Shown here one piece after another: positions 1-64,000 of a stretch of 64,000 bases of DNA. This DNA is from Escherichia phage SSBS18_WS_10_728, in sequence record MT322327.1. One strand, 5' to 3'. Below the pieces are notes generated by a model. That model ran no database searches, was not told where the DNA came from, and saw only the letters and a list, made by a program, of their open reading frames with translations. Made by a program: the position numbers and the translations under genes. Numbering within the stretch: the stretch's first letter is position 1; each line of letters begins with the position of its first letter.

Positions 1-227
1 CTCATTATGTTTTCTCCAAATAATTAGTCATGTTTCTCCTTAAAAAAGACGGTACAGAGACCGTCAAGGAGAAACCACAATGTACGTCAGAGACATACTG
101 TATAAGGCTTCTTATAAAGTATAACTCTGTAAAAAAGCCCTGTCTAAAAATACTCTTCGGTAGCGAAAGGAAGAATACTTATAGCAGGGCATTATTATTA
201 TTTTAATTGAGAGAGAGTAAAATAACT

Positions 228-303
228 TGGAGAATCCGAAGGGACTCGAACCCTTATAAACCTGTTTTGCAGACAGGCACATAGCCATTTCTGTCACGGA
301 TTC
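228..303 (-). tRNA. tRNA-Cys (anticodon GCA)
   Basis: Manual fold: acceptor GAATCCG/CGGATTC, T-arm GGGTTCGAGTCCC, anticodon loop CUGCAAA, encoded CCA. Confidence 0.6.
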
Positions 304-307
304 AAAT

Positions 308-400
308 TGGAGGAAGATACCAGACTTGAACTGGTACACCGATTTCTCAGCTACTGGCAGTTTAGCAAACTGCTCCCTTACCTTTTAGGGTTAATCTTCC
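308..400 (-). tRNA. tRNA-Ser (anticodon GCU), class II with long variable arm
   Basis: Acceptor GGAAGAT/ATCTTCC, anticodon stem GCAGT/ACTGC with loop UUGCUAA, T-arm ACCAGTTCAAGTCTGGT, CCA encoded; 93 nt. Confidence 0.55.
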
Positions 401-401
401 A

Positions 402-1136
402 TTATTTCTGTAATGCGTTCTTCATTTCTGGTGTTGCAATAGTGTCAATCACACCAGTTTTACAAGCATCATCAAACCAGTCTGGTAAGATACCTGCTAA
501 GAACCCATTGATATTCGTTTTAAGGTACTCTGCAATAAGGGCAGCTTCTTCTTCAATCATCTGAACAACTTCATCTGCATAAGCTGTAATCTTTGAAATA
601 CCTTCATTAATCTTATTAACAGCTTGGTTAGCTAAATCAGAAATAGTATCAAGACCTTTATCAATAGCATCCTGTAAGTCACTTAATACATCATTAACAC
701 CATCTAGTGTACTGTTAATCATATCCATAGCTTTTTGACCATACTCTGTAGCAACACCCATAATACCACTAAACGGTGTACAGCCAACTTGTTCCCCTGC
801 TGCACCCATAACATTAGAATAGCCTTTTGCTACCTGCATACGTGATGAAAACTCATCAATGGACTTTTGACCATAATCCGTCAGTGTTTTAGTGGTTGAT
901 GTAGTGCTTGTCAGACTCGTTGTAAAGCTGTTAAGCAGAACTGTTGTAAGTCCAGCAGCAACAAGTTTATCCTTTATTGTAGGGTCTGTTACAGAGCTAA
1001 TAGAGCTTACAAGTGATGTAGAGGCAGCTACGGTTCCACCTAGAACTGCTGCACCAGTAATAAGGGGATTAGAAAACCCTCTACCGGTTTTTAAGAGATT
1101 AAAAATCTCCTTACCTTGTTCTGTCATCTCTTTCAT
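402..1136 (-). CDS. hypothetical protein (Thr/Ser-rich)
   Basis: ORF 402..1199; start moved to internal ATG at 1136 (AAAGG RBS) because the 5' end overlaps tRNA-Phe. Confidence 0.45.
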   Translation of the reverse strand: MKEMTEQGKEIFNLLKTGRGFSNPLITGAAVLGGTVAASTSLVSSISSVTDPTIKDKLVAAGLTTVLLNSFTTSLTSTTSTTKTLTDYGQKSIDEFSSRMQVAKGYSNVMGAAGEQVGCTPFSGIMGVATEYGQKAMDMINSTLDGVNDVLSDLQDAIDKGLDTISDLANQAVNKINEGISKITAYADEVVQMIEEEAALIAEYLKTNINGFLAGILPDWFDDACKTGVIDTIATPEMKNALQK

Positions 1137-1152
1137 TAAGCACCTTTGAAAT

Positions 1153-1228
1153 TGGTAGTCCAGTGGGATTTGAACCCTCTTCTCATGTTTTTCAGACACG
1201 CGCTTTAACCATATAAGCTACTTGGACT
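1153..1228 (-). tRNA. tRNA-Phe (anticodon GAA)
   Basis: Acceptor stem 6/7 bp, T-arm GGGTTCAAATCCC, anticodon loop CUGAAAA, CCA encoded. Confidence 0.6.
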
Positions 1229-1234
1229 ATAAAT

Positions 1235-1310
1235 TGGGGTGACCTACGGGATTTGAACCCGTATAGACCATGTTCACAGCATGGGTCATTACCGTTTATG
1301 ATAAGGCCAC
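1235..1310 (-). tRNA. tRNA-His (anticodon GUG)
   Basis: Acceptor GTGGCCT/AGGTCAC, T-arm ACGGGTTCAAATCCCGT, anticodon loop CUGUGAA. Confidence 0.55.
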
Positions 1311-1341
1311 ATTTAAGGACTCTCGTAAGAACCCTTAGAAG

Positions 1342-1417
1342 TGGCAGCGGCATAAGGATTTGAACCTTAATAAGACAGCTTCAGAGACTGCTGCATTGCC
1401 AGTTATGCTATACCGCT
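1342..1417 (-). tRNA. tRNA-Gln (anticodon CUG), tentative
   Basis: D-stem GCAT/ATGC, anticodon stem GCAGT/GCTGT with loop CUCUGAA, T-arm TAAGGTTCAAATCCTTA, CCA encoded. Confidence 0.5.
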
Positions 1418-1422
1418 AAATT

Positions 1423-1501
1423 TGGTACTCCATATCGGATTCGAACCGATACATAACACAGATTTTAAGTCTGGCCTCTCTGCCAATTGGAGTAATGGAG
1501 C
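1423..1501 (-). tRNA. tRNA with Leu-type anticodon UAA but short variable arm (isotype uncertain)
   Basis: T-arm ATCGGTTCGAATCCGAT, CCA encoded, D-loop AATTGGCAGAG shared with tRNA at 2246..2323; anticodon loop CUUAAAA. Confidence 0.4.
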
Positions 1502-1503
1502 AT

Positions 1504-1578
1504 TGGCGGGGGATGTTGGAATTGAACCAACTTCTTCGATTTCAAAGACCGAGGTTTTAACCTTGTAAACTAATCCCC
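1504..1578 (-). tRNA. tRNA-Gln (anticodon UUG), tentative
   Basis: T-arm GTTGGTTCAATTCCAAC, anticodon stem TCGGT/ATCGA with loop CUUUGAA, CCA encoded. Confidence 0.5.
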
Positions 1579-1587
1579 TTTAAATCT

Positions 1588-2145
1588 TTACTTTCTCAGT
1601 GGATGAATAAAGAATGCCAACATAACTCTTTCCCTTGAGAATGCTCTTTCTTCTGGGACAACACTTTTAAGTTTCCAACCAACATAAATTCTCCAGTAGA
1701 ATTGTTTACCAAAGACTTTAATTGATGGGATAAAAGCGAATAACCCCCAAGCATTGCTGTTCCACATTAGGAGATAACCTGTCTGATTATCTTCAGGGTC
1801 AGAGCTTACGTTGATATTACCTTTCCACTTAGTAACATCTTTTACATCTCTTCCTAACACATGGTAAGAGAAGTTATAAGCTTTGTTTCTCCAGAGCCAT
1901 CCAACTCTCTGCAAATAGACACCCAGCTTACCAATCTTTCTAATCTTAGCCCATCTTTTAATGTGACCTTCATCACCATCAATAGGGTTGTCATATGTCT
2001 CCATCCATCTGAATCCAAAAGGTAGATGTCCTTTCTTCTCACTATAGAATGGAACTACAAAAGGTGCTAAGATAACTGCTAAGATTGCTGCCAATGGGTC
2101 TAGCAAAGCTAGGAAAATCCATGAAGCATACTTCAAATATCTCAT
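1588..2145 (-). CDS. hypothetical membrane-anchored protein inside the tRNA cluster
   Basis: 185-aa ORF, hydrophobic N-terminus, AAGAGG RBS 8 nt upstream of ATG. Confidence 0.55.
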   Translation of the reverse strand: MRYLKYASWIFLALLDPLAAILAVILAPFVVPFYSEKKGHLPFGFRWMETYDNPIDGDEGHIKRWAKIRKIGKLGVYLQRVGWLWRNKAYNFSYHVLGRDVKDVTKWKGNINVSSDPEDNQTGYLLMWNSNAWGLFAFIPSIKVFGKQFYWRIYVGWKLKSVVPEERAFSRERVMLAFFIHPLRK

Positions 2146-2164
2146 TTAAATAGCCTCTTTAAAT

Positions 2165-2240
2165 TGGCGCAGGATAAGGGATTCGAACCCCTATTAACAG
2201 CTTCGTAGACTGTTGCTCTATCCATTTGAACTAATCCTGC
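2165..2240 (-). tRNA. tRNA-Arg (anticodon ACG)
   Basis: Acceptor GCAGGAT/ATCCTGC perfect, anticodon stem ACAGT/GCTGT with loop CUACGAA, T-arm GGGGTTCGAATCCCTT. Confidence 0.55.
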
Positions 2241-2245
2241 AAAAT

Positions 2246-2323
2246 TGGTGTTCCAAGACGGATTCGAACCGTCACTAGTACAAGGTTTGAGCTTGCATCC
2301 TCTGCCAATTGGGATACTGGAAC
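2246..2323 (-). tRNA. tRNA with Leu-type anticodon CAA but short variable arm (isotype uncertain)
   Basis: T-arm GACGGTTCGAATCCGTC, anticodon stem GCAAG/CTTGT with loop CUCAAAC, CCA encoded. Confidence 0.4.
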
Positions 2324-2324
2324 A

Positions 2325-2399
2325 TGGTACTCACTAAAGGACTTGAACCTTTTTCTTCATCTTGTAATGGTGATGTTTTACCATATAAACTAAGCGAGT
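2325..2399 (-). tRNA. tRNA-Val (anticodon UAC), tentative
   Basis: D-stem GTTT/AAAC, T-arm AAAGGTTCAAGTCCTTT, anticodon loop AUUACAA. Confidence 0.4.
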
Positions 2400-2494
2400 G
2401 TGGAAGAGGTCTGAAGTTGTGCCGCTAACTCAACTCCGTGGAATTTGTTACGGTCTTCAGTTGACACCAGCGGTCTTTCACTTGACCTCTGAAT

Positions 2495-2571
2495 TGGTGC
2501 TGCTCACAGGACTCGAACCTGCATTTCCATCCTTACAAGGGATGTGTAATAGCCAATTATACGAAAGCAGC
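2495..2571 (-). tRNA. tRNA-Thr (anticodon UGU)
   Basis: Anticodon stem CATCC/GGATG perfect with loop CUUGUAA, T-arm GCAGGTTCGAGTCCTGT, CCA encoded. Confidence 0.6.
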
Positions 2572-2577
2572 ATTGTT

Positions 2578-2652
2578 TGGAGCATCCAGAGGGAATCGAA
2601 CCCTCAACCTCAGTTTGGAAGACTGTAATTTTCCCGTTTAAACTATGGATGC
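2578..2652 (-). tRNA. tRNA-Gly (anticodon UCC)
   Basis: Acceptor GCATCCA/TGGATGC perfect, T-arm GAGGGTTCGATTCCCTC, anticodon loop CUUCCAA. Confidence 0.55.
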
Positions 2653-2658
2653 ACTAAT

Positions 2659-2734
2659 TGGTGGAGTCACTGAGAATTGAACTCAGTTCCCAAGTTTGCA
2701 AAACTCGAATTTTAACCATATAAACTATGACCCC
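2659..2734 (-). tRNA. tRNA-Ala (anticodon UGC)
   Basis: Acceptor GGGGTCA with G3:U70 pair, T-arm CTGAGTTCAATTCTCAG, anticodon loop UUUGCAA. Confidence 0.6.
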
Positions 2735-2740
2735 AATGTT

Positions 2741-2816
2741 TGGTACAGGTGGAGGGAATTGAACCCATCGTCTTACTGATTAAGAGTCAGCCGCATAACC
2801 ATTTTGCTACACCTGC
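2741..2816 (-). tRNA. tRNA-Lys (anticodon CUU), tentative
   Basis: Acceptor GCAGGTG/CACCTGT, anticodon stem GCTGA/TCAGT with loop CUCUUAA, weak T-stem; paralog of tRNA at 4057..4132. Confidence 0.45.
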
Positions 2817-2823
2817 ATTAATT

Positions 2824-2901
2824 TGGTAGGAGACAAGGGATTCGAACCCTCAAACACCAACTTCTAAGGATGGTAGGTTTACCAATTACCGTCAATCTCC
2901 C
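2824..2901 (-). tRNA. tRNA with Leu-type anticodon UAG but short variable arm (isotype uncertain)
   Basis: T-arm GAGGGTTCGAATCCCTT, CCA encoded, anticodon loop CUUAGAA with 4/5-bp stem. Confidence 0.4.
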
Positions 2902-3156
2902 ATTAAATCTTTTTAGAGAACTTCTAAGAACCTAAGCAACAAGGTTCCACAACAAGCTGTAATAACCTTAGAAGCCCTCTAAAAAGACCTAAATAGGTCT
3001 TTACATAGTCTTGTTTAATCCGGTGACTAGAACCTTTGGAGAGCTTGATATTATCTCTTCTCCGTGACACCTACTAGGTGCTTTACTGTGCGTGTACGAC
3101 AATACACGAGGGATAAACCGAAAATGCGAGCAAGCATGACGGTGTAAATCTTATTA

Positions 3157-3246
3157 GGCGGTAAGTAAAGGAGTCGAACCCTCACCGTATCTCTACAGTG
3201 GCAACAGTTTTCAAGACTGTTTGGCTGCCATTAGCCGCTACCTACC
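3157..3246 (-). tRNA. tRNA-Ser (anticodon UGA), class II
   Basis: Acceptor GGTAGGT/ACTTACC, anticodon stem ACAGT/ACTGT perfect with loop CUUGAAA, long variable arm, T-loop TTCGACT; 3' CC encoded. Confidence 0.6.
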
Positions 3247-3259
3247 CCTAATAAGACTT

Positions 3260-3342
3260 TGGCATGGGACGGAGGAGTTGAACCCCTTTGAAACGGTTTT
3301 GGAGGCCGTTGCTCATGCCTTAGAGTCTTAACATCGTCCCAC
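3260..3342 (-). tRNA. tRNA, possibly Trp (anticodon CCA); atypical length
   Basis: Acceptor GTGGGAC/GTCCCAT, T-arm AGGGGTTCAACTCCTCC, CCA encoded, hairpin with loop CUCCAAA; D region ~7 nt too long in my fold. Confidence 0.35.
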
Positions 3343-3484
3343 ACTATAATTCGAAGCTTACCGTATTTTCGCAACACTGTAAAGCCCCTTCTCAGATTAT
3401 TTACATGTTCTGGAAAACATGAGATACAGACCACCTCCTTACACGGAGACCCGATAAGGTCGTCTAAGCAATCTGCTAACTATT

Positions 3485-3561
3485 TGGCACACCCTACAGG
3501 ATTCGAACCTGTAACTCAATGATTAGAAGTCATTTGCTCTGTCCAGTTGAACTAAGGGTGC
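3485..3561 (-). tRNA. tRNA-Arg (anticodon UCU)
   Basis: Anticodon stem AATGA/TCATT perfect with loop CUUCUAA, T-arm ACAGGTTCGAATCCTGT, CCA encoded. Confidence 0.6.
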
Positions 3562-3854
3562 ATTAATCTTTAAAGACTCTCTTAGAAAGCCCTTAAAGAT
3601 GCCCACTTTATTAATCATACCGTGGGCTAGTACGCCAAATTCTTTGATGAGGGATTGGAAGACCTCACTGGTGTTTAGCCTATCAAGCTACTGCCAGAAA
3701 AACATTGTCGTTTGCATTTATTTTAAATTTGCAAAATAGACGCTACGCAACGAAAACTATTCAGAATATGTACAACAAATTTCCCCACATTGTGTTACGT
3801 CTAACGCTCATGTATTGGTGTTTGAATTATACATATTATGAATCATTTTTAGTT

Positions 3855-3883
3855 ACTATAAAGCGGTCACATCTCAATGTCAA
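3855..3883 (-). promoter_or_regulatory. sigma70-like promoter reading leftward into tRNA genes
   Basis: Minus strand: -35 TTGACA, 17-bp spacer, -10 TATAGT. Confidence 0.5.
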
Positions 3884-3898
3884 CAACTTTATTGAAAT

Positions 3899-3974
3899 TG
3901 GTACTGGTAGGTGGAATCGAACCACCGATATTCCCTTATCAGGGGAGTGTTATAACCTTCTTAACTATACCAGC
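3899..3974 (-). tRNA. tRNA-Ile (anticodon GAU)
   Basis: Acceptor GCTGGTA/TACCAGT, T-arm GGTGGTTCGATTCCACC, anticodon loop CUGAUAA. Confidence 0.55.
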
Positions 3975-3975
3975 T

Positions 3976-4052
3976 TGGAGGTTCAGATGGGAATCGAACC
4001 CACATTCATAGGGCTTATGAAACCCCTGCATTACCTTATCTGCGACTGAACC
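3976..4052 (-). tRNA. tRNA-Met (anticodon CAU; elongator or Ile2-type)
   Basis: Acceptor GGTTCAG/CTGAACC perfect, anticodon stem GGGGT/GCCCT with loop UUCAUAA, T-arm GTGGGTTCGATTCCCAT. Confidence 0.55.
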
Positions 4053-4056
4053 ATAT

Positions 4057-4132
4057 TGGTAGAAGTGGAGGGATTCGAACCCATCGCCTGTCAGATTAAA
4101 AGTCTGCCGCATCACCATTCTGCTACACTTCC
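4057..4132 (-). tRNA. tRNA-Lys (anticodon UUU)
   Basis: Acceptor GGAAGTG/CACTTCT, anticodon stem GCAGA/TCTGA with loop CUUUUAA, CCA encoded. Confidence 0.5.
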
Positions 4133-4333
4133 ATTAAATTATCTTTGTAGATAAGCTACCCAGACTTGCTTAAGGTCTGTAGCGATGTGCCTTGTTGGGT
4201 TTAAATCTAGAATTTACCCTTTCACCCTTTGTGGTCGCATACTCACAGGTAAGCTTAATAGCTCACCTACAAAGATAATTACCAGACCGTTGTTTATCAT
4301 CTTAAGTGCTACCATTACACCAACTCGACATCT

Positions 4334-4357
4334 GCCGAGTGAAGGAATCGAACCTTC
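4334..4357 (-). other. orphan tRNA T-arm-like element (possible tRNA remnant)
   Basis: Perfect T-arm GAAGGTTCGATTCCTTC on minus strand but no matching 5' acceptor strand or CCA nearby. Confidence 0.3.
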
Positions 4358-4393
4358 GCCTTTTCTTTACCGGAGAAATAGATTGTTTAAGTT

Positions 4394-4413
4394 TTGCTGT
4401 AAACGGTCTTCTG
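4394..4413. repeat. tRNA-cluster repeat copy A (TTGCTG-N5-GGTCTTCTG)
   Basis: One of four 20-nt copies; CCAGACC partner at 4281 and 4424. Confidence 0.6.
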
Positions 4414-4483
4414 TAAATTTGTTGAGCCAGACCAAGTTTTAAATTTTTTCAAAATTAAATTGGCTTGAAAATATCATACGTGC

Positions 4484-4503
4484 TTGCTGAATTTGGTCTT
4501 CTG
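4484..4503. repeat. tRNA-cluster repeat copy B
   Basis: TTGCTGAATTTGGTCTTCTG; CCAGACC partner at 4424. Confidence 0.6.
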
Positions 4504-4591
4504 CTCCTTTAAAGAACACTCGTAAGAACCCTTTAAGGGAGGGGCTAAAATAGCCCTCTCAAAACATCATCTTGAAATACTTATTATAATT

Positions 4592-4669
4592 TGGCGGTTA
4601 CGAAGGGATTTGAACCCTCATCATCTCCCGTGACAGGGGAGTATTTTAACCAGATTAAACTACATAACC
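4592..4669 (-). tRNA. tRNA-Asp (anticodon GUC)
   Basis: Anticodon stem CTCCC/GGGAG perfect with loop CUGUCAC, T-arm GAGGGTTCAAATCCCTT, CCA encoded. Confidence 0.65.
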
Positions 4670-4675
4670 TTTATT

Positions 4676-4763
4676 TGGTGTGCCGTGTAGGAGTCGAACC
4701 TACCGAGTCTCAATGACAAGGGATTTACAGTCCCCACCGCTACCATCTACGGGATAACGACAC
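4676..4763 (-). tRNA. tRNA-Tyr (anticodon GUA), class II
   Basis: Acceptor GTGTCGT/ACGGCAC, anticodon loop CUGUAAA, long variable arm, T-arm GTAGGTTCGACTCCTAC, CCA encoded; 88 nt. Confidence 0.6.
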
Positions 4764-4772
4764 ATTTAAATT

Positions 4773-4849
4773 TGGCGGTTAGTCAGGGATTCGAACCCTG
4801 TGCCATTCGCTTAACAGGCGACCGCACATACCTTATGTGCTTCCTAACC
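4773..4849 (-). tRNA. tRNA-Asn (anticodon GUU)
   Basis: D-stem GCAC/GTGC, anticodon loop CUGUUAA, T-arm CAGGGTTCGAATCCCTG, CCA encoded. Confidence 0.6.
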
Positions 4850-4900
4850 TTAATACATTGCCAGACCGTGTTTTTTCTTTTATCCGCAAAAAGTATTTTG

Positions 4901-4920
4901 TTGCTGAATACGGTCTTCTG
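4901..4920. repeat. tRNA-cluster repeat copy C
   Basis: TTGCTGAATACGGTCTTCTG, 6 nt from 3' end of tRNA-Met; CCAGACC partner at 4861. Confidence 0.6.
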
Positions 4921-4926
4921 CAAAAT

Positions 4927-5003
4927 TGGAGGCGGGTGCAGGAGTCGAACCTGCCGATACCATGCTAATGAGACATGTGAGACGCCCTTTCTCTATACCC
5001 GCA
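4927..5003 (-). tRNA. tRNA-Met (anticodon CAU), possible initiator
   Basis: Anticodon stem CATGT/GCATG with loop CUCAUUA, T-arm GCAGGTTCGACTCCTGC, unpaired 1:72 position, CCA encoded. Confidence 0.5.
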
Positions 5004-5067
5004 ATTCTTAATGACCAGACCAAATCTCTTCTTTGTCCGATTTACCTTCAGATGAATAAGATTAAGT

Positions 5068-5087
5068 TTGCTGTAATTGGTCTTCTG
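5068..5087. repeat. tRNA-cluster repeat copy D
   Basis: TTGCTGTAATTGGTCTTCTG, 7 nt from 3' end of tRNA-Glu; CCAGACC partner at 5015. Confidence 0.6.
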
Positions 5088-5094
5088 TCAAAAC

Positions 5095-5172
5095 TGGCGT
5101 TCCAGAAGGGATTTGAACCCTCAAATATCCACTTTGAAAGAGTGGTGACTTTACCATTTTGTCCACTGGAAC
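5095..5172 (-). tRNA. tRNA-Glu (anticodon UUC)
   Basis: Anticodon stem CCACT/AGTGG perfect with loop CUUUCAA, T-arm GAGGGTTCAAATCCCTT, CCA encoded. Confidence 0.6.
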
Positions 5173-5179
5173 ATTAATT

Positions 5180-5256
5180 TGGTCTCTGTTGGAGGACTTG
5201 AACCTCCGGCCTTACCGCCCCAAACGGAACGCTCTACCAAGCTGAGCTAAACAGAG
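5180..5256 (-). tRNA. tRNA-Pro (anticodon UGG)
   Basis: Acceptor CTCTGTT/AACAGAG perfect, anticodon loop UUUGGGG, T-arm GGAGGTTCAAGTCCTCC, CCA encoded. Confidence 0.6.
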
Positions 5257-5374
5257 ATAAACTTTTCAAACTCTATGTAACCACTTTAACATTATTTTTT
5301 AGTGGTTGTCAAGAACTTTTTTAAAATATTTTTCAGTATCTTAGAAAAGCTCTCATTTCGTTTCTATGTAGAAC

Positions 5375-5403
5375 ATATTAAAGGGTATCAAACACATTGT
5401 CAA
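5375..5403 (-). promoter_or_regulatory. sigma70-like promoter for the tRNA cluster, with palindromic spacer
   Basis: Minus strand: -35 TTGACA, 17-bp spacer, -10 TAATAT; spacer is part of hairpin AAGGGTAT...ATACCCTT. Confidence 0.5.
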
Positions 5404-5421
5404 TACCCTTTTTAAAACTTT

Positions 5422-6837
5422 TTACCAGATGTAACGGTCAATCATTACTGCTTTGAGCATTACGCTGGTTGGGTCAAACTTCTCACCACCAAGCAGAGCT
5501 TTTAAAGTGGCTGGAGAGAACCCTGATACCATTGCTACACCGTTATCCTTAACAGATACTTCGCAAGTACCATTACGGTTTGCTAAGTACCAGAATACCA
5601 GTTGTGGCATTTCGTATCCAGCTTTTTTGTACTTACTACGAATTGCTTCAAAGTTTGTACGACCATTTGCACCATCAACCTGATTAAACTCCATATCAGA
5701 GAAGATGATAAGCTTACTTGGCATATCTTTCTGAGTCAAGTTGTTTCTCTTACCTGTCTCAAGAATACGGTCAAAAGCTGCTTGTAAATTAGTTGAACCA
5801 TACTCAACATGACGCATCACCTGACGATGACGGTTTCGTAAATCACCACTCAGTTCGATGAAGTGAGGGTTTGTTGAGTAAACCATTAACTCATTCTTAA
5901 AGCAACCAGTATTGCGTTCTGCTACATACAAGGCAAGTGATACACCAATATCAAGTGCAGTGATTGAACCAAGATTCACCCAAGACATTGAGCTTGAAAC
6001 ATCAGTCATACACAAGATGTTCTCACCTTCTGCCATCCAGTTTGGTAGTGCTTTCCACTGCTCATTGGCAACATCTGCATTACCATGTTTGATAGACTTA
6101 ATCACATCGTATGGGTAAACAGCACCAGCGTTAATCTTAGCCTCACCCTTTGAGAGTGACTCGATGTAAGCTTTGTAACGTTCTCCATCTTTACGGTTAA
6201 AGAGTTTTTGGTAACGTGCAGCAGCAAGAGAAGGAATCTTACTGTAGTCGATTTTACCAAACTCATTAGCAGAGATTTTTTGCTCAACTGTATCAGAAAG
6301 TGCAGACAACAGTGTGCGGTACTCTTTCTCACTCAAGTTAGCAAACTTGCAGAAACGTTTTACAAACTGTTTGTGGCGTGGTTTTACTCGTGGTAACCAC
6401 TTGGCTGCTAAACCTGCTGTTTCAGGGTCTAGTAATGCTGCTTCTAAGTGCTTAAAGGCATCTGTCTCAAAACGAGTACCTACGAAGATTTTGAAGTCAT
6501 CAAAACGACCAAGCTCTGCAATCTTATCCATAATGCGAAGAACCTGTGTAGGCTCTAAAACTTTATCTTCAATTGCTTGAAGTAAAACAGTTCTGAAGGC
6601 TTTACGCTCACCCATACCTTCTCGTACATCTCGCATGTGAAGCAAAATACGAACTGCAACATCAACATCCTCACGCAAAGCTTTGTAGAACAAATCTGGT
6701 AAGATTTCTACATTACTACGGCTGGAACCAGCAGCTTTGTAAAAGTCCACAAGAGCAGACATTGATGAAGTATGGTTTACAGCACCATTTTCAGTTCGAC
6801 CTGCATGAAGGTGCGCATGTTTAAATAATTCGCTCAT
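5422..6837 (-). CDS. vWA-domain protein (MIDAS motif DxSxS), possibly DUF2828-like
   Basis: 471-aa ORF; motif MTDVSSSMS; GAGAG RBS upstream. Confidence 0.55.
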   Translation of the reverse strand: MSELFKHAHLHAGRTENGAVNHTSSMSALVDFYKAAGSSRSNVEILPDLFYKALREDVDVAVRILLHMRDVREGMGERKAFRTVLLQAIEDKVLEPTQVLRIMDKIAELGRFDDFKIFVGTRFETDAFKHLEAALLDPETAGLAAKWLPRVKPRHKQFVKRFCKFANLSEKEYRTLLSALSDTVEQKISANEFGKIDYSKIPSLAAARYQKLFNRKDGERYKAYIESLSKGEAKINAGAVYPYDVIKSIKHGNADVANEQWKALPNWMAEGENILCMTDVSSSMSWVNLGSITALDIGVSLALYVAERNTGCFKNELMVYSTNPHFIELSGDLRNRHRQVMRHVEYGSTNLQAAFDRILETGKRNNLTQKDMPSKLIIFSDMEFNQVDGANGRTNFEAIRSKYKKAGYEMPQLVFWYLANRNGTCEVSVKDNGVAMVSGFSPATLKALLGGEKFDPTSVMLKAVMIDRYIW

Positions 6838-6918
6838 ATTTTACTCTCTTCTCTCATTTGTTGTTTGATGTGACAGACTTTAGAGCAACTTTGTAGAGTC
6901 TGTCAACACCTTTTAAAA

Positions 6919-7290
6919 TTATTTTTTGAGAGTCGCTACAGCAGAGAACGTTGGTTTGTTATCTGTCTGAGGTTGACCAGCACTATCAGGGGTCTTCTTA
7001 GTGTCTGCTGCAAGTGCTTTCATCTCACCTGCTGAGTGAGTAAAGATGGTCTTACCGACCTCAATCATACTCTTGATGTTTACGTCATCTGTGTTTAACC
7101 CGAACTCTGCAAGCTTAGCAGCATCCCTTGTAACAATCGCCTCAAACAGCTTTGCAGCAAACTCAGCAGAATTATCAATGGTCAGTTGAGCTTTTACAAG
7201 TGAACTTTTGTTACGAGAGCCTTTTGGTCTTCCAGATGGGTTTCCAGATTGGCCTTTTTTAAACTGGCCTTTGTTTGTTCTGTTTTTCAT
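6919..7290 (-). CDS. hypothetical protein with basic Gly/Pro-rich N-terminus
   Basis: 123-aa ORF, AAGAGG RBS. Confidence 0.5.
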   Translation of the reverse strand: MKNRTNKGQFKKGQSGNPSGRPKGSRNKSSLVKAQLTIDNSAEFAAKLFEAIVTRDAAKLAEFGLNTDDVNIKSMIEVGKTIFTHSAGEMKALAADTKKTPDSAGQPQTDNKPTFSAVATLKK

Positions 7291-7539
7291 TGGTATGCCT
7301 CTTATAAGACCTCTTAAAAGGCTTTTAAGATAAAAGATAGATATCCAGAAAGATATCTGTTTAAATAGCCTTTTTAGAGGAACCTTTTAAGTTATCTTCT
7401 AAGTATTTATAAGCCTACACCTTGTCAAGTCCTTTGTCAACAACTTTTTTAACTTGCAATAGTTCTTGACTTGTTGTATGGATTACTGTACCATCTTACT
7501 TAAAGCTGTAGGTCTGCCTTGTTCTACAAAGGAGACTTA

Positions 7540-7701
7540 ATGAGAAAATCAAATAACCCGAAGAAAGGTAAAAATACCAATCACTGTAAGGAATCAAAAA
7601 GGGTAGAGTTACTCTACTATTCATCCTCTGAAATTGGTCTGTACCTGTTCTTTCAAAATTACAGAAGACAAGAGGATTATCTATGTGTAGTTCCCAATTA
7701 G
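7540..7701 (+). CDS. hypothetical small protein
   Basis: AAGGAGA RBS before ATG at 7540; downstream of TTGTCAA-type promoter motifs at 7420-7450. Confidence 0.35.
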   Translation: MRKSNNPKKGKNTNHCKESKRVELLYYSSSEIGLYLFFQNYRRQEDYLCVVPN

Positions 7702-7916
7702 AAATCGCAGATATTATAGATTTATATCAAACTGCAAAGAGTCATGGCTATATAACCTCAATTGGAAAGAATAGTCACTATGATGCTTTGACTGGAATGT
7801 ATTTCAGGGCAATGGCTCAATCTAGTGAACAACACTTAGTGGTTTCTTCCAGTGAGTTTACTTCGTTTCTCTATTGCAGCAAAATCATAAATCGCAGGAG
7901 AACTGAAAAATGTTAA
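7683..7916 (+). CDS. hypothetical protein
   Basis: 77-aa ORF with AAGAGGA RBS. Confidence 0.45.
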   Translation: MCSSQLEIADIIDLYQTAKSHGYITSIGKNSHYDALTGMYFRAMAQSSEQHLVVSSSEFTSFLYCSKIINRRRTEKC

Positions 7917-8500
7917 CAGTAAGTTTTAATTACAATAGTGATGGCTCTGTATCAATTAATTCACCGTATGCAAATGACCTATTGAAAGAGTTAGTTAACC
8001 AGTGTGAAAGAGGTCTTCACTATGTTCCAAATTCTTTTAAGCAGAAGACTATCGCTAACAATCTGATGCGTGTGACGGTTACAACATCAAATCCAAACTA
8101 TGATATTGATAGTGAAAGCCCTTATTCTTTAGTGGCTCTTGGAGAGTGTAGTCAATTTAAGCTTGTCTGCCACGACTCAGAAACATTTCTTAAGGTGTTT
8201 TCCAACCTTATTCACAATAATAAGTACGGGTATGTTGATGGTAGTGTAAACTTCTATCCAGCAAACTATACATGCCTATTGATTGATAATATGAGAAGTA
8301 GCAAGCAAGAGCCTACAGAAATCTCATTTGATGTGAACTCTAGTCCAGACGCAGAAACAAGTAATAACTTTGATATGAGTTACGCGCTATCACTTAGTAA
8401 GAAATCCGAGTTCATTGATTATGTCAATGGATTTGGTTTTAAGTTTGACGAGAACATGAATCTCAAAAAACTTAAGAACCTACTTAAGACCAAAGCTTAA
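7910..8500 (+). CDS. hypothetical protein
   Basis: 196-aa ORF with AGGAG RBS. Confidence 0.55.
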   Translation: MLTVSFNYNSDGSVSINSPYANDLLKELVNQCERGLHYVPNSFKQKTIANNLMRVTVTTSNPNYDIDSESPYSLVALGECSQFKLVCHDSETFLKVFSNLIHNNKYGYVDGSVNFYPANYTCLLIDNMRSSKQEPTEISFDVNSSPDAETSNNFDMSYALSLSKKSEFIDYVNGFGFKFDENMNLKKLKNLLKTKA

Positions 8501-8547
8501 GTATAAACAGGGGCTAATGCCCCTTTATCTATTTATAAGGATATTTA

Positions 8548-8919
8548 ATGAAGGCTAAGAGTGCAAAAGACTTTTATTGCTTCCTACAATCCTATATCAA
8601 TTCCGTGGAGAAAGGTGATAGATATAATCTTAAAGATGTTATTACATCACCTTTAACATGGAGACTTAGCAAATGGCCTGAAGAAGATATCACACCCACT
8701 AGTAAACAACCTACCTACATCCCAGATATTAATCTCCCAGATTCAGATAAGTTATTGTACCCAATGTTCCACATTGTTGGGCTTGGTACATTTCTTATGG
8801 ATATCCAGTATGTAATTGGTAAGGGTTATAAGGTTGAAGGTATTGTTGTTGGTGATGTATCTCCACAACATAAAGGCTATTTTAGATTAAACGCACGTTT
8901 AGAGGCTAAAAAGAAATGA
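8548..8919 (+). CDS. hypothetical protein; paralog of N-terminal domain of next gene
   Basis: 123-aa ORF; shares FxDLQYxI and W(P/R)Ex(D/A)I blocks with 8916..10049 product. Confidence 0.55.
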   Translation: MKAKSAKDFYCFLQSYINSVEKGDRYNLKDVITSPLTWRLSKWPEEDITPTSKQPTYIPDINLPDSDKLLYPMFHIVGLGTFLMDIQYVIGKGYKVEGIVVGDVSPQHKGYFRLNARLEAKKK

Positions 8920-10049
8920 TTAAAGCAAAGACTTACCCAGACTTCAAAGAATTTGTAAAAGGTTTCGTTGCAAATGTAAAGGCTGGTAAGAGATATGATT
9001 TTAGAACATATCAAGAAGCTATTTTACCACTCACCTATAGCTCATATTGGCCTGAAGCTGATATTGCAGAGGTTGAGAAGTTTGACTACAAACCAGACTA
9101 CAAAGTTCCTTTCAGTGATGAACTTCTTTACAGTGTTGGTGCACAGATGAGAACTGCTGATTTCTTCATGGATTTACAGTATGCAATCATCAATGGTAAA
9201 GATGTTGACACAGTATATTGTGAATGGTTGGCAAGAGTTAAGCCGTTCTCAATGTTGAATGCTAAGTTGAAGGATGCCATTAAGCCACCAGTAATTACTC
9301 AGCAGCCAACAAACCAAACAGTCAATGAGGGTGGAGCACTTACCCTAAGTGTTCTCGCAACCAATGCCACTGGGTATCAATGGAAGAAGGATGGTGAGGA
9401 TATCTCAAGTGCCACTTCTGCAACTTACACAAAACAGTCGGTAGCTCCTTCTGATGCTGGCTCATACACTTGCGTTGTGTCTGGAGAGGGTGGAACAAGT
9501 GTCACCTCAGATGCAGCAACAGTTACTGTTAACGCACTACCTGTTATTACCAAGCAACCTTCTAGTCAGACTATCAATGAAGGTGGGAACATCAACTTAG
9601 CAGTGACTGCAACAGGTGCAACTGGTTACCAATGGAAGAAAGATGGTGCTAACATCCCTTCAGCTACGAAGGCCAACTACAGCAAATCTGGTGCGCTTCC
9701 AGCAGATGCAGGTTCTTACACATGTGTTGTGACTGGTGCTGGAGGTTCTGTTACTTCTAGCCCTGCAACAATTACGGTAAAGGCTTTGCCAGTTATCACT
9801 CAACAGCCAGCAAATCAAGAAATCACTGAAGGAGAGACCTTAACGCTGAATGTTGTGGCTACTGGTGCAACAGGTTATCAGTGGAAGAAAGGTGAGGAAG
9901 TCATCCCAGACGCAACTGCTGCAACTTACACCAAAGAAGGTGCAACCGCTGCTGATGCAGGAAGCTACACCTGTGTAGTGACTGGCGCAGGTGGCTCTGT
10001 AACATCTAATGCAGCAACAGTTACAGTTAACCCAACAGGGGAGGCATAA
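8916..10049 (+). CDS. protein with three tandem Ig-like domains
   Basis: 377 aa; three ~90-aa repeats each with GYQWKKDG and GSYTCVV motifs; ATGA start overlap. Confidence 0.6.
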   Translation: MIKAKTYPDFKEFVKGFVANVKAGKRYDFRTYQEAILPLTYSSYWPEADIAEVEKFDYKPDYKVPFSDELLYSVGAQMRTADFFMDLQYAIINGKDVDTVYCEWLARVKPFSMLNAKLKDAIKPPVITQQPTNQTVNEGGALTLSVLATNATGYQWKKDGEDISSATSATYTKQSVAPSDAGSYTCVVSGEGGTSVTSDAATVTVNALPVITKQPSSQTINEGGNINLAVTATGATGYQWKKDGANIPSATKANYSKSGALPADAGSYTCVVTGAGGSVTSSPATITVKALPVITQQPANQEITEGETLTLNVVATGATGYQWKKGEEVIPDATAATYTKEGATAADAGSYTCVVTGAGGSVTSNAATVTVNPTGEA

Positions 10050-10513
10050 TGCAACTCTCAAGAAAAGGTTTAGAGGCTATTAAGTTCTTTGAAGGTCTGA
10101 AGTTAGAGGCTTACAAAGATTCTGCCGGAATCCCAACAATCGGGTATGGTACAATCCGTATTGACGGGAAACCTGTTAAGATGGGTATGAAAATCACGGC
10201 TGAACAAGCTGAACAGTATCTTCTCGCAGATGTTGAAAAGTTCGTTGCAGCAGTGAATAAAGCTATCAAGGTTCCAACTTCTCAGAATGAGTTTGACGCA
10301 CTTGTAAGTGAAACATACAACATCGGTATCACAGCTATGCAGGATTCTACATTTATCAAGCGCCACAATGCTGGTAATAAGGTAGGTTGTGCAGAAGCTA
10401 TGCAGTGGTGGAACAAGGTCACAGTCAAGGGTAAGAAGGTCACTTCAAACGGACTGAAAAACAGACGTAGAATGGAAGCTGACATTTATCTTGACAGTGT
10501 ATACCCAAAGTAA
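10049..10513 (+). CDS. lysozyme, GH24 (T4 lysozyme / P22 gp19-like)
   Basis: Motif FEGLKLEAYKDSAGIPTIGYGT matches T4 lysozyme catalytic region; GGAGG RBS. Confidence 0.75.
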   Translation: MQLSRKGLEAIKFFEGLKLEAYKDSAGIPTIGYGTIRIDGKPVKMGMKITAEQAEQYLLADVEKFVAAVNKAIKVPTSQNEFDALVSETYNIGITAMQDSTFIKRHNAGNKVGCAEAMQWWNKVTVKGKKVTSNGLKNRRRMEADIYLDSVYPK

Positions 10514-10523
10514 TATCTTCATA

Positions 10524-10550
10524 GGCTCCTTCGGGAGCCTTTTTTATTTT
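10524..10550 (+). terminator. rho-independent terminator
   Basis: Hairpin GGCTCC-TTCG-GGAGCC followed by TTTTTTATTTT. Confidence 0.6.
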
Positions 10551-10564
10551 CTAAGGAGAACACT

Positions 10565-10963
10565 ATGAAGCTTTGGGCTAGTGACTTTGGGACTTTTAAG
10601 TACACTCGTAACGGTTCACTTGTACGCATCATTGGAAACAATGTAGTTTCAAGAGGTGACAAGGTGTATACACGGTTTACTGTAGAGCTTGTTGAACTGT
10701 CACCTATTGAGTCTGTGAACAATGGCATGTTCAAGTTTGAGACTTACAATGTCAATGAGCATGGACAATTCAATCCTCTTGGTGAAAGTGGACTTGATAT
10801 TATTTCAGAGCACCCATTGACAAAAGAGCAACTTGCAGGTTACTATAAAACTGTTCTGGAAAGGCAGTTAGCAACACATGAACAAGAAGCTAACTACCAT
10901 TTACAGCATTGCGAAACTTTAAGAGCAAAAATCGAACAAGCAGAGAGAGGTTTTTATGAATAA
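10565..10963 (+). CDS. hypothetical protein
   Basis: 132-aa ORF, AAGGAGA RBS. Confidence 0.5.
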   Translation: MKLWASDFGTFKYTRNGSLVRIIGNNVVSRGDKVYTRFTVELVELSPIESVNNGMFKFETYNVNEHGQFNPLGESGLDIISEHPLTKEQLAGYYKTVLERQLATHEQEANYHLQHCETLRAKIEQAERGFYE

Positions 10964-11351
10964 TAACAGTCATATCCACGTTAAAGTTGATGTCAGTCGT
11001 TACAGCGAAAATGAGGAACTAGACCTGCAAGATGCTCTTCTATTTGAGAAGAATGGCAATCTCCATTTGCATTTTGAAGGTACAAATACGTACCTCCACA
11101 GATGCCGAGATGATGCAGACGGTTGTCCTGTTTTTGCTTGGTATAATTTAGAGTTTCCTCTTTATGCCATCCACTATCCAGATGGTGGAGAAGACTGGAC
11201 TACCCAATCAATCTTTGATGAACTTAACGGTATTCCTGTTGAGCAAGAAGAGCAAGAGCCTGTTGAACTCACCTTCACCTTCGTCAAAGAAGAAACGGTT
11301 GGTGATTTGTCAGTAACTGAAGCTATTCAGGTAACACAGGTTATTCGTTAA
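10956..11351 (+). CDS. hypothetical protein
   Basis: 131-aa ORF, overlapping start. Confidence 0.5.
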   Translation: MNNNSHIHVKVDVSRYSENEELDLQDALLFEKNGNLHLHFEGTNTYLHRCRDDADGCPVFAWYNLEFPLYAIHYPDGGEDWTTQSIFDELNGIPVEQEEQEPVELTFTFVKEETVGDLSVTEAIQVTQVIR

Positions 11352-11644
11352 TGAGTAAAGTACAGGTTATTTTCCCTATTTGTGACTTCTCACTAGAACG
11401 TGAACTTGACCTGTACGAAGAAATTACTGACGAAATCATCTGGTCTGTTGTAGAAGAGGCTATCAAGAAACTGTATGGTGGCCTCTTAAATCCATCAAGT
11501 AAAAAGCTTAACACTAAACAAGTAGCTGATACGTACACTTCATACGATGCTTACAACAAACCTTTTGAGAATACCTGCTTTGACCTTATGGTAGGTAATA
11601 ATAAAGTCAACTATTTCTTCGTCAGAGAGTTTAACGATGAGTAA
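11351..11644 (+). CDS. hypothetical protein
   Basis: 97-aa ORF. Confidence 0.45.
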   Translation: MSKVQVIFPICDFSLERELDLYEEITDEIIWSVVEEAIKKLYGGLLNPSSKKLNTKQVADTYTSYDAYNKPFENTCFDLMVGNNKVNYFFVREFNDE

Positions 11645-11981
11645 GCTCCATGTCACAGTGTACAAAAACTTCTCAGATATCAAAGAGTCTTTAACTAATA
11701 AGCTTGACATGCAACGGAAAAGGCTCTTTTTAATGTACGATATCGACAACTACAACCACCCTAAAGAGTTCAACTACAAAGATGGTACAAAGGTTGTCGA
11801 ATTTGAAGATTCTGTAACGGTGTATGTTAAACACGACTTACCAGCAAAGTACATAGGAATGCTAGAGTACTACATATTCAAACATACAGGTATGCGTGGT
11901 GAAGCTGTTAAGATATCTTCTATAGAAGTTTTTGAGAAACCTAACACACAACTTAAAAAGTATTTAATGAGGAAACTGTAA
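11637..11981 (+). CDS. hypothetical protein
   Basis: 114-aa ORF, ATGA overlap. Confidence 0.45.
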   Translation: MSKLHVTVYKNFSDIKESLTNKLDMQRKRLFLMYDIDNYNHPKEFNYKDGTKVVEFEDSVTVYVKHDLPAKYIGMLEYYIFKHTGMRGEAVKISSIEVFEKPNTQLKKYLMRKL

Positions 11982-12571
11982 TGTCTGAAGAGCAACAGGA
12001 TATTATCCCACAAGTAACACTGGTTCAACATTTTGGAAACATTGAAGGGTGTGTTGCACTTTTTCAACCAAGTATCAATTCCCCTGCAAAAGTTTGCAAG
12101 TTGACTATGAATGTTAATAACATTAGTGTCTGTCTTGTTGATGAAGTCCAGTACTTCAAGTTTAATGACAGAGAAGTTGACGCTGCACTATTGAAGTACC
12201 GAGCAAATCTCGAAAAAGATATTGACCATAAAGAGCTTGTCACATTGTTTGGTGACCTTCACAAGCTTCTTGAAAAGGTTATGAAGCGTACATACTACAT
12301 GAACAATGGTTCAATTATCACCACCATGATTTCACCATGTATCTCTGAGCCAATTCTGACCGATGATGGTGGGTACTATGTTGTAGCATCAGCAGATTCT
12401 GACTGGTGGATGAAAAATACAGCACTTAAGACGGTTATTGAGGCTATTCGTGAGCATATCCCTTCATTCAGCCCGTGGAAAGGTAAAGGTGATGACTTTA
12501 TCGCATTGTTGAGTGAAGAAAGCAGCAAACGTAGTGCATTGATGCCTAAGAAATACTCTTGCAGAGTATAA
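11981..12571 (+). CDS. hypothetical protein
   Basis: 196-aa ORF, GAGGA RBS. Confidence 0.5.
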   Translation: MSEEQQDIIPQVTLVQHFGNIEGCVALFQPSINSPAKVCKLTMNVNNISVCLVDEVQYFKFNDREVDAALLKYRANLEKDIDHKELVTLFGDLHKLLEKVMKRTYYMNNGSIITTMISPCISEPILTDDGGYYVVASADSDWWMKNTALKTVIEAIREHIPSFSPWKGKGDDFIALLSEESSKRSALMPKKYSCRV

Positions 12572-12629
12572 AATATTATCTATAATGGGAGCTATCGAGA
12601 GGTAGTTCCCTTTTTAGTTTCTTAAGAAG

Positions 12630-12863
12630 ATGCGTGGTGAAAGAATGAAAAAGCTAACTACAGTTGAAGATTACTACAAACTGTCCCTATTAGAACAATA
12701 TCGTAGAAGTCAGAATATCAGGAAATGCTATGGCAAACACGCTGAAGGTGACTTTTACCGTTGCTACGATGCAGATTTAAAAGGTGTAACACCTAGAGGG
12801 AAAGTCCTGCAAAGACTTGTTGACCTTGAGTGGGACAAACGATTGAGAGGGGTTGGGAAATGA
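12630..12863 (+). CDS. hypothetical protein
   Basis: 77-aa ORF; start ambiguous (12630 or 12645). Confidence 0.4.
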   Translation: MRGERMKKLTTVEDYYKLSLLEQYRRSQNIRKCYGKHAEGDFYRCYDADLKGVTPRGKVLQRLVDLEWDKRLRGVGK

Positions 12864-13363
12864 TTTACGAAGAAAGATATAAGATAGATTATCAGGATAC
12901 TCGTCATCATACTTCTTTGAGAGTAACCAAACCAAATGGAGATACTGGTATTATAGCACATTTTGGTGGTGATTATTGGTATGGCACAGGTTGCTTTGAA
13001 GGTTACAATAAAGAATACTTGAAAGCTTTCTACAGAGACTTTACAAATGACTACAACAGGGTTGTTGACGAAAAGAATAAGTGCATTAAGCATGAACACC
13101 ATGCCAGAGGTTGTTTAAGTACGGTAATGATACTGGCATTTTTCTTAGCAACATTACTGGCAGTATCAGCAATCAGTTACATAGCTCAAGATTTAACCAT
13201 TACACAGATTACCGCAAAGGTATATGATGTCTGGTACTTGTATGCTGTTCCTTTAGCTGGTATCATCATCTCACTAATGAGATTCAGAGTTCATAAGAAA
13301 CGACTCAAGGACTCTGAGGTTAAACTTGAAGAGGTAAGTAAAGAATGCAACCTACAATTATAG
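12860..13363 (+). CDS. hypothetical protein with C-terminal transmembrane segment
   Basis: Start moved to ATG 12860 (GAGGGG RBS, ATGA overlap). Confidence 0.45.
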   Translation: MIYEERYKIDYQDTRHHTSLRVTKPNGDTGIIAHFGGDYWYGTGCFEGYNKEYLKAFYRDFTNDYNRVVDEKNKCIKHEHHARGCLSTVMILAFFLATLLAVSAISYIAQDLTITQITAKVYDVWYLYAVPLAGIIISLMRFRVHKKRLKDSEVKLEEVSKECNLQL

Positions 13364-13439
13364 CTGTATGTATTCGTTTTGCAATCGCTGAAATGATTAA
13401 CAAGGCAATCTTGAAAGATGCCTATGGAGAAACTAAGTA

Positions 13440-13664
13440 ATGATTAAGACACCTGTACCAATTTTTGGATTCCCTTCTATTGAAGAGTTCAAAGTTTATC
13501 TTGACAAAAACTTCTACAATGAGCAGCCTGTTACTCTGCTGAAGAGTGATTTATCAGAGCTTCTTGATATGGTTATCAAGGCAACTTCTGAGAAGGAACC
13601 TGAGCAGAAAGCTGAGAAGAAGACTAGTAAGAAATCTGAAAAGAAAACTGAAAAGTCTGAGTAA
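13440..13664 (+). CDS. hypothetical protein, Lys/Glu-rich C-terminus
   Basis: 74-aa ORF. Confidence 0.4.
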   Translation: MIKTPVPIFGFPSIEEFKVYLDKNFYNEQPVTLLKSDLSELLDMVIKATSEKEPEQKAEKKTSKKSEKKTEKSE

Positions 13665-13717
13665 TAACTTGAGGGGTTACTTGATAGCCCCTTTGTAGAA
13701 ACTTAGAAGGTAGCGAA

Positions 13718-14182
13718 ATGAAAATTAAAGAAGTTGTTCAAAAAGCAATGCTTGACAACTCAACTAAAGATGAAATGTACAAAGAGATTTGTGATAAGTT
13801 GAATTGTTCAAGACATGCTGCTAAGGCTCTTGTACATTGCTTTATCTGGGAATGCTCAGAAGCTTATATGCAATATGTAGCTTTTGAAAGTTCTCATCTT
13901 CTAGGTGATGTAGAAGCTGGTGAGAAACTAAAAGAACCTGAGATGAAAACAGTCCCTAAAGTTGGAAATGTATACCCACTTAAAGATTTCAAGACTGGAA
14001 AGGTTGTTGCAAAAGGTGTAGTAGAGCATGTTTATGATGACGGTGAATACTTACTTAAAGTATTTGAGTATGATAGCCACCATACACACTTATGTGGGCT
14101 TACATTCTTTGTAACAAAAGAAGACCTCATTAAAAACAAAGACAACAAGTTTGCAGTCCCAGATTACCAAGTCTTACGATAA
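13718..14182 (+). CDS. hypothetical protein
   Basis: 154-aa ORF with RBS. Confidence 0.5.
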   Translation: MKIKEVVQKAMLDNSTKDEMYKEICDKLNCSRHAAKALVHCFIWECSEAYMQYVAFESSHLLGDVEAGEKLKEPEMKTVPKVGNVYPLKDFKTGKVVAKGVVEHVYDDGEYLLKVFEYDSHHTHLCGLTFFVTKEDLIKNKDNKFAVPDYQVLR

Positions 14183-14195
14183 TGGTGTAATAGAT

Positions 14196-14744
14196 ATGGA
14201 AAAAGATAATTTAAAAGATGTTGAAGGTAACTATCTAGTTCTTGACTGGAGTGATGCTCAAGAAGCACTCTCTGAAGAAAGCCTTGACAGATTAAAACAG
14301 ATTGTTTTTGCAGTACGGAGTTACAGAGAAGTTAAAAATGGTAAAGACCCACTTGAAGGAGTCTTTGTAGAGAAGTCTTATCCGTTCTATGAAGACACTT
14401 TACAGAAAGTTAAGATGTACTTTAGACAGAAGAACCGTAAAGTGGTCACTATGGTATCTCTTGGTGGACAGAGTATGTCTGTGATGGAAGATATCAACCC
14501 TAAGAGACCGAGTAAAGGTGTTTGTATAAAAATCACAGGTCATGAAGAGTATATCTCAGTGGATGACTTTAGTTCATTCTGTAATGGTTCTGCTGTCTTT
14601 AATGGGTTCCACTATGATATCCGAGTGTACCCAATCAAGGGAGATGATATCATGATGCAGATATTCGATAGTAACAATGGATTTGCTCATTTTTATCAGA
14701 CAACCAAGTCATCACTGAAGACAGTTCTAGAAACACTGATTTAA
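14196..14744 (+). CDS. hypothetical protein
   Basis: ORF 14151..14744; likely start at ATG 14196. Confidence 0.45.
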   Translation: MEKDNLKDVEGNYLVLDWSDAQEALSEESLDRLKQIVFAVRSYREVKNGKDPLEGVFVEKSYPFYEDTLQKVKMYFRQKNRKVVTMVSLGGQSMSVMEDINPKRPSKGVCIKITGHEEYISVDDFSSFCNGSAVFNGFHYDIRVYPIKGDDIMMQIFDSNNGFAHFYQTTKSSLKTVLETLI

Positions 14745-14752
14745 AATATTTT

Positions 14753-14787
14753 AAGAGCCTCCTTAATTGGGGGCTTTTTAATTTTTA
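14753..14787 (+). terminator. rho-independent terminator ending the plus-strand block
   Basis: Hairpin AGCCTCC...GGGGGCT followed by TTTTTAATTTTT. Confidence 0.55.
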
Positions 14788-14789
14788 TA

Positions 14790-16360
14790 AAATTTTATCG
14801 GTTGTCCCAACCTCTGGGTCACCATCATATGTGAATAAAATATCTATCCTTCTTAACAGCCTTCTTAATCTTACTCTCTATATAGTTATATAGTACTATA
14901 TAGTATCTTAGTATCTATCTAGTGGTCTTAATAGCACCTCTGTATAGCCCTTCTAAACACTCTTCTAACAAGCCTTCTTAACAGCCTATACAATCACCTT
15001 AACCATTCCTCTACACCCTCTTAGAAGCTCCTATACACCTCTTAATCTCTAGGTTAGCTATGATACTCTCTATAGGTGTTCACTAGGAAATACTAAGCCT
15101 CTATATAGACTGTTTTAACAAACTTAACAGGAATATCTTTACAGACCTTATCTCACAAGGTCTAACACGGTACTAACAAGGTATCTTATAAGCCTGTTTA
15201 TGCCTGTATTTTTAAAAGACTGTCTAGGTAATTATTCAGAATTTTAAAATTTTTATAAAATAGGACTATCAAGTCATTTTTTAGGGTCTTTGAAGGAACT
15301 GAAAAATATCTGTAGAGTTGATTCGGTAGAGCCTACCTCATGATGTATATCTGCTTGGTAGCCCTTAACATCCTTGTAACATCCCCTTTGCAGAATTTTA
15401 AAATATCATTAACAATCTCTTAACAGTTGCTACATCTTCTTAACATCTCTTCAGAGGTCTTAACAGATTCTTAACAGAACTAACAAGAGCTTAACAGTTT
15501 TTTAACAAGTGCTGAATAGTCTTTACAGAGGTTTAACAGATGACTAACAAGTCCTAAGAAGTTAATTTTAAAGGGTTATTTTGTAAAGATAATTAACAAG
15601 TTCCTAACAAGTGTTTAACCTTTTTAACAAGCTATTAACATGGTCACTATCTCTTGGTCTATAGTTCCCTCTCCCTCTTAGTGACCCTTTAAACATACCT
15701 CTTAAAAGCTCTCCATAGCTCTTTGTAAGCTCTTTTAAGTCTCTTCCTAGTAGTTACACCCCCAACTATACAGAAAGCTATTTATAGGGCTTTACAGGAG
15801 CTTTTAAGGCTATGTCAAAGACTCTTACAAGGCTTTTACGTGGTTTTAACAGAGATTTAACAAGGGGCTAACAAGTTGCTAACAAGTACCTTAAAAGCAT
15901 AACTATGTAGGGTTTGTTAAGAAATTGTTAAGAAAATGTTAAGGGGGCTAGCATTTACGTAACTTTATAGCCTCTTTTACGTAACTTTGAAGTAACTTTA
16001 TAGCCTCTTTTACGTAACTTTATAGCCCCTATAACATACTTTTTAGTGACTATCAAGGGGGTTGTTTAGTTATTCACAAGATACTAACGAGATGATAAAG
16101 CTTACACCCTTATAAGATTCTTTTAAGGCTCTGGTAAGCTTTATAAAGGGATTTTAAGGGTGAAGTAATGCAATCCCTTAAGTTAGGTTAAAAAGGCTGT
16201 TATAGGGCTTTATAGAGCGTTTTAGTGGTTGCCCTTCCCTTTCGGGTTATGGGCTTATATTTAAGTTGATTTGATAAAAGGCTATAGAGTAGACTATAGA
16301 GTTATTGCTTTTAAGGTCTAGTAAGATTCTGGAAAGGAAAGGGAAAGGATTTAATAAGAC
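14790..16360. repeat. 1.6-kb noncoding region dense in short direct repeats
   Basis: No ORF of 60 aa or more on either strand; about 20 copies of TTAACAG/TAACAAG, TATATAG runs, ~23-bp direct repeats TACGTAACTTTATAGCCTCTTT at 15955-16030. Confidence 0.7.
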
Positions 16361-16362
16361 GT

Positions 16363-16387
16363 AAAAAAGCCCCATTTAAGGGGCTGT
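16363..16387 (-). terminator. rho-independent terminator ending the minus-strand small-gene array
   Basis: Minus strand: hairpin AGCCCC-TTAAAT-GGGGCT followed by TTTTTT. Confidence 0.55.
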
Positions 16388-16423
16388 AAAGGTATCTGGG
16401 GCTATTTAGCCCCGTTGCGGCGT

Positions 16424-16672
16424 TTAGTTAGTGCCTTCTTTGTCGTAGTACAGGGAGACTATTTTTTCACCCCAATAGTGAAAAGTGTAACCATCTTTAA
16501 GAACTTCCTGTTTTGTTTCTTTCCAGAACTCATCAGAAGGATTATAGTCTTTGATGGTCTGACTGATAAGACCTTTCACCATTTCAAAGGCGTTATCAGT
16601 GCCAACAAGGTCAAATTTAACATCCAGAGAGTAGAAGCCGAATTCGTTAACAGTTGCGCGAATAGTTGCCAT
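16424..16672 (-). CDS. hypothetical small protein (array gene a)
   Basis: 82-aa ORF preceded by conserved leader cassette. Confidence 0.5.
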   Translation of the reverse strand: MATIRATVNEFGFYSLDVKFDLVGTDNAFEMVKGLISQTIKDYNPSDEFWKETKQEVLKDGYTFHYWGEKIVSLYYDKEGTN

Positions 16673-16745
16673 TTTAGAATCTCCTAGTTTAAGGACTTTG
16701 TTTAGTGGGGAAGGTCATTCCCTCCCGTTGATTAGTAATTTACTG
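16670..16745 (-). promoter_or_regulatory. conserved leader cassette, type A hairpin
   Basis: Minus sense GGGAGGGAATGACCTTCCCC-ACTAAACAAAGTCCTTAAACTAGGAGATTCTAAAATG. Confidence 0.6.
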
Positions 16746-17003
16746 CATGTTGGCGTATGTTGCAAGCCTTTTTTCGTTGTATTTTGTAAGAATCTCACAA
16801 GATAAAACATCATATTTTGTAATAGCGTTGCCTTTGTCGAGGTCAAAGAATCCAAATGTTTTACCATCTTTGAAGCCCACAACCTCGTAAGACTCTTTGA
16901 TGATTTCACCATTGAACAAATCACTTTCGATACGGTGGAATAATGCTACATCCTCTTTATCGGTTGCAATCTGTAACAGTGTGGTCAATTCTACGTGTTC
17001 CAT
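16740..17003 (-). CDS. hypothetical small protein (array gene b)
   Basis: 87-aa ORF with variant leader. Confidence 0.5.
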   Translation of the reverse strand: MEHVELTTLLQIATDKEDVALFHRIESDLFNGEIIKESYEVVGFKDGKTFGFFDLDKGNAITKYDVLSCEILTKYNEKRLATYANMQ

Positions 17004-17060
17004 TTTGAATCTCCAGTTTAGGATTTTATTTAGTGGGGGAGGTTATCCCCCGTTAAAAGA
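17001..17060 (-). promoter_or_regulatory. conserved leader cassette, type A variant
   Basis: Variant leader with GGGGGAGGTTATCCCCC hairpin. Confidence 0.5.
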
Positions 17061-17064
17061 CACT

Positions 17065-17595
17065 TTATAGATTCTTGGTTGTCTCGTCAATATCTTTTTC
17101 AATATCTTTTAAAGTTTTTTCTAAGTTCTTGATATTGAACGTTAAACCTTCACCGAGGGTCTGAGAGTAACCGTTAGGACGATGGTCGTAAAGCTCGATA
17201 TCTTCCACATCGGATAGGCTTACTCTTTCACCATTTGCAGCGTAGGCCATTGAAACAGTATTTACAGGGGCTTTATAGAACTTGTTTAAGGACTTGATAG
17301 AACGTTCGTAAGCCATTTTATAACCGTTTAAAAGGCTTTTAACGTGGTTGTGAACGTTTTTACACTCATCCAAGTAAATCCCTAAGAATAGCGGTAATAA
17401 TTCTGCTACAGCTTGCATAAAGTGAGAGACTACAACTGTTGCAACATTACGACGATGAACGTAATAAGCCCCGTTTTCTGATTTAGTGATGGTTGCAAAG
17501 TGTACCCCATTGCAGCGAAATTCATAGGTATCTTTAACAGGCTTAGACATTACAGCATTTGAGCGAATGTAGTTGATAGCTTGAAATTTGTTCAT
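17065..17595 (-). CDS. hypothetical protein (array gene c)
   Basis: 176-aa ORF with conserved leader. Confidence 0.5.
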   Translation of the reverse strand: MNKFQAINYIRSNAVMSKPVKDTYEFRCNGVHFATITKSENGAYYVHRRNVATVVVSHFMQAVAELLPLFLGIYLDECKNVHNHVKSLLNGYKMAYERSIKSLNKFYKAPVNTVSMAYAANGERVSLSDVEDIELYDHRPNGYSQTLGEGLTFNIKNLEKTLKDIEKDIDETTKNL

Positions 17596-17660
17596 TTTTG
17601 AATCTCCTAGTTTAAGGACTTTATTTAGTGAGGAAGTTCATTCCCTCACCGTTGATTAGT
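17593..17660 (-). promoter_or_regulatory. conserved leader cassette, type A
   Basis: Leader plus hairpin GTGAGGAAGTTCATTCCCTCAC. Confidence 0.6.
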
Positions 17661-17818
17661 AATTTACTTGTTTTGATATCTGATTGCAAGCAATTTTTTA
17701 AGTTTATCTATAAAGAATCTTTTAAGTTAATCCCTTTTAGATAAACCCCCTCGAACAAAGTTACCAATGTCAAGGGGTATTGTCAACACTTTTTTAAAAG
17801 TTTTTTGTAAGTTATTGA

Positions 17819-18160
17819 TTAACTGATGAATATTTTTTCAGGTTTTACATAGCTGATACGCTGACTTTTTAGGAGGTCATCCCAGATTAGCGCGGCAATA
17901 TGAGAATAACCGGATTCACGTAAGAGCTTCATTGCTTTACTTCTCGTTTCGAATCTGGTTGCATAGTACTCACTATTCAAAACAGTTTTATTCCCTTCGT
18001 TATCTGTATGGATAATCTGCATCACTTGAAAGGGGCTGGTATCCTCGCCTTTGTTCCATTGCTCAAAGTATTTTAGGCACTGCATAGGTGACAGCTTATC
18101 GCTTACTTGAGTTGACCAAGATGAATTCTCTTTATCAGTAATTACAGTTACATAAGCCAT
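17819..18160 (-). CDS. hypothetical protein (array gene d)
   Basis: ORF 17819..18205; start set to ATG 18160, which directly follows the conserved leader. Confidence 0.5.
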   Translation of the reverse strand: MAYVTVITDKENSSWSTQVSDKLSPMQCLKYFEQWNKGEDTSPFQVMQIIHTDNEGNKTVLNSEYYATRFETRSKAMKLLRESGYSHIAALIWDDLLKSQRISYVKPEKIFIS

Positions 18161-18235
18161 TTTTGAATCTCCTAGTTTAAGGACTTTATTTAGTAGGGAG
18201 GTCATCCCTCCCGTTGATTGACAATTTACAGACTT
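18160..18235 (-). promoter_or_regulatory. conserved leader cassette, type A
   Basis: Leader plus hairpin GGGAGGTCATCCCTCCC. Confidence 0.6.
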
Positions 18236-18248
18236 TTATCAGGCTTGT

Positions 18249-18482
18249 CTAGTCTTTTTCAATGATAATTTCATATTGACCATCTACGCTGTCAAAATAG
18301 ACACCATCTTCATCTTCTGTCTTAAAGTAACATTGTATATCATCACTGGCGGGGTAGTCTTGTCTTGCTATCTGACAGACCTGAACGGCATTTTCTTTAC
18401 TTCCTGTAAACTCCTCAAGCCCTTTAAAATCACATGAATGACCATTACAAATAGAAAGGATAAGATAAACGGTTGTCAGCAT
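18249..18482 (-). CDS. hypothetical small Cys-containing protein with hydrophobic N-terminus (array gene e)
   Basis: 77-aa ORF; non-conserved upstream region with AGAGGG RBS. Confidence 0.45.
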   Translation of the reverse strand: MLTTVYLILSICNGHSCDFKGLEEFTGSKENAVQVCQIARQDYPASDDIQCYFKTEDEDGVYFDSVDGQYEIIIEKD

Positions 18483-18545
18483 GATTGAAGCCCTCTAAAT
18501 GGCCCTGTGTGGGCCTTAAGTTAAAAGTTGGTGTCTTTGTACTGC

Positions 18546-19109
18546 TTATCCTAAAAAGTCCTTTAAATTGCGTTCTGTGAGGTTTTCCGTGATTTTATCC
18601 AGTAGGTCACAAAACACGGAACTATCACCGCTATTCTGTACAATTTTTGCAATACTCAACAAATCATCATCAATATAGCCCAAATTGCGGTTAGTTGTAT
18701 CAGGTACAAAGAAAGGTGCATACATCGCACTAAATTTTGTTGAGTGTATGCTAACAATCCAATTTTTATCAAAGTATCCGGTAAAGCTGGCAATTTCGCT
18801 CATGTTGTCACAAGAATAATCATCCTCTAGTTCTTCCTCTGGGATATCCATTTCAATAACAATCACGTCCTGCGTTTCCATTTGGAAAGCGGCCGTAATA
18901 AGCCCCGACTCTAAGGCACTTTGAATGCAGCGTTCACGGATGTAAGAGTCTTCCTCATCTTCCATACATTCCATTTTGATAACCTTATCCATTGGGTAAA
19001 CGTAGAAACAATCGTCCATGTAGGAGCAGTTCCAGATACCTTCCGGCTTGTCGCCACCATTCAGCAGGTTTACAAAGTTTTTCAGAGTAGTTCCGTGATA
19101 GCATTTCAT
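18546..19109 (-). CDS. hypothetical acidic protein (array gene f)
   Basis: 187-aa ORF with conserved leader. Confidence 0.5.
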   Translation of the reverse strand: MKCYHGTTLKNFVNLLNGGDKPEGIWNCSYMDDCFYVYPMDKVIKMECMEDEEDSYIRERCIQSALESGLITAAFQMETQDVIVIEMDIPEEELEDDYSCDNMSEIASFTGYFDKNWIVSIHSTKFSAMYAPFFVPDTTNRNLGYIDDDLLSIAKIVQNSGDSSVFCDLLDKITENLTERNLKDFLG

Positions 19110-19200
19110 TTTTGAATCTCCTAGTTTAAGGACTTTGTTTAGTGGTAAAGCTCTTTATCTGGGGCTTACTGTACAGACTTATAAGCCCCTTGTAAAGTAC
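19107..19200 (-). promoter_or_regulatory. conserved leader cassette, type B hairpin
   Basis: Minus sense AAAGTACTTTACAAGGGGCTTA-loop-TAAGCCCCAGATAAAGAGCTTTACCACTAAACAAAGTCCTTAAACTAGGAGATTCAAAAATG. Confidence 0.6.
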
Positions 19201-19201
19201 T

Positions 19202-19405
19202 TTATCGGTTATTTTTGACAACTTTTAAAACTGCAAGATAACCTAAGCAATAAGAGTCGCCGAAGAGAGTCCTACCCATGAAAGAATCCTCTTTAATATC
19301 CTTTGCAGTGACAGTTTTTTCTACGCCGTGGGAAAGGACTACATCGCCAACTTTGATATCTTTGATATGAGTAGTTTCAATGTTTAAACCGTTGATAATA
19401 GCCAT
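19202..19405 (-). CDS. hypothetical small protein (array gene g)
   Basis: 67-aa ORF with conserved leader. Confidence 0.45.
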   Translation of the reverse strand: MAIINGLNIETTHIKDIKVGDVVLSHGVEKTVTAKDIKEDSFMGRTLFGDSYCLGYLAVLKVVKNNR

Positions 19406-19470
19406 TTTTGAATCTCCTAGTTTAAGGACTTTGTTTAGTGGGAAGGTAATTCCCTCCCCGTTGATGTGTA
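19403..19470 (-). promoter_or_regulatory. conserved leader cassette, type A
   Basis: Leader plus hairpin GGGAAGGTAATTCCCTCCCC. Confidence 0.6.
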
Positions 19471-19505
19471 ATTTAATCTATCTGAAAACCAGTGTCAACA
19501 GTTTT

Positions 19506-19910
19506 TTAGAGTTCTGCATAAATTGCGTCGCAGATATTACGAAAATCGTGATTTGTTAAGTTACGTTGCAACCATGTTGCGAAAAAGTCAGCGATTGCAA
19601 AATTAGCGTCATACTCAACAGATAGCCACACTTTAACAGCAAATCGAAACATTTTCAAGTCTAATTCTTTATTCATAACCTTTGATTTGCCTAACATGTC
19701 AGCCATCTCATATTGTGCACCGTCTAGCGTGATACCTGCTGCAACGTCAGCCAATGAGTTTTTTACGCTTTCAACGTCTAAGATAACACTTTGAATCTTA
19801 CCAATAATGTTGTGTAATGTTTCGTCCGGTGCTGATGACGTGATAACATTAATCCGGTTGACGGTCAAACGCGCTTTTAAGATTGATAACTCACGATTAT
19901 TAATAGCCAT
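19506..19910 (-). CDS. hypothetical protein (array gene h)
   Basis: 134-aa ORF with variant leader. Confidence 0.5.
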   Translation of the reverse strand: MAINNRELSILKARLTVNRINVITSSAPDETLHNIIGKIQSVILDVESVKNSLADVAAGITLDGAQYEMADMLGKSKVMNKELDLKMFRFAVKVWLSVEYDANFAIADFFATWLQRNLTNHDFRNICDAIYAEL

Positions 19911-19995
19911 TTTAGAATCTCCAATTTAGGATTTAGTTAGTAAAGCTCTTTATCTGGGGCTTACTTTATCGAACTATAAGCCCCTTGTAAAGTAC
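19908..19995 (-). promoter_or_regulatory. conserved leader cassette, type B variant
   Basis: Type B hairpin GGGGCTTA...TAAGCCCC with variant RBS region GGAGATTCTAAAATG. Confidence 0.55.
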
Positions 19996-19996
19996 T

Positions 19997-20269
19997 TTAT
20001 GCTAAATGCAGCTTTTTACCTTTTACCATGATGTAAGTTGATGCGCTATTACTATAAACATCCTGATAAATTCTGCGCAAACGGCCTTCGTAGTATACTT
20101 TCCAACTGGTTGGAATCTTTTTCCCGTATCCTGTAGCAGTTTTTTGGAGTCCTGCAACTTGCCAATCTAAGATATGTTGTTCGGCTTGTAAATCCTCGAA
20201 GTGCATTACACCGTTCACATAGTGACGAAGGGTTACATTTAAAGTGCGACCGTTGTTAGTAGTATACAT
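19997..20269 (-). CDS. hypothetical protein (array gene i)
   Basis: 90-aa ORF with conserved leader. Confidence 0.5.
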   Translation of the reverse strand: MYTTNNGRTLNVTLRHYVNGVMHFEDLQAEQHILDWQVAGLQKTATGYGKKIPTSWKVYYEGRLRRIYQDVYSNSASTYIMVKGKKLHLA

Positions 20270-20340
20270 TTTTGAATCTCCTAGTTTAAGGACTTTACTT
20301 AGTGGGGAGGTTATTACCTCCCGTTGATTAGTAATTTACT
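20267..20340 (-). promoter_or_regulatory. conserved leader cassette, type A
   Basis: Leader plus hairpin GGGGAGGTTATTACCTCCC. Confidence 0.6.
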
Positions 20341-20357
20341 TGTTTTAAAAACCAAAA

Positions 20358-20690
20358 TCAAGAGGAATTTTTTCGTTTGTTCAATTCTTGGACAATTACA
20401 GCGTAATAGTCTTTTAAGTCACTAATATTTAAAGCATTTATCAGAGAGTTATAATCATCCACTAACTGAAAATCATCTTTGAAAATGTCACTTATCTGAT
20501 AGGTTTTCGCTTTATATCTGAAGCTCATCTCTAGCCGCTTTATTTGCTCATCACTGAGGCGCCCTAGAAAGCTTTCTACAAGGTTATTGCTAACCTGCTG
20601 TGTGATTGCCTTATTTGCTAGATTATAGGCTTTATATGCCTTATATAGCGCGAAAATGGCAATGATTGCAGTGATACCAGTCATTAACAT
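20358..20690 (-). CDS. hypothetical membrane-anchored protein (array gene j)
   Basis: 110-aa ORF with N-terminal TM helix; start overlaps stop of upstream gene (translational coupling). Confidence 0.45.
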   Translation of the reverse strand: MLMTGITAIIAIFALYKAYKAYNLANKAITQQVSNNLVESFLGRLSDEQIKRLEMSFRYKAKTYQISDIFKDDFQLVDDYNSLINALNISDLKDYYAVIVQELNKRKNSS

Positions 20691-20980
20691 GGTGTTTCCT
20701 CTTTACGTGATACTTTGCCATTTACAGTTATCTCATAAGAATCTAGTAAGTCACTTTTAGATTTTACTGGACTTTTAAAAGTATCATCATAGACATTTAC
20801 TTGCAATACAGGTTTTTTATATTCCCTGCAACTATTCCATAAGCAAATCACTACACGACGGCCTTTTATTTTGCCGTGTAACCATTCCATAACATCATGA
20901 CTATTCCTTGATGTCTCTATAAAATCAATTTTGTTGAGTAATTTGCTGAGGTTTTCCCTAACTTTATTTGATAATTTCAT
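20684..20980 (-). CDS. hypothetical protein (array gene k)
   Basis: 98-aa ORF with variant leader. Confidence 0.5.
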   Translation of the reverse strand: MKLSNKVRENLSKLLNKIDFIETSRNSHDVMEWLHGKIKGRRVVICLWNSCREYKKPVLQVNVYDDTFKSPVKSKSDLLDSYEITVNGKVSRKEETPC

Positions 20981-21070
20981 CTTTGAATCTCCTAGTTTAA
21001 GGGTTAATTTGATAAATCTCTTTATCTGGGGCTATCATATCCGCTTGTTAGCCCCGTGTAAAGAAATCTA
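20978..21070 (-). promoter_or_regulatory. conserved leader cassette, type B variant
   Basis: CTTTATCTGGGGCTA...TAGCCCCGTG hairpin with leader. Confidence 0.5.
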
Positions 21071-21071
21071 T

Positions 21072-21584
21072 TTAGTTCTTAAAGATATTCATCACTGAAT
21101 CTTTTAATGCTTCCAAGCGTTCTAATACTTCAGATTCTGCGTCTGCGTTGTTCACTTCCTCTTTTAGTCTGTCATCTAAATCATCGCCGTCACTGTAGCA
21201 CCAATCGAAAGCATAACCAATATAAAAACTCTCTAAAACCGTGCTACCGTTTGCATCTACAACTTTCGCGGCAATGTTATACTCTGAAGCCTCTAAATCC
21301 CTTTCTAGTTCTTTCTGTAAGCTCGTGTAAGCCTCTTTCGATGGATTCTCACGGCCTTGTTTTGCATAGTCACTTGAAAGCTGCTTAAGGCTGTAATGTA
21401 AAGGGATTGCATATTTAAATTCATTACGCTGACAGTTAAGATTTTTAATAGTTACACCGCCTTGATGGTCATCTGTAAATTTCCAATTATCAAGGTTATG
21501 ACTTGCTTCGTAGCAATTAACAGCCTCATAAATGATGGAAAATTTTTCTTTTACAACTTCAAAGGTAGCGTCTACAGTTTTCAT
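21072..21584 (-). CDS. hypothetical acidic protein (array gene l)
   Basis: 170-aa ORF with conserved leader. Confidence 0.5.
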   Translation of the reverse strand: MKTVDATFEVVKEKFSIIYEAVNCYEASHNLDNWKFTDDHQGGVTIKNLNCQRNEFKYAIPLHYSLKQLSSDYAKQGRENPSKEAYTSLQKELERDLEASEYNIAAKVVDANGSTVLESFYIGYAFDWCYSDGDDLDDRLKEEVNNADAESEVLERLEALKDSVMNIFKN

Positions 21585-21678
21585 TTTTGAATCTCCTAGT
21601 TTAAGGACTTGATTTAGTGGTAAAGCTCTTTATCTGGGGCTTAAGATATCAACTTTTAAGCCCCTTGTAAAGTACTTT
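21582..21678 (-). promoter_or_regulatory. conserved leader cassette, type B
   Basis: Same architecture as 19107..19200. Confidence 0.6.
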
Positions 21679-21679
21679 A

Positions 21680-21937
21680 TCAGATTAAATTGCCAGTTAA
21701 TGATAAGTGCATTTTGTAACCTTGTTTAGTAAACACGTTCACTTTACCGATGGATTTTACACCTTTAAAGAGGTTATTTGAACTGCGTTTTAAGGTTAAC
21801 TTTTTATCAGCCTTCACGCCCCATCTTACAGCAGTTTGTTTTCCGTTGTCAACCACTTTCCCGCCTAACTTTTTCGCCATGATGCGAGCGTCATCACGAG
21901 TTTTTGCAGGAACTACAACGTTTTTGATAATAGCCAT
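21680..21937 (-). CDS. hypothetical basic protein (array gene m)
   Basis: 85-aa ORF with leader. Confidence 0.5.
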   Translation of the reverse strand: MAIIKNVVVPAKTRDDARIMAKKLGGKVVDNGKQTAVRWGVKADKKLTLKRSSNNLFKGVKSIGKVNVFTKQGYKMHLSLTGNLI

Positions 21938-22024
21938 TTTAGAATCTCCAATTTAGGATTTAGTGGTAAAGCTCTTTATCTGGGGCTTACTTTATCTAAC
22001 TATAAGCCCCTTGTAAAGTACTTT
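21935..22024 (-). promoter_or_regulatory. conserved leader cassette, type B variant
   Basis: Near-identical to the copy at 19908..19995. Confidence 0.55.
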
Positions 22025-22025
22025 A

Positions 22026-22406
22026 TCAGTTAATTTTGAAAATTGTCACATAGCCGTCACTGCCGATTATTTGAGACACTCCAGCTTTTTCCACTGAATA
22101 GCCCATATTTTCAAGATGATAAACAGCATCATCATAACCATATGCGCCACCCTGATAACGTCTCTTATCGCATCTTATCAGGTTTTTACCACGTCCTGCA
22201 AGTGCATTCAGTACGGCTTTTTCACTTGATAGCGTACCATCTAACATGGTTGCCGTGTAATGGTTGATTTTATTCCCGTTAATATCATACTTAAAATTGA
22301 ATGCGTGAACAACAATCAATTTGCCGTTAAATTTTTCATCAAGTGACTTCTCCAGTGCGTTGCGGAAGTTGTCTTTGTTGATGAATTTCGGTGCACGATA
22401 AGCCAT
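22026..22406 (-). CDS. hypothetical protein (array gene n)
   Basis: 126-aa ORF with leader. Confidence 0.5.
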   Translation of the reverse strand: MAYRAPKFINKDNFRNALEKSLDEKFNGKLIVVHAFNFKYDINGNKINHYTATMLDGTLSSEKAVLNALAGRGKNLIRCDKRRYQGGAYGYDDAVYHLENMGYSVEKAGVSQIIGSDGYVTIFKIN

Positions 22407-22493
22407 TTTTGAATCTCCTAGTTTAAGGTTAATGTAGTAAAGCTCTTTATCTGGGGCTTAAGATATCAGCTTTTAAGCCCCCTGTAAAGTACT
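22404..22493 (-). promoter_or_regulatory. conserved leader cassette, type B
   Basis: Type B hairpin plus CTAGGAGATTCAAAAATG. Confidence 0.55.
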
Positions 22494-22494
22494 T

Positions 22495-22701
22495 TTATTT
22501 ATCGTAGTAGTAAATTGCTGTCTGTCTTGTAAACTTCTTAGTGTTTCTTGTAAGGTAGCAATTAGAATTAATAGCCGTTTCTACATAGTTGCAATAGTCG
22601 GCTTCTGATATTCTGGACCATACGCCACAGATTTTCATGTAAAAACGTTTTGCCTTTGTGTTAACGTTAGTTGTAACCATTAATTCACGATAGTAAGTCA
22701 T
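22495..22701 (-). CDS. hypothetical small Cys-containing protein (array gene o)
   Basis: 68-aa ORF with partial leader. Confidence 0.45.
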   Translation of the reverse strand: MTYYRELMVTTNVNTKAKRFYMKICGVWSRISEADYCNYVETAINSNCYLTRNTKKFTRQTAIYYYDK

Positions 22702-22740
22702 TTTTGGATTCTCCAGTTTAGGAAGTGGGCTGGCTTGCCC
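22699..22740 (-). promoter_or_regulatory. conserved leader cassette, divergent copy
   Basis: CATTTTTGGATTCTCCAGTTTAGGAAG then hairpin GGGCTGGCTTGCCC. Confidence 0.4.
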
Positions 22741-22799
22741 GTCTGATGCAAATATTAAATAACCATAGTCAAAGAGTCAATAGGAATTTTAAAAATATT

Positions 22800-23150
22800 T
22801 TTGCAAAAAAAAAAAAAACTGTAATGAAACGGGCGCACGCGACTACCACAAAACAGAACTACAATCAAGAATTATTTTTCAATCCGCTACAAATTTTTCT
22901 GTTGACTTTTATTTTCAGATGTGGTAGCCTTGTGAGAAATGGCGACATCCCCACCTGCACCCACCTACCTGCACAATTCTAAAATGATTTTTCTTGCCCG
23001 ACCTGAGCGGGGTCTGCACGTTTTGAAAATAAAAAAGCTCTTTGGAGATTATCTGCACAGTTTGAAAATGAATTTTCTCTTTGGAGTTCAAAATTTTCTC
23101 TACAGATTTCTCTACAGAACTCTACCTGCACAATTCTAAAATGAAAAAGC
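22800..23150. repeat. intergenic region with 14-nt poly(A) tract and four CTGCAC-N-TTTGAAAATG-like repeats
   Basis: A14 at 22805-22818; repeats at ~22966, ~23016, ~23058, ~23126. Confidence 0.6.
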
Positions 23151-23217
23151 CCTCCTTACCTGAAAAATTTACCAGATAAGAAAGGCTTAGTCTATTGTGA
23201 ATATTATACAGATTTTC

Positions 23218-24003
23218 TTAGTTCTTTGCGCCTAAAAAGGTAACTTCTGGTGAAGAGAAAATTTCCTCAACATTCTCATCAGTTCTTGCATAGATATATG
23301 TGTCTGCATCACTGCCAAATGTTACTGCAATTCTGTGATTGCTCTTCGACAGGTGGGTAACTAGAGCGTTACTTAGAGACATCTTTTCAACCGGAGGGTT
23401 ACTTTGATGTATCTCGCCTTTTCTTCGTCTGAAGAGGGTAACTGCATCATCAGTGAACGTTACTACACCTGCAAAGTATTCTGGTTCACAGTAGTTCTTC
23501 CAACCTGAGCGTAACTTGTGGTACATCTCCCCTTCGTAGACATACAGATACACATCTACACTCTTCATCACCTGATTAATGATAACGGTAACGGCTTGAG
23601 GGTCCAGTCCACCGATACCTGCACCAATCATAGGTAACCCAACTTTCTTCAACTGATTCACTTCACAGTATCTGTTAAACTGTTTCAAAGATGACTCTAA
23701 AGCACTGTATCGAGCATCTTTACCAGTCTTAAGCTGAGTGTAAAGGTTAGCTATACGGCCTTGTTTTAAACGTGCTACAGAGAAATTGCCTAGTAAATTC
23801 TCACAGGGCTTGTGGCCTATTCCACCTGCATACAGATAAACTTCTGTATCAGTCTCATATGCTTTTGGGTAAAGTTTAGAAATCTTGTCAGCGATACCTG
23901 CACCCATTAAGTTCATACAGTTGCAACCGTGACCGATGACGTCAAACTTACCTTTATCAAATGCTGCAAAGATATCACCATTGATAATTTTTACAATACC
24001 CAT
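23218..24003 (-). CDS. macro-domain protein (ADP-ribose binding/hydrolase-like) with C-terminal extension
   Basis: N-terminal motifs NGDIF, VIGHGCNCMNLMGAGIA, IGAGIGGL typical of Macro/Appr-1-p processing domains. Confidence 0.6.
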   Translation of the reverse strand: MGIVKIINGDIFAAFDKGKFDVIGHGCNCMNLMGAGIADKISKLYPKAYETDTEVYLYAGGIGHKPCENLLGNFSVARLKQGRIANLYTQLKTGKDARYSALESSLKQFNRYCEVNQLKKVGLPMIGAGIGGLDPQAVTVIINQVMKSVDVYLYVYEGEMYHKLRSGWKNYCEPEYFAGVVTFTDDAVTLFRRRKGEIHQSNPPVEKMSLSNALVTHLSKSNHRIAVTFGSDADTYIYARTDENVEEIFSSPEVTFLGAKN

Positions 24004-24240
24004 TTAGCATCTCTCCCAAGATTCTTTATCTTCTGAAGGTTTTACACGTTGCCCTTCGTGGTCTACCCAGATACATCCACAACCTTCACAGATTACTGGC
24101 ATTGCATAGCCAGCTTTAAAGTCATCTTCAGTGATAAGACCTTTTAAGTCCCCTGTATCACGTCCGAACATTTCGATAGCACAGTCTTTGCAGAAATCAG
24201 CCATGAATAATTGCCTCTTGAGTGATGATACCTTTACCAC
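24004..24240 (-). CDS. small Cys-rich (zinc-ribbon-like) protein
   Basis: 78-aa ORF with CKDC...CEGCGC motifs; abuts macro-domain gene. Confidence 0.4.
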   Translation of the reverse strand: MVKVSSLKRQLFMADFCKDCAIEMFGRDTGDLKGLITEDDFKAGYAMPVICEGCGCIWVDHEGQRVKPSEDKESWERC

Positions 24241-24430
24241 AGCGACTTTTAAAATCTTCTAATGGTTCAGATATGAAGCCACGTAAACGGTCACTGAATT
24301 TACGTTTTAAACCCTTCTTATAAGTTAACACATCTTCCCCTGCAAACGGAACGACTTCATCTCTCCCTATGAATACTGCTGAACGTACAATCTTGCGGGT
24401 CTTTTTATCTCTGGCTAGTATTACTTTCAT
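24197..24430 (-). CDS. hypothetical protein
   Basis: 77-aa ORF. Confidence 0.4.
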   Translation of the reverse strand: MKVILARDKKTRKIVRSAVFIGRDEVVPFAGEDVLTYKKGLKRKFSDRLRGFISEPLEDFKSRCGKGIITQEAIIHG

Positions 24431-24770
24431 AGTTTACCTTCTCAGTTAGCTCATACAAGTCAACATGCTCAATGCTATCAATGTTGATACCAATCTTTTT
24501 GAAGCGTTCTATCACTTCGTTGTCAGTCATCCATATCAGACACCAATGATTGTGGATGGATTCTTCAAGGAGGTCAACACAATCTTTAAAAGTTTTTGTA
24601 TCACTCCTTGTTCCGACTACTGCGATTGTTCCATACAACCACTTACCATTACCATAAGATACTTGTGCTACGCCAACTTCTTTATCTTTCTCGTAGTAAA
24701 CGGCTACAAAGTCTCTTCCATTAATCTGCATTTGTAAGTTCCTCTGTTGGTAATTCACCATTTTCAGCAA
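24405..24770 (-). CDS. hypothetical protein
   Basis: 121-aa ORF. Confidence 0.45.
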   Translation of the reverse strand: MLKMVNYQQRNLQMQINGRDFVAVYYEKDKEVGVAQVSYGNGKWLYGTIAVVGTRSDTKTFKDCVDLLEESIHNHWCLIWMTDNEVIERFKKIGINIDSIEHVDLYELTEKVNYESNTSQR

Positions 24771-25035
24771 AGTACTGAAGGTATGGCAATAACTCTTTCA
24801 CCTGTTCTTGGCTGAGCTTCATTCTTTGGTTACCTACAAAATCTTTGCCTACTAATGATGGGATATCAAGTGTTTTCCAGCCACCATCTAGGTACTGAAC
24901 AGAGACCTCTTTAGCACCTAGCCAAATACATGGTTCATATGATGAACTCTCTTGTAAAGTACAAATTTCCCCTTTAGCATCTTTAAATTCTGCATAAGAA
25001 AATCCACGATTGGTTGACTGGAATTGCATAATCAT
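24721..25035 (-). CDS. hypothetical protein
   Basis: 104-aa ORF. Confidence 0.45.
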   Translation of the reverse strand: MIMQFQSTNRGFSYAEFKDAKGEICTLQESSSYEPCIWLGAKEVSVQYLDGGWKTLDIPSLVGKDFVGNQRMKLSQEQVKELLPYLQYFAENGELPTEELTNAD

Positions 25036-25301
25036 TTCCTCGTTTTAAGAACTGCTAAGATTTCTTTAGAATCTGGTAAGAACCATGTGTAGTGATTCTC
25101 TTTGATTTCTGGATGAGTGTCAACCTTTATTTTGAACTCTTTACCAACATGCTTAAGCTGTGCTGTGACACCTTGCATAAAGATATGACACATCACGTTA
25201 TCCATAATGGTTGGTGAGAAATCAACCCGCATATAAGTTTCTTTTGGTCGTGGTAGCAGTAAGTACCCTTCTACATAGAAAGTGTCTTCGCTCTCTGTCA
25301 T
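25032..25301 (-). CDS. hypothetical protein
   Basis: 89-aa ORF. Confidence 0.45.
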   Translation of the reverse strand: MTESEDTFYVEGYLLLPRPKETYMRVDFSPTIMDNVMCHIFMQGVTAQLKHVGKEFKIKVDTHPEIKENHYTWFLPDSKEILAVLKTRK

Positions 25302-25567
25302 TGCTGTTTATTCCCTAATAAAATCATGTCAATAAGGTTATTAGCTTTTATTGTGCACTGATAAAAACCATCACGATAAAACTCAAGGGCTGCTGCCACA
25401 TCACTACCAGTATTACCTTTGACGGTGAATCTTGATTCTTCTTGTGTGTACTTATCACTCTCACTTACTTGGGAGTTTTTGAATGTACTGTTCACTTTGT
25501 TCGTTGAACACCCTGACATAGTTATCAGTAACACAAACATTATAAAACTCTGGCTTAGTTTTTTCAT
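25298..25567 (-). CDS. lipoprotein (lipobox MSGC); candidate o-spanin (Rz1-like)
   Basis: Signal peptide with lipobox Cys; gene overlaps the 3' part of 25461..25808 in another frame. Confidence 0.45.
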   Translation of the reverse strand: MKKLSQSFIMFVLLITMSGCSTNKVNSTFKNSQVSESDKYTQEESRFTVKGNTGSDVAAALEFYRDGFYQCTIKANNLIDMILLGNKQQ

Positions 25568-25808
25568 ATGTTAGTACCTCTTTTGTATGCTTATTCTTAG
25601 CAAGCACATCTTTCAAATCATTTTTGTAATTGGTGCTGAGTGTGGCTAAACCTTCCTGATAAGCATCTTTGGCAACACTTATTAGTTTCTCATTATTTAG
25701 TTCAGTTTCAGCAACTTGGTAGTCTCTGTAAGAGTATCCTCCCCAGACACCTGCTCCAACTAAGAAAACAATTATGAAAGTAGCTTGACAGAACTCTTTA
25801 AATGTCAT
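25461..25808 (-). CDS. N-terminal-TM protein; candidate i-spanin (Rz-like)
   Basis: TM helix FIIVFLVGAGVWGGY then helical domain; overlapping lipoprotein gene. Confidence 0.45.
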   Translation of the reverse strand: MTFKEFCQATFIIVFLVGAGVWGGYSYRDYQVAETELNNEKLISVAKDAYQEGLATLSTNYKNDLKDVLAKNKHTKEVLTYEKTKPEFYNVCVTDNYVRVFNEQSEQYIQKLPSK

Positions 25809-25825
25809 TTAACAATCTCCTGAAA

Positions 25826-25852
25826 TGAAAAAGGCTCCCGAAGGAGCCTGTA
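25826..25852 (-). terminator. rho-independent terminator
   Basis: Minus strand: GGCTCC-TTCG-GGAGCC then TTTTTCATTT. Confidence 0.55.
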
Positions 25853-25860
25853 TCTTAACC

Positions 25861-26325
25861 TTAACCGAGGACTTTAGCAAGGACATTTGCAGCCATCGAA
25901 GAAGCTTTTGCAGCAGCAGCTACCCCAGCTTTAATAGCGTTATCCTTGATAGCAGATACCGTTGCAGCATCAGTAAAGAGATAAGTAGTTGTTTTAGAAC
26001 CACTTGTAAAGGAAAGCATAAGAGCAGTTTCCAGATTGAAAGAGCGATACGGAGCACCTTCTTTAACGATACCTTCAGCACCTAACTCTGAAGCCATACC
26101 CATATCATAGATAGTCATCAGGTTTTCTTTGTGTGCAGTCGTTGAGCCAGCACCTTTGACGTGTTTCTTAACATTAAGAAGAGCACGGTATTCTCGGATG
26201 TTACCATCTGCTTTTACATTGACAGCACGGAAGATTTTACCCTCAAAGTTGCTTTTGATAATGTTACGAACTACTTCAGATTTGTTTGCCGTAACGTCCA
26301 GTGCTACCGTAATGATATTGTTCAT
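25861..26325 (-). CDS. hypothetical protein
   Basis: 154-aa ORF, Ala-rich C-terminus. Confidence 0.5.
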   Translation of the reverse strand: MNNIITVALDVTANKSEVVRNIIKSNFEGKIFRAVNVKADGNIREYRALLNVKKHVKGAGSTTAHKENLMTIYDMGMASELGAEGIVKEGAPYRSFNLETALMLSFTSGSKTTTYLFTDAATVSAIKDNAIKAGVAAAAKASSMAANVLAKVLG

Positions 26326-26335
26326 AAGTTTTCTC

Positions 26336-27031
26336 TCAATGTTTTACTAACATAGTTTTAATGTGCGGAAGGATTCTGTTTACCTTCTGAACATTCTTCT
26401 CTGTATCTTCTATAAAACATACTATATTAAAGTAAGGAAGAATGCAAGACTGAATCATCCTGACTTTCAAACTTTCTGCATTTATAGAGTTAGTTCCAAA
26501 ACCACGCATAAAAAGCATGTAATCGTGCTCTATGTTATGCCTTAAAAACATCTCAGTAGGTATTCTCTGAGATTCACCTCTCGCTGTCAAGAGTCCAATG
26601 GCAGCGTGATTAGCAATTGCATCAATAATACTAAAAACATACGTTGGTTTTGCTCTTACAGAGTCAAGAAGATTAGTGTACTGTGAGAATGACCCATCAG
26701 TCAATTCCGTTGAGCAATCTTCGTGATTAAAATTTGTAAGAACACCATCAATATCTGCTAAGATGAGGTTACCTTTTTCTACAAGGTCTTTATTGACTAT
26801 GACTAAACTGTCACGTCTTACACCTATAGATTGTCCAGTCTCTTTGTCCACAACGTTCACAATTGGTTCTGATGTGTGGAACTCTTCAAGTGAACATACA
26901 ACCTCTCTTGCAGTGTCTTCAAAATCCCTGCACTGTTCTGGAGTCCATATACAGGAATCAAGACCTAACTCATGAGGATGCAAGTCGTAAGCATGACACA
27001 GCACTTCATCAGACTTTCTTAATTTTTTCAT
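26336..27031 (-). CDS. HAD-like phosphatase / 5'-nucleotidase-like protein (tentative)
   Basis: DxDGV-type motif ILADIDGVLT; motif lies ~90 residues in, so assignment is weak. Confidence 0.4.
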   Translation of the reverse strand: MKKLRKSDEVLCHAYDLHPHELGLDSCIWTPEQCRDFEDTAREVVCSLEEFHTSEPIVNVVDKETGQSIGVRRDSLVIVNKDLVEKGNLILADIDGVLTNFNHEDCSTELTDGSFSQYTNLLDSVRAKPTYVFSIIDAIANHAAIGLLTARGESQRIPTEMFLRHNIEHDYMLFMRGFGTNSINAESLKVRMIQSCILPYFNIVCFIEDTEKNVQKVNRILPHIKTMLVKH

Positions 27032-27557
27032 GATTTACCTTAGAAATGTTTGTTGCAAATTCACATTGAGCGATGACTTTCATATTGTTATAGACATCTT
27101 GAGAGTATTTCTTAGCTTTAGGAATTTTGTACGAGTACCCAGCATTATATGATGCTAAAACTTTTTGTAAAGTCTTCTTTGACTTTGGTTGACCGTGTAC
27201 CTTAGTCCAAAATTCAAGCTCTTTGTGTGTTTCCTTTGCAGCATAGTCAAAATCTTTTAAGAGTTTCTTTTTAGCCACATTAGGACTAATTTTGTTACGC
27301 TTTACAACAGTCTTCAAGTGATTCTGGAAAATACCATAGTCATGGGTCTTTTTATTCTCTACCTTCAGACCTAACTCTGACTCTTGTAAGGCTATAGCTG
27401 CTAGAGTGATACCCCAGCCTTTGCCCATGTTGTTCTCACCATACTGGTAAGCCTTTAACATGTTAACTTTTTGGCTAATTGATAGCTCTGGGCAGTCAAC
27501 TGCATAAGCTAATTGTGCTGTAAACATTAAGCACAAACCTAGAATCAATTTCTTCAT
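27009..27557 (-). CDS. secreted lytic transglycosylase (SLT domain)
   Basis: Signal peptide MKKLILGLCLMFTAQLAYA; SLT motifs ALQESELG, GIFQ, SYNAGYS. Confidence 0.55.
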   Translation of the reverse strand: MKKLILGLCLMFTAQLAYAVDCPELSISQKVNMLKAYQYGENNMGKGWGITLAAIALQESELGLKVENKKTHDYGIFQNHLKTVVKRNKISPNVAKKKLLKDFDYAAKETHKELEFWTKVHGQPKSKKTLQKVLASYNAGYSYKIPKAKKYSQDVYNNMKVIAQCEFATNISKVNHEKIKKV

Positions 27558-27618
27558 TGGTTCTCCTGTTTAGTTTATCGTGACAACAATTATACAGCAC
27601 TCTGCACAAAATACAAAT

Positions 27619-27650
27619 AAAAAAGGCCGCCGAAGCAGCCTTTTAAGAAA
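27619..27650 (-). terminator. rho-independent terminator (possibly bidirectional)
   Basis: Hairpin GGCCGCCGAAGCAGCC flanked by A-run and T-run. Confidence 0.5.
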
Positions 27651-27657
27651 TTACTTA

Positions 27658-28767
27658 TTAGATTTCACGTTTACGTTGAGAGATGAGTTCACCAGCAGTA
27701 CCAACGATGACATGCAAAGCTTCAGTCTTACCATCCCATGCTTTCAGCACTTTACGTTGATTATCAACGATTGCTGCAACTTCATAACGAGAGGAACGCA
27801 TCTTCATATCGTTGTAATCAGTTGGAACAGATACAACATCTCGTGGATGGACACGAACCTTCAGGATGGTATCACCTGAGAAGCAACGAACATAATCCCA
27901 AGCACCAACATGAAGACCTTGAGAGCAAGTTACGTTACGGTTGTTATCAACCATCCAACGTGGCATCTCTACAATGTTACCCAAATCATTAGGTACTTTG
28001 TAGGTGTGAGAGTCAACCAGCTTGCCTTCACGAGTAGAGACTTTCTTCCAACCAATGATATAGCCTTCTTCATCAATTTCAACATCAAGGTGTGATACAA
28101 ATACCCAAAGTTGTTCTACAGAATCTTTAGATGGGTTTTCCATCAGTTTTTCGAAGAACATTACAAGTCGTTCAAAACCTTTATCACCAGTTTTCATCAT
28201 ATGAAGAATACGGTCAACCAGAGTAGAACGCATCTCAACAGCACCGTAGAAGAGCTTGTCACCTTTGATTGTGATAGCACCCTGAGTGAAGTTTTCGATA
28301 GACTTACGAATGTTCATCAGTTCAAATGCTTTCTTGAACTCACCTTTCACAACATGAACTACAATCTCTTGATAGTTCGGATGAGTAGACTCAACAATTT
28401 CAGATTCTGAACCGTAAGTCATAATTACAGAGTCACCAGTAATCATGTACTCAATCTTGTCATCTTTCTGCATAGCTTCATGCAGTTTATTTACTGGAGC
28501 TTTCTGTACAGCATCTTTAACGGCCTTTTCAACTGGTTTGCCAGCTTTCTTTTTAACTGACTTAGCAACTTGCTTTAAGGTCTTCTTAGCTGGTGTAGAA
28601 GTCACCTTCTTCTTACCTTTTAAGGTTGCTTCATGACGCTCTACAGCACGACCAACTGAACGGGTTGAAGTATTGAACTTCTGTGCAATAGCTGTTTTAG
28701 TCAGCTTACCTTCTTTAACCAGTTCGTAAATTTCTGCGTCAATCTGTGCTTTAGTTTTAGTAGTCAT
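27658..28767 (-). CDS. hypothetical protein with N-terminal HTH and Lys-rich linker
   Basis: 369 aa; HTH-like segment TKTAIAQKFNTSTRSVGRAVER. Confidence 0.5.
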   Translation of the reverse strand: MTTKTKAQIDAEIYELVKEGKLTKTAIAQKFNTSTRSVGRAVERHEATLKGKKKVTSTPAKKTLKQVAKSVKKKAGKPVEKAVKDAVQKAPVNKLHEAMQKDDKIEYMITGDSVIMTYGSESEIVESTHPNYQEIVVHVVKGEFKKAFELMNIRKSIENFTQGAITIKGDKLFYGAVEMRSTLVDRILHMMKTGDKGFERLVMFFEKLMENPSKDSVEQLWVFVSHLDVEIDEEGYIIGWKKVSTREGKLVDSHTYKVPNDLGNIVEMPRWMVDNNRNVTCSQGLHVGAWDYVRCFSGDTILKVRVHPRDVVSVPTDYNDMKMRSSRYEVAAIVDNQRKVLKAWDGKTEALHVIVGTAGELISQRKREI

Positions 28768-28813
28768 CTTATTACTCTCTCTTGTTAGTTAATAAATCAT
28801 TTTGTAAGGCTAT

Positions 28814-28842
28814 TCTAAGGGGCTTTGAAGCCCCTTGTCAAA
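28814..28842 (-). promoter_or_regulatory. sigma70-like promoter with palindromic 17-bp spacer
   Basis: Minus strand: -35 TTGACA, spacer AGGGGCTTCAAAGCCCC, -10 TAGAAT; upstream of 27658..28767. Confidence 0.55.
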
Positions 28843-28846
28843 CACT

Positions 28847-31213
28847 TTAATCGTAAATTGTAGTCCCTTCTGGAACACACTTCACATCAAAGCCTAAGAA
28901 CTTACTCACTTCGATGGGTGACACTTTATTCCAATCTAAATGAGAAAGCAAGAAGTTTTCTTGTTTTCTTTTTGAAAGGTAGTTTGTCACCTTAATGACC
29001 ATACGGTCACCAGCTTTCTTAATTTTCTTGTACAGCTTTGTATCGTTGTCAAGGCAGTCTTTCAAAGTTTGCAATCTACTAATAGTGTAAGTGTATGCAA
29101 ACGGTGCAGCAACGTATTGGATTTTACCAAACATTGCCTCAACAGCGTCTTCATTGCCTTCTAAGAAGATAGTTTTGTTTGTGTCTCGTGAATAGCAATA
29201 GCCACGAGAAATCTTCCTGTTATTGAACGTAAAGTTTCTGGCAATAATCCAACTGCTTGTAAGGTCAAGGACACCATTCATATAGATACGTGTCATATAT
29301 CTGTTATGGTTAATCCAGTGAACATCAGTTAAGCTGTCGTTCAAGAGCTTCTCATCTACTTCAATCCAGTCTTCTGGTATCTTTTTCCAATTTGCTTTTC
29401 GGAAAACATAGACTGTCTTTCCAATGACATTGGCAACTGACTTAGCTACATCATCTGGAGATGAGCAAAAACATTCACCATCAACAGTATCACCTACTGC
29501 CTTGATATAAAGTTGAGGCTCTTCAATTGTGTCTAAGTCTTCTGACACCTCTGTGTATGAGGCTACACCTTCTGCTGGAACAGCTTTCCAGAGTTTTACA
29601 ACACCTCTTACAGCTTCTTTACGCTGATAATGGTGTTCCTTATCAGACATCTTCACAATCTTTAACAAGCTTTTATCAAGTTTGTGCAGATTGATTAAGT
29701 CGTCTAACTCTTTCTCAGTAGAGAATACAAAGACAATACCGTTGTATCTGTGAAACAGATTTGACTCACTGGCATAGTCTCGACATGCACCACGCAAGAT
29801 TTGATTGCGTCCTACAGTCTTCTCAGTACCATTTTTATTGCGACGGTCATTGATAACAAACAAAAACTGTTCAATTTGGCTTTTACGCATTGCGCCAAAG
29901 ATATTGAACATACTTGCCTCTTGAGTGTAGGAAAGTGATGTTGCACGAATCTTACTCTCTAAAGAGTTGAACTTGACATAAGCAACTGGGTCATAAAGAT
30001 AATCTACTTTAGGGATATTGTTCCCGTTCCTATCAACCTTAATATTACCTTTACCGTCACGTTCATAAATGACTGAGCCGTCTTCTGCGTAGATAATTCC
30101 ACGACGAATGTTTAGTAATTCTTCTTCCAGAGAATCAAGCTTAACACCACCCCACTCTAGCTTTGGACACACAGCATTAAACATCTCTCGTGAGTTCAAA
30201 CGTAACTCAGCATAAGCCTGTGCAGCATCCATGAGTGTAGGTTGGTTATTAACTTTCTTGATAACATCCTTTGTAATTGCTTCGGTTATCTTTTTAGTAG
30301 CCTCAATGATAACATTTTTTGTCGTGTCATTCATCTGCAATGCTTCACGAGAAGCTGCAATAGCAACTGAACCAATAGGCATGTAGATGTTTACAAGGTC
30401 TACGCTCCTACGGAAAAATTCTGGCAAGACTTTGAAGAAATCATCACCAAGTAATGCTTCCATATTAACAGGGTATGCAATGTTACCCATCACCACATTA
30501 AACTCTGTCCTATTAGCACCAGAACGCCAGCTTTGCTTATGAATCATAGCATCGTAAACACCTTCTTCACGGGCAATGACGTTCATATCTGCTAGTACAT
30601 CGTCATACTCGATATTACTTTCCGGTTTTACAGCAAAGTATGAGTATACGTGACCAGCTTCTTCAAAGAACTTTGAAATACGGTGGTCAGCAACTGCTAC
30701 ACGTACAGCTAAGCCATTTGGCTCTTTTGTTGGGTTAGTAGTAAGTTTAGTCACTTGAGGGATACCATTCTCAAGATAAACAGAGTACTTATTAACAACA
30801 CCTCCAACATAGCTAGACACTGTGAATGACTGCGCAATTGCAAATGGGGATTTTGAGCCGATACCCATTGCACCAATGTAGTCATTAGAGTCATTCTTCG
30901 TAGAAGCCCCGTAGTTTAGGTACAAACTCATAACTTTATCATGAGTCAATCCAGTTCCAAAATCACGAACTTCAAAGTAAGGCTCAAAACGAGTAGGTAA
31001 ATGCACATGGAACGGGATGTTCTCTTTTCCAGCCTCTTTCTGAGCATCTACTGCGTTACATGACAGTTCACGAATCACTGCCCTTTCTTTAAAGGTATAT
31101 ACACCAGAACTTAAAAGGCTGAACATTTCAGGTGTCATTGTAATCTGTGCTTGAGACGTCTCTAAAGAAGTTGAACTCTTAATCACTTCTGCGTGGTCGT
31201 TTACCATGCGCAT
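28847..31213 (-). CDS. GHKL-family (Hsp90/HtpG-like) ATPase domain protein
   Basis: 788 aa; N-box RELSCNAVDA, G1 box VRDFGTGLT, G2 box GAMGIGSKS. Confidence 0.55.
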   Translation of the reverse strand: MRMVNDHAEVIKSSTSLETSQAQITMTPEMFSLLSSGVYTFKERAVIRELSCNAVDAQKEAGKENIPFHVHLPTRFEPYFEVRDFGTGLTHDKVMSLYLNYGASTKNDSNDYIGAMGIGSKSPFAIAQSFTVSSYVGGVVNKYSVYLENGIPQVTKLTTNPTKEPNGLAVRVAVADHRISKFFEEAGHVYSYFAVKPESNIEYDDVLADMNVIAREEGVYDAMIHKQSWRSGANRTEFNVVMGNIAYPVNMEALLGDDFFKVLPEFFRRSVDLVNIYMPIGSVAIAASREALQMNDTTKNVIIEATKKITEAITKDVIKKVNNQPTLMDAAQAYAELRLNSREMFNAVCPKLEWGGVKLDSLEEELLNIRRGIIYAEDGSVIYERDGKGNIKVDRNGNNIPKVDYLYDPVAYVKFNSLESKIRATSLSYTQEASMFNIFGAMRKSQIEQFLFVINDRRNKNGTEKTVGRNQILRGACRDYASESNLFHRYNGIVFVFSTEKELDDLINLHKLDKSLLKIVKMSDKEHHYQRKEAVRGVVKLWKAVPAEGVASYTEVSEDLDTIEEPQLYIKAVGDTVDGECFCSSPDDVAKSVANVIGKTVYVFRKANWKKIPEDWIEVDEKLLNDSLTDVHWINHNRYMTRIYMNGVLDLTSSWIIARNFTFNNRKISRGYCYSRDTNKTIFLEGNEDAVEAMFGKIQYVAAPFAYTYTISRLQTLKDCLDNDTKLYKKIKKAGDRMVIKVTNYLSKRKQENFLLSHLDWNKVSPIEVSKFLGFDVKCVPEGTTIYD

Positions 31214-31399
31214 AATACTTTCCTCTTAGTTTACTGTTAAGTCACTTATTAAACATTTTACCAGAACCGCCACACATAGGGCAACAACCTGCTCTTGTAT
31301 AACCTTCTCCATTACAGTAGTCACATTTTTTGTGCTCTGCATAGTACTTGCAAAGAAGGTAAACAAACACTGCTACACTACCAAGTGACAGTAAAATTT

Positions 31400-31747
31400 C
31401 TATCCAATACGCTTGCATGACTCACCTCTCATATTCTTGTAAAGGATAAAACTTCTGTCATGAACAATACTTGTAGACACTGCAAAATTACTTTCAAGCA
31501 TCTGTTTGTTTGGATTGTAGAAGCTTTCTTTAAACTCGTCAAGTGCAAATTGGTGATTGTCTGGAAGACCTTTTACACAGACCTTTATTGTAATTGCTGC
31601 TGCAACCTTGCCAGTCAGTTCTTCTTTGGCTGCTACTAAGATTTTGTTAAGGAACTTATGACCATTTTCAGGCTTCTTGATGTTCTCCCAACGCTCTTCT
31701 AAGACAATATTGATGTTCATTTCTTTGATTTTCATAATTTTTACCAA
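31400..31747 (-). CDS. hypothetical protein
   Basis: 115-aa ORF. Confidence 0.45.
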   Translation of the reverse strand: MVKIMKIKEMNINIVLEERWENIKKPENGHKFLNKILVAAKEELTGKVAAAITIKVCVKGLPDNHQFALDEFKESFYNPNKQMLESNFAVSTSIVHDRSFILYKNMRGESCKRIG

Positions 31748-32085
31748 GTCCAGTTAACGAGGATGCCATCGAAACCTTTTGCTAAAGGTACACCCTCGTG
31801 TTCATAAAACTCAGGATTAACTTCGAATCCACGATTTTCAATATACTCTATCATGTATTTCATTACAAAGCTAATCTCTTCGTAGTCATCTGGGTCTCTG
31901 CCAAAGAACTGTTCTATGACAAACATACCTTCTTTTGTAGCAAATTGGCAGTGATGATTGTAGACACCTTCACAAAACTTTTCAAACTTTTCTTTACCGA
32001 GAACTTCAAGGATGTCTGTATAGGCAACTTGTAAGTATTTCGGTTGTACAGGTTTCTTGTTAAACCATATGGAAAGGTTGTCCAT
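31741..32085 (-). CDS. hypothetical protein
   Basis: 114-aa ORF. Confidence 0.45.
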   Translation of the reverse strand: MDNLSIWFNKKPVQPKYLQVAYTDILEVLGKEKFEKFCEGVYNHHCQFATKEGMFVIEQFFGRDPDDYEEISFVMKYMIEYIENRGFEVNPEFYEHEGVPLAKGFDGILVNWTW

Positions 32086-32101
32086 AGCATTCTCCAGAAA
32101 T

Positions 32102-32124
32102 TAAAAAGGCTCCCGTAGGAGCCT
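32102..32124 (-). terminator. rho-independent terminator
   Basis: Minus strand: GGCTCC-TACG-GGAGCC then TTTTTAATTT. Confidence 0.55.
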
Positions 32125-32138
32125 CTTATCATATACTT

Positions 32139-33920
32139 TTAAAGCTGCTTGTCAATATTATTTCGAATATCACCAAGAGTTGTGTAGCCGAACTGCTCAG
32201 AGTCGCTAAAGACCAAGCGTAAAGCACAAGCTGGGTGTTCAAGTGCATCTGCAAAGCTTTGGAACCCATAGCCATCTACAGCTTTCAGATTTTCACCATC
32301 CCACATAGGTGCTACACCACCAAAAGCAGACTTCTTAACACCGCTGTCTGTTTTAGGGTCTTTTGCAAGCATAATCTCTTTACCACCAATGCTTGCCAGA
32401 GTTGCTTTAACAGCAAATGCAAAGGTGTCACGAGTCATGTACTGGTAAGTGTAAGAACCTACACCAAACACTACGTTAGAGCTTGCAAAACCCATTTCAT
32501 ACAAACGTTTCAGGATTTCGTTTGCACGTTCCAACGTGATAGAGTCACCATAAATAAGCCCGATATGCTCATCCAGTACTTTAAAGCCTTTAGAGTTGAT
32601 AGTTCCTCCAAAGATATTATACAGTGTCTTGATAGCTCCATCAATCTCCGCTACAGGACGTGTGACAACGTTTGCAGAACCAACCATATAAGCGTTTTTC
32701 AACAGCACTGTATCAGCAACTTCAAAGTCTTCTCTGTCAACAACCATTTCGTAGCCTTCTGACAGTAGCCACCCAGCAATACCATAGTTGATGTTTTCAA
32801 GCTTCATGTTCAGAACAGCATTCAACATTGTGTCGCTGGCTTCCAGCTTGCTTAGGTGTTCGTAATAAGCCTTTTTAGCACACTCTAAGTGGATTGCTTT
32901 ATAGCCTGTGACAATATGTACAGGGTCTCCAGAGTCAGGACGAATTACCAGTTTGCCATCACGTTCCATAATCTCTTTACGGAGTTCTGGGAGTATCACT
33001 GATACAGTTCTCCAGAAGTTATAAGTATCTGAAACAACACTTGCAATACCAGTTGGGTAAGTTTCTGTTAAGAAACGACGGAAGGTTTGTAACTCACCTT
33101 TAAAGCGTCTTTCTTCTTCAATCAACTCATTCCCACCTTCCCAAGCAATGTTTGCACACATGACAGAGTGCTCGGTGGCTGGTACAGAACTACCAATATC
33201 AGAGATTGGGTAGGACTGCCCATAGATGCGTTTAGCTGTATACACAGCAGGGAAGCTATCAGTCCCTTTAAAGCTGGTTAAGTGACCTACAGCGTTAAAT
33301 GCGTCATCAGTAAAGCCGGACATACCACGCATAGCAAAATCATGGCACTGATAAGGTAAATGTAAGTCATTGTCACAAGTAAGGTCAGACCACTTCTTAC
33401 AGATACGTTTGTAGTGCAATGCAATAGTTGCAATGGTACAAGCCTTCCAAATCTCAGCAGAGAAAGCATCTTCCAGATACCCCGCTACCCAATGGAAACC
33501 TGAAACAGTGTTCTGGAAGACAACCATTGGTACACGCATAGGAACAACTGTGCCTTCTTCTACAGCGTATACTTCAACTGGTAGATAACCTAAGTCGTGA
33601 AGTGCTTCCCAATGTTCTCGACCAATAGCATCTTTACCCAGAACACCGTTCATGACTTCTAAGATTTCGTCAATTGCTTCTTTTTTGTCACGTTCAAAGA
33701 AGGTGGCGTTCCAGTGGTCTATCAAGTAATCTTTAACAAAACGTTGAATACCAAAAGCTACTACACCATCAATTGCTAAAGGGCTGTTAAACCATTTATC
33801 ACTACGTGGTGTCAGGTTAAACATCAAGTACTCTGTCGCACTAGGATACTGATAAATATGGCCAGACTTGTAAGCATCCGCGTTTAAACCTGCTGGTACT
33901 GCATAAAGTGATTTAGTCAT
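32139..33920 (-). CDS. nicotinamide phosphoribosyltransferase-like (NAMPT/NadV family; possibly Namat)
   Basis: Motifs VPATEHSVM, VVSDTYN, IRPDSGDP; start set to ATG 33920 with GAGAGA RBS. Confidence 0.75.
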   Translation of the reverse strand: MTKSLYAVPAGLNADAYKSGHIYQYPSATEYLMFNLTPRSDKWFNSPLAIDGVVAFGIQRFVKDYLIDHWNATFFERDKKEAIDEILEVMNGVLGKDAIGREHWEALHDLGYLPVEVYAVEEGTVVPMRVPMVVFQNTVSGFHWVAGYLEDAFSAEIWKACTIATIALHYKRICKKWSDLTCDNDLHLPYQCHDFAMRGMSGFTDDAFNAVGHLTSFKGTDSFPAVYTAKRIYGQSYPISDIGSSVPATEHSVMCANIAWEGGNELIEEERRFKGELQTFRRFLTETYPTGIASVVSDTYNFWRTVSVILPELRKEIMERDGKLVIRPDSGDPVHIVTGYKAIHLECAKKAYYEHLSKLEASDTMLNAVLNMKLENINYGIAGWLLSEGYEMVVDREDFEVADTVLLKNAYMVGSANVVTRPVAEIDGAIKTLYNIFGGTINSKGFKVLDEHIGLIYGDSITLERANEILKRLYEMGFASSNVVFGVGSYTYQYMTRDTFAFAVKATLASIGGKEIMLAKDPKTDSGVKKSAFGGVAPMWDGENLKAVDGYGFQSFADALEHPACALRLVFSDSEQFGYTTLGDIRNNIDKQL

Positions 33921-33966
33921 CTTTTTAATCTCTCTCAAAATGGGGCTTGTAAGCCCCTATAAAGTT

Positions 33967-34848
33967 TCAATCAATGGTTACTACAGTAACTTGTGCATAA
34001 TGTGTTAAGCCACGGTCTTTAGCTTCCCCTAAAGAGTTTGTAGTGTAGATATGGTCAATACCATTGTCAAGTAAGTTTTCAACCCCTTTAGAGAAAATGC
34101 CATGAGTTACATAGAGTTCCACACGTTTTGCACCTGCTTCACGAAGATGTTTAGCTGCCTCTATGAAGGTTCGACCACCATCACAAATATCATCCAGAAT
34201 CATGACGGTTTTATCTGTCAAATCAACATCATCAAGGATTCGCATACCAGTAATTTCACCAGTCTTAAGGTTGCGTACTTTAGACATTGTGATATATGGT
34301 TTATCCACCTCTTTAGCAGTCTCTTCAGTCTTCTTAGCTGCACCTGCATCTGGGGCTACCAAGAAATCAATGCGTGGGTCACTTGCAAAGTGTGCTGCTA
34401 CATCTTTTTGCTTCATGCTCTGAAAGCACTTAAATAAGTTTTCTGCAACATTACTGTGAGGGTCAAGAGCACATACTGCATCAAAACCCATTGCATTAAC
34501 GAGGTTGGAAAAAGCTTTCAGTGCTGCTGAATCACCTTTGAACATATGGCGGTCATATCGAGCATTCGGTAAGAACCCGAAAACAACGGTTTTCATCGCT
34601 GATTTGTATGGAACAAGGCTGTCAACGGCATCCTTAGCCAAAGCTAATGCAAACAGTGTATCTTTATCATATCCCTGCACAGTCAATATAACATTGTCAA
34701 TCTTACCAGCATTACGCTCAGTAAACTTAACAAAATCTTCAGAGAAGTTTCCACCAATTTCTCCAGATGGGAATTGGATGATATTAAATTTTTCTGTGTG
34801 GAAGAATTTCTCTTGTGCGGTGACAACGGCTTCAATAATAGTTTTCAT
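33967..34848 (-). CDS. ribose-phosphate pyrophosphokinase-like (Prs family; possibly ADPR pyrophosphokinase)
   Basis: PRPP-binding loop VMILDDICDGGRT and Prs-like N-terminal half; start set to ATG 34848. Confidence 0.7.
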   Translation of the reverse strand: MKTIIEAVVTAQEKFFHTEKFNIIQFPSGEIGGNFSEDFVKFTERNAGKIDNVILTVQGYDKDTLFALALAKDAVDSLVPYKSAMKTVVFGFLPNARYDRHMFKGDSAALKAFSNLVNAMGFDAVCALDPHSNVAENLFKCFQSMKQKDVAAHFASDPRIDFLVAPDAGAAKKTEETAKEVDKPYITMSKVRNLKTGEITGMRILDDVDLTDKTVMILDDICDGGRTFIEAAKHLREAGAKRVELYVTHGIFSKGVENLLDNGIDHIYTTNSLGEAKDRGLTHYAQVTVVTID

Positions 34849-34861
34849 AGCTCTCTCTCTC

Positions 34862-35140
34862 TTAATCAAAAGTTACGTTTGTTACTGCCATTGCAGATTT
34901 GCATTTTGCAGGGTCTACAACGTGATAAAGTACACTACAGTTGCCTGTGCTGTCTGGTACAGGTTTAACCCATTGTTGCTTGACAGTTGGTTCTCCTAAG
35001 TCTTTGTAAGAGCCATCTGTAAAATTGTTTACCATCTCAAGTGCAATTGGTTCTGGAACATGACCACGAATCATATACATCTCACAACCATTTCCAGCAT
35101 CACTTATTAGGTCTTTTATTTCCCAATCTGCTTTAGCCAT
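34862..35140 (-). CDS. hypothetical protein
   Basis: ORF 34862..35167; start probably ATG 35140. Confidence 0.4.
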   Translation of the reverse strand: MAKADWEIKDLISDAGNGCEMYMIRGHVPEPIALEMVNNFTDGSYKDLGEPTVKQQWVKPVPDSTGNCSVLYHVVDPAKCKSAMAVTNVTFD

Positions 35141-35648
35141 TGTAAGTTGCCCTATAAACTGTCTCAAACTTCAACAGGAGAGATATTGCCAAATCTGTAT
35201 AGTTGTTGTCAAGCACATCTGGCATATTATTTTTGATATATTTCTCTTGCTCTTCATAGGTCATCTTAGGAATGCTTAGGAGTCTATCTCCTTGCTTCTG
35301 GTTATCAGCTTTAGTTTGGATAAACCAGTTTGCACAGTGATGCTCGCCACCTTTTGTAACAGGCTTGTGGTGACCTAATGTGAAGGACTGGTTACCTGTG
35401 TACCTACAAAGCTTATTGAGCACTGCAATGGTGTTCTTAACAACAAAACATTCATACAGGTTGTCTATGGTGTAATATGGATAATAGCGGAATAGTGCTC
35501 TTTCACGAGTACTATCACGATTCCAGAGAATCATGTGATTTGAGTTAGAAGGGTCGTATTGGTGGGAGTCAATGAACTCTTGACGTTCCTCAAAGCTTAG
35601 TCTTAGAACTGACATTGCAGCCGAACGTTTTAGATTTGACAGATACAT
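35133..35648 (-). CDS. HNH endonuclease
   Basis: Motif GHHKPVTKGGEHHCANW. Confidence 0.55.
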   Translation of the reverse strand: MYLSNLKRSAAMSVLRLSFEERQEFIDSHQYDPSNSNHMILWNRDSTRERALFRYYPYYTIDNLYECFVVKNTIAVLNKLCRYTGNQSFTLGHHKPVTKGGEHHCANWFIQTKADNQKQGDRLLSIPKMTYEEQEKYIKNNMPDVLDNNYTDLAISLLLKFETVYRATYNG

Positions 35649-35699
35649 TTTATCTCCAAAATAAAAAGGGAACCTTTACAGTCCCCTTATAGTATCTGT

Positions 35700-36020
35700 T
35701 TACTGAGCTACTTTCAAGATGCTTGTGAACGAGATTTCACTCTCATCCATAAACTCTTTTGCTTCTCCAGTAACTTTTACAAAGTTATCTAGGCAGATAA
35801 TCTTCTTATCTTTCTTGCTGTAGGTTAGTTTAACCTTTTCAATATCTTTCTTAGAGCTTTCCTCTTCATTGAAGAGTTTTACAGCTTCTTTGAATGGTAG
35901 ATATGAGCCGTCATCATCACTAATGAACCCTGTACCACAATAGTAGTAGTTATGTTCTTTAGCCATAAACTGGCACAGTACGAAAATCTGTAATTTACGA
36001 GTGTTATAAACTTTGCTCAT
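35700..36020 (-). CDS. hypothetical protein
   Basis: 106-aa ORF. Confidence 0.45.
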   Translation of the reverse strand: MSKVYNTRKLQIFVLCQFMAKEHNYYYCGTGFISDDDGSYLPFKEAVKLFNEEESSKKDIEKVKLTYSKKDKKIICLDNFVKVTGEAKEFMDESEISFTSILKVAQ

Positions 36021-36022
36021 GA

Positions 36023-36307
36023 TTATTTAGCCTTCTTGTTACGTTTACGGTTACGAGCTTTCTTAGCTGCACGTTTAATTGCTGCTGCACCAGTTGGTCG
36101 ATGTGCTTGTTTTTTACCACCTTTTCCACGTCCAACGTGGATGTAAGGCTGCTGTTCAATTTGGCTTGCAAGAACCTGTGCAACTGCTGAAGCATCTACA
36201 CCAACTTGCTTTCCAGTCATAGAAACAATTGCTGCTGCTTTTGCCAGTGCCTTCAAGAAGCCAGCTTTCATATTACCTAAAATTCCCATTTTTAGTCTCT
36301 CTCTCAT
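36023..36307 (-). CDS. hypothetical basic protein
   Basis: 94-aa ORF, Lys/Arg-rich C-terminus. Confidence 0.4.
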   Translation of the reverse strand: MRERLKMGILGNMKAGFLKALAKAAAIVSMTGKQVGVDASAVAQVLASQIEQQPYIHVGRGKGGKKQAHRPTGAAAIKRAAKKARNRKRNKKAK

Positions 36308-36582
36308 TAAAGTTTAATACAGAACTTATGAAGTTCTTCTTCAGTGATACCTATCGGAGTGATACCTTCTCTGATATTTTGAATCCTGTAGAAGTCTCCA
36401 AACTTATCTGATTCATGAATGACAAACGTGACATTCTTTACAATCGTTGCAAGAGCACATAATGAACGTGAACCAAATTTTTCTCTCGTATAAATCATCC
36501 AAGCATCTAACTTGTTGATGTCGTAAGTCCACTTACCAGAATAATCATTCTGCTCGCCATTGACAATCACCTTGCCACCCAT
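36307..36582 (-). CDS. hypothetical protein
   Basis: ORF 36307..36663 trimmed to ATG 36582 (GGAG RBS) to limit overlap with nrdG. Confidence 0.4.
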   Translation of the reverse strand: MGGKVIVNGEQNDYSGKWTYDINKLDAWMIYTREKFGSRSLCALATIVKNVTFVIHESDKFGDFYRIQNIREGITPIGITEEELHKFCIKL

Positions 36583-37030
36583 ACTCTTTTCTCCAGAGGT
36601 TTTGGTTATCAGAACCACGATATGGTTTAACTGTGGGTTTAGATGAATCATACTTACCATCAATCACCACGTCAACATATTTCATCACATCTAGGTGGAT
36701 TTTTTCGTGTAACTGAAAACCTGTCCAAAGCCATATAGACTTTTCTGGATAAACAGTTTTAATACGCTTGCATATGTTGGTGACCTCTTGAATGTTTCTA
36801 TCATCCAGAGGCTCCCCACCAAGTATTGATAGCCCACTGATGGCCTTATCATCCATTAACTTAATGATGCCGTAGAGGTTTGCATAAGTAAACTCTTTAC
36901 CAGCATTAAACTTCCAAGACTCCCTGTTAAAGCAGCCTTCACAGTGATGTTTACAGCCAGCTACGAAGAGACTTACACGAACCCCTTCACCATTAGCTGT
37001 GTCAAATGGTCGAATCTCCATGTAATTCAT
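36545..37030 (-). CDS. nrdG: anaerobic ribonucleotide reductase activating protein (radical SAM)
   Basis: Cys cluster GCKHHCEGCFN; adjacent to nrdD. Confidence 0.75.
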   Translation of the reverse strand: MNYMEIRPFDTANGEGVRVSLFVAGCKHHCEGCFNRESWKFNAGKEFTYANLYGIIKLMDDKAISGLSILGGEPLDDRNIQEVTNICKRIKTVYPEKSIWLWTGFQLHEKIHLDVMKYVDVVIDGKYDSSKPTVKPYRGSDNQNLWRKEYGWQGDCQWRAE

Positions 37031-37061
37031 CTAGTTACCTCACCAATACTATTTAATTGTT

Positions 37062-37457
37062 TTACTCATACACTACCTGACAAGGAACATATTTAGTAAT
37101 AAACTCTTCACAGTGCTCTTTAATGAAGTCTTGTAAGAGCACACAGTCTTGTGCACAAGTCATGAGTGCAATATACTCTGGGTTCATAATGTTTTCAATG
37201 GTGTAGAAGACAACATTGTCAGATAATTCATGACCGTCTTCTTCAGACCAAGTTCCAGTGACTACAGCTAGTTTATCAAGTAACTCATTAGTTAATGCTA
37301 CACCGTCTTCTACGGAATCACTTAGAACGTTGTCACTGATATACAATGTGAAGGTTGTATGGAATATTGAATATCTTACGTGACTCTTTTCGCAAGAGCC
37401 ACACTCTGAGGCGTAATCTTTAATCCACTCTAACTGTTTTTTGTTCAACTTAATCAT
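37062..37457 (-). CDS. hypothetical protein
   Basis: 131-aa ORF. Confidence 0.5.
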   Translation of the reverse strand: MIKLNKKQLEWIKDYASECGSCEKSHVRYSIFHTTFTLYISDNVLSDSVEDGVALTNELLDKLAVVTGTWSEEDGHELSDNVVFYTIENIMNPEYIALMTCAQDCVLLQDFIKEHCEEFITKYVPCQVVYE

Positions 37458-37654
37458 AATTTCACCTTAGTTGGCAATGCACTGAATGCTATAGCTAACC
37501 CTAAAAATGGTTTGAAGCATGACCATAAATCCATCTGACCATGATATGCGAAACTCCATTGTGGGTCTGAAAAACCCCATACCATAACACTAACCCCAAA
37601 GAAGAAGATTAGTATGTGGAGTATGTATATCAACGTTTTTGGTGTTTTAAACAT
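37454..37654 (-). CDS. small membrane protein
   Basis: 66-aa hydrophobic ORF. Confidence 0.4.
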   Translation of the reverse strand: MFKTPKTLIYILHILIFFFGVSVMVWGFSDPQWSFAYHGQMDLWSCFKPFLGLAIAFSALPTKVKL

Positions 37655-37808
37655 TTTAACTTATCTCTCAACTCACAATAGGAGAGTCCTAAAAAGAACC
37701 CTAGTAAGACAGAACCTATGAAAAACCCAATAATACTCTCTGCCATATCTAACATCCAATAAAAAAGGTGATGTAAGCCTATCAAGACTCACACCACCTT
37801 GTCAAGTT

Positions 37809-39953
37809 TTACATAGAGACTCTATCACGAATCTCAGCAATTTTTGCATCGTTCATTCGGGATTCACCTTTAATCTTAGTCCACCCAAGATACCCACACA
37901 CCCTGTTAATCACAGAGATATCATGTGAATGGCAAACCTCACATTCTTCAACATCAGCCTTTGGTCTGTTACCACAATGCTCACAGATTGCTAGGTCAAA
38001 GTTAAGTCCCTGATAAAAACCTTTCAGCATCCCTCTTGTAATACAACTCTTAAGTGCTGTTAAGTTTTCTGGGTTAGCTACCCTGACATACTGGATTCTG
38101 CCACCTCTACAGATATGGAAGAATGGCTCTTCTAAGTCCTGCTTCTCAAATGGTGAGATGTCTGCTGCAACATTCATATGGAAACTATTTGTAAAGTATT
38201 CCTTGTCAGAAACACCTTTGATAACACCAAACATTTCTCTGAACTGTTTTAGCTGAGTTCCACAAAGTGATTCTGCTGGAGTACCATAGACAGCGTATAA
38301 GAAGCCATCTTCATTTTTAAACTCTTCAGTTTTCATGTTGATGTATGCCAGAACATCGTATGCAAAACTATAGCTTCCAACTTCATGAAGTCGTTTACCT
38401 TCAGCGAGAACAGATAACTCATCAAGCGCAGTAACCCCAAAAGAAGCTGTGAAGGACTTCACGATATCCCAACCAACCTTATCAGTAGGCTTCTTAGTCC
38501 CTTTGTACAGACCACCTTGTGTGAACGCAAGAGGGTTAGAGCTTGCTGGCATGTTAGCAATCATTTCATAGCGTTTCTTGTGGAAGCTGCGAATCATCTC
38601 TAGGTACTTATCAAGCTCTTTCCAGAAATCTAAACCATTATCTTTAGAATACTGGTAAATCATTGGCAAGTTCAAAGATACAGCACCAATGTTAGCACGA
38701 CCTACATAGAACTCTTCCCCATTCTCGTTAAGATATGGAGATAAGAAAGCTCTGCAACCCATCGGTGAAATCACCTTACCAGAACGCTTAAAAGCATCTG
38801 CTACAGCACCATGACCAGATACACTTAAGAAATCTGGATACATCGCTTTAGAGCAACACTCAATAGCTTTTTCAAACAACCTTGCTTGGCATACATCAAG
38901 TTTATGTCTTGTCTCTTCATAGATATACACAAGTTTAGGAAACACAACAGGTTTTTTGCTTTTTCCTTGCCCGTTCATCCTTACATTAAGGATTGTATTG
39001 GCAATCATAAACTGAAGGCGGTTATCTTCATTGTGCATATCTGGTTCCAACAGGCCAAATGTCAGAGTAGTAAATGCAAAATCACCGCGACTGCAAGGAA
39101 CAGTGTTAAGTTTCATTTCAAGAGATTGGAAACCTTGTGTTAACTCATTCTGTAATTGCTCCATTACGTAATTATAGTGTTGCTCTTTAGGTATTCCGTA
39201 CTCTTCAGCTTTCTCTGAGTGGTACACTAAAGATTTTTTAGCATACGGTACAAGTACCTTGTCAATCTCTGCTAAAGTAAAGCCACCAAATTGCTGTGCA
39301 GTTGCTGAAAGAACTACATCACCAATAACCTGTAAGGCTGACAGCACAGACTTCGGTTCACAGTATTCAATTCCAGACATTTCAAAGCCACCTTTCAGTA
39401 CTTTACCAATGTCGAACAGGCAACAGTTGATACCACCAAAAATTAGGTCTCTCAAGTCATGGATGTAGATAAACCCTTTTTCAATGGCTTCAAGTTCCTC
39501 TGGTGTTAAATGGTACTGTTTAAAGATTTCTTTAGTCAGATAACCACGAATAATTGAACCTTTTGTAGAAATTAAACTGCTGTCAAAGTTAGCATTTTCA
39601 CGGTCACCTAAGAAGAGTGTATCTCTAGTCTTTTGGTAAAGCTCGTCCCAATTTTGAGCAACCTCTTTACGGTAATTTCTATATGTTGAGTAGGACTCAT
39701 AAATCTCGTGATTAACTTCTGCCAAAGCACCCTCAACAATACTGTGAATATCATTTACCGAGATGAGCAAATTATTCTGCTTAGTGGACTTTACCAGAAT
39801 CCTCATAAATGCTGACTCAAGAGCTTGGGTAACATCTGGTGGAAGTTCTTTATACCCAACCCTGTTAGCTGACTTAGTTACTGCTGCTAAAACTTTTTTG
39901 ATATCAGGTTCTTCAAGTGAGCCATTCTTTTTAATAATCTGTACTTTGTTCAT
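37809..39953 (-). CDS. nrdD: anaerobic ribonucleoside-triphosphate reductase
   Basis: C-terminal Zn ribbon CEHCG...CEVCH and glycyl-radical motif RVCGYLG. Confidence 0.8.
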   Translation of the reverse strand: MNKVQIIKKNGSLEEPDIKKVLAAVTKSANRVGYKELPPDVTQALESAFMRILVKSTKQNNLLISVNDIHSIVEGALAEVNHEIYESYSTYRNYRKEVAQNWDELYQKTRDTLFLGDRENANFDSSLISTKGSIIRGYLTKEIFKQYHLTPEELEAIEKGFIYIHDLRDLIFGGINCCLFDIGKVLKGGFEMSGIEYCEPKSVLSALQVIGDVVLSATAQQFGGFTLAEIDKVLVPYAKKSLVYHSEKAEEYGIPKEQHYNYVMEQLQNELTQGFQSLEMKLNTVPCSRGDFAFTTLTFGLLEPDMHNEDNRLQFMIANTILNVRMNGQGKSKKPVVFPKLVYIYEETRHKLDVCQARLFEKAIECCSKAMYPDFLSVSGHGAVADAFKRSGKVISPMGCRAFLSPYLNENGEEFYVGRANIGAVSLNLPMIYQYSKDNGLDFWKELDKYLEMIRSFHKKRYEMIANMPASSNPLAFTQGGLYKGTKKPTDKVGWDIVKSFTASFGVTALDELSVLAEGKRLHEVGSYSFAYDVLAYINMKTEEFKNEDGFLYAVYGTPAESLCGTQLKQFREMFGVIKGVSDKEYFTNSFHMNVAADISPFEKQDLEEPFFHICRGGRIQYVRVANPENLTALKSCITRGMLKGFYQGLNFDLAICEHCGNRPKADVEECEVCHSHDISVINRVCGYLGWTKIKGESRMNDAKIAEIRDRVSM

Positions 39954-39972
39954 TATTGCCCCTTTACATGCT

Positions 39973-39998
39973 AAAAAGGTCTCCGAAGAGACCCTTTC
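39973..39998 (-). terminator. rho-independent terminator
   Basis: Minus strand: GGTCTC-TTCG-GAGACC then TTTTTAG. Confidence 0.5.
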
Positions 39999-40001
39999 AT
40001 T

Positions 40002-40208
40002 TTAAATCTTTTTAGAAAACTTTGAAATGAGTTTTCTTAGTTTTTTAGTGATGCCTAGCTGTATCTCTAATATTTCAATGATAACCCATAGTAACATGGC
40101 TCCAAACAATGAACCTTGTTCAAAATCAGTAAATAGGTTAACAACAAGCATACCAATCACAATGGCTGGTGCATCAACAACCAAGCCTTCCCAAAGGCGT
40201 TTAAGCAT
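40002..40208 (-). CDS. small membrane protein
   Basis: 68-aa hydrophobic ORF. Confidence 0.4.
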   Translation of the reverse strand: MLKRLWEGLVVDAPAIVIGMLVVNLFTDFEQGSLFGAMLLWVIIEILEIQLGITKKLRKLISKFSKKI

Positions 40209-40443
40209 TATTCACCTCTGCCATAAAATTCTGTAGTGTTCCGACAGGCTTTAGATTTTGACCATCCGTTTTCATGATGAATGGCATCTGGCGAACTGGC
40301 ATCTGTGCAATATCTATCAGGTCTGACAGTTCATAATCCTGCCCTAACATTCTCACAACATGGTCAACACCACGAGCTTTTGCAAAATTCTTTGCAGTCT
40401 CACACTGAGGGCATCCAGTTTTGGAGTAAATTACATAAGTCAT
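40201..40443 (-). CDS. glutaredoxin/NrdH-like redoxin
   Basis: CPQC active-site motif; between nrdB and nrdD. Confidence 0.65.
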   Translation of the reverse strand: MTYVIYSKTGCPQCETAKNFAKARGVDHVVRMLGQDYELSDLIDIAQMPVRQMPFIMKTDGQNLKPVGTLQNFMAEVNNA

Positions 40444-41516
40444 TAAGGAACCTCTAAAAATCCACTATTCAAATCATCTACAACAGTATTCAATAAATAC
40501 GCACCGTTCTGTTGCTCCTGATTAGCATTCTGCTCTTTATCAATTTCCATCTTCTTAATCATATACTTCAAAGGTGGTTCTTTAGGAGCTACAAAATCTC
40601 TAGGAATGCCAAACATATCATACAGTGGGGCAGCATTATAGTAAACCCACTCATGAAGAAGCTTTGTATTTAACCCAACTACAGCACGTCCTTCGGAGAA
40701 GATATAATACGACCATTTTTCTTCGCTTTCAACTACTTCATCTAAGATTACTTTAATCTCTGGAAGAATTTGTTGGAAAGCTTTTTGCCACTCATCATCT
40801 CTTAAAGTTTCTTTTAAAACTTCAATATCAATTTTAGTGTGAAGGATTTCATCAAGCATAATTTTCTGGACAGCTTGAGCAATACCCTGAAATTTATCTT
40901 GAGCATCAAGTGCAAAAGTACATGCAAAGGATGCCATAAAGGATATACCTTCCAGTGCAGTCACTGCAAATAGACCTTTTAGAATCACTTTATGGAAGTG
41001 CAAAGGGTCTTTGTCCAGAAGTGAGTCACGGACATAACTCAGCCGATAGTTGATACCTTCATCCAGCAATTCTTCAAGAACACGATTCACAGTTTTTAAT
41101 CGGTCTTGTACAGCAATGTTCTGGTTAATCTCATCTAAGATTGTTTCAGGGTTTTTAATACACTGTCTTACAATCTCCGAGTAAGTAAGAGCATGTAGGT
41201 TTTCAATCTCAGACTGCTTCATAATTGCAGTTGCATAAATGTCATCAGAGATGAATGGTGCAAAAGCAAACGCTAAACTCTTAGCAACTTGGGTGTCTGC
41301 TTCCCACTGCCACTTAAGAATCTCAAGCATTACACCTGACATTGATGCTGGTACGCTTTCAAAGTCAAGACGTGATTGTTCAAAAGGGAACTCATCTTCT
41401 GACCAATCTTGTGCTTTTTGTTGTTTGTACAGTTCAAAGATTTTTGGGTAGTGTTTATTAAGTGAGTCAAATGTCTTTCTCTCACCACCTAAAAAGATTG
41501 GGTGTTGGTTAATCAT
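40443..41516 (-). CDS. nrdB: ribonucleotide reductase class Ia beta subunit
   Basis: Start set to ATG 41516 (AAGGAGA RBS); adjacent to nrdA. Confidence 0.8.
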   Translation of the reverse strand: MINQHPIFLGGERKTFDSLNKHYPKIFELYKQQKAQDWSEDEFPFEQSRLDFESVPASMSGVMLEILKWQWEADTQVAKSLAFAFAPFISDDIYATAIMKQSEIENLHALTYSEIVRQCIKNPETILDEINQNIAVQDRLKTVNRVLEELLDEGINYRLSYVRDSLLDKDPLHFHKVILKGLFAVTALEGISFMASFACTFALDAQDKFQGIAQAVQKIMLDEILHTKIDIEVLKETLRDDEWQKAFQQILPEIKVILDEVVESEEKWSYYIFSEGRAVVGLNTKLLHEWVYYNAAPLYDMFGIPRDFVAPKEPPLKYMIKKMEIDKEQNANQEQQNGAYLLNTVVDDLNSGFLEVP

Positions 41517-41770
41517 AGTGTGATTTCTCCTTTCTTTATCATCTCTAAGGCTTGTTTTCTGTCTAAAACTTCCCAATTTTCTTTGTTAAACATGTCATAA
41601 GGTCTTGCATAGATTTTACCATCTGCTGTAGAGATGTAAGAGACACCAGCGACCCATGAGTCATCCTTCTGTTTTATCATCATATCTGTGCTACTCACAT
41701 AGTACAGCGTTTTCCGAGGTTTGTGGAGCAAGTATATGGGCCATTCGTGATTTGCTATTAAGTCTTTCAT
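41513..41770 (-). CDS. hypothetical protein between nrdA and nrdB
   Basis: ORF trimmed to ATG 41770 (GGAGAAA RBS). Confidence 0.4.
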   Translation of the reverse strand: MKDLIANHEWPIYLLHKPRKTLYYVSSTDMMIKQKDDSWVAGVSYISTADGKIYARPYDMFNKENWEVLDRKQALEMIKKGEITL

Positions 41771-41825
41771 AGTTTCTCCAAAGTTATTTTTAGAGGGTCT
41801 TTTACGACCCTCATAGTTATTAAAA

Positions 41826-44060
41826 CTAAACACCACAACCCTCGCAATAAGCATCTTGCAGTGCAGACTTACCTACACCGATGCGACTGTTAAGGTAGTA
41901 CATGGTTTTCATACCTACTGAGTTGGCATAAATCATGTACTTCAAAGCTTGAGCCAATGATACCTTCTTAGCTTTTGCGTAGTCAACATAGAAATCTGAA
42001 GAGATAGCTTGACCAGTGAACTTTTGAACAATTGCATAACAATCAATAAGGTCAAAGGTGTCAATATCCCAAGCAATTTCATAGACATACTTCAACTCTT
42101 CATAATCTGGAACAATAAACAGTACGTTACCAGTTGCAGACTTTTTAGTTAAAATAAAGTCACGAATTGGGTACAAGCCATTTGTCGTATTAGTTGCCAG
42201 TGAAGAACTCTCATTAGGCATGTAAGCTTCTAATACAGAGTTACGGATTCCACCATTTTCTTTAATACGTTGTGCTAAGTCATCCCAATCATATCTTAGT
42301 TTTGCATCATGCTTCTCATCAATCTTCTTGTTAGCTGTCTTTGGAGGAACCCACCCTTCAGGATACTTAGTGAACTTCATGTATTCAGGTACACCACGTT
42401 CTTTAGCAAGTCTTAAAGAAGCTTCATGCAGATAGTAAGAGTGCATCTCTGCAAGTTCGTGAAGCTTTGTCTTACCTGCTCTTGAAGAGTAGTTCACGTA
42501 GTTTTTCGCAAGGTAATGAGCCACATTTGTAAGGCCAATACCAACAGAGCGACGCTTCTGAACATGGTTACGCATCGACGGATACGGATAATCCATAAGG
42601 TCAATAACGGAGTCAACCATTGCAAGAGCATAATAAGCAACGTCAGCGTATTCATCTTCTGAAATTCTCCCTGCAACCAAACTAGCTAGGAAGCAAAGAG
42701 CCACCTCACCATCCTCTTTCACAGCATCATCTCTGTAAAGGTCTGTCTCCTTCTCAAAGCCATATACTGGCAACACAATTTCCATACAAAGATTTGACAT
42801 CTTCAAAGGTTCTTTAAATGGTGTATGTGTGTTTGCATTATTCGTGAAGAATGGGTACACACGACCTGTTGCATAACGCTGCTGGATAAACAGTTTAGCA
42901 ATTTCACGAGCCTTTACTCGTCTGTGCTTAACACCTGAATGAACTGCGTGACCAACTGCCATAGCAAACTCATCAGCAGATGCTGTGTAGAACATGTCAT
43001 AGAGTTTTGGTGCATCCTTGTAAGAGAATAACAACCAGTCTGTATCATATTGAACACACTGCCAGAAATAATCATTTGTGCCGAATGAGTAGTCCATCTC
43101 GTTAATACGTTTCGAAGGAACCGTTGTAGGGTGCTTCAAACGTAGTAAATCTTCAATCTGCGGGTCTAGAGCAGTGTAGAAGTTGTTAGCTGAACCACCA
43201 CGACTCTTCTGTTTATTTGCCTCTACAGATGAACGTACAAGCTTGTAATAAGGTAGCTTACCCATGTGTTCGATAGTGTTTTGACGGATACCATCACCAA
43301 TAGTGCGAGTCTCCATCAGCATACCAATACCAGCTTGCTTTGTAGTCATATCATAAGCAACCTTTGCAGCAATACCAAGTGACTCAGCAGTATCATTTGC
43401 CTTAATCAAACAACATGACGCATAACCTGACTTAGTGGCTCTTAAACCATTCAGATAAGGCGTAGGAGCATTAATCTTCAGGTCAGATAGGTAAGTGTAC
43501 AGCTTAATAACATCTTGCAGTCTACGGTGTTTTGGTTGCTTCTCAAAGGCTTTCATAGCCATACCCATAAACATAAATTGTGGTGACTCAAAAAGTCTTC
43601 CAGTTTTAATATCACGGATACCATATTTGTCTCTGAACTGTTTCAACACTGCATAGCCGTAAGAGATATCTTTTGAGTGCACAATGTACCCTTGCAGGTA
43701 TTCAAGCTCTTCCTGAGAATAGTCCATCTTCTCCCAAAGTCCTGCTCTCTCCATATTTTTAACGAAGGTAACCAGCGTAGGAACCTTAGTAAAGCCGCCA
43801 AAGGCTTCTTTGTAGATAATACCCAGAAGTAGCCGTCCAGCCATGTCTGAGTACTCTTGAGTTTGTTTATCAACACAAACATCAATCATGGCTTGGTGCA
43901 TTTCTTTTGTAGTGCAACCTTCATAGACACGTTTCATGGCTTCCATAGTGACTTCTGACCAGATAATTCCACGCTTGTCTGCCCATGATGCCCACTTATT
44001 CAGTCTTTCTGGGTCAAAGCTTACTACTGTACCGTTTGATTTTTTAATTGTCTTAATCAT
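41826..44060 (-). CDS. nrdA: ribonucleotide reductase class Ia alpha subunit
   Basis: 744 aa; active-site region SNLCMEIVLP. Confidence 0.8.
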   Translation of the reverse strand: MIKTIKKSNGTVVSFDPERLNKWASWADKRGIIWSEVTMEAMKRVYEGCTTKEMHQAMIDVCVDKQTQEYSDMAGRLLLGIIYKEAFGGFTKVPTLVTFVKNMERAGLWEKMDYSQEELEYLQGYIVHSKDISYGYAVLKQFRDKYGIRDIKTGRLFESPQFMFMGMAMKAFEKQPKHRRLQDVIKLYTYLSDLKINAPTPYLNGLRATKSGYASCCLIKANDTAESLGIAAKVAYDMTTKQAGIGMLMETRTIGDGIRQNTIEHMGKLPYYKLVRSSVEANKQKSRGGSANNFYTALDPQIEDLLRLKHPTTVPSKRINEMDYSFGTNDYFWQCVQYDTDWLLFSYKDAPKLYDMFYTASADEFAMAVGHAVHSGVKHRRVKAREIAKLFIQQRYATGRVYPFFTNNANTHTPFKEPLKMSNLCMEIVLPVYGFEKETDLYRDDAVKEDGEVALCFLASLVAGRISEDEYADVAYYALAMVDSVIDLMDYPYPSMRNHVQKRRSVGIGLTNVAHYLAKNYVNYSSRAGKTKLHELAEMHSYYLHEASLRLAKERGVPEYMKFTKYPEGWVPPKTANKKIDEKHDAKLRYDWDDLAQRIKENGGIRNSVLEAYMPNESSSLATNTTNGLYPIRDFILTKKSATGNVLFIVPDYEELKYVYEIAWDIDTFDLIDCYAIVQKFTGQAISSDFYVDYAKAKKVSLAQALKYMIYANSVGMKTMYYLNSRIGVGKSALQDAYCEGCGV

Positions 44061-44077
44061 TTTTGAATCCTACAGAT

Positions 44078-44100
44078 GAAAAGAGCCTCCGAAGAGGCTC
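44078..44100 (-). terminator. rho-independent terminator
   Basis: Minus strand: GAGCCTC-TTCG-GAGGCTC then TTTTCATC. Confidence 0.5.
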
Positions 44101-44106
44101 CCTAGT

Positions 44107-44442
44107 TTAAATCTTGAAAATTTGCTCATTCTGCCACATATCGTAAAACTTATCACTTACCTTTGTGACTGAAGAGGTGTGCATACAATTCAGGAACCAT
44201 GATGGTGCACTAGCATCCATAATTGTTTCAAGTTTTTGTGTGACATTCACATCCATGTCTGCAACAACGTAATTACCTCGCATCTTGCAAACAATTCTTC
44301 CAAACAAGATTGCACTTCTACCTCTTCGGTCGTCACAGTACATAACTGTGTCCCCGTGCTTAACATCTTGTCCGATACTATCAACACCTAATTTAGCACC
44401 TGAGATAATGTCATCATAAGACAGCTTTTTTGCTTTAGACAC
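44107..44442 (-). CDS. hypothetical protein
   Basis: 111-aa ORF. Confidence 0.5.
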   Translation of the reverse strand: MSKAKKLSYDDIISGAKLGVDSIGQDVKHGDTVMYCDDRRGRSAILFGRIVCKMRGNYVVADMDVNVTQKLETIMDASAPSWFLNCMHTSSVTKVSDKFYDMWQNEQIFKI

Positions 44443-44767
44443 GGTATTTCTCCAAGTTTCTTTTTAGATATAACCAACCATAGTCAGTTCTTTCTACACC
44501 CATGAAGAGTGGAGCCATTACAACTTTACCAAAAGTATTCCTGTGTTGACAGATTTCAAAAGAATACTCTTTCTCAATATCAATCCCGTATTTGTACAGA
44601 ACTGCTTTTAAAACTTGTTCATTATCCAGAAGTGTATCTGGAGTCTCACCATACTTCTCAAGTAACGGGTCATTCATAAACACCGTCATAGAGATATTGT
44701 AGTTTGAGAAGTGGCTCTTCTGAGCCACACCTTCTTTATTAATGTTCTGTGAATCCATTATAACCAA
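44435..44767 (-). CDS. hypothetical protein
   Basis: 110-aa ORF. Confidence 0.5.
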   Translation of the reverse strand: MVIMDSQNINKEGVAQKSHFSNYNISMTVFMNDPLLEKYGETPDTLLDNEQVLKAVLYKYGIDIEKEYSFEICQHRNTFGKVVMAPLFMGVERTDYGWLYLKRNLEKYRV

Positions 44768-45494
44768 CCCCTTTTAACCAGCACTTCAGGTTATTAGCAT
44801 CATAATTCAGTTTCGGGTATGAGGTTACATGGAACTGCTCACCATCATAGTAGATAATATCTGCAATCCATAGTCCATTCTCTTTACAGAAATCTTTATC
44901 TGCTTTAGAGGTAATTGGATTAACTTCTACAAAACCATCTACACCCAAATCCTTTAAGCTACCTACAATACCTTTGCAGATAACGCATGTGTCAGATACT
45001 ACCACAAAAAGTTCTTGGCTTTCAAGTTCTACAATGTATTCACCAAGCTGAACTTTAGGGAGATTAGACTGTTTCATAATCTTCCCATCGGCTGCACGAA
45101 CAATTGCATACCACTCTTTACCATCAACTACTGACATTCTGATGATACACTCTTGACCAGTACGCTTCTCAATATCTGCAAGACGTTTTAAAGCTTCTTC
45201 ATAGTCATCTGTGTACTTCAGGTCATTATTATGGCAAACAGCTTTCATAGCACCGTTATGGTCATGTTGTGACAGGTAAATCAAACCGTCAAGAACATAT
45301 TGCAAATCTGCCTGAGCATCCAGTGTCTCAATTGGGTCTTTCTCTTCAATTGCCTTCACAAGTTCTTTTGCTTCTTCAAGCATACATAAAGATTGAGACT
45401 TTAAAGATTCCCAATACTCGTCACTGTAAGGCTGCTTTTGGGTGTTTCCACAACGAAGGTTCCAGTTTTTTACTGATTCTCTTGAGTTAAACAT
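44739..45494 (-). CDS. MazG-like nucleotide pyrophosphohydrolase domain protein with C-terminal extension
   Basis: N-terminal motif EEAKELVKAIE...DAQADLQYVLDGL. Confidence 0.45.
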   Translation of the reverse strand: MFNSRESVKNWNLRCGNTQKQPYSDEYWESLKSQSLCMLEEAKELVKAIEEKDPIETLDAQADLQYVLDGLIYLSQHDHNGAMKAVCHNNDLKYTDDYEEALKRLADIEKRTGQECIIRMSVVDGKEWYAIVRAADGKIMKQSNLPKVQLGEYIVELESQELFVVVSDTCVICKGIVGSLKDLGVDGFVEVNPITSKADKDFCKENGLWIADIIYYDGEQFHVTSYPKLNYDANNLKCWLKGVGYNGFTEH

Positions 45495-45733
45495 TCGGAC
45501 TCCTTAAAATATTTGTTAACCTTTAGCTCTCGCGTTTCAATATATTCCAGATGCTCACGTAGCTCTTGACGTTTAAGCATTAGGTGCTGCATTTGAGATT
45601 CAACAGCTTCAACTTCTTTAATGATTGACTCTCTGGCATTTGCAAGAATGCGCTCAAGTTCTTCAATCTTGCTGTCAACTTTTGCTACATGACTCACAGC
45701 TTTACTTTTGTTAAACATTTTATTCTCTCTCAA
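45470..45733 (-). CDS. hypothetical coiled-coil protein
   Basis: 87-aa ORF. Confidence 0.4.
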   Translation of the reverse strand: MRENKMFNKSKAVSHVAKVDSKIEELERILANARESIIKEVEAVESQMQHLMLKRQELREHLEYIETRELKVNKYFKESECLTQENQ

Positions 45734-45739
45734 TAGTTA

Positions 45740-46237
45740 TCAAGCACAATTCGCTTTCATTACCTTATGGATTCTTTTTTCAGCATCTTCATAAGTTTCT
45801 TTAGTAATAAACTTAATTGCTGCAATATTGGCATTGTAGAAGAGTCTGAGCTTAGAGTCAATCCTTTTTGTCATTACATCGAATTTATGTTGGAGATTTG
45901 CTTCACCATAAACTAGGCCACCTTTCGTGTAGTAGGTTTGGATAATGTAAAAGTCAAAAAATTCCTTTCCAAAGCTCTCGATATCTTTTTTAATATACTC
46001 AGAAGAAGTCTCATAAGTCATCCAATCACTCTCCTTAGTGACTACCTTCTTCCGAGTCTTGCCAGCAACTTTTCTTTTGGTCACACTATTAAGCTGTTTC
46101 TTTCCAATATAATACTGTCCGGTTTTCTTACAGTGTACTAAATAGACAAAACCAAAATGTTTAGTGGGGTCAACTTCCCCACATAAAGATACCCAATGAC
46201 CATAGGTAGGGCAATTACCAAATCCTTTAATCTTCAT
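45740..46237 (-). CDS. GIY-YIG endonuclease-like protein
   Basis: N-terminal GFVYLVHCKKTGQYYIGKK resembles GIY-x10-YIG motif. Confidence 0.5.
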   Translation of the reverse strand: MKIKGFGNCPTYGHWVSLCGEVDPTKHFGFVYLVHCKKTGQYYIGKKQLNSVTKRKVAGKTRKKVVTKESDWMTYETSSEYIKKDIESFGKEFFDFYIIQTYYTKGGLVYGEANLQHKFDVMTKRIDSKLRLFYNANIAAIKFITKETYEDAEKRIHKVMKANCA

Positions 46238-47267
46238 TCATACACGGCTCCCAATTATATTTCTTAAAAGAGAAATCGTCTTTCTTGTTTCTTTCCTGAT
46301 AAGCTAAGAAAAAGTGTTGCTGCATTAATTCTAAAGGTGTTCTGGTGATTGTCTGACCATCCCACGATACATAGGTGTATGACTCTTTCTTAGCATAAAG
46401 CTCATAAATTGCATCAAGACACTCTTTGTAAGTGGTTTTACCTTCAAGGGCTTTCATTATAGTAGCCTTACCAACGCCCTTCAAACCAAAATAATTATCC
46501 GCATTATCACCAGCCACAGCTTGGTAGCAAAGAAATTTAAAACCTACCCCTACTGTCTTTTTAGCTTTTGGTGTCGATTTTATTGGGCAATCCCAGATAT
46601 CACCAACGTTATTGTCAGCAATAAAAATTAGTGGTGACTTTTCATAAGTCATATCAATACAATAAGTACCTTCAGCTTGTCGAAGGTCTTTATCAATGCT
46701 CATAAGAGCAGCTTTCTTACCCATCTTTTCAGCTTTAGCAATTACGATTGAATCGGCTTCGAAGCCACCCCTTAAGAGCTTGAACTCTGGTCTGGATAAA
46801 AGATATTCACGACAAGCGACTAAGTGCGTTGGTGTGACAGCATCTTTACGGTTACCTTGATATTGGTGCTCAAGACCTTTAACGTCTTTATGTTTATGTA
46901 CACCTTTCTCTGTTAAGTAACCTACCCAAATTCTTTCTTTACCAACAACCTTAAGCCATTCCTGAAGAACCTGCTGAGTAGCCATGATAGCTTCTTTTTC
47001 ACTCTTAGCTTCTTTCCAGGTCTGTCTTTCCCATTCATCCTCATCAAATGTTAGGCCAAGCTCTTCCACAAAGATTCTCTGGTCTGCTAACCATCTTGCA
47101 GCATCTTTTGCATTATCAAATGGTTCAGACTCTTCTGCTGTGAGTTTATTGACGTATTTATATTTTGCTTTCTCAACTACACAAGCACCTTTATAGGCAA
47201 TACTGTCAGAGTCAATAAAGACATGTGTAACTGAATCGGGAAGTTTTGTTAGCGTATACTTCTCCAT
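46227..47267 (-). CDS. 5'-3' exonuclease / flap endonuclease
   Basis: H3TH motif GVGFKFLCYQAVAGDNADNYFGLKGVGKATIMKAL; GGAGAG RBS. Confidence 0.75.
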   Translation of the reverse strand: MEKYTLTKLPDSVTHVFIDSDSIAYKGACVVEKAKYKYVNKLTAEESEPFDNAKDAARWLADQRIFVEELGLTFDEDEWERQTWKEAKSEKEAIMATQQVLQEWLKVVGKERIWVGYLTEKGVHKHKDVKGLEHQYQGNRKDAVTPTHLVACREYLLSRPEFKLLRGGFEADSIVIAKAEKMGKKAALMSIDKDLRQAEGTYCIDMTYEKSPLIFIADNNVGDIWDCPIKSTPKAKKTVGVGFKFLCYQAVAGDNADNYFGLKGVGKATIMKALEGKTTYKECLDAIYELYAKKESYTYVSWDGQTITRTPLELMQQHFFLAYQERNKKDDFSFKKYNWEPCMNED

Positions 47268-47329
47268 TGTGACTCTCCATATGAAAAAGCCCCATACTAA
47301 GTACAGGGCTTTAAAGTAACTTTTAGAGA

Positions 47330-48187
47330 TTAATCTTCTGTATCGAAGTCTTCATCTTCTTCATCATCTGGGTCTGGCAAGTCTTCATCGTCGCCATCAT
47401 CAGAAGCATTAGAAGGTTTGTGGTCTGTTGCGTCTTCTTCAGTGATTTCACCGTTATCTTCAACACCATCAAGACCAAGCATAGCCAGTTCGTCTTCATC
47501 CAGTTCAGGTTCACCGTTAGCACCGTTACCACCAGTGTAAGGTACAAGGGTATCAATGATAAACTGTTCCTGAATAGGTTTTGTCAGAACATTGTTCTCA
47601 AAAGTGTAGAAGTGAGTAGAAAGAATCACACTACCGAAAGAACCGTTACCGACTGCAATATCTGGATGAATTACATCATAGTTCTTGTCATCTTCATGTT
47701 TATCAGATGCCTGAGCTTTGATTTTCTTCATCGGCTGTTTAACAGCTACACGCTTACCATTCACTTCTTCAATCAGCATTACAGGGAATGACTGTTTAGC
47801 TGTCCACACAGCACCATCTTTATAAGCTGCTGCACGACTTACTTTCAAGATGTAGTAAGTGTCTGCTTCAAATGGTGGTTTGCAACCAAACTTCTCTTCG
47901 AAGTCATCTGCATCAACTGCTTCAGTAGTAACTTTATCCCAACCTTCTGGGTTTTTCTTGGACTTAGTAAACTCTTTAAATAGTTTGTTACCATCTTCTG
48001 CCAGAATTGAAACACTGTAGTTACAGTCTTTGCCTGGGAATTTCTTATCAATGGATTTACCTTTTCCCGGACGTGGTGAAGTGTTCAGGTAATAAAACCA
48101 GACATCTTTCAGAAGGTAACGCAGAGTTTGACGTTCAGTACCGTTGTACTTCTCTACCGGAGCTTTCATTTTAACAACTTTAGACAT
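47330..48187 (-). CDS. single-stranded DNA-binding protein-like (acidic C-terminal tail)
   Basis: C-terminus DDGDDEDLPDPDDEEDEDFDTED; sits in the replication block. Confidence 0.5.
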   Translation of the reverse strand: MSKVVKMKAPVEKYNGTERQTLRYLLKDVWFYYLNTSPRPGKGKSIDKKFPGKDCNYSVSILAEDGNKLFKEFTKSKKNPEGWDKVTTEAVDADDFEEKFGCKPPFEADTYYILKVSRAAAYKDGAVWTAKQSFPVMLIEEVNGKRVAVKQPMKKIKAQASDKHEDDKNYDVIHPDIAVGNGSFGSVILSTHFYTFENNVLTKPIQEQFIIDTLVPYTGGNGANGEPELDEDELAMLGLDGVEDNGEITEEDATDHKPSNASDDGDDEDLPDPDDEEDEDFDTED

Positions 48188-48405
48188 TATTTAAACCTCT
48201 ATCTCAATTTATGAAGAGTACCAATTCTAATTTGTTGATACTCTATTGTCAAATATTAATTACTGGAAGTTGTGCTTATCTTTAGAAGCTGCTTTACGTG
48301 CAGTTTTTCCAGTTCTCACACGCTTCTCTTCATAGTATTTTGCTGGTTTACCAGCAGTGGCTTTTAAGGAATCCCCAAAAACTTGTTCAAATGCTTTAGA
48401 GTGTT

Positions 48406-48699
48406 TCATGATATTCTCCGATATACTTGATATTCAAACACATTTTCTTTAATTATAAACAGCCAACCAATATTATGTTTAGGTATAGTAATGGTGACTG
48501 TGATTATGCTGTGATGGAACTTTTCTTCTACCTCAACGCCTCCATCACATTTCATGTAGAGCATTCTATAGAACCTATCAACCTTTGTCAAACACTCTTC
48601 CTGAAATTCATTTAAACTTTTTTCTTCAAAGAAGGGTATGAACCCCTCTCTTTTATAACTATCATTCAGTTTCGAATGGGCAGTCATCTGCATCCTCAC
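48406..48699 (-). CDS. hypothetical protein
   Basis: 97-aa ORF. Confidence 0.4.
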   Translation of the reverse strand: MRMQMTAHSKLNDSYKREGFIPFFEEKSLNEFQEECLTKVDRFYRMLYMKCDGGVEVEEKFHHSIITVTITIPKHNIGWLFIIKENVFEYQVYRRIS

Positions 48700-50647
48700 T
48701 TAATACAGGTGGAATCGTTGAGCTTTGACGCTGTTCTTCAGTATAGACTTCACCAGTCTCACGGTCAAATACTTCATCCTCATAATGAGGTAAAGAGTCA
48801 TCATAATGGTCTTCAGCTTCACCAATACCAAACTGTTGACGAATATTTTCTGCTGCACCATCAATGTCAACACCACATCCAGAAGCTTTGATAAGACGCC
48901 CTGTATCTGGATTGTACCAAGTATGACCAGCAATACCTGTTGACTTACCATGACGACGACACTTAGTTAACTTGATTTTTGTCAAGTTTTTCTTAACAGG
49001 GTCTGGGTCAACCTTGTTACGCATTAACAGAATGTTGTTCATGGAAATCTGGAAATACGCACCAGAACCCTTAATATCCTCTTCAGAGATGTCCCCACCT
49101 TCAGAGTTAGCTTTCTGACCACCTGCGCTCTTACGAACGTGGCAGACGTTCACCTGTGCATACTGGTAGCGTTTGCAACGACGCAATAGCTCAGACAAAA
49201 CTTCCTCTTCATCCGTATCTGAACGTGACAGAGCCAACGTAATAGGGTCAAGAATGATAATCTTACAGTCTAAACTATTAACAAGATAGTCTACAAACTC
49301 AAGCAGGTTATCTTGGTCAATTGCCCCTTGATGGTCAACAATATGGATGCGACGGCCTTTTGAAAGCTCGGCGTGTGCTTCCTTTAATTCATCCCAATCT
49401 CGTTCATCATAAGGAATCTCAGAAATCTGCTTACTAAGGTGGATTGCACAGAGCATCTCCATCAACTCTTCATAGGTATCTTCTACCGGAATTACACCAA
49501 TATTATAATCAGTTTCTTTCCAAGCAGTGTAAATCATTTCACGGGTGTAAGCTGATTTGCCTACTGAAGATGGTGCTGCCAGAGTTGTAATCTCACCTAA
49601 ACCGTAACCACCATAAGTTAGCCTGTTCAAGTCCCCGAAAGATTCTGGGAAAGGAATCAATGGAATCTGACCACGATTCTTCATTGCCTCAAAACCATCT
49701 GCAAAGTTCTTGATACCAGCAGGGCAGTAGCGAGGTGCGTTATAGATACGCTGCTTAAATCCTTCCAGAACTGTATCTTTCTCTTTATAGAACTTTGTCC
49801 ACCATTCGTTAAGGTCTTTTACACCCTCTGGATACTGGAATAAGCGAACCTTCTCAATCGGAAGGATACCAGCAGCCTCTTTGGTAGCTTTAGCACCTGC
49901 TTCATCATTATCGAAGCACAAGTAAATCTCATCAAATGATGTGATGTACTGATAGTTATCTTTGATAGATTTAATGTTTGCGCCTGATGGGACAGATACG
50001 TGACAGTAATTCTTACGGCGAGACTTGTCTTTAATCGCCAAAGAAGTCATATAGATTGCTGTGGCACATTCCATCTCACCTTCCCAGATGAATAGACGGT
50101 TGCCACCTTCTGGAGCAATCCATGAACCGAACATTGCCAGTTCACCTTTAATATCTCCAACACCACCTGAAAAGTCTTTTAGCTTACCACGTAGGTGTTC
50201 TTTTGGATGGTCTTCGGGATAACGGTGACGAACACGGTAGCCAACATGTTCTAGCTTGCCATCTTCATTACGTTTGTAAGTTGGGTAGAAATGTGCATCA
50301 ATTTCACCGTCACTGTCAATGTCAACCTTGATGCCTAAACGTTCAAGGACTTTTGCAGGAATCTTCCTGTCTTTCAAGTCCATTGCTTCTAGGTTTTCTT
50401 TTACATCGTCTAAATCCATTCCACGGAAAGTACGGTTTTTATTATCTGAACCAGTAGAATAAGTGCTCACGATTTGTCCTTTATCAAAATCCCACTCTGG
50501 GAAACCTTTGTTACAACTAAAGCAAGTCATCGAATAAGAATCATCGTCATGATGATAGATTGAACCAGCATCTGATGAACCACAACGTGGACATGCACAA
50601 TGACCAATAAACTGACCAGCCTCTTTCAATTTACGACCTTTAGACAT
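48662..50647 (-). CDS. bifunctional DNA primase-helicase (T7 gp4-like)
   Basis: N-terminal Zn finger CxxC...CxxC, TOPRIM LCFDNDEAG, Walker A APSSVGKS, Walker B IIILDPIT; start at ATG 50647 with GAAGAGG RBS. Confidence 0.8.
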   Translation of the reverse strand: MSKGRKLKEAGQFIGHCACPRCGSSDAGSIYHHDDDSYSMTCFSCNKGFPEWDFDKGQIVSTYSTGSDNKNRTFRGMDLDDVKENLEAMDLKDRKIPAKVLERLGIKVDIDSDGEIDAHFYPTYKRNEDGKLEHVGYRVRHRYPEDHPKEHLRGKLKDFSGGVGDIKGELAMFGSWIAPEGGNRLFIWEGEMECATAIYMTSLAIKDKSRRKNYCHVSVPSGANIKSIKDNYQYITSFDEIYLCFDNDEAGAKATKEAAGILPIEKVRLFQYPEGVKDLNEWWTKFYKEKDTVLEGFKQRIYNAPRYCPAGIKNFADGFEAMKNRGQIPLIPFPESFGDLNRLTYGGYGLGEITTLAAPSSVGKSAYTREMIYTAWKETDYNIGVIPVEDTYEELMEMLCAIHLSKQISEIPYDERDWDELKEAHAELSKGRRIHIVDHQGAIDQDNLLEFVDYLVNSLDCKIIILDPITLALSRSDTDEEEVLSELLRRCKRYQYAQVNVCHVRKSAGGQKANSEGGDISEEDIKGSGAYFQISMNNILLMRNKVDPDPVKKNLTKIKLTKCRRHGKSTGIAGHTWYNPDTGRLIKASGCGVDIDGAAENIRQQFGIGEAEDHYDDSLPHYEDEVFDRETGEVYTEEQRQSSTIPPVLSEDADDCPFETE

Positions 50648-50840
50648 TAGCACCTCTTCGTTGTAGTTCTGCCTTCAATCCGTTTTCAATTTTGTCCAGT
50701 TCATGAATTTCATCTGCAATCTCTTTCCTTCGTGATTCAACTCTCTTAAGACGTTCAATCATTACCTCATTGGAAAGAGATGAGAGTTCCACTAAACGAT
50801 GGTCAATAACTTTGAAATTATCTTTTACTCTCATCTTCAT
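50640..50840 (-). CDS. hypothetical small coiled-coil protein
   Basis: 66-aa ORF. Confidence 0.35.
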   Translation of the reverse strand: MKMRVKDNFKVIDHRLVELSSLSNEVMIERLKRVESRRKEIADEIHELDKIENGLKAELQRRGANV

Positions 50841-50848
50841 CCTCTCTT

Positions 50849-51592
50849 TTAAATTTTCAGGATAGCTCTTAGCTTGCTTTCAAGGTCTTCAAGAGTACCA
50901 TTATTATGGATAATGTCACGCGCATATTTGGTAGAAATTCCATTTTCTGAAACATGTGATGAAACCTTATCCACATTGTCTCTTTTTACTTCAATAATTT
51001 GGTGTGCAAATCTACTCAGCCACTCAGCTTCAGAGTCAAATCTTAAGTCACTGATTAAAACAACACCTTCTTGATTTCTAAGTGAGCAAACGTCAAAGAA
51101 ATTTGCCATTCGTTTTTCAAGGTCTTTAGCCCAGAATTTGTCACCCATAACTTTACGGATAACTTCAGTTCCCCAAATCTGTTGAATTTGTCTTGATGAA
51201 AATTTATACTTTTTACTAAACCCCAGACGTGTTAACAAAGTTGGTTTAGCAACCTTCTTTAGTTCCATAATTAACCGTCCGGTTAACTCTGACATAAGTT
51301 TAAAGTCCGTATGATAACGTTCACCTCTGAAGGTAAACTCCATAGCTTCTGTGACTTTGAACATCAGTTCAGGGTATGATAAATCAAAAACCTGTGGAGT
51401 TTCTTTAGTTTCACCGTACAGGTCATTCCAAGTCAAGTCAAATATCTTTGATGCAGAGAGTTTAAGGTTGTCTGCATAGGCCATTACTGCAACATTGTAA
51501 CCATACTCATCTTCTAGGATATTCTTAACAATCGAACATGAGGTATCCTTTCCAGAACGTGCCTTTCCAGTAAATGCGATAATACTACTCAT
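50849..51592 (-). CDS. deoxynucleoside monophosphate kinase (T4 gp1-like)
   Basis: P-loop AFTGKARSGKDT; start set to ATG 51592 with AAGGGAGA RBS. Confidence 0.65.
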   Translation of the reverse strand: MSSIIAFTGKARSGKDTSCSIVKNILEDEYGYNVAVMAYADNLKLSASKIFDLTWNDLYGETKETPQVFDLSYPELMFKVTEAMEFTFRGERYHTDFKLMSELTGRLIMELKKVAKPTLLTRLGFSKKYKFSSRQIQQIWGTEVIRKVMGDKFWAKDLEKRMANFFDVCSLRNQEGVVLISDLRFDSEAEWLSRFAHQIIEVKRDNVDKVSSHVSENGISTKYARDIIHNNGTLEDLESKLRAILKI

Positions 51593-51653
51593 TCTATCTC
51601 CCTTCATTACTAAAAAGCCCCCAACTAAGGAGGCTTGTAAGGTTTATAAAGAC

Positions 51654-52466
51654 TTAGTGCAGTTGGTCAGTATTAATCTGTGAATACTCTTTTTCAGCCA
51701 TAGCTGAGATTTGCTTCACAAAATCGTCACCAAAGTTAATACGCAGTTTCTCTTCAATGATTGAAGCACCGATGTTAACCAAAACATCATTGATTGCTTG
51801 CATACTCACACCACCAGTCATGCTCTCAATGAACTCAATGCTTGTACCCATCATCTGTGAAAGTTGGATTAGTGCAGTGATATTCATCATCGTGGAGATA
51901 GCTGGAATCATCAATGCAACTTTCACCTGAAGTGGTTCTATATCAGCTACAGAATCATTTTTTACAGCTTCTTCCAAAGATTCTTTGGTTTGCTGGATAA
52001 TCTCTTTGATTCGTGGGTTTAACTCTTCTACACCCCAATCAAGTTTTTCATATCGTGACAGCTTCTCTTCCATTCGCTTCTCAAGAGCAGCCATAACAGC
52101 ACTCGTTGACGAAATTAACAGGTCAATTAGCTCATTATTATCTAAGAGCAGTAGCGAGTCTTTTTCTTCAGAAGTCATAGCAATATAGTCATTTTTCTGC
52201 ATTTCATAAAAAATGAACTCTGCAAGAGCATCAACACCTACAACGATAGATGCTAAAGCAAGTTTTTTGTCGCAAAGCATCATGTTGACCTGTTCTGCAA
52301 AAGCACCGTTATCAGACTTGTCTTTAGGTAGGTTATAGCTTGCAGGCATAAACTGTTCTGTGTAGTTGTTTCCACGAAGAATCATAGCCATGCTTTCTAC
52401 GGCATTGATTAAGAATGCTTCGTCAATACCTTTTTCTTCAAGCATTTGTTCTACATTGATATTCAT
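51654..52466 (-). CDS. hypothetical protein
   Basis: 270-aa ORF. Confidence 0.5.
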   Translation of the reverse strand: MNINVEQMLEEKGIDEAFLINAVESMAMILRGNNYTEQFMPASYNLPKDKSDNGAFAEQVNMMLCDKKLALASIVVGVDALAEFIFYEMQKNDYIAMTSEEKDSLLLLDNNELIDLLISSTSAVMAALEKRMEEKLSRYEKLDWGVEELNPRIKEIIQQTKESLEEAVKNDSVADIEPLQVKVALMIPAISTMMNITALIQLSQMMGTSIEFIESMTGGVSMQAINDVLVNIGASIIEEKLRINFGDDFVKQISAMAEKEYSQINTDQLH

Positions 52467-52467
52467 A

Positions 52468-52890
52468 TTATTTCTCTCTCAGTTGGTTAAGTTTCTTTCT
52501 AGAACATTTTAAGTTTTCGGATGAAGAAAAGTCAAGTGTCTTTTCAGAACGTGGATAGTAATGTCTATCCCAAGAAGTTTCAACATCGTTAATCAGTGAC
52601 GCTAGATTACACAGGTCTGTACCACTTTGCAACCTCTTTTTAAGAGAATCTAGTAAAGCAACTGTGTCTTTAGCTTTACGCCTCGCTGTAGCAACATCTT
52701 TCATATGCTCAAATACAGAGCATTTTAAGTCATCTTCATAGTTTTCAGACAACTCTATTTCATGTTGTATATCAACCATTCTCCTGTGATGGTGAGCATA
52801 TTCCCGTTGAGCAGCAATGTCAAGTTCTTCCAACTTCTGCAAAGCTCTAACAAAGTCAGCTATGTCTGGGTGAACAAACATTTTCTGCAT
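52468..52890 (-). CDS. hypothetical protein
   Basis: 140-aa ORF. Confidence 0.5.
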   Translation of the reverse strand: MQKMFVHPDIADFVRALQKLEELDIAAQREYAHHHRRMVDIQHEIELSENYEDDLKCSVFEHMKDVATARRKAKDTVALLDSLKKRLQSGTDLCNLASLINDVETSWDRHYYPRSEKTLDFSSSENLKCSRKKLNQLREK

Positions 52891-53147
52891 GTAAGCCTCT
52901 TTTAAGTAACTATTAAGTTTTAATCTTTTATCTTAACGTATTCTATACGTTATACTTTAAAGCTTTTTAAAAGCTATTAAATAATCTTTTAAGAGTTTTA
53001 AAGTATCTGTATAGTTAAACTGTTAAGTAACCTTTTAAGTAAAAACCCACTTCGCAAAGATTAACACCTTGTCAAGTACATTGTCAACTTGCTTTTTATA
53101 ATTTTTTGCAGTAATGTATGAGGTTAATGATTTTAGAGGGAGTAAAA

Positions 53148-55290
53148 ATGGAAAACGTAGATTTTAAAAACTTACATTTAGTTGGTGATACAGAAACTGA
53201 TGGTTTACTCCTTGAGTTCACTAAGGTGCACGTAATGGCTTTCGCAGACTATAAATCTGACGATGAAGAGCCACCTGTATGGGTCTTTACAGACGAGCCT
53301 ATCCTCGGTCACAAGTATACCAAGCACATTAAGGGTGGTTTACGTGAAGGTGTTGAGTTTGCGTTAAAGGCAAAACGACTTTGCATCCATAATGGTCTGG
53401 GATATGACTGGTGGGTTTTCAATCACATCGCACCTGATTTGTGGAACTTTGATAATCCAAAGTGTAAACCGTGGAGTAATTTCTTTCAGGACTCTCTTAT
53501 CCAGTCTCGTGTTCAGTGGATGGATAGACCAACTCCAAAAGGCTATAAAGGTGCTCATGGCTTGGCTGCATGGGGTGCTCGTGTTGGTGTACGTAAACCA
53601 GAGATTGAACATTGGGGTGTGTGGAATGCAGAAATCTTCACTCGTGTTGTGGAAGATATCCGTATTAACGCCAAAACTAAACGTGCACTGGATAATGAAT
53701 ACCTGAAGTTAAAGAAGTGTGGTATAGACACTTATGAAACCTATATGCGAGCTAAAGAAACATCTTTCTGGATGAGTCAACAAGCTATCAATGGTTGGAA
53801 AGCTGATAAAGAGCTTATGGAGTTCCATGTAAAGGAGCTTGACAAGTTGACTAATGAGCTTGCTTCGGAAGTTGAACCACACCTTCCTCCAACTATTAAG
53901 ACCAAAGGTAAAGTCACTGGAGAAGAGTTTGCAAAAGCTTGGAATGAGTATGTGGAAGCGTTCGGTCATGCAGATGGACTGAAGAGAATTACCAAGTACC
54001 CTAAGACGAAGTACCGTCAGCAGGTACGTAACGGTGAGATGCAGACATACGAAATCAAACCATTTGGTAAGCCAACTACAAAGATTTTTAACATTGAAAA
54101 GAGAAATTGTTATACACCAACCAACTCTGTAACTGGTGAAGAGTACAAGGAAGGTTTTGTAGCAATGAAGGATGCTCGTGCAATTTGCAATGAGTTGAAT
54201 GCAAAGATTGGTAAGAAATGCAAAGACTGGAAGCCAGTAAAAACAGTTAAAACTGTGAAGTACTATAACAGTCATGTTGTTAACCACTTTGAGCTTGAGT
54301 CAAGTCGCTACACAGGTTTGATTGATGCACCATATACCCCAATTGAGTTCGAAGTTTCTCGTATGACTCAGGTAGCAGTTGTTAAAGACTACTTGAAATC
54401 AGTTGGTTGGATTCCAGATGACTGGAACTACAAGAAAGACTCAGATGGTCGTCCTGTCAAAGTTTGTCGTTTCAAAGACAACAAAAAGATGATTACAAAG
54501 CATCCTAAGTGGCAGGAGATGGTTGAACGGTGTGGCTTGAGTTATGTTGAACATGAAGGTGTCCAGTACATTGAACATAACTGGTCTGTGAAGAAGTACA
54601 CAGATTTGCTTGAGCCTTGCTTAATCCGTACTTCACCAAAACTTACTGAATCTTCTTACGATACGATTGAAGGTGAGCTTGGACAGAAGATTGCTAAGTA
54701 CTACACTTTGATGCACCGACGCAGAACTATTGAGAACTCAAAGGATGATGAAAAAGGCTGGTTGAACCAGATTCGTCCTGATGGTCGCCTTAGTGCTGGT
54801 GCAATGGTATTTGGTACTTCAACTGGACGTATGACACAATATGGTATTGTAAACGTACCGTCTGGTGCTGCTGTCTATGGGGAACCGATGAGGGCAGTGT
54901 GGATTTGTGAAGAAGGTACTAACGTTGTCTCTGTAGACATGAACTCAGCCCAGCTAGTTCTCCTTTGTAACTTTATGGGTGACAAAGAGTTCACTAAAGC
55001 AGTAACTGAAGGTAAAGAGTCAGTAGAATTTACCAAGCAAGAAGATGGGAGATATTATTGCAAACATCTTGATAAGTACCTTAATCCAGAAACTGATAAG
55101 TATCTTCGTTATGATGCTGAGAATGACCTCTATGAAGTCTACACAGGTACTGATGCACATACACTGAACAGTATCTATTTTGCATTGAACAAAGAGGATG
55201 ACATTATTCGTTGTAGAGAAACTCAGGATGAAGAACTTCTTCACGAGATAACTAAAGGCCGTAAGAAGGCTAAGAATGGTATCTATGCGT
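53148..55290 (+). CDS. DNA polymerase family A, exon 1 (3'-5' exonuclease and N-terminal polymerase domains)
   Basis: Exo I motif VGDTETDGL; motif A VDMNSAQLVLL; AGAGGGA RBS before ATG 53148; reading frame is interrupted where polymerase motif B begins. Confidence 0.75.
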
Positions 55291-55557
55291 CAGTGGCGCA
55301 TGTAAAACGTTGTGAATTGCTGGAAGCCTAAGTCTGAGAAGATACGGTAATCAGCAGCGAAGCCTCTTGAGAGGAACGTTCAGAGACTATCGAAAAGCAT
55401 ACTTAATGTATGAACTGAGTAGAGTAGGGTGGTAAGCTAATGACCATTCCCAAGTGCAACGGTAGCATCCTGCTACGTGATATAGTCCGACACTCCGTAG
55501 AAATGCGGAGAAGTTCATAAGAGAACTGGTACACCTTGCGAGTGTATTGACCAGATG
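55291..55557 (+). ncRNA. group I self-splicing intron in the DNA polymerase gene
   Basis: Exon 1 ends in U paired to G of internal guide GCGCA (P1 = exon UGCGU with intron GCGCA); intron ends in G; splicing restores in-frame motif B ...IYALLFGAGDEKF... Confidence 0.7.
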
Positions 55558-56114
55558 TATTGTTCGGTGCAGGTGATGAGAAGTTTGCCAAAACTATCAA
55601 GGCATCATCTACGGAAGAAGGTGCATTGACTAAACAAACTTACTATATGCGTCTGCCAAAGATTAAGAAGTTACTTGATAGCTTAGAAGCCGATTTTAAG
55701 GCGTCTAAAAAGGCTCTGGAAGAGGTTTTCGGGAAGAACTCTTCAATTGCTAAAGGTGGTTATATCAGGGTTGCTGGAGCATGGATATGGTGCAAATCTC
55801 CACATAAACTGCTGAACTACCTTCTGATGAGTTCGGAAGCACAGATTCAGAATGAGGCCATCAACCTAGCAGCAAGAAAAGCTTGTGAAGATGGTCTGAC
55901 AAAACTGAATGCTCGAAAACCAGCTATCGGAGCAAGGTTACTTCTGGCATATCACGATGAAAATAGTTGGGAATGTCCAGAGGGTATGACACATGATATG
56001 AAAGCAATTGCTGACTGGATGTATGGACAAGCTTCAAAAAACTTAGGTTTGAGGAAAGAAACACTTGTAACTGGCACAGCAAAGGTTGGTAAGAGTTGGT
56101 ATGAGGTACATTGA
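55558..56114 (+). CDS. DNA polymerase family A, exon 2 (motifs B and C)
   Basis: LFGAGDEKFAK matches T7-type motif B YGAGDEK; motif C YHDE; no ATG start, in frame after splicing. Confidence 0.75.
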
Positions 56115-56117
56115 TTG

Positions 56118-56651
56118 ATGGATTTTATTTCACAAGAACGTTTAAAGGAGCTGCTGCACTATGACCCCGAAACAGGGGTCTTTACTTGGCTTCGTAGAGA
56201 AGGTAAATCAAGAGCTGTTAGTGTTTTTAACAGTAACTATGCAGGAAAGGTAGCAGGTAATATCCAGACTGATTCAAGTGGTCATAAACAGATTAGTATC
56301 TATTTTGACAAGAAAGCACATAAAGCACACAGACTCGCATGGCTTTACGTGTATGGCAAGATGCCAAAAGGTATCATTGACCATATCAACGGAGACTCAC
56401 TTGACAACAGGATTGTAAACTTAAGGGAAGCAGATGATTTTCAAAGTGCTTGGAATAAAGGTAAACCAGTCACCAATAAATCTGGGTACAAGGGTGTAAG
56501 CCTTAAGAAGAAGTCTGGTAAGTGGGTCGCACAGATAAGTTATAAAGGTAAGAAGATGTTTTTAGGTTACCATGATACACCTGAAGAAGCCCATAAAGCT
56601 TACTGTGAAGCTGCTGTGAAACTCCACGGAGAGTTTGCAAAACTATCTTGA
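56118..56651 (+). CDS. HNH endonuclease with AP2 DNA-binding domain
   Basis: HNH motif DHINGDSLDNRIVNLR and AP2-like GYKGVSLKKKSGKWVAQISYKGKKMFLGYH; directly after the polymerase. Confidence 0.65.
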   Translation: MDFISQERLKELLHYDPETGVFTWLRREGKSRAVSVFNSNYAGKVAGNIQTDSSGHKQISIYFDKKAHKAHRLAWLYVYGKMPKGIIDHINGDSLDNRIVNLREADDFQSAWNKGKPVTNKSGYKGVSLKKKSGKWVAQISYKGKKMFLGYHDTPEEAHKAYCEAAVKLHGEFAKLS

Positions 56652-56702
56652 CAAGGTGCTCATGGAAGAGTACCTTATACAATATCTTATATAGGAGGTG
56701 AT

Positions 56703-56921
56703 ATGAAACTTTCAGACGTTATTCAGCAACTTCACGACAACTGCTATACTCCAGAGTTGATTCAAGATATGCTTATTGTAGTTATGCCTAGCAAGTTCGT
56801 AAAAGGTTTTAATAGTGAATCTTTAAAGTCTGCGCATATCCTTATCGTTGACGGTAAGATTGCAAGAGACCGTACAGGTGTTCTTAAGGGTGAACGTATC
56901 AATATTGACTTATCATTTTAA
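56703..56921 (+). CDS. hypothetical protein
   Basis: 72-aa ORF with GGAGG RBS. Confidence 0.45.
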   Translation: MKLSDVIQQLHDNCYTPELIQDMLIVVMPSKFVKGFNSESLKSAHILIVDGKIARDRTGVLKGERINIDLSF

Positions 56922-56930
56922 GGAAAAGGT

Positions 56931-57137
56931 ATGGAAGTCCTAGTAAACTATATCTATTGTTATGATGTTGTTCACTCCACTACAACCGTAGCTCAACGTA
57001 ACCCAATCGTCCCACGAGAAGGTGAGTTTGTTCGAATCGATGGTTGGACTTACACTGTGGAAAGCATCATTCATAAGTTTGATGTTGCTGGTGATGTACA
57101 GGTTATTGACGTAGAGATTGGTGGTAAGAGAAAATGA
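56931..57137 (+). CDS. hypothetical protein
   Basis: 68-aa ORF. Confidence 0.4.
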   Translation: MEVLVNYIYCYDVVHSTTTVAQRNPIVPREGEFVRIDGWTYTVESIIHKFDVAGDVQVIDVEIGGKRK

Positions 57138-57352
57138 CTGTAGAAGATAAATTAAAGAACGCAGTTCTTACAGAAGATGGTGCGCTTGAAACATTCATTC
57201 TTCGTGTTGATGGTAAGTTATTCCGGTGTCGTTGTGGGTCAAACTGTTTCCATAAACCAGATAAAAACGACTTAGAGCTTTACGCATGTAATGCTTGCGA
57301 CACTTGGTATCACTCAGAGGTTAAAAATGACAATTCTATACAAACAAAATAA
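57134..57352 (+). CDS. zinc-ribbon protein
   Basis: CRCGSNC...CNAC motifs. Confidence 0.45.
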   Translation: MTVEDKLKNAVLTEDGALETFILRVDGKLFRCRCGSNCFHKPDKNDLELYACNACDTWYHSEVKNDNSIQTK

Positions 57353-58427
57353 AGATGGCTCTTTTAACGTCTGGTCATGCGTTGCTGTAGGTGACAAAGT
57401 TATTACAACCTACGGTAAAGAAAATGGCAAGATGATGTTTGAAGAGTATACAGCAGAACCGAAAAACATCGGTAAAAAGAATGAGCGTAACGCTGAACAG
57501 CAAGCTCTCTTTGAAGTTGCTGCTAAGTATAAAAAGCAGGTTGACCGTAAAGGCTACGCTTACACAAAAGAGTCTGCACAGAATACTGAGAAGGTAGGTG
57601 TGCAGCTTGCTCATGATGCTGCAAAGGTTAGTCATGCAAAGTATCTGAAGTTCCCTGCTGACGCTCAACCAAAACTTGATGGTGTCCGTTGTAGGATTTC
57701 AAGAGATGCTGATTCAGTCAGCTTCACGGCTTATTCTCGTGAGAATACTGTTTACAACGTCCCAGAAGAACTAATCCCAGATTTGCTTTTGTTGCTTAAA
57801 TTTCATCCACAAGTAGAAGACTTTGATGGTGAGATTTATGCTCATGGTTGGGACTTAGAAGATATTGTGTCTATGATTAAGAATGCTGACAATCCAGACC
57901 GACATCTACTCCAGTTCTACTGGTACGATATCTGTGACAGTACTAAGACGTGGCCTGAGCGTAGAGATATTATTGAGACTTCACCATTGAATGACTTTAG
58001 AGATGGCTGTAAAGTTGTCCCTGTTAAGTCTCGTCGTGTAAATTCTTGGGAAGAGTTCGATGAAGCTCATGATAAGTGGGTTGAAGTTAAGTTTGAAGGT
58101 GCAATGTACCGTTCAATCTCTGAAGACTCCTTTTATGAGTGCTGTCACCGTTCATACTTCTTGATTAAGCACAAGAAGATGCACACTGAAGAGTTTAAAG
58201 TAACTGGTGTAAAGACCGATAAACGTGGTCATGGCAAGTTCGTTGTAGAGACTCTTCCTAACGTCTTTGTAGATGTCTCATGGAAGACTACTCATGAGAA
58301 GAAACAGTATCTTGCTGAGCATCCTGAAGAGTTTATCGGGAAACCTTTAACGGTTCAGTTCCAGAAGATGACTCGTAAGGGGTCTTTACAGTTTCCTGTT
58401 GGTCTCGTTATTAGGGATTATGAGTAA
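57327..58427 (+). CDS. ATP-dependent DNA ligase
   Basis: Motif I KLDGVR with downstream EGAMYR and IKHKK; start at ATG 57327 (GAGG RBS). Confidence 0.65.
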   Translation: MTILYKQNKDGSFNVWSCVAVGDKVITTYGKENGKMMFEEYTAEPKNIGKKNERNAEQQALFEVAAKYKKQVDRKGYAYTKESAQNTEKVGVQLAHDAAKVSHAKYLKFPADAQPKLDGVRCRISRDADSVSFTAYSRENTVYNVPEELIPDLLLLLKFHPQVEDFDGEIYAHGWDLEDIVSMIKNADNPDRHLLQFYWYDICDSTKTWPERRDIIETSPLNDFRDGCKVVPVKSRRVNSWEEFDEAHDKWVEVKFEGAMYRSISEDSFYECCHRSYFLIKHKKMHTEEFKVTGVKTDKRGHGKFVVETLPNVFVDVSWKTTHEKKQYLAEHPEEFIGKPLTVQFQKMTRKGSLQFPVGLVIRDYE

Positions 58428-58499
58428 AAAGTTGTTGACATAGAAAATTTGGTGAGTATACTGAGCAGCATAAACCAACGGGTACTCACCAGCATCACT

Positions 58500-58760
58500 T
58501 AAGAGTCTTTTAAGAGGGTTTTTAAGTGATGTCCGGTCGGGTGAGGTAGGGTTAAGTATTGTCCGGTACGGTCGGGTAAAGTACGGTATGGTAAGGCAAG
58601 GCTAGGTCTGGTATGGGTAGTTAATCGGAGCTACATTAAAATGAGACTTACCTTTTTAAAAGGTCTTTGAAGAGGGTCTTTTAACAAAGTATTGTATGGT
58701 ATAGTTTGGTTAGGTATGGTAGGGTATGGTAAGGTAATGTATGGAAGGATGGCAGTAGCC
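58500..58760. repeat. G/T-rich tandem short-repeat array
   Basis: About 15 spaced copies of GGTAtGG / GGTAAGG / GGTAGGG; noncoding. Confidence 0.6.
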
Positions 58761-58868
58761 TTATAAAAAATCTGCCAAATAAGCTATAAAATCTGTTGAC
58801 AAGTCAGGTGTTATAGCTTATTTTTATACTCAATGTAATACAAAATTTAATATAACTTTGAGGTCATT

Positions 58869-59252
58869 ATGAAAAAGATTTTATTAGCTGCTGCAATGGT
58901 TATGGCAATAAATTTACCAGTCAATGCAACAGAACTCCCAAATGTGGACTTATCAGGTGTTCCAGAAGATACTTGCCAGATTGTTAAAGGTGTTGCGCTA
59001 TCTAAAGGTGAGCTACTTAAACCAATCTCTGAAGAGTCTTTGACAGAGATGACTGATAAGGTAACTGACTACCAGTATCGTGTTCTTGGAGAGTATTTCC
59101 TGCAATCTGCAAATATTAAAGAAAAGCACCATGATGATATTGATGTACAGGCTATGCTCAACCATCGCATCCAGTTTAAAGAAGATTTGATGCAAAAAGC
59201 TATGTATGGTGTTGAGTATTTCTTAGAAAACAGAAGCTGCACAGGTATTTGA
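58869..59252 (+). CDS. secreted protein (signal peptide)
   Basis: N-terminus MKKILLAAAMVMAINLPVNA. Confidence 0.5.
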   Translation: MKKILLAAAMVMAINLPVNATELPNVDLSGVPEDTCQIVKGVALSKGELLKPISEESLTEMTDKVTDYQYRVLGEYFLQSANIKEKHHDDIDVQAMLNHRIQFKEDLMQKAMYGVEYFLENRSCTGI

Positions 59253-59253
59253 T

Positions 59254-59466
59254 ATGGCTCTTAAAAAGTTACACCCCAGAAGCGGTTATGGTAAGATAAT
59301 TGACGATACAGACGGCTTTACAGTCTTTACAGTTATCTGTCAAGATGATTCACAGATTGAAAAGGCTCTTGACGATTATCTTAATGATGAACGTGAAAAG
59401 GTTAGGGCTACAAACATAGATTCACTGATTGACACTTCACGCAAACGGAAGAAGAAAGATGAATGA
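59254..59466 (+). CDS. hypothetical protein
   Basis: 70-aa ORF. Confidence 0.4.
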   Translation: MALKKLHPRSGYGKIIDDTDGFTVFTVICQDDSQIEKALDDYLNDEREKVRATNIDSLIDTSRKRKKKDE

Positions 59467-59758
59467 GGTTTTTGACCCTTATGCTCCACAAGATGATTGG
59501 GAGGCTGACAGAGAGGCTGAAATGGAGAGTTATATTTGTCCAATGGATGTAGACGAAATGAGAGATTTCGTTGCACATCGTTTTAAGAGAGAGATTAAAT
59601 CCAGAGGTCTTTCTCAAGAGCAAGTTGCTAAAATTTGTGGTATCTCTCAGGCTCGTGTATCCAACATAATCCACCTCACTGGTAATGTCTCCCTTGAGTA
59701 TATGTTGGAAGTATGCGAAAAATTTGGTGTTAATTTTAATTTAAGGCTGGCAGATTAA
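59459..59758 (+). CDS. HTH (XRE-like) DNA-binding protein
   Basis: HTH segment LSQEQVAKICGISQARVSNI; start likely ATG 59459. Confidence 0.5.
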   Translation: MNEVFDPYAPQDDWEADREAEMESYICPMDVDEMRDFVAHRFKREIKSRGLSQEQVAKICGISQARVSNIIHLTGNVSLEYMLEVCEKFGVNFNLRLAD

Positions 59759-59759
59759 T

Positions 59760-60119
59760 ATGAAACGTGAAAACATTATCCACTCTGAAAACTTCGCATT
59801 AGGCTTTTATGGTGTGCCTACTCACCTTGAAAAGTATTATGGTGTAAAGATTCTCTCCAATCTCATTATGGCTTACAAAGATGGTAAGATTAAGCACACT
59901 GAGAAGAAACGTGTCATGGGTTATATGGCTGTAGGTTCAGCAATCTCTAACATTAAGCTGGAGACAACTAGCAGCCAGATTGTGAAAGACCACTTCATCA
60001 AAGAGCTTTACCACAATCTTGATGGTGTAGATGTTCAGGCTGTTTGGCTGGATGTTGATGGTCACAACTACACAAGCTTCGTTTTCAAAAACGATGACAT
60101 TAAATGTTTGTTCCCATAA
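59760..60119 (+). CDS. hypothetical protein
   Basis: 119-aa ORF. Confidence 0.45.
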   Translation: MKRENIIHSENFALGFYGVPTHLEKYYGVKILSNLIMAYKDGKIKHTEKKRVMGYMAVGSAISNIKLETTSSQIVKDHFIKELYHNLDGVDVQAVWLDVDGHNYTSFVFKNDDIKCLFP

Positions 60120-60132
60120 TAGGTGATTAACT

Positions 60133-60648
60133 ATGATTGATATCTACTTACAAGATGCCCATGCAGATTTCCTTAAAACGATGCTTAAAAAGTTTATGGC
60201 TTCACAGGGTGATAATGAAGCATCTTTTAAAATAGTTACATGTGGCGACGAAGCTGGTTTTGTTGAGATTGAACATGAAGGTACTGGAAAGACTGTTTGT
60301 AAGCTACCTGATAGCATGTTCTCTAGCACATTCTTAACAAAGACTAGTATAAATGTTAAGCTTGTACCTCAGATTGAAACATACTCTGGTACAGATTACC
60401 CCAAAGGTTTTAAGTCACTGATGAAGTACTTCTTAGATGACTTTGTGAGTAATCTTCTGAGAGAGGTAAAAGAAAGTCGTACAGTGTTGACTGTAGAGAA
60501 TATGGGAGGCACTATTAGAGTTACTTCTGACTGCTTTGTTATGAGCCTCTTTGACTTCGTTCCTAAGAACTTTTATGGTATTCTGGATGAAGAAGATGAC
60601 TGTGTAGACTTTATATTGGCTCTTGAGCCAGTTTTTGAGGTTAAATAA
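60133..60648 (+). CDS. hypothetical protein
   Basis: 171-aa ORF. Confidence 0.45.
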   Translation: MIDIYLQDAHADFLKTMLKKFMASQGDNEASFKIVTCGDEAGFVEIEHEGTGKTVCKLPDSMFSSTFLTKTSINVKLVPQIETYSGTDYPKGFKSLMKYFLDDFVSNLLREVKESRTVLTVENMGGTIRVTSDCFVMSLFDFVPKNFYGILDEEDDCVDFILALEPVFEVK

Positions 60649-60909
60649 ATGAAAATTGAACACTGCTATGAGTCTGACGGAGCACCTATCCGTTGTCCAC
60701 ATTGTGGATGTACAGACTTACAAGGCGAGGTAAGTGAAATAGTCAACGGTCATATTGCGGAAGAGAGTACAAGGTGCACAGGGTGTAGTGAAATTATTGC
60801 TTTCTGGGCTTATGGTTCATACCAACCTACACCACACTTAATCTACCATAGCAATAAAGCTGTGAAGAATGTTATCAACTGGTTCATTAAGAAAGGATTT
60901 ACAAAATGA
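60649..60909 (+). CDS. hypothetical zinc-binding protein
   Basis: CPHCGC...CTGCS motifs. Confidence 0.4.
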   Translation: MKIEHCYESDGAPIRCPHCGCTDLQGEVSEIVNGHIAEESTRCTGCSEIIAFWAYGSYQPTPHLIYHSNKAVKNVINWFIKKGFTK

Positions 60910-61451
60910 TTAAATTAATCTTTGCAAGTGGTGAAAATGGTGAGTTTGGTACTCCAACTGGTATGCCGTGGCCTCGACATAAACAGGATATGCAAGAGTT
61001 TAAGAGACTCACTAAAAACAACTTAGTAGTGATGGGTAATGAAACTTTCAAGACTCTGGGAAGTAAGCCTTTACCAGAACGTGCAAACCTCATCTTAACA
61101 AATTCTGTACCATATTTAGGCATAGATTTTGGCAAAGATGATGTAATGTATGCTAAGGCCAGTAAAGAATCCTTTGGAGCATTTTTGAACTATCTTGATA
61201 GCTCTATTGATGAAGATGTCTTTGTAATTGGTGGTGCAGGTGTCCTTGTCAATGCTTTACCGTATGCTGGTGTAGTTTTCCATACAGTTTTCCATAAAGT
61301 TACTGAAGAGGCCACTGTGCATTTACCTTTTGAAAACTTCTTTGAGAAGCTGTATGATAACCGTGTATTTACAAAGGTGCAGTCAAAACCATCAGAGGAT
61401 GGTAAAGCAACCTTTGAAATTTATGTTCCACAAGTAAAAGGACACTTTTGA
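60906..61451 (+). CDS. folA: dihydrofolate reductase
   Basis: N-terminal LIFASGENGEFG...MPW and VVMGNETF align with DHFR. Confidence 0.8.
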   Translation: MIKLIFASGENGEFGTPTGMPWPRHKQDMQEFKRLTKNNLVVMGNETFKTLGSKPLPERANLILTNSVPYLGIDFGKDDVMYAKASKESFGAFLNYLDSSIDEDVFVIGGAGVLVNALPYAGVVFHTVFHKVTEEATVHLPFENFFEKLYDNRVFTKVQSKPSEDGKATFEIYVPQVKGHF

Positions 61452-61452
61452 T

Positions 61453-62352
61453 ATGTCACAAGCAGATACAAGTTACAAAAATATCCTGAACCATGTTTTA
61501 TCAGTTGGTGAACTGCGTACTACACGAACTGGAGATGTTATCTCTGCTTTTGCTCCACCTCAGTTTCGTTTTGATATGCGAACTGGTTTCCCGCTCTTAA
61601 CATCTAAACAGGTGTTTACACGGCAAGTTATTGGGGAAGCTTTATGGTTCCTGAACGGTGAGAATAAACTGGGTGAACTCCGTTACCGTACTTGGGGTGA
61701 AAATGATGGGGAACGCTGGACTATCTGGTCAGATGATTTTAAACGCTGGTTAAGCTCTAATTATTCTTCTGAACAAGATTGGTTAGAGGATGCAGGTGGG
61801 AGAATCTATGGGGTTCAGTGGAGAAACTTCGAAGGTCATAACGGTTGTGTTGTAGACCAGCTAGAGACCTTAGTAACGAAGATGAAGGGTGATATCACAG
61901 ACCGTTACATGCTTGTTAATGCTTGGAATGCAGCAGATATTGCAGCAAACTCAATGGCTTTAGCACCTTGTCATGTTCTGTTTCAGATTTATATCACTAA
62001 TGAGGGTGAAGTTGACTTACAATGGTATCAACGTTCAGTAGACACCTTTTTAGGACTTCCGTTTAATATTGCTTCTTATGGTTTTATTCTGGAAGTTCTT
62101 TGTAAGATGACTGGATACACTCCACGGTACTTGATAGGTGTCTTTGGAGATACTCAGATTTATCAGAACCATATGAAGCAGGTTTATGAACTGATGAACA
62201 ATGAAGAGTTCCATGCACCAACTTTTGAGATTGGCCTACCACTTAACACTTTAAGTGACTTAAAACATCTTACCGCAAGTGACTTTATCGGTGGAATTAA
62301 CAACTACCAACATGCAGGAAAGATTGAAGCACCTTTGTCAGTAGGTAAATAA
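61453..62352 (+). CDS. thyA: thymidylate synthase
   Basis: Active-site region LAPCHVLFQIYI and R..RTGD..S motif. Confidence 0.8.
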   Translation: MSQADTSYKNILNHVLSVGELRTTRTGDVISAFAPPQFRFDMRTGFPLLTSKQVFTRQVIGEALWFLNGENKLGELRYRTWGENDGERWTIWSDDFKRWLSSNYSSEQDWLEDAGGRIYGVQWRNFEGHNGCVVDQLETLVTKMKGDITDRYMLVNAWNAADIAANSMALAPCHVLFQIYITNEGEVDLQWYQRSVDTFLGLPFNIASYGFILEVLCKMTGYTPRYLIGVFGDTQIYQNHMKQVYELMNNEEFHAPTFEIGLPLNTLSDLKHLTASDFIGGINNYQHAGKIEAPLSVGK

Positions 62353-62355
62353 AAC

Positions 62356-62382
62356 AAAAAGGCTCCCGTAAAAAAAGGAGCC
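62356..62382. terminator. bidirectional rho-independent terminator
   Basis: Hairpin GGCTCC-N-GGAGCC flanked by A-runs and T-runs between convergent genes. Confidence 0.55.
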
Positions 62383-62389
62383 TTAAACT

Positions 62390-62761
62390 TTACTTTTCAG
62401 TATTCTTTGTGTTCTTTTCAGTAATAGCTTGGAGGGCTGATACTGACTGAGCCAGATTGTTCACACTATCAGAGAATTTATCAAGAGTCTTAGTAAGTTT
62501 TGCGTTTTCACCCTTAACATTCTCTAACTGGACTTTCTGGTTCTCCATCCCTAGCTGAAGCAGCCTCATATCAGACTGTAAATCACGAATAGCTGAATAA
62601 TTACTTTTGGAATAATTATCTAGCTGCTGTAACTTTGTTGTGATAGACACTTCTTGCTTACCATCCGAGACTTGCATGGTGGTATACATACCAATAACAC
62701 TAAAAATACCAACTACAATTGCACCAATATTATTTTTAAAAGCTTCCTCTAGCCACTTCAT
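62390..62761 (-). CDS. membrane-anchored coiled-coil protein
   Basis: N-terminal TM helix then Gln/Leu-rich helical region. Confidence 0.45.
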   Translation of the reverse strand: MKWLEEAFKNNIGAIVVGIFSVIGMYTTMQVSDGKQEVSITTKLQQLDNYSKSNYSAIRDLQSDMRLLQLGMENQKVQLENVKGENAKLTKTLDKFSDSVNNLAQSVSALQAITEKNTKNTEK

Positions 62762-62955
62762 TTATTCTCCCCCTTAAAAGCTTTTTCTAAGTTATCTACG
62801 AACTCATCATCAATAGGTGTGTCTGTCTTACTCGCAAGGTATCTTGCAAGCCTAAAGAACACTTTCTCAATCATGTATTCACTTAGAAGGGATAAAATGA
62901 GTTTCCAGAAGAAGCTACCTAGATTTTTTAGAAGAATTGCTAGGATTGTAGGCAT
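62758..62955 (-). CDS. small membrane protein (holin-like?)
   Basis: 65-aa ORF with hydrophobic N-terminus. Confidence 0.35.
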   Translation of the reverse strand: MPTILAILLKNLGSFFWKLILSLLSEYMIEKVFFRLARYLASKTDTPIDDEFVDNLEKAFKGENK

Positions 62956-63034
62956 TTAATCACCTCATCAGCCAAGATGGTGAGAATACCCATAAAGAAT
63001 ATTAACACCATCTTAACAATCAGTCAACAAGGGA

Positions 63035-63973
63035 TTAAGCAGTTCTCACCCAAGCCATTAACTTGTAGAACTGGTTAGTAACACTAAATGCTGAACCAGA
63101 ACCTGTACCACCAGTGTTGCCACTTACTGTATGACTGTGAGCACCAATACCAACACTGTGAGCGTGGTTACCAGCAGAACCAGCAGTACCACTTACAGAG
63201 TGGGTGTGAGCACCACCGCCATCAGTGTAACCCGGACCTGTACCGATTCTACCACCACCACCACCAGAATAGTGTGTAGAGTTCTGACCAATCCATGAGA
63301 TAGCGTGGTTGTGGTGACCAGCAGATGAAGTAGAGCCACTTACAGAGTGGGTGTGAGCACCAGTCGTGTTAGTGTTTTTGGTTCCGTAGTCAAAAGATGA
63401 AGTGGTAGCAGAAAAACTGTGAGTGTGTGAAGGCAAGTTCCCAACAGCTAACGTCACAGAGTCTGAACCACCAGTTGTAGCAACATCTGAACCGTTTGCT
63501 GCTGCAATTCTGATAGTTCTACCAACACCATTGTTGAGGTACGTCCAAGTTAGACCAGGCAGTGCTGTATTAGGGTTAACATTACTGTTAAACCACGTTA
63601 CAATACCAACTGGATAGATTTTATTAAGGTCTGTAGAGTCACTTACTGCCTGTGCAATCTTCTGGTCAGTTTCAGCTTTAGTGTATGCACCAAGCTCCGA
63701 AGGGGTTGGCTTCTGAGCCTCTGTGTAAACCTTAGACCACTTAGCCTCAAAACCTTTACTGTCTACAGATGTTCTGTACCACATCCCACCATTTTTATAC
63801 TGGAACTTTAGTTGCGCACAGGCAGTAGAAGATGGCACCGCCTGATACATTTGAAATACAAGTGATGTGTAATCACCATTTGGTGATGTTACATTATATA
63901 AGCCTGTTTTAGCGTTCCATGCCACACCATCTGCATTCTGCTCTGTGCCATTCCCTGTAGAACCTGCAAGCAT
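63035..63973 (-). CDS. tail fibre protein fragment with His-rich HxH repeats (possibly continues beyond window)
   Basis: Repeated GxHTHSVSG / HAHSV / HSHTVSG motifs like metal-binding fibre tips. Confidence 0.5.
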   Translation of the reverse strand: MLAGSTGNGTEQNADGVAWNAKTGLYNVTSPNGDYTSLVFQMYQAVPSSTACAQLKFQYKNGGMWYRTSVDSKGFEAKWSKVYTEAQKPTPSELGAYTKAETDQKIAQAVSDSTDLNKIYPVGIVTWFNSNVNPNTALPGLTWTYLNNGVGRTIRIAAANGSDVATTGGSDSVTLAVGNLPSHTHSFSATTSSFDYGTKNTNTTGAHTHSVSGSTSSAGHHNHAISWIGQNSTHYSGGGGGRIGTGPGYTDGGGAHTHSVSGTAGSAGNHAHSVGIGAHSHTVSGNTGGTGSGSAFSVTNQFYKLMAWVRTA

Positions 63974-64000
63974 GAATCTCTGATTAGCTGCTGTCTGAGT

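What the first reader, a model, noticed from the sequence alone, without database searches (positions are those of the whole stretch)
1423..2901. Three tRNAs with leucine anticodons but short variable arms
The tRNAs at 1423-1501 (UAA), 2246-2323 (CAA) and 2824-2901 (UAG) fold in my hands as 78-79-nt class I tRNAs, whereas bacterial tRNA-Leu is class II with a long variable arm. Two of them share the D-loop AATTGGCAGAG, so they are paralogs. Either these are unusual phage Leu decoders, or their identity differs from what the anticodon implies.
Basis: inference. Interest (0 to 1): 0.5.

Follow-up and report, generated by a model that had tools for sequence, protein, structure and literature searches.

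The report
Phage leucine tRNAs lacking long arm
Three leucine tRNA genes of this Felix O1-like phage really do lack the long extra arm that bacterial leucine tRNAs normally have, but they keep every feature the host's charging enzyme is known to read, and the same short form occurs in many other phages and in Actinobacteria, so it is an under-noticed but not new kind of tRNA.

Summary
ARAGORN and the Rfam tRNA model place three tRNA-Leu genes on the minus strand at exactly the stated coordinates (anticodons UAA, CAA, UAG). They are 75-76 nt plus an encoded CCA, and their variable regions are 7, 6 and 5 nt. The same cluster's tRNA-Ser (90, 93 nt) and tRNA-Tyr (88 nt) keep long arms.

The window is a Felixounavirus (96-98% identical to Escherichia phage CL1 and Salmonella relatives). 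The three genes are conserved in every sampled relative that carries a tRNA-Leu.

They are best read as working class I leucine tRNAs charged by the host LeuRS. They keep A73, U8, A14, A15-U48, G18G19, A20a and the 3-bp D stem. The E. coli enzyme is reported to need neither the arm nor the anticodon. The phage encodes no LeuRS, and its genes are rich in UUA, CUA and CUU.

The short form is widespread. It occurs in KVP40, Pseudomonas, Aeromonas, Streptomyces and Rhodococcus phages and a cyanophage. It made up 21 of 117 sampled viral tRNA-Leu(UAA), and 9 of 68 bacterial ones, all from Actinobacteria. Across 45 such tRNAs the cloverleaf shows strong covariation.

Charging is inferred, not shown. 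One paper found that E. coli LeuRS does not charge the Streptomyces class I tRNA-Leu. Moderate interest: a new member of a known kind.

The parts
1423..1501 (-). tRNA-Leu(UAA), class I. 76-nt body plus encoded CCA. 3-bp D stem with 11-nt loop CAAUUGGCAGA. C.U mismatch at 27:43. 7-nt variable region GUUAUGU. G1.U72 and A73.
   Evidence: ARAGORN. Rfam tRNA 47.5 bits. At least 99% identical in 255 phage records.
2246..2323 (-). tRNA-Leu(CAA), class I. 75-nt body plus CCA. Same D-arm type (A9, C13, CAAUUGGCAGA). 6-nt variable region ACUAGU. A73.
   Evidence: ARAGORN. Rfam tRNA 43.6 bits. Two near-identical alleles in 24 Felixounavirus-like loci.
2824..2901 (-). tRNA-Leu(UAG), class I, of a second architecture. 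75-nt body plus CCA. G9 and D loop UAAUUGGUAAA, with one extra nucleotide in the acceptor/D connector or the 5' D loop. U.U mismatch in the anticodon stem. 5-nt variable region UGUUU. G1.U72 and A73.
   Evidence: ARAGORN. Rfam tRNA 40.0 bits with a forced alternative register. Allelic variants have fully compensated anticodon stems (CCAUC/GUUGG, UCUCG/CGAGA, CCUCG/CGAGG).
228..5256 (-). Context: a cluster of 26 tRNA genes (19 amino acids, no Trp), all on the minus strand and all with encoded CCA. It is interrupted by two ORFs and several non-tRNA spacers.
   Evidence: ARAGORN. Rfam. ORFs. Pfam DUF7217 and DUF7338 for the two ORFs.
308..400 (-). tRNA-Ser(GCU), 93 nt, ordinary class II. Internal control showing the phage keeps long arms where the synthetase needs them.
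   Evidence: ARAGORN.
3157..3246 (-). tRNA-Ser(UGA), 90 nt, class II (control).
   Evidence: ARAGORN.
4676..4763 (-). tRNA-Tyr(GUA), 88 nt, class II with a stem-loop variable arm (control).
   Evidence: ARAGORN structure drawing.

Best explanation
These are three functional, phage-encoded leucine isoacceptor tRNAs of the class I (short variable region) shape.

Shown:
- They fold as canonical cloverleaves without a variable arm.
- They are conserved in Felix O1-like phages.
- They belong to a broad family of arm-less tRNA-Leu.

Inferred:
- After transcription and processing within the 26-gene cluster, they are charged with leucine by the host (E. coli or Salmonella) LeuRS. [quoted passage not shown] All of those elements are kept.
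- They then decode UUA/UUG (UAA), UUG (CAA) and CUA/CUG, probably also CUU (UAG). These codons are common in this 39% G+C phage and are served by minor tRNAs in the host.
- The arm could be lost only in Leu. Bacterial SerRS and TyrRS use the long arm, and LeuRS does not. This explains why the phage's Ser and Tyr tRNAs remain class II.
For: Structure:
- ARAGORN and Infernal folds.
- On 45 class I tRNA-Leu, 98% of cells in the cloverleaf are paired and 19 of 20 pairs show double changes. Slid controls give 35-50%.
- The UAG alleles have compensatory anticodon stems.

Identity set:
- A73 in 45/45, U8 in 45/45, G18 in 45/45, G19 in 44/45, A20a in 43/45.
- A15-U48 in 44/45, and the one exception covaries to G15-C48.
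- The D loop C-AAUUGGCAGA differs from the host's G-AAUYGGUAGA only at positions 13 and 20.

Literature:
- In E. coli, A73 and the tertiary elements A15-U48, G18G19 and A20a define leucine identity. The long arm and the anticodon do not, and arm-less minimal tRNA-Leu stays active (PMC9976931).
- tRNAscan-SE isotype models rank Leu first for the Sf14 counterparts, whose Mooglevirus relative Sf13 carries a 98.7% identical Leu(UAA) (PMC12482277).

Other:
- No LeuRS homologue in the window plus the remainder of the closest genome; best tblastn E = 2.4.
- Codon use in 63 window ORFs, as a share of Leu codons: UUA 24.9%, CUU 27.2%, CUA 10.9%, CUG 15.1%. From general knowledge, E. coli uses about 13%, 10%, 4% and 50%.
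- In 52 viral loci with class I Leu, all 66 Ser and 26 Tyr tRNAs keep long arms.
Against: - No aminoacylation, expression or suppression data exist for these tRNAs, so charging by host LeuRS is an inference.
- Fan et al. 2019 (PMC6614811) found that E. coli LeuRS did not charge the class I tRNA-Leu(CAA) of Streptomyces coelicolor and described it as charging only type II. That tRNA has C48, whereas the phage tRNAs have U48.
- The three genes have the lowest Rfam scores among the cluster's 22 class I tRNAs apart from tRNA-Phe (45.0 bits): 40-47.5 bits.
- The UAG gene has an irregular D arm and a U.U mismatch.
- One relative (L262) has lost a gene through a chimeric deletion, so individual genes are dispensable.
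Confidence: 0.8

Rival explanations
1. Loss of the arm is adaptive rather than merely tolerated. The arm-less shape lets the phage's leucine decoders escape a nuclease or other tRNA-directed effector that recognises host class II tRNA-Leu. That effector could be a host defence or the phage's own host shut-off. This concerns why the shape exists and is compatible with the tRNAs being charged by host LeuRS.
For: - Class I tRNA-Leu recurs in phages of unrelated hosts whose own tRNA-Leu is class II: Vibrio KVP40, Pseudomonas 16Q, Aeromonas Akh-2 and a cyanophage.
- At least two core architectures occur, A9/C13 and G9/G13, suggesting more than one origin.
- tRNA-targeting antiphage nucleases, including bacterial Schlafens, exist, and human SLFN11 is selective for type II tRNAs (PMC13056530).
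- From memory, not checked here: T-even infection cleaves a host tRNA-Leu.
Against: - No bacterial or phage nuclease specific for the tRNA-Leu variable arm turned up in the literature searches. The characterised bacterial Schlafen cuts anticodon arms of Lys, Met and Ala tRNAs.
- T4 (from memory) and T5, which infect the same hosts, keep class II tRNA-Leu.
- Some phages carry both classes.
- Actinobacteria use the short form natively.
Confidence: 0.15
2. The tRNAs carry leucine anticodons but are charged with another amino acid or with none. They would act as mis-sense decoders, decoys or non-translational tRNA-like RNAs.
For: - The class I shape is atypical for bacterial tRNA-Leu.
- E. coli LeuRS did not charge one natural class I tRNA-Leu (PMC6614811).
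- Rfam scores are comparatively low.
Against: - They lack the determinants of the other anticodon-independent systems: 3:70 is U-A, U-A and G-C, there is no long arm, and there is no G-1.
- A73 plus the Leu-type D loop and Levitt pair are conserved.
- Isotype models rank Leu first (PMC12482277).
- Systematic mis-sense at about 8% of codons would be highly deleterious, yet the genes are conserved in more than 250 genomes.
Confidence: 0.04
3. The genes are decaying relics: class II tRNA-Leu genes that suffered deletions and are on their way to being lost.
For: - A chimeric CAA/UAA gene in one relative, and loci lacking one of the three.
- tRNA-like remnants elsewhere in the cluster.
Against: - At least 99% identity across 255 records.
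- Intact 7-bp acceptor stems, T arms and encoded CCA.
- Compensatory substitutions.
- The same architecture in distant phages and in housekeeping actinobacterial genes.
- Coordinated core changes, G9 to A9 and R13 to C13, rather than a simple deletion.
Confidence: 0.03
4. Prediction artefact: with the correct fold the anticodon lies elsewhere or a long arm is present.
For: Infernal chose a shifted acceptor register for the UAG gene. Plain minimum-free-energy folding does not return cloverleaves.
Against: - A 75-76 nt body cannot hold a class II arm.
- Two independent tools agree on the anticodon loops.
- Covariation supports the cloverleaf.
Confidence: 0.01

Closest known systems
Type I tRNA-Leu(CAA) of Streptomyces coelicolor (Fan et al., NAR 2019, PMC6614811)
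   Same: A bacterial-type tRNA-Leu with a 5-nt variable loop, co-existing with class II tRNA-Leu in a cell that has a single LeuRS. Its U8-A14 pair matters for charging.
   Different: - It is a cellular housekeeping gene of an actinobacterium.
- Its variable loop is ACAGC, with C48 rather than U48.
- Its LeuRS does not use A73 and needs a special leucine-specific domain.
- E. coli LeuRS did not charge it.
- The phage tRNAs must work with an enterobacterial LeuRS, and they keep A73 and A15-U48.
Actinobacterial chromosomal class I tRNA-Leu(UAA) (Gordonia, Nocardia, Mycobacterium, Herbiconiux and others; found here)
   Same: Same A9/C13 core and D arm (AGCCCAAYUGGCAGAGGC), G1.U72 or G1-C72, A73 and U48. 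About 70% identical to the window's UAA gene.
   Different: Cellular rather than viral, G+C-rich, with a 5-nt variable loop versus 6-7 nt in the window's UAA and CAA genes.
Host class II tRNA-Leu (E. coli leuZ, leuX, leuW, leuV) and the class II tRNA-Leu of coliphages T5 and T4 (from memory)
   Same: Same anticodons, A73, a 3-bp D stem with 13.22 unpaired, D loop AAUYGGNAGA, U48, and G1.U72 in leuZ. Presumably the same LeuRS.
   Different: They have 13-15 nt variable arms with a stem, and G9 and G13. The phage genes have 5-7 unpaired nt, and the UAA and CAA genes have A9 and C13.
Class I tRNA-Leu genes of other phages (KVP40 x3, Pseudomonas 16Q x2, Aeromonas Akh-2 x3, Streptomyces Daubenski x2, Rhodococcus Trina, cyanophage P-RSM6), and the short-loop tRNA-Leu(UAG) in horizontally transferred mycobacterial tRNA clusters (PMC6582537)
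   Same: Same shape and identity nucleotides, located inside multi-tRNA clusters, with Ser and Tyr remaining class II.
   Different: Different hosts and only 53-76% sequence identity. In GenBank they are annotated simply as tRNA-Leu. Only the mycobacterial paper remarks on the short loop, in one sentence.
Animal mitochondrial tRNA-Leu(UUR/CUN)
   Same: Class I shape, with A73 and A14 as identity elements (PMC9976931).
   Different: Organellar, with a dedicated mitochondrial LeuRS and often degenerate D and T loops. No evolutionary link is implied.
Engineered arm-less E. coli tRNA-Leu variants (minimal tRNA-Leu, SELEX variants, the VLAD mutant)
   Same: They show that E. coli LeuRS, and the enzymes TrmL and MiaA, tolerate loss of the arm (PMC9976931; PMC4615657).
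   Different: Laboratory constructs. The phage genes are natural and carry remodelled core positions 9 and 13.

Membership tests
Canonical elongator tRNA (Rfam RF00005) | Cloverleaf with a 7-bp acceptor stem, D arm, 5-bp anticodon stem, 7-nt loop with U33, T arm GUUCRANYC, and a score above the gathering threshold | tested here: met
   47.5, 43.6 and 40.0 bits against a threshold of 29. ARAGORN structures. 98% of cells paired with covariation.
Bacterial class II (long-arm) tRNA-Leu | Variable region of more than 10 nt forming a stem-loop | tested here: not met
   Variable regions of 7, 6 and 5 nt without a stem. Host and T5 tRNA-Leu have 13-15 nt.
Bacterial class II (long-arm) tRNA-Leu | Core nucleotides G9 and purine 13 | tested here: not met
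   In the surveyed class II Leu set, N9 is G in 90/109 and N13 is a purine in 106/109. The window's UAA and CAA genes have A9 and C13. The UAG gene has G9 but an irregular arm.
Substrates of E. coli-type LeuRS (leucine identity set) | Discriminator A73 | tested here: met
   A73 in all three genes and in 45/45 aligned class I Leu.
Substrates of E. coli-type LeuRS (leucine identity set) | Tertiary core: U8:A14, Levitt pair A15-U48, G18G19 in the Leu-type D-loop register, and A20a | tested here: met
   All are present by sequence in the UAA and CAA genes, with the same spacing as E. coli tRNA-Leu. In the UAG gene they are present but offset by one extra nucleotide 5' of A14.
Substrates of E. coli-type LeuRS (leucine identity set) | Actual leucylation by the host enzyme | not testable with these tools
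   Needs an aminoacylation assay or charge-seq. The literature is divided: arm-less E. coli constructs are active (PMC9976931), and the S. coelicolor type I tRNA-Leu is not charged (PMC6614811).
Class I (short variable region) tRNA-Leu | Leucine anticodon with an unpaired variable region of 4-7 nt ending in pyrimidine 48 | tested here: met
   40 of 45 family members have 5 nt; the window's genes have 7, 6 and 5.
Class I (short variable region) tRNA-Leu | A9/C13 core with D arm NNC-CAAYYGGCAGA-GNN | tested here: met
   Met for the UAA and CAA genes. The UAG gene belongs to the minority G9 type, as do Akh-2 and 16Q UAG.
tRNA-Ser, tRNA-Ala and tRNA-His (other anticodon-independent identities) | Long arm with G73 (Ser), G3:U70 (Ala), or G-1 (His) | tested here: not met
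   There is no long arm. 3:70 is U-A, U-A and G-C. There is no extra 5' G paired with position 73.

The most novel reading that the evidence does not exclude
Arm-less tRNA-Leu is a virus-favoured tRNA architecture that has arisen or spread repeatedly among phages of class II hosts. The arm would be a liability during infection, for example as the handle for a tRNA-Leu-directed nuclease or modification. Alternatively, the arm-less form could give the phage a privately tuned leucine-decoding channel on a host LeuRS thought to be restricted to class II substrates.
Probability: 0.12. Interest if true: 0.7.

Novelty: new member of a known kind. Interest (0 to 1): 0.4.

Why it matters
[quoted passage not shown] The one bacterial exception studied in depth concluded that E. 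coli LeuRS handles only class II substrates.

Here, a very common group of coliphages and Salmonella phages, some used in typing and biocontrol, carries three arm-less tRNA-Leu genes. In pattern-limited samples about a fifth of viral tRNA-Leu(UAA) share this shape.

If these tRNAs are charged in enterobacteria, three things follow:
- They are natural proof that the arm is dispensable for a proteobacterial LeuRS.
- They are compact leucine tRNA scaffolds for engineering.
- Isotype-specific tRNA annotation should expect class I Leu in viral data.

If they are not charged, their strict conservation would need a different explanation. Either outcome can be tested with a simple aminoacylation assay.

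Tried and rejected
- Long-arm or shifted-anticodon folds. Rejected by length and by two independent predictors. The Infernal register for the UAG gene gives a 6-bp acceptor stem and ignores the encoded A-CCA, so I preferred ARAGORN's.
- Plain ViennaRNA minimum-free-energy folds do not give cloverleaves. This is usual for unmodified tRNA sequences, and I gave it no weight.
- Looked for the phage tRNA-Leu(UAA) in 5,426 complete E. coli genomes, to see whether prophages carry it. No match.
- Looked for a phage LeuRS. None in this phage. The 74 'phage' records with LeuRS-like ORFs are mostly Listeria, Staphylococcus and Enterococcus records, unnamed 'Bacteriophage sp.' entries and very large uncultured phages; I did not inspect the 9 Escherichia/Salmonella records among them, but the window plus the rest of the CL1 genome has no LeuRS homologue.
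- Tested the 'recent paralogs' idea. Pairwise identities do not support a special UAA-CAA relationship.
- Literature searches for an explicit description of arm-less tRNA-Leu in phages found only a one-sentence remark on a mycobacterial horizontally transferred tRNA cluster (PMC6582537).
- Considered a link to type II-specific Schlafen-like nucleases. The only characterised bacterial Schlafen is not type II-specific.
- The first neutral pattern (C32, GGCAGA) over-represents class I, so I added two more scans and report the pooled figure.
- Asked whether the neighbouring 471-aa protein is Ro/TROVE-like. Pfam gives only DUF2828 and DUF7788, and there is no PDB sequence match, so this is left open.
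Full report
**What is there**

ARAGORN finds 26 tRNA genes, all on the minus strand, between 228 and 5256.
- c[1423,1501], anticodon UAA, 79 nt.
- c[2246,2323], anticodon CAA, 78 nt.
- c[2824,2901], anticodon UAG, 78 nt.

Every gene in the cluster ends in an encoded CCA, which ARAGORN counts. The mature bodies are therefore 76, 75 and 75 nt.

The Rfam tRNA model matches all three above threshold, at 47.5, 43.6 and 40.0 bits against a gathering score of 29. From the ARAGORN drawings and a direct parse, the variable regions are GUUAUGU, ACUAGU and UGUUU, with no stem. E. coli leuZ, leuX, leuW and leuV and phage T5 tRNA-Leu have 13-15 nt there.

The phage's own tRNA-Ser (93 and 90 nt) and tRNA-Tyr (88 nt) are normal class II tRNAs.

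**Whose genome**

The first 6 kb is 96-98% identical to Escherichia phage CL1, C600M2 and many Salmonella and Shigella phages of the genus Felixounavirus (Ounavirinae). In all, 347 phage records match.

The tRNA-Leu(UAA) gene is at least 99% identical in 255 records, and most list it simply as tRNA-Leu. In 27 Felixounavirus-like IMG/VR loci every tRNA-Leu is 77-79 nt, every tRNA-Ser 89-93 nt and every tRNA-Tyr 88 nt.

**Are they real, constrained tRNAs?**

I aligned 45 distinct arm-less tRNA-Leu from this phage group, other phages, viral contigs and bacteria. I then counted a standard cloverleaf on the alignment:
- 98.0% of cells are standard pairs, against 59% in shuffles and 35-50% when partners are slid.
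- 19 of 20 pairs show changes on both sides.

Within Felixounaviruses the UAG gene occurs with three different, fully complementary anticodon stems: CCAUC/GUUGG (one U.U), UCUCG/CGAGA and CCUCG/CGAGG.

The Levitt pair is A15-U48 in 44 of 45 sequences, and G15-C48 in the single exception. These are the marks of functional L-shaped tRNAs, not of relics.

**Identity**

By established knowledge, summarised in PMC9976931 and PMC6614811, E. coli LeuRS recognises A73, A14 (U8:A14), A15-U48, G18G19 with U55/C56, and A20a. The anticodon and the long arm are not required. Constructs lacking both the anticodon arm and the variable arm are still leucylated.

All of these elements are present:
- A73 in 45/45.
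- U8 in 45/45.
- G18 in 45/45 and G19 in 44/45.
- A20a in 43/45.
- U48 in 44/45.

The UAA and CAA genes have a 3-bp D stem, an unpaired 13.22 and the loop C-AAUUGGCAGA. The host's G-AAUYGGUAGA has the same spacing.

Determinants of the other anticodon-independent systems are absent. There is no G3:U70, no long arm with G73, and no G-1.

For the counterpart tRNAs of Shigella phage Sf14 (the Mooglevirus relative Sf13 carries a 98.7% identical Leu(UAA)), published tRNAscan-SE isotype scores rank Leu highest for all three (PMC12482277).

The phage has no LeuRS. tblastn of E. coli LeuRS against the window plus the rest of the CL1 genome gives only chance hits, best E = 2.4. The part of the genome outside the window is the structural module.

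**Use**

In 63 long ORFs of the window (15,166 codons, 38.9% G+C), Leu codons split as follows:

| Codon | Share of Leu codons |
|---|---|
| UUA | 24.9% |
| UUG | 14.1% |
| CUU | 27.2% |
| CUC | 7.9% |
| CUA | 10.9% |
| CUG | 15.1% |

From general knowledge, E. coli uses about 50% CUG and about 4% CUA. The three phage anticodons therefore cover the codons the phage favours and the host serves with minor tRNAs.

The anticodon loop of the UAA gene (CUUAAAA) keeps the A36-A37-A38 motif used by MiaA. [quoted passage not shown] Normal anticodon-loop modification is therefore plausible, though this is inference.

**How unusual is the shape?**

BLAST with the UAA gene found full-length, gap-free matches to short tRNA-Leu genes in unrelated phages. 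ARAGORN on the fetched loci confirmed these body lengths:

| Phage | Class I tRNA-Leu genes | Body length (nt) |
|---|---|---|
| Vibrio phage KVP40 | 3 | 74-75 |
| Pseudomonas phage 16Q | 2 | 75 |
| Aeromonas phage Akh-2 (Demerecviridae) | 3 | 74 |
| Streptomyces phage Daubenski | 2 | 74-75 |
| Rhodococcus phage Trina (plus two class II) | 1 | 73 |
| Cyanophage P-RSM6 | 1 | 74 (as annotated) |

T5 has a class II tRNA-Leu of 85 nt.

I also ran scans that specify only the D loop and the anticodon loop, so they are blind to the arm. Each returns the first 120 rows. Counts are true tRNA-Leu(UAA):

| Pattern | Collection | Short | Long |
|---|---|---|---|
| TGGCAGA-N7-10-CTTAAAA | IMG/VR | 17 | 23 |
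| TGGCAGA-N7-10-TTTAAAA | IMG/VR | 1 | 2 |
| TGGTAGA-N7-10-YTTAAAAT | IMG/VR | 3 | 71 |
| Pooled viral | IMG/VR | 21 | 96 |
| TGGCAGA-N7-10-CTTAAAA | GTDB genomes | 9 | 59 |

The pooled viral figure is 21 short of 117. These figures depend on the pattern, and IMG/VR includes prophage-flanking host tRNAs, so they are rough.

All nine short genes from the bacterial genomes come from Actinobacteria: Gordonia, Herbiconiux, Nonomuraea, Nocardia, Mycobacterium, Actinomycetaceae, Mycetocola, IMCC26103 and an uncultured actinomycete.

In 52 viral loci with a class I Leu, all 66 tRNA-Ser and 26 tRNA-Tyr keep long arms. This fits the known dependence of bacterial SerRS on the arm (PMC9976931) and, from general knowledge, of bacterial TyrRS too.

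**Two architectures**

Class II tRNA-Leu in my collection have G9 (90/109) and a purine at 13 (106/109). Class I tRNA-Leu mostly have A9 (42/59) and C13 (47/59).

The window's UAA and CAA genes are of this A9/C13 type. So are the actinobacterial genes and most phage genes.

The window's UAG gene belongs to a minority G9 type shared with Akh-2 and 16Q UAG. It has one extra nucleotide before A14 and looks like a class II core without the arm.

Some Felixounaviruses carry a different A9/C13-type tRNA-Leu(UAG) at the same locus.

The UAA and CAA genes are 72% identical, while UAA is 75-76% identical to tRNA-Leu of Pseudomonas, Aeromonas and Rhodococcus phages.

**What is known already**

- Class I tRNA-Leu is textbook for animal mitochondria.
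- It has been studied in Streptomyces coelicolor (PMC6614811).
- A short-loop tRNA-Leu(UAG) in a horizontally acquired mycobacterial tRNA cluster was noted in one sentence (PMC6582537).
- I found no paper describing it in phages of Proteobacteria or cyanobacteria.
- The 2023 identity review states that the arm is universal outside animal mitochondria.

The main tension is that Fan et al. saw no charging of the Streptomyces class I tRNA by E. coli LeuRS. That tRNA has C48 (variable loop ACAGC), and its cognate enzyme does not use A73. The phage tRNAs keep both A73 and A15-U48. This difference could explain a different outcome, but that is inference.

**Verdict**

These are real, conserved, almost certainly functional leucine tRNAs of the class I shape. 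They are charged by host LeuRS (confidence about 0.8) and belong to a widespread but little-remarked family. Why the arm was lost remains open: either tolerated streamlining, which I favour, or escape from a tRNA-Leu-directed effector, which is speculative.

Novelty: a new member of a known kind. Interest is moderate, mainly because a simple assay would settle whether an enterobacterial LeuRS accepts natural class I substrates.

Noticed in passing
window 3258-3347 (minus strand): A tRNA-like element next to tRNA-Ser(UGA). It has a 7-bp acceptor stem (GTGGGAC/GTCCCAT), discriminator G plus encoded CCA, a T arm, a long extra arm and an aberrant 8-nt 'anticodon' loop. ARAGORN finds it only at a relaxed threshold, and it scores a weak 23 bits on the tRNA-Sec model. 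The 26 regular tRNAs cover 19 amino acids; Trp is missing.
   Followed up: partly
window 4278-5095 (repeat copies at 4394, 4484, 4901 and 5068; partner CCAGACC at about 4281, 4427, 4861 and 5017): Four copies of a 28-nt motif, TTGCTGWAANNGGTCTTCTG. Each is preceded 40-115 nt upstream by its inverted partner CCAGACC. Together they form hairpin-bounded units in the spacers between tRNA genes. They could be processing signals, promoters or small stable RNAs like those annotated in the T5 tRNA region.
   Followed up: partly
window 2903-2992 and 4137-4280: Two long imperfect hairpins in non-tRNA spacers: 26-nt arms at 85% complementarity, and 22-nt arms at 91%. Neither matches an Rfam family at gathering score.
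   Followed up: no
window 2824-2901 versus loci L250, L255-L258, L266, L267 and L269: The tRNA-Leu(UAG) locus is polymorphic among Felixounaviruses. Some genomes carry the window's irregular G9-type gene, with three compensated anticodon-stem variants. Others carry an unrelated A9/C13-type class I tRNA-Leu(UAG) only 57% identical to it. This is allelic replacement within a conserved cluster.
   Followed up: partly
locus L262 (IMGVR_UViG_2974574300_000001, 84,419 bp): This relative has a chimeric tRNA with the 5' part of Leu(CAA) and the 3' part of Leu(UAA), and it lacks a separate CAA gene. That indicates a roughly 0.8-kb deletion by recombination through the shared CCAATTGGCAGAG. The acceptor halves no longer pair.
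   Followed up: partly
window 5422-6837 (minus strand); L002 1326-2972: The 471-aa ORF flanking the tRNA cluster is DUF2828 plus DUF7788. Relatives annotate it as vWFA or 'RNA-binding protein'. Streptomyces phage Daubenski encodes a 'Ro-like RNA binding protein' inside its own tRNA cluster. A link between such proteins and phage tRNA or tRNA-like RNAs may be worth testing. There is no PDB sequence match.
   Followed up: partly
loci L133, L141, L172, L176, L179, L193, L204, L219 and L230: All nine short tRNA-Leu(UAA) found in a sample of 68 from bacterial genomes are from Actinobacteria, as single chromosomal genes. The arm-less form therefore appears to be the native UUA decoder in several actinobacterial families, beyond the one Streptomyces CAA case in the literature.
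   Followed up: partly
window 4340-4390 (minus strand): A fragment resembling the T arm and acceptor 3' half of a tRNA: 22 bits on the tRNA model, and 73% identical to part of tRNA-Ile. It is probably a tRNA gene remnant.
   Followed up: no
window 2740-2824 and 4056-4140: The two tRNA-Lys genes (CUU and UUU) are 82% identical over 85 nt. They are the clearest recent paralog pair in the cluster.
   Followed up: no

What the first reader, a model, noticed from the sequence alone, without database searches (positions are those of the whole stretch)
2401..2490. tRNA-like structured element without a canonical T-loop
On the minus strand a 90-nt segment has a perfect 7-bp terminal stem (AGAGGTC/GACCTCT) followed by an unpaired base and CCA, and an internal CTGAAG/CTTCAG stem, but no TTCRA T-loop. 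It sits between canonical tRNAs and may be a degenerate tRNA, a tRNA-derived regulatory RNA or another stable small RNA. The orphan T-arm at 4334-4357 may be a second tRNA remnant.
Basis: seen in the sequence. Interest (0 to 1): 0.45.

Follow-up and report, generated by a model that had tools for sequence, protein, structure and literature searches.

The report
Conserved non-tRNA RNA in phage tRNA cluster
The 90-base segment is not a tRNA or tRNA remnant but a conserved, rod-shaped small-RNA gene of unknown partner sitting in a "tRNA slot" of a Felix O1-like phage, and the "orphan T-arm" nearby belongs to a Y-RNA-like tRNA mimic encoded next to a previously unrecognised Ro60-like protein gene.

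Summary
The window is a Felix O1-like phage with 26 tRNAs. The segment 2401-2490(-) is real. The 7-bp terminal stem exists, the fold is better than all 200 shuffles, and it is as conserved as the neighbouring tRNA genes. It is unannotated in 259 phage genomes.

It is not tRNA-like. No tRNA, tmRNA or other Rfam model matches. The "CCA" is a one-base peculiarity of this lineage (1 of 43 distinct contexts). The consensus is an irregular rod with a 27-nt near-invariant 5' strand and loop. Three base pairs show compensatory change.

The best reading is a stable small RNA released from the tRNA transcript by processing of its neighbours. It most likely acts as a protein-binding RNA; the partner is unknown.

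The gene just upstream of the cluster (5422-6837) folds as a Ro60/TROVE ring protein. Four spacers carry a stem plus CAGCAA-box RNA family that tracks this gene across distant phages (86 hits on the gene strand, 1 opposite). The 90-nt element lacks that box and persists in phage Av-05, which has no Ro-like gene, so it is not a member.

The parts
2401..2490 (-). The element E: 90-nt conserved rod-shaped RNA occupying a tRNA slot
   Evidence: Fold z=-3.4. Present in 259 phage records and never annotated as RNA. Own covariance model scores 115.5 bits here and 83.5 bits in Av-05.
2484..2490 (-). P1 5' strand AGAGGUC (terminal stem)
   Evidence: Pairs with 2405-2411. Pair 4-84 is G-C in 19 variants, U-A in 3 and G-U in 1.
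2405..2411 (-). P1 3' strand GACCUCU
2469..2475 (-). P2 5' strand G.CCGCU
   Evidence: Pair 20-68 is G-C in 21 variants, A-U in 1 and G-U in 1. Pair 16-71 is G-C in 19 and A-U in 3; this pair depends on the alignment.
2421..2426 (-). P2 3' strand AGCGGC
2439..2465 (-). Near-invariant core GUCAACUGAAGACCGUAACAAAUUCCA (P3 5' strand, GAAGA bulge, P4 5' strand, apical loop)
   Evidence: Identical in Felix O1-type and Av-05-type copies. Only 2 of 27 columns vary among 43 distinct contexts.
2430..2435 (-). P3 3' strand AGUUGA (pairs with UCAACU at 2459-2464)
   Evidence: U-A changes to U-G in 4 variants; no other change.
2436..2439 (-). P4 3' strand ACGG (pairs with CCGU at 2450-2453)
   Evidence: G-C changes to G-U in 3 variants.
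2401..2404 (-). 3' tail UCCA, not conserved
   Evidence: Tail census: TCCAC in 1 of 43 contexts.
2495..2571 (-). tRNA-Thr(tgt), 4 nt upstream of E
2325..2399 (-). tRNA-Val(tac). Its RNase P site lies 5 nt after P1.
   Evidence: Processing is inferred.
5422..6837 (-). Ro60-like protein gene (DUF2828 + DUF7788), context only
   Evidence: Pfam. AlphaFold pLDDT 87. The Foldseek top 10 are all Ro60/TROVE, E = 6e-8 to 4e-6.
4279..4416 (-).
4424..4506 (-). CAGCAA-box RNA copy D
4858..4923 (-). CAGCAA-box RNA copy B. Its 5' arm CAGAAGACCGUA matches E's CUGAAGACCGUA at 11 of 12 positions.
5012..5090 (-). CAGCAA-box RNA copy A

Best explanation
E is a gene for a small, stable, non-tRNA RNA.

How it is made (inferred):
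- It is transcribed as part of the polycistronic tRNA precursor Leu-Lys-Ala-Gly-Thr-E-Val-Leu-Arg.
- It is set free as a by-product of host tRNA processing of its neighbours. RNase P cuts at the 5' end of tRNA-Val, 5 nt after E's terminal stem. Endonuclease cutting and 3' trimming of tRNA-Thr act 4 nt before E.
- The 6-7 bp terminal stem shields both ends from exonucleases.

How it acts:
- The RNA folds into an irregular rod (P1, P1b, P2, P3, GAAGA bulge, P4, 10-nt loop).
- Its working surface is the near-invariant 27-nt 5' strand and apical loop.
- This surface is most likely read sequence-specifically by a protein, so E would act in trans as a protein-binding (tether, decoy or sponge-type) RNA.
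- The partner is unknown. It must be a host factor or something shared by Felix O1-like and Av-05-like phages.

Shown: the conserved structure, the gene-like conservation, and that E is not a tRNA. Inferred: co-transcription, the processing route, protein binding and action in trans.
For: Conservation:
- E is as conserved as the tRNA genes. 25.6% of its columns vary, against 26.7-36.4% for tRNA-Val, tRNA-Leu and tRNA-Thr. The core varies at 7.4% of columns and the adjoining tail and spacer at 60%.
- Between Felix O1-type phages and the otherwise distant Av-05, only tRNAs, E (83%) and one protein gene still align. Ordinary spacers do not.

Structure:
- 97.7% of cells pair, with 0 of 500 shuffles as high. 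Controls with the partners slid drop to 24-43%.
- There are compensatory changes at three pairs, two of them with G-U intermediates. P3 and P4 change only by wobble.
- RNAalifold gives the same rod. Fold z = -3.4.

Not protein-coding:
- Variants differ in length by 1-2 nt.

Transcription and spacing:
- No promoter-like or terminator-like site lies inside or next to E. The nearest strong promoter-like site on this strand is at 3883-3855.
- The gaps to the neighbouring tRNAs (4 and 5 nt) are the same size as the tRNA-tRNA gaps in this cluster.

Mode of recognition:
- The 5' strand is invariant while the 3' strand drifts. This is the pattern described for protein-read Y RNA stems (10.1101/312249).

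Precedent:
- T4 rnaC and rnaD are annotated stable RNAs in the T4 tRNA cluster.
Against: - There are no expression data. I found no transcriptome of a Felix O1-like phage.
- No partner is identified.
- Covariation rests on few events because the sequence hardly varies. The RNAalifold covariation term is about 0.
- The Av-05 copy folds less convincingly on its own (z = -1.55).
- Conservation comparable to genes would also fit a purely cis-acting processing element.
Confidence: 0.5

Rival explanations
1. E is a diverged member of the phage's Ro60-associated (Y RNA-like) RNA set. It would bind the DUF2828 Ro-like protein encoded 2.9 kb upstream through its AGA...UCU closing stem and/or the C(U/A)GAAGACCGUA hairpin.
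For: - E lies on the same strand as, and within 4 kb of, a Ro60-like gene. This is the criterion used for bacterial Y RNAs (PMC4201824).
- It has a 5'/3' terminal stem, internal loops and a length of 90 nt, as Y RNAs do.
- P1 has the AGR-N4/N4-YCU form of the CAGCAA-box family.
- The 5' strand of its inner hairpin matches the 5' arm of copies B and C at 11 of 12 positions.
Against: - E lacks the family's one invariant feature, the CAGCAA box, and the trailing G.
- The Rfam YrlA model gives no hit at E<=10.
- E's own model finds nothing in 75 distant Ro-like loci or in FBKp34.
- Av-05 keeps E at 83% identity but has neither a Ro-like gene nor any CAGCAA-box RNA.
Confidence: 0.2
2. E acts only in cis. 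It would be a structured spacer that guides or insulates processing of the tRNA precursor (an RNase III or RNase E entry site, or a folding insulator), or a protective 5' stem for downstream RNA. It would have no function once released.
For: - It sits in the middle of a tRNA operon with tRNA-like spacing.
- Its rod shape with internal loops resembles processing stems.
- In Av-05 it is the last structured unit before protein-coding genes.
Against: - A processing stem needs shape, not 27 invariant bases that include a 10-nt apical loop and a bulge.
- The other 20-odd tRNA junctions in the cluster do without such an element.
- Its downstream neighbours differ between the two phage groups (three tRNAs in one, an ORF in the other), yet E is kept.
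Confidence: 0.2
3. E is a degenerate or unusual tRNA, or a tRNA-like molecule with an acceptor stem and a CCA end. It might be charged or recognised by tRNA enzymes.
For: - It has a 7-bp terminal stem followed by N-CCA in this window.
- It occupies a tRNA slot.
- The phage tRNA set lacks only tRNA-Trp.
Against: - The CCA is present in 1 of 43 distinct contexts.
- No tRNA, tRNA-Sec or tmRNA model hit at E<=10, and ARAGORN is silent.
- There is no T-loop or D-loop, and no cloverleaf is possible.
- All real tRNAs in the cluster encode their CCA.
- E is under purifying selection and is not decaying.
Confidence: 0.04
4. E is not an RNA feature. It would be a DNA-level site or a short ORF.
For: A few records annotate a hypothetical protein across it.
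Against: - Variants differ by 1-2 nt indels.
- Substitutions are compensatory and wobble-compatible on one strand.
- Its strand and spacing match those of the tRNAs.
Confidence: 0.03

Closest known systems
Phage T4 stable RNAs rnaC (species 1) and rnaD (species 2)
   Same: They are non-tRNA, tRNA-sized to about 140-nt stable RNAs. They are encoded inside a phage tRNA cluster on the tRNA strand, only a few bases from a tRNA gene. Their function is still unknown (own knowledge).
   Different: There is no sequence or model similarity. rnaC carries a canonical T-arm, CCGGG-UUCGAAU-CCCGG, and E has none. The phage families differ.
Bacterial and phage Y RNAs (YrlA, YrlB, Yrn1) bound by Ro60/Rsr
   Same: They are 80-130 nt with a 5'/3' terminal stem and internal loops. 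The 5' strand is conserved more than the 3' strand. They are encoded near a Ro60-type gene on the same strand. E in this window meets these loose criteria.
   Different: E has no GNCGAA(N)G motif, no tRNA-like module and no Rfam YrlA hit. It also occurs in Av-05, which has no Ro-type gene.
Stem + CAGCAA-box RNAs next to DUF2828 Ro-like genes
   Same: They are neighbours in the same tRNA cluster, with a 7-bp closing stem of the form AGR...YCU. E's inner 5' arm is almost identical to that of window copies B and C.
   Different: E lacks the CAGCAA box and the 3' G. It does not co-occur with the protein gene in Av-05.
Spacer-derived small RNAs of bacterial tRNA operons (such as E. coli 3'ETS-leuZ)
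   Same: They are released from a tRNA precursor by the tRNA-processing enzymes and then act in trans (own knowledge).
   Different: Those act by base-pairing as sponges for sRNAs. I found no convincing complementary target for E in the phage and no similarity in E. coli genomes.

Membership tests
tRNA (Rfam RF00005 / ARAGORN) | Cloverleaf with D-arm, anticodon arm and T-arm; model score at or above 29 bits | tested here: not met
   No ARAGORN call. No Rfam tRNA, tRNA-Sec or tmRNA hit, even at E<=10 on 2380-2510. The consensus fold is an unbranched rod.
tRNA (Rfam RF00005 / ARAGORN) | Conserved discriminator + CCA 3' end (encoded in all 26 tRNAs of this cluster) | tested here: not met
   TCCA occurs in only 1 of 43 distinct contexts. 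Av-05-type copies have TCTA or ACTA.
Y RNA / YrlA (RF02553) | Encoded within about 4 kb of a Ro60-type gene, on the same strand | tested here: inconclusive
   Met in the window: the Ro60-like ORF ends at 5422 and E starts at 2490. Not met in Av-05, which has E but no such gene.
Y RNA / YrlA (RF02553) | Long stem formed by the 5' and 3' ends | tested here: met
   P1 and P1b, supported by covariation.
Y RNA / YrlA (RF02553) | Conserved 5'-strand motif GNCGAA(N0-1)G (vertebrates: GGUCCGA) | tested here: not met
   E's 5' end is AGAGGUCAAGUGAAAG, which has no such motif.
Y RNA / YrlA (RF02553) | tRNA-like module: T stem-loop, closed acceptor stem-loop and D stem-loop; covariance model match | tested here: not met
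   E has none of these arms and no YrlA hit at E<=10. By contrast, copy C at 4279-4416 has all three arms.
Y RNA / YrlA (RF02553) | Physical binding to the Ro60-type protein | not testable with these tools
   Needs RIP/CLIP or a gel-shift assay.
   E has AAG-UGAAAG after P1, and U after the 3' arm.
   The family has 86 hits on the gene strand and 1 on the opposite strand in 75 distant loci, and none in the Av-05 tRNA cluster. E is present in Av-05.
T4 rnaC / rnaD | Sequence or structure homology | tested here: not met
   The E model, run with filters off on the T4 tRNA region, gives only noise of 9 bits or less, and none of it lies at rnaC or rnaD.
T4 rnaC / rnaD | Accumulates as a discrete stable RNA in infected cells | not testable with these tools
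   No transcriptome of a Felix O1-like phage was found.

The most novel reading that the evidence does not exclude
E is the founding member of a new class of phage small RNA. It would derive from the Ro60-associated Y-like RNAs of the same cluster (it shares their AGR...YCU closing stem and the 5' arm C(A/U)GAAGACCGUA) but have become autonomous. It would bind a host RNA-metabolism or defence factor through its invariant 27-nt strand and loop. That autonomy would explain how it moved, together with tRNA-Gly and the DUF7338 gene, into a phage lineage that lacks the Ro-like protein. Together with the Ro60-like protein and the CAGCAA-box RNAs, it would make the phage "tRNA cluster" a multi-RNA ribonucleoprotein toolkit rather than only a codon-supply device.
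Probability: 0.15. Interest if true: 0.7.

Novelty: new member of a known kind. Interest (0 to 1): 0.5.

Why it matters
Phage tRNA clusters are usually read only as tRNA supply. Here one "empty" slot holds an RNA that is conserved as tightly as the tRNAs in more than 250 sequenced phages, many of them therapeutic or typing phages, and nobody has annotated it.

Following it also exposed the neighbourhood. There is a Ro60-like ring protein gene and a large, strand-locked family of stem + CAGCAA-box RNAs, some of them YrlA-type tRNA mimics, across hundreds of phages of Gram-negative and Gram-positive hosts.

This makes three questions directly testable:
- What do Ro/Y-RNA systems do for viruses?
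- Why are they embedded among tRNAs?
- Is the 90-nt RNA a further component of that system or an independent decoy?

Tried and rejected
- Rfam at the gathering threshold and at E<=10 on the element gave only meaningless snoRNA fragments.
- Similarity to 5,426 E. coli genomes: none.
- Antisense targets of the loop or of any 9-12-mer within the 64-kb window were at chance level.
- Homology to T4 rnaC and rnaD: none.
- E's own covariance model found no copy in 75 distant Ro-like loci, FBKp34 or T4, and no paralogue in the window.
- IMG/VR pattern scans that let P4 or the loop vary yielded only single-base variants.
- 53 of the 74 metagenome stretches were chance matches.
- GAAGACC as the shared binding motif was rejected. 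It is not conserved in the family outside this phage group.
- I tried threading E onto a cloverleaf, a tRNA-Sec shape or an intron-containing tRNA, and considered it as the missing tRNA-Trp. No consistent arms result (by inspection).
- A CsrA-type GGA site was rejected because the GGA is lost in Av-05. A loop pseudoknot with 22-26 was rejected because it is not conserved among variants.
- The single-sequence AlphaFold model of the ORF was unusable (pLDDT 43.5).
- The profile search against PDB sequences gave only E=0.59 to Ro60. The fold comparison was needed.
- My first regex for the box was off by one and missed the window's own copies. It was corrected.
- The first conservation table was contaminated by chance loci. 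It was redone.
- Two reviews on bacterial Y RNAs were not held in the library.

Full report
**1. Where we are**

The window is a Felix O1-like phage (Felixounavirus). A 1.2-kb piece around the finding matches 255 phage records at 80-99% identity. ARAGORN finds 26 tRNA genes on the minus strand between 228 and 5256. They cover every amino acid except Trp. The finding is the 95-nt gap between tRNA-Thr (2495-2571) and tRNA-Val (2325-2399).

**2. The observation**

Read on the minus strand, the 90 nt are AGAGGUCAAGUGAAAGACCGCUGGUGUCAACUGAAGACCGUAACAAAUUCCACGGAGUUGAGUUAGCGGCACAACUUCAGACCUCUUCCA.

- The 7-bp terminal stem, the unpaired U plus CCA, the CTGAAG/CTTCAG complementarity and the absence of a T-loop are all as described.
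- The fold is better than all 200 dinucleotide shuffles (-30.2 kcal/mol, z = -3.4).
- That internal stem also shares its last G with the terminal stem.

**3. It is not a tRNA**

- ARAGORN does not call it.
- No Rfam family reaches the gathering score here.
- A permissive scan of 2380-2510 at E<=10 returns only two meaningless snoRNA fragments. There is no tRNA, tRNA-Sec, tmRNA or YrlA hit.
- The element is present in 259 phage records and is nowhere annotated as an RNA. Felix O1, GEP101 and NBSal004 all show an empty gap.

**4. The CCA is an accident of this lineage**

- Twelve of the 259 records are identical to the window over all 90 nt.
- Every other distinct variant I could read has U or A where the first C of the CCA would be.
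- Among 43 distinct Felix O1-type contexts the tail is TTCAT (16), TTCAC (13), TTTCAT, TTAAA, TCAAA and so on. TCCAC occurs once, in the window.
- Av-05-type copies have TCTA or ACTA.
- The five tail and spacer positions vary in 60% of columns, so they behave like any spacer.

**5. It is a conserved structured RNA**

Distribution:
- The element occurs in Felixounavirus, Mooglevirus and Suspvirus at 94-100% identity.
- It occurs at 81-83% identity in a small group of Vequintavirinae (Av-05, TH18, 24-2-1). There it directly follows tRNA-Gly(tcc).
- A metagenome scan added 21 true copies, including an 81-kb-contig lineage, L138.

Structure, on 23 distinct variants using the RNAalifold consensus (P1 6 bp, P1b 3 bp, P2 6 bp, P3 6 bp, P4 4 bp):
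- 97.7% of cells pair. No shuffle out of 500 reaches this. Sliding the partners drops pairing to 24-43%.
- Three pairs show changes on both sides:
  - 4-84 in P1 is G-C in 19 variants, U-A in 3 and G-U in 1.
  - 20-68 in P2 is G-C in 21, A-U in 1 (L128) and G-U in 1 (L191).
  - 16-71 changes from G-C to A-U, but this pair depends on the alignment.
- P3 and P4 change only by wobble: U-A to U-G four times and G-C to G-U three times.
- The support is real but modest, because very little varies. The RNAalifold covariation term is about zero.

Conservation:
- Stem to stem, 25.6% of E's columns vary among the 43 contexts. The figures are 26.7% for tRNA-Val, 28.2% for tRNA-Leu and 36.4% for tRNA-Thr.
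- In the 27-nt block GUCAACUGAAGACCGUAACAAAUUCCA (2465-2439), only 2 of 27 columns vary. That block is identical in the Av-05 group.
- Variants differ in length by 1-2 nt, which excludes a coding frame.

**6. Comparison with Av-05**

- Most proteins shared by the window and Av-05 are 26-44% identical.
- The DUF7338 protein (window 1588-2145) is 81% identical.
- At the DNA level only tRNAs, E (83%), that gene (76%) and one 52-nt piece align. Ordinary spacers do not.
- So a block made of tRNA-Gly, E and DUF7338 was exchanged between the lineages. Since then E has been kept like a gene.

**7. The neighbourhood: a Ro60-like gene**

The 471-aa ORF 5422-6837(-) lies directly upstream of the cluster on the same strand.

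- It matches Pfam DUF2828 + DUF7788 and PHROG 850, "RNA-binding protein".
- An AlphaFold model built with 40 homologues is confident (pLDDT 87.2, pTM 0.87).
- Its ten best matches among solved structures are all Ro60/TROVE proteins: Thermus phage phiLo Ro60 9KOP/9L5Y, Xenopus Ro 1YVP/2I91, human Ro60 and Deinococcus Rsr 2NVO. E-values run from 6e-8 to 4e-6, and TM reaches 0.65 over the full length. After these come vWA-only hits at E of about 4e-3.
- By tblastn it has full-length relatives in 709 phage records. These include mycobacteriophage proteins annotated "Ro-like RNA binding protein" (about 34% identity) and proteins of Listeria, Staphylococcus, Vibrio, Campylobacter and jumbo phages.

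**8. The neighbourhood: a family of partner RNAs, including the "orphan T-arm"**

Four spacers in the window share one design: an outer 4-bp stem that differs between copies but stays complementary, an AGA/G internal loop, a 7-bp stem AGACCNN/NNGGUCU, and then AUU or UUA followed by CAGCAA.

I scanned 75 loci around distant homologues of the protein (39-48% identity).
- The design "AG + N4-5 stem, 3-4 nt, CAGCAA ... complementary stem + G" occurs 86 times on the gene strand and once on the other strand. It is found in 49 of the 75 loci.
- The stems are different everywhere, and many copies abut the gene.
- Without the AG and G requirements the count is 140 against 34. The consensus is AGRWUNN-NUW-CAGCAA...NNAWYCU-G.
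- All tRNAs in these loci are on the gene's strand.

About a dozen members enclose a T-loop. Rfam's YrlA model matches several of these below its threshold but significantly, four of them at full length (29-39 bits; E = 4e-5 to 5e-2, and 1.7e-7 on a narrow stretch).

Window copy C (4279-4416) encloses, in this order:
- a hairpin;
- the T-arm GAAGG-UUCGAUU-CCUUC (4357-4341);
- a closed acceptor-like stem-loop ACUCGGC-AGAU-GUCGAGU;
- a D-arm GUGU-AAUGGUA-GCAC.

This is the order of T stem-loop, acceptor stem-loop and D stem-loop described for YrlA, which its authors call a circularly permuted tRNA with a closed acceptor stem. The Rfam YrlA model itself does not reach E<=10 on the window copy, so this assignment rests on architecture and family context.

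FBKp34 and Listeria phage CKA15 show the same hairpins next to their DUF2828 genes.

**9. Is E one of these RNAs?**

Points of resemblance:
- It lies 2.9 kb downstream of the Ro-like gene on the same strand.
- It has a 5'/3' stem of the form AGA...UCU.
- The 5' strand of its inner hairpin, CUGAAGACCGUA, matches the 5' arm of copies B and C at 11 of 12 positions.

Points against:
- It lacks the CAGCAA box and the trailing G.
- Its model finds nothing in the 75 loci, FBKp34 or T4.
- Av-05 has no Ro-like gene by tblastn or profile search over the whole 120,938-bp genome, and it has no CAGCAA-box RNA in its tRNA cluster. Yet it keeps E.

I therefore do not file E under that family. A derived, autonomous relative remains possible.

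**10. Mechanism**

Shown:
- E has a conserved rod structure and gene-like conservation.
- It is not a tRNA and not coding.
- No promoter-like or terminator-like site is next to it.
- Its spacing to the neighbouring tRNAs is tRNA-like.

Inferred:
- E is co-transcribed with the flanking tRNAs.
- It is released by RNase P cleavage at tRNA-Val and by 3' processing of tRNA-Thr.
- Its ends are protected by P1.
- It acts in trans through the invariant 5' strand, bulge and loop, most probably as a protein-binding surface. The asymmetry between an invariant 5' strand and a drifting 3' strand is what is described for Ro-Y RNA recognition.

I found no antisense target in the phage and no similarity in E. 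coli genomes.

Rivals are a divergent Y-like RNA, a purely cis-acting processing element, and a tRNA-like molecule. Only the last is clearly contradicted.

**11. Comparison with what is known**

- The closest analogues by context are T4 rnaC and rnaD. They are annotated stable RNAs inside the T4 tRNA cluster and are not homologous to E.
- The closest analogues by form are Y RNAs.
- E is a new, narrowly distributed RNA family of a known general kind.

**12. Verdict**

The stem, the fold and the context are real. The CCA and the internal stem do not hold up.
E is a stable small RNA, not a tRNA relic.
- Interest is moderate for E itself. It is raised by the Ro60-like protein and the CAGCAA-box RNA system that E and the T-arm led to.

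Noticed in passing
window 5422-6837 (-): This 471-aa ORF directly upstream of the tRNA cluster is a Ro60/TROVE-like ring + vWA protein (Pfam DUF2828 + DUF7788). The top 10 PDB fold matches are all Ro60, and it has 709 phage records with homologues. Databases mostly call it hypothetical, vWFA or "RNA-binding protein".
   Followed up: yes
window 5012-5090, 4858-4923, 4424-4506, 4279-4416 (-); L042-L116, L118, L119: There is a family of 33-216-nt RNAs with a covarying closing stem (AGR...YCU-G) and an invariant CAGCAA box 3 nt after the stem. It has 86 hits on the Ro-like gene's strand against 1 on the opposite strand in 75 distant phage loci. Members with T-loops match Rfam YrlA below threshold. 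They appear to be the Y-RNA-type partners of DUF2828 proteins, with a signature different from the published GNCGAA(N)G.
   Followed up: partly
window 4862-4915 (-); L058 11844-11900; L119 3623-3678: The short CAGCAA-box RNAs resemble Dictyostelium class I RNAs (Rfam RF01414). Those are about 60 nt with a covarying 5'/3' stem, a conserved 5' G paired to the C of a 3' CUGU, and the box CCUUACAGCAA next to the 5' stem strand. They are reported as absent outside dictyostelids (PMC7919456). The Rfam hits score 23-31 bits, below the family's gathering score of 41.5. Pfam lists DUF2828 in eukaryotes and viruses. I could not test whether dictyostelids have such a protein.
   Followed up: partly
L119 2428-2979 (Listeria phage CKA15, record about 26,195-26,746): The "small ORFs" CKA15_059-061 were reported to make up as much as 67% of phage transcripts (PMC12282133). 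They match Rfam ROOL RNA (RF03087; 90.1 bits against a gathering score of 99.1; E=2e-18). Three CAGCAA-box hairpins lie separately at 3622-3885, just upstream of the DUF2828 gene.
   Followed up: partly
window 1588-2145 (-) and Av-05 5598-6140: The DUF7338 membrane-type protein is 81% identical between the window and Av-05, while other shared proteins are 26-44% identical. This marks a recently exchanged block made of tRNA-Gly, E and DUF7338.
   Followed up: partly
window 3257-3307 (-): A 52-nt piece is 81% identical to Av-05 5490-5541, although it lies in a spacer. It overlaps a weak tRNA-Sec-like hit at 3266-3340 (23 bits). It may be another conserved non-tRNA or degenerate tRNA element.
   Followed up: no
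window 55279-55510 (+): A group I intron passes the Rfam gathering score (60.6 bits, E=6.7e-13).
   Followed up: no
window 3562-3957 (-): There are weak tmRNA and permuted-tmRNA matches (16-21 bits) in the 337-nt spacer between tRNA-Ile and tRNA-Arg. One distant Ro-like locus (L058 8605-9054) has a full tmRNA gene (75 bits) beside the Ro-like gene.
   Followed up: no
L004 about 1335-1415 (Av-05): An uncalled tRNA-like sequence (GGGAGTGTAGATCAG...CACTCCCACCA) with an odd T-loop lies between tRNA-Tyr and tRNA-Gly. A long hairpin, CTGTACTGGC...GCCAGTACAG, precedes it.
   Followed up: no
window 228-5256 (-): The 26 phage tRNAs cover 19 amino acids. Only tRNA-Trp is missing.
   Followed up: no
L118 17003-17116 (Klebsiella phage FBKp34): A feature annotated as a 114-nt "tRNA-Asp" is too long for a tRNA and contains a TTTACAGCA stretch. 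It is probably a misannotated composite.
   Followed up: no

What the first reader, a model, noticed from the sequence alone, without database searches (positions are those of the whole stretch)
4281..5087. Repeated hairpin elements embedded between tRNA genes
Four copies of TTGCTG-N5-GGTCTTCTG (4394, 4484, 4901, 5068) each have a CCAGACC partner 45-120 nt away, able to pair AGACC with GGTCT and enclose a loop. Two copies lie 6-7 nt from tRNA 3' ends. They could be processing or termination signals for the tRNA precursor, or small tRNA-linked RNAs.
Basis: seen in the sequence. Interest (0 to 1): 0.5.

Follow-up and report, generated by a model that had tools for sequence, protein, structure and literature searches.

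The report
Phage Y-RNA-like genes among tRNAs
The four repeated hairpins between the tRNA genes of this Felix O1-like phage are most likely small non-coding "Y RNAs", one of them a tRNA mimic, that partner with a Ro60-like ring protein encoded just upstream, which gives a concrete RNA candidate for a phage anti-defence protein whose RNA partners were only guessed at.

Summary
Four exact copies of the 20-nt motif, each with its CCAGACC partner, lie only in 4279-5090. They must be read on the minus strand, the strand of the 26 tRNA genes.

Each element reads: 4-bp outer stem, AGA bulge, 7-bp stem beginning AGACC, 3 nt, unpaired CAGCAA, variable interior, 3' strand ending GGUCU, G bulge, outer stem. 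Both stems covary strongly (97.7% of cells paired; 8 of 11 pairs change on both sides).

Element D (4416-4279) has the V / T-arm / capped acceptor-like stem / D-arm order that defines YrlA, the bacterial tRNA-mimic Y RNA.

The same stem / bulge / stem / CAGCAA signature recurs next to homologous genes in distant phages. One case is mycobacteriophage LeBron, where the middle of three tandem copies is the locus's Rfam YrlA hit.

Verdict: these are unannotated Y-RNA-like genes, one YrlA-type and three minimal, and a divergent variant of a known kind. RNA accumulation and protein binding remain untested. They are not terminators, and there is no evidence that they are processing signals.

The parts
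5012..5090 (-). Element A: minimal Y-RNA-like hairpin, 79 nt with the outer stem. UGAC / AGA / AGACCAA / UUA / CAGCAA ... UUGGUCU / G / GUCA. The interior holds a 5-bp hairpin with a 7-nt loop (UCUGA-AGGUAAA-UCGGA). It lies between tRNA-Glu and tRNA-Met.
   Evidence: conserved at the same position in Felixounavirus, Mooglevirus, Suspvirus and L127
4858..4923 (-). Element B: minimal Y-RNA-like hairpin, 66 nt. UUGC / AGA / AGACCGU / AUU / CAGCAA ... ACGGUCU / G / GCAA. It lies between tRNA-Met and tRNA-Asn.
   Evidence: The outer stem covaries among relatives (UUGC/GCAA to UUAC/GUAA), and Sf14 has AGGCC paired with GGUCU through a G-U pair.
4424..4506 (-). Element C: minimal Y-RNA-like hairpin, 83 nt. 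GAGC / AGA / AGACCAA / AUU / CAGCAA ... UUGGUCU / G / GCUC.
   Evidence: GAGC/GCUC, GAGC/GUUC and GGGC/GUCC in relatives
4279..4416 (-). Element D: YrlA-type Y RNA (tRNA mimic), 138 nt. Sub-parts, on the minus strand: closing helix 5' strand 4416-4400; CAGCAA 4399-4394; third stem CUUA 4391-4388 with UAAG 4304-4301; V arm 4378-4362; T arm GAAGG-UUCGAUU-CCUUC 4357-4341; capped acceptor-like stem ACUCGGC-AGAU-GUCGAGU 4340-4323; D arm GUGUAAUGGUAGCAC 4320-4306; closing helix 3' strand 4291-4279.
   Evidence: compensatory replacement of the capped stem in Sf14/CHB7/mistaenkt; YrlA arm order; ARAGORN calls the circularly re-ordered sequence a tRNA, the native one not; best nhmmer hit in the window, E 5.6e-5, for a profile built from distant phage YrlA-like RNAs
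5422..6837 (-). Gene for a 471-aa Ro60-like protein (divergent TROVE ring plus vWA domain with a DxSxS motif, D279-S281-S283). It is the presumed protein partner and is 99% identical to Bas63 gp130.
5283..5403 (-). Two sigma-70-like promoter matches (5403->5375 TTGACA-17-TAATAT; 5312->5283 TTGACA-18-TAAAGT) between the Ro60-like gene and the first tRNA. They are the likely start of the tRNA/Y-RNA precursor transcript.
   Evidence: consensus matches only; function inferred
4133..4281 (-). Adjacent 149-nt structured RNA 'E': a 24-bp closing stem and a terminal hairpin CAGAC-CUUAAGCAA-GUCUG. Its relation to A-D is unresolved, so it is listed as a neighbour and possible fifth member.
   Evidence: z -6.07; 31 predicted pairs, 11 with compensatory changes

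Best explanation
Elements A-D are genes for four small non-coding RNAs of the Y-RNA class. D is a YrlA-type tRNA mimic. A-C are minimal versions that keep only the protein-binding module and a small hairpin.

Proposed steps, all inferred except where marked:
1. The RNAs are transcribed with the phage tRNA array from promoters just downstream of the Ro60-like gene.
2. The tRNA-processing machinery releases them. RNase P cutting at the next tRNA would leave about an 8-nt 3' tail. 3' trimming of the preceding tRNA would leave about a 4-nt 5' leader. RNase E-type cuts in the AU-rich linkers would separate C, D and E.
3. The conserved module (4-bp stem, purine bulge, 7-bp stem, then unpaired CAGCAA) is the docking site for the phage Ro60-like ring protein.
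4. By analogy with Deinococcus and Salmonella Rsr-Y RNA-PNPase and with Thermus phage phiLo Ro60-Yrl, the RNAs would gate the ring's cavity, tether it to a host exonuclease or another effector, or both. This would steer decay or surveillance of structured RNAs (tRNA, pre-tRNA, rRNA) during infection, possibly as part of the protein's anti-defence activity.

Shown here: the sequence and structure conservation, the covariation, the tRNA-like anatomy of D, the Ro60 fold of the neighbouring protein, and the co-occurrence of the RNA signature with this protein family across distant phages.
For: 1. Structure under selection. On 16 distinct closing modules, 97.7% of cells pair and 8 of 11 pairs change on both sides. 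The covariation score is 0.646 against 0.244 for shuffles (0 of 500 reach it) and at most 0.19 for slid registers. The G-U pairs fit only the tRNA-sense strand.

2. D has the YrlA order 5' motif, V, T, AS, D described by Chen et al. 2014 (PMC4201824), with a YUAY (CUAU) before V. The capped acceptor-like stem is replaced by an unrelated complementary pair in other genera. ARAGORN accepts the re-ordered sequence as a tRNA.

4. The same stem / bulge / stem / NNN / CAGCAA signature occurs:
- in Yersinia phage P778, with compensatory AGACC/GGUCU to GGACU/AGUCC;
- in many IMG/VR phages whose protein is 39-48% identical: 74 descriptor hits on the gene strand against 23 on the opposite strand and 9-13 in reversed controls;
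- three times in tandem right after the LeBron Ro-like gene.

5. Link to YrlA. Rfam YrlA (RF02553) hits the LeBron middle copy (39.8 bits, E 7e-6) and CAGCAA elements in L139, L154 and L146. A profile of those distant RNAs finds D as the best hit in the window.

6. Negative control: the T5 tRNA region, which has no Ro-like gene, gives 0 hits on the tRNA strand.

7. Literature. Bas63 gp130 was noted as Ro60-like, with the guess that 'some tRNA genes are possibly Y RNAs'. A Listeria phage homologue lies beside highly abundant ncRNAs.
Against: - There are no expression, end-mapping or binding data for these RNAs.
- Rfam YrlA gives no hit in the window even at E<=10. The canonical Ro-binding motifs (GGUCCGA; GNCGAAN0-1G) are absent; only a loose resemblance exists (CAGAAG against NCGAAG).
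- A-C (66-83 nt) are shorter than the 80-130 nt quoted for characterised Y RNAs.
- Pfam TROVE does not match the protein, so the Ro60 assignment rests on a predicted structure and on homology to proteins annotated 'Ro-like'.
- gp130 expressed alone rescues T7 on a Ppl host, so the phage RNAs are not required for that activity.
- The distant descriptor hits were selected for pairing, so they cannot count as independent covariation.
- L127 lacks element D.
Confidence: 0.75

Rival explanations
1. The elements are processing or termination signals for the polycistronic tRNA precursor. The hairpins would guide RNase III, E or P cleavage or stop transcription, and would have no life as separate RNAs.
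For: Two elements start 6-7 nt after a tRNA 3' end and end 8-11 nt before the next tRNA. They have no promoter of their own, so they must be cut from the precursor.
Against: No U tract follows any stem. The helices (4+7 bp with a bulge) are too short for E. coli RNase III (established knowledge). Only 4 of about 25 junctions carry one. The invariant features are unpaired (AGA, CAGCAA). D contains a full tRNA-like domain with its own covariation. In L139 and LeBron the same modules lie beside the Ro-like gene, away from tRNAs.
Confidence: 0.08
2. The elements are real structured RNAs, but the Ro60-like protein is not their ligand. They would act on their own or with another factor, for example as tRNA-mimic decoys for host anticodon nucleases or tRNA-modifying enzymes, or as regulators of the tRNA operon.
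For: Co-occurrence with the Ro-like gene is correlative. The canonical Ro-binding motifs are missing. gp130 works without phage RNAs in T7. Phage tRNA arrays are thought to counter tRNA-targeting defences (text).
Against: A-C lack any tRNA-like part yet keep the same closing module. That module follows the Ro-like gene in phages with no tRNA cluster in the fetched locus (LeBron, several IMG/VR loci). YrlA RNAs of this architecture are bound by Rsr in the three bacteria tested.
Confidence: 0.12
3. The elements are DNA-level repeats: recombination or insertion sites (integron attC-like hairpins, MITE-like terminal inverted repeats, or homing-endonuclease targets) that shuffle tRNA gene cassettes.
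For: The elements have conserved ends with variable interiors of 60-138 bp. HNH endonuclease genes and indels occur in these clusters.
Against: There are no target-site duplications; the flanks are inverse complements, not direct repeats. G-U pairs (AGGCC/GGUCU, GAGC/GUUC) are tolerated only on the tRNA-sense strand and would be A-C mismatches in the complementary strand or a cruciform. The four elements are syntenic and fixed across three genera. The interiors carry conserved RNA arms.
Confidence: 0.03
4. D is a decayed remnant of two neighbouring tRNA genes (the 3' half of one and the 5' half of the next), or a circularly permuted tRNA gene that must be circularised to function. A-C would be further decay products.
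For: The order T arm, then acceptor 3' strand, then acceptor 5' strand, then D arm is what a tRNA-tRNA junction gives. The profile search also picks up such junctions at lower scores.
Against: The two acceptor halves are complementary and joined by a 4-nt loop. They are replaced by a different complementary pair with a UACG-type loop in other genera. The same architecture exists in unrelated phages. The anticodon-arm position holds only the conserved closing module, with no anticodon loop, and no splicing endonuclease system is known in these hosts (established knowledge).
Confidence: 0.02

Closest known systems
YrlA (Rfam RF02553), the tRNA-mimic Y RNA of Salmonella, Mycobacterium and mycobacteriophages (Chen et al. 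2014, PMC4201824)
   Same: Encoded within 2 kb of a Ro60-type gene. Three nested helices formed by the 5' and 3' ends with an asymmetric internal loop. The V, T, capped acceptor-like and D arms come in that order, with a YUAY before V. T-loop UUCGAUU and a D loop with GG. More than one Y RNA per genome, only one of which has the tRNA-like domain.
   Different: The window gives no RF02553 hit. The 5' motif is C-AGA-AGACC...CAGCAA instead of GNCGAAN0-1G. The partner protein belongs to the DUF2828 branch, which Pfam TROVE does not recognise. The RNAs are embedded in a tRNA operon rather than in an rsr-rtcBA operon, and there are four copies.
Mycobacteriophage LeBron locus (gp53 'RNA-binding protein' plus a YrlA hit)
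   Same: The protein is homologous (31.5% identity, E 4e-61). Three tandem RNAs follow it, each with outer stem / bulge / 7-bp stem / 3 nt / CAGCAA, and the middle one has T, AS and D arms.
   Different: The bulge is U-rich (UUG, CUG, UUUG) rather than AGA, and the stem sequence differs. The RNAs follow the gene directly and end at an intrinsic terminator. There is no tRNA array in the fetched locus.
Yrl1/Yrl2 of Thermus phage phiLo with phiRo60 (PMC12135203)
   Same: A phage-encoded Ro60 with two adjacent Y-RNA-like stem-bulge-stem RNAs. Binding was shown in vitro, and the complex forms with host PNPase.
   Different: phiRo60 is a canonical TROVE protein and its RNAs carry a CGAA motif. No tRNA-like domain or tRNA-array context is reported in the passages read.
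Bas63 (JohannRWettstein) gp130 (bioRxiv 10.1101/2024.10.10.617714)
   Different: That work proposed that some annotated tRNA genes might be Y RNAs. The candidates found here are unannotated elements between the tRNAs. No RNA was identified or tested there.
Stable RNAs 'species 1 and 2' (rnaC/rnaD) in the phage T4 tRNA cluster (from my own knowledge, not checked here)
   Same: Small stable RNAs of unknown function that are co-transcribed and co-processed with phage tRNAs.
   Different: No sequence or motif relation was tested, and T4 has no Ro-like gene as far as I know.

Membership tests
Y RNA (general) | Encoded close to (in bacteria within about 2 kb of) a Ro60/Rsr gene | tested here: met
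   A-D lie 330-1140 nt downstream of the Ro60-like CDS 5422-6837, on the same strand
Y RNA (general) | Long stem formed by the 5' and 3' ends, containing a bulged helix that is the Ro-binding site | tested here: met
   4-bp + 7-bp helices separated by AGA/G bulges; 97.7% of cells paired; 8 of 11 pairs with double changes
Y RNA (general) | Conserved Ro-binding sequence (GGUCCGA in animals; GNCGAAN0-1G or CGAA in bacteria and phiLo) | tested here: not met
   The 5' strand is NNNC-AGA-AGACC followed by CAGCAA. Only a CAGAAG / NCGAAG resemblance exists.
Y RNA (general) | Physically bound to Ro60, with accumulation dependent on Ro60 | not testable with these tools
   Needs immunoprecipitation, gel shift and Northern blots in infected cells
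Y RNA (general) | Size about 80-130 nt | tested here: inconclusive
   D is 138 nt and C is 83 nt; A (79 nt) and B (66 nt) are shorter. The true ends are unknown.
YrlA (RF02553) | V, T, acceptor-like (capped) and D stem-loops in that order between the closing strands, with tRNA-like T and D loops | tested here: met
   Met for D only. A-C lack the T, AS and D arms.
YrlA (RF02553) | Match to the Rfam covariance model at its gathering score (69 bits) | tested here: not met
   No hit in 4120-4600 at E<=10. Sibling elements with the same CAGCAA module in LeBron, L139, L154 and L146 score 25-40 bits, also below the gathering score.
YrlA (RF02553) | tRNA-type modifications (pseudouridine 55, dihydrouridine); RNase P cleavage when the acceptor-like stem has 7 bp | not testable with these tools
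   D has a 7-bp capped stem, so RNase P cleavage is a testable prediction (for the precedent)
Ro60 / TROVE protein (partner gene) | HEAT-repeat ring (TROVE) followed by a vWA domain with a MIDAS motif | tested here: met
Ro60 / TROVE protein (partner gene) | Sequence match to Pfam TROVE (PF05731) or to solved Ro60 chains | tested here: not met
   Pfam gives only DUF2828 + DUF7788. The profile search against PDB sequences finds nothing relevant.

The most novel reading that the evidence does not exclude
The stem / purine-bulge / stem / CAGCAA module is the recognition code of a separate, phage-specific branch of Ro60 proteins (DUF2828), found from mycobacteriophages to coliphages and vibriophages. 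Felix O1-like phages would make a family of four such RNAs out of their own tRNA precursor. The resulting RNP, whose protein already counters the Ppl defence, would be a tRNA- and RNA-surveillance or anti-defence machine. The minimal A-C RNAs would show that a Y RNA needs no tRNA-like or large-loop domain, and the neighbouring 149-nt RNA E may be a fifth partner.
Probability: 0.35. Interest if true: 0.75.

Novelty: new variant of a known kind. Interest (0 to 1): 0.6.

Why it matters
Ro60-Y RNA particles are conserved from bacteria to humans, yet their function is understood in very few systems, and E. coli K-12 has none of its own.

These elements would give an E. coli phage from the BASEL collection (Bas63 and its relatives) a defined set of four candidate Y RNAs. 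They sit beside a Ro60-like protein that already has a genetic phenotype, countering the Ppl defence. The question 'what do Y RNAs do for Ro60?' then becomes testable with simple phage genetics.

The finding has three further consequences:
- It corrects the published guess that annotated tRNA genes are the Y RNAs.
- It shows that current models (Rfam YrlA, Pfam TROVE) miss a large phage branch of both partners. The tblastn search found 692 phage records with a homologue of the protein.
- It explains unannotated 'spacers', sometimes annotated as hypothetical ORFs, in the tRNA clusters of hundreds of sequenced phages.

Tried and rejected
1. A circularly permuted tRNA gene that needs circularisation. 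I favoured this at first because of the T arm / acceptor / D arm order. I dropped it when the acceptor-like stem proved to be capped, compensatorily replaced in other genera, and identical in layout to YrlA.
2. Hairpin-ribozyme loop A (AGAA). The opposite strand and the second domain do not fit, and Rfam gives no ribozyme hit.
3. A sigma-70 or MotA-type promoter on the plus strand (TTGCTG as a -35 element). The spacing to any -10-like hexamer is 14 nt, and the scan found nothing there.
4. Intrinsic terminators. None lies at the elements.
5. A Rfam family. There are no meaningful hits for A-E; the Dicty Class I hit at E 0.49 is chance.
6. A custom covariance model from distant members. I abandoned this because MAFFT misaligned the 3' strands and the variable arms. 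I used a descriptor scan with controls and an nhmmer profile instead.
7. DUF5681 (6919-7290) as a third component. It is syntenic only in close relatives, 2 of 81 loci.
8. 'tRNA-OTHER' in one GenBank record as an annotation of D. It is tRNA-Tyr.
9. Two literature look-ups by PMC id failed because the papers are not held, and one broad search was uninformative.
Full report
**What the window is.** The window is a Felix O1-like myovirus (Felixounavirus): 3800-5400 is 99% identical to Escherichia phage CL1, and 300 phage records match. ARAGORN finds 26 tRNA genes in 228-5256, all on the minus strand. The finding therefore has to be read on the minus strand.

**Checking the observation.** The 20-nt motif occurs exactly four times, only in 4394-5087. 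Each copy has a CCAGACC upstream on the plus strand. Read in the tRNA sense, each element is 5'-NNN-C-AGA-AGACC-NN-NNN-CAGCAA...NN-GGUCU-G-G-N'N'N'-3'.

There is a 7-8 bp inner stem (AGACC plus two or three variable, complementary bases). There is also a 4-bp outer stem whose three outer pairs come from non-conserved flanks: UGA/UCA, UUG/CAA, GAG/CUC and UUA/UAA. An AGA bulge on the 5' strand and a single G on the 3' strand separate the two stems.

In IMG/VR, the 5' motif occurs by chance in about 108 unrelated contigs, and none of those copies has the 3' partner. All 31 copies in Felixounavirus-like contigs have it.

**Conservation and covariation.**
- All four elements sit at the same positions in Felixounavirus, Mooglevirus (Sf14) and Suspvirus (CHB7, mistaenkt).
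- A more distant relative, L127, has three of them and lacks D. Its protein is 63% identical to the window's.
- I collected sixteen distinct closing modules. Thirteen were found by sequence motif alone, and three were found by eye in Yersinia phage P778.
- Across these, 97.7% of cells pair and 8 of 11 pairs change on both sides.
- The covariation score is 0.646. Shuffles give 0.244, with 0 of 500 reaching the observed value. Slid registers give at most 0.19.
- P778 turns AGACC/GGUCU into GGACU/AGUCC and AGA/G into ACA/A, and keeps CAGCAA three bases after the stem.
- G-U pairs (AGGCC/GGUCU, GAGC/GUUC) are tolerated. In the complementary strand they would be A-C mismatches. This points to an RNA in the tRNA sense, not a DNA repeat.

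**The interior of D.** Element D (4416-4279) contains, in order:
- CAGCAA
- a 4-bp stem (CUUA/UAAG)
- CUAU
- a 5-bp hairpin with a 7-nt loop
- a T arm, GAAGG-UUCGAUU-CCUUC
- a 7-bp stem capped by AGAU, ACUCGGC/GUCGAGU
- a D arm, GUGUAAUGGUAGCAC

I first read this as a circularly permuted tRNA gene. In Sf14, CHB7 and mistaenkt, however, the capped stem is replaced by an unrelated complementary pair (ACACG...CGUGU) around a UACG-type loop. The selected feature is therefore a closed hairpin, not tRNA ends.

This order (5' motif, V, T, capped acceptor-like stem, D) is the definition of YrlA, the tRNA-mimicking bacterial Y RNA, down to the YUAY that precedes V (Chen et al. 2014, PMC4201824). ARAGORN calls the sequence a tRNA once it is re-ordered through the cap and closed with a synthetic anticodon arm. 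It does not call the native sequence.

**The neighbouring gene.** A 471-aa ORF lies at 5422-6837 on the same strand, ending 330 nt upstream of A.
- Pfam gives only DUF2828 and DUF7788.
- PHROGs calls the family 'RNA-binding protein'.
- PDB sequences give nothing relevant.
- An AlphaFold2 model built from 30 homologues has pLDDT 83.9 and pTM 0.85.
- Its 11 best Foldseek PDB matches are all Ro60, Rsr or TROVE entries, with alignments of 517-552 columns.
- The DxSxS motif of the vWA domain is invariant.

tblastn finds the family in 692 phage records. Among them are mycobacteriophage proteins annotated 'Ro-like RNA binding protein', with E values from 1e-61 to 1e-79. The window's protein is 99% identical to Bas63 gp130.

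**The link between the RNA signature and the protein family.**
- In P778, L127, Vibrio phage phi-pp2 and a 149-kb metagenomic phage, the gene borders a large tRNA cluster.
- I scanned 75 IMG/VR loci whose protein is 39-48% identical to the window's. The descriptor was: outer stem, 2-4-nt bulge, 7-bp stem, 2-4 nt, CAGCAA.
- It gave 74 hits on the gene strand. The opposite strand gave 23, and reversed-sequence controls gave 9-13.
- The clean hits share a consensus, NNNN-A(A)A-AG(G/A)AYNN-(U)UA-CAGCAA...G(U)-NNNN.
- The longer hits contain textbook T, capped-stem and D arms.
- Rfam's YrlA model scores several of them at E values from 4e-5 to 0.5.
- In mycobacteriophage LeBron, three tandem copies of the module follow the Ro-like gene and end at a terminator.
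- The middle LeBron copy is the locus's YrlA hit (39.8 bits).
- An nhmmer profile built from seven such distant RNAs finds D as the best hit in the whole window, E 5.6e-5.
- The tRNA region of T5, which has no Ro-like gene, gives no hit on its tRNA strand.

**Interpretation.** The most economical reading is that A-D are Y-RNA-like genes. D is a YrlA-type tRNA mimic. A-C are minimal forms that keep the closing module plus a small V-like hairpin. This parallels the 'one tRNA-like plus one or more simpler Y RNAs' pattern reported for Salmonella, Mycobacterium and Deinococcus.

The elements have no promoters of their own. Two sigma-70-like sites lie between the Ro-like gene and tRNA-Pro, so the RNAs should be cut from the tRNA precursor.

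The conserved unpaired bases (the purine bulge and CAGCAA) are the natural candidates for protein contacts. What the particle does is inferred from Rsr-Y RNA-PNPase and from phiLo Ro60-Yrl-PNPase. Candidate roles are gating or tethering an exonuclease, tRNA or rRNA surveillance, or anti-defence.

**Caveats.**
- There are no expression or binding data.
- The window gives no Rfam YrlA hit, even at E<=10.
- The canonical Ro-binding sequences are absent.
- Pfam TROVE does not match the protein.
- gp130 does not need phage RNAs to rescue T7 on Ppl.
- The distant descriptor hits were selected for pairing.
- I could not build a proper covariance model, because the automatic alignments were poor.

**Rivals.**
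- Terminators are excluded because no U tracts follow the stems.
- A pure processing-signal role is unlikely. The elements are few, they carry conserved unpaired bases and a tRNA-like domain, and they occur away from tRNAs in other phages.
- DNA-level repeats are contradicted by strand-specific G-U pairs, fixed synteny and the lack of target duplications.
- The tRNA-relic and permuted-tRNA ideas are contradicted by the covarying capped stem.
- The serious residual alternative is that the RNAs are real but work without the Ro-like protein.

**Novelty.** Y RNAs, YrlA and phage Ro60 homologues are all known, and gp130's Ro60 fold has been published. Three things appear to be new in the literature I could search:
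- the identification of the actual RNA candidates in Felix O1-like phages
- their CAGCAA and purine-bulge signature, shared with mycobacteriophage YrlA loci
- their embedding, four at a time, in a tRNA operon

I rate this a new variant of a known kind.

Noticed in passing
window 4133-4281 (-): A 149-nt RNA 'E' lies directly after element D. It has a 24-bp closing stem (MFE -50.2 kcal/mol, z -6.07) and 11 compensatory pairs across 7 relatives. Its covarying terminal hairpin CAGAC-CUUAAGCAA-GUCUG resembles a collapsed copy of the A-D motif. There is no Rfam hit. Yersinia phage P778 has a similar hairpin before its tRNA-Lys(UUU).
   Followed up: partly
window 4504-4591 (-): Two or three conserved hairpins lie between tRNA-Asp and element C (z -3.16). 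The GGGCUAUUUUAGCCC hairpin covaries in L127. Their function is unknown, and they are not terminator-like.
   Followed up: partly
window 3247-3340 (-): A cloverleaf-like sequence with acceptor GUGGGAC/GUCCCAU, a CUCCAAA loop (anticodon CCA, Trp?) and an odd D region. ARAGORN does not call it, and Rfam gives only a weak tRNA-Sec hit (23 bits). It may be an unannotated atypical tRNA.
   Followed up: partly
window 4927-5003 (-): The 'tRNA-Met(CAU)' called by ARAGORN and annotated in relatives gets no Rfam tRNA hit at E<=1. It has a U1-C72 mismatch, U at position 37 and an unusual D arm. It is flanked by elements A and B.
   Followed up: partly
window 2400-2494 (-): A 95-nt structured spacer (z -3.17) contains CUGAAGACCGUAAC, a near-copy of the 5' motif, but has no CAGCAA and no GGUCUGG partner.
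   Followed up: no
window 1-227, 2902-3156, 3562-3898 (-): Other gaps in the tRNA cluster fold far better than shuffles (z -7.1, -4.6 and -5.65). The 3562-3751 stretch gives weak tmRNA-like Rfam hits (E 0.002, 16 bits). More unannotated RNAs are likely.
   Followed up: no
L122 about 2575-2645; L126 13901-13982; L127 9971-10050: Relatives carry another small RNA with an invariant core, CUGCGCGGCUGGAAACACCCACUCAA, inside a covarying closing stem, near tRNA-Lys and tRNA-Met. It is absent from this window.
   Followed up: partly
L211 (Listeria phage LMTA-34) 2428-2979, 3959-5479, 6808-8019: A ROOL RNA (88.5 bits, below the 99.1-bit gathering score) and an RtcB-type 'tRNA splicing ligase' flank the Ro-like gene and tRNA cluster. 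This echoes the bacterial rsr-yrlA-rtcB arrangement. The published 'highly abundant ncRNAs' of the related phage CKA15 may include ROOL.
   Followed up: no
L154 8605-9054: A phage-encoded tmRNA (75 bits) lies in the tRNA cluster of a metagenomic phage that also has three CAGCAA-type Y-like RNAs.
   Followed up: no
L126 12970-13660 and 14141-14517: Yersinia phage P778 has orphan T-arm sequences and a likely intron-containing tRNA (GGTCTGT...GCAGACC acceptor halves about 120 nt apart) in its tRNA cluster.
   Followed up: no
L125 (Bas63) 2204-2356 and 2368-2478: The annotated hypothetical CDSs bas63_0137 and bas63_0138 lie antisense over elements C/D and RNA E. Length differences that are not multiples of three and compensatory RNA changes among relatives suggest these ORFs are spurious.
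   Followed up: partly
window 6919-7290 (-): A DUF5681 gene lies immediately upstream of the Ro60-like gene. This arrangement is conserved only in close relatives (L126, L127), 2 of 81 loci carrying the Ro-like gene.
   Followed up: yes
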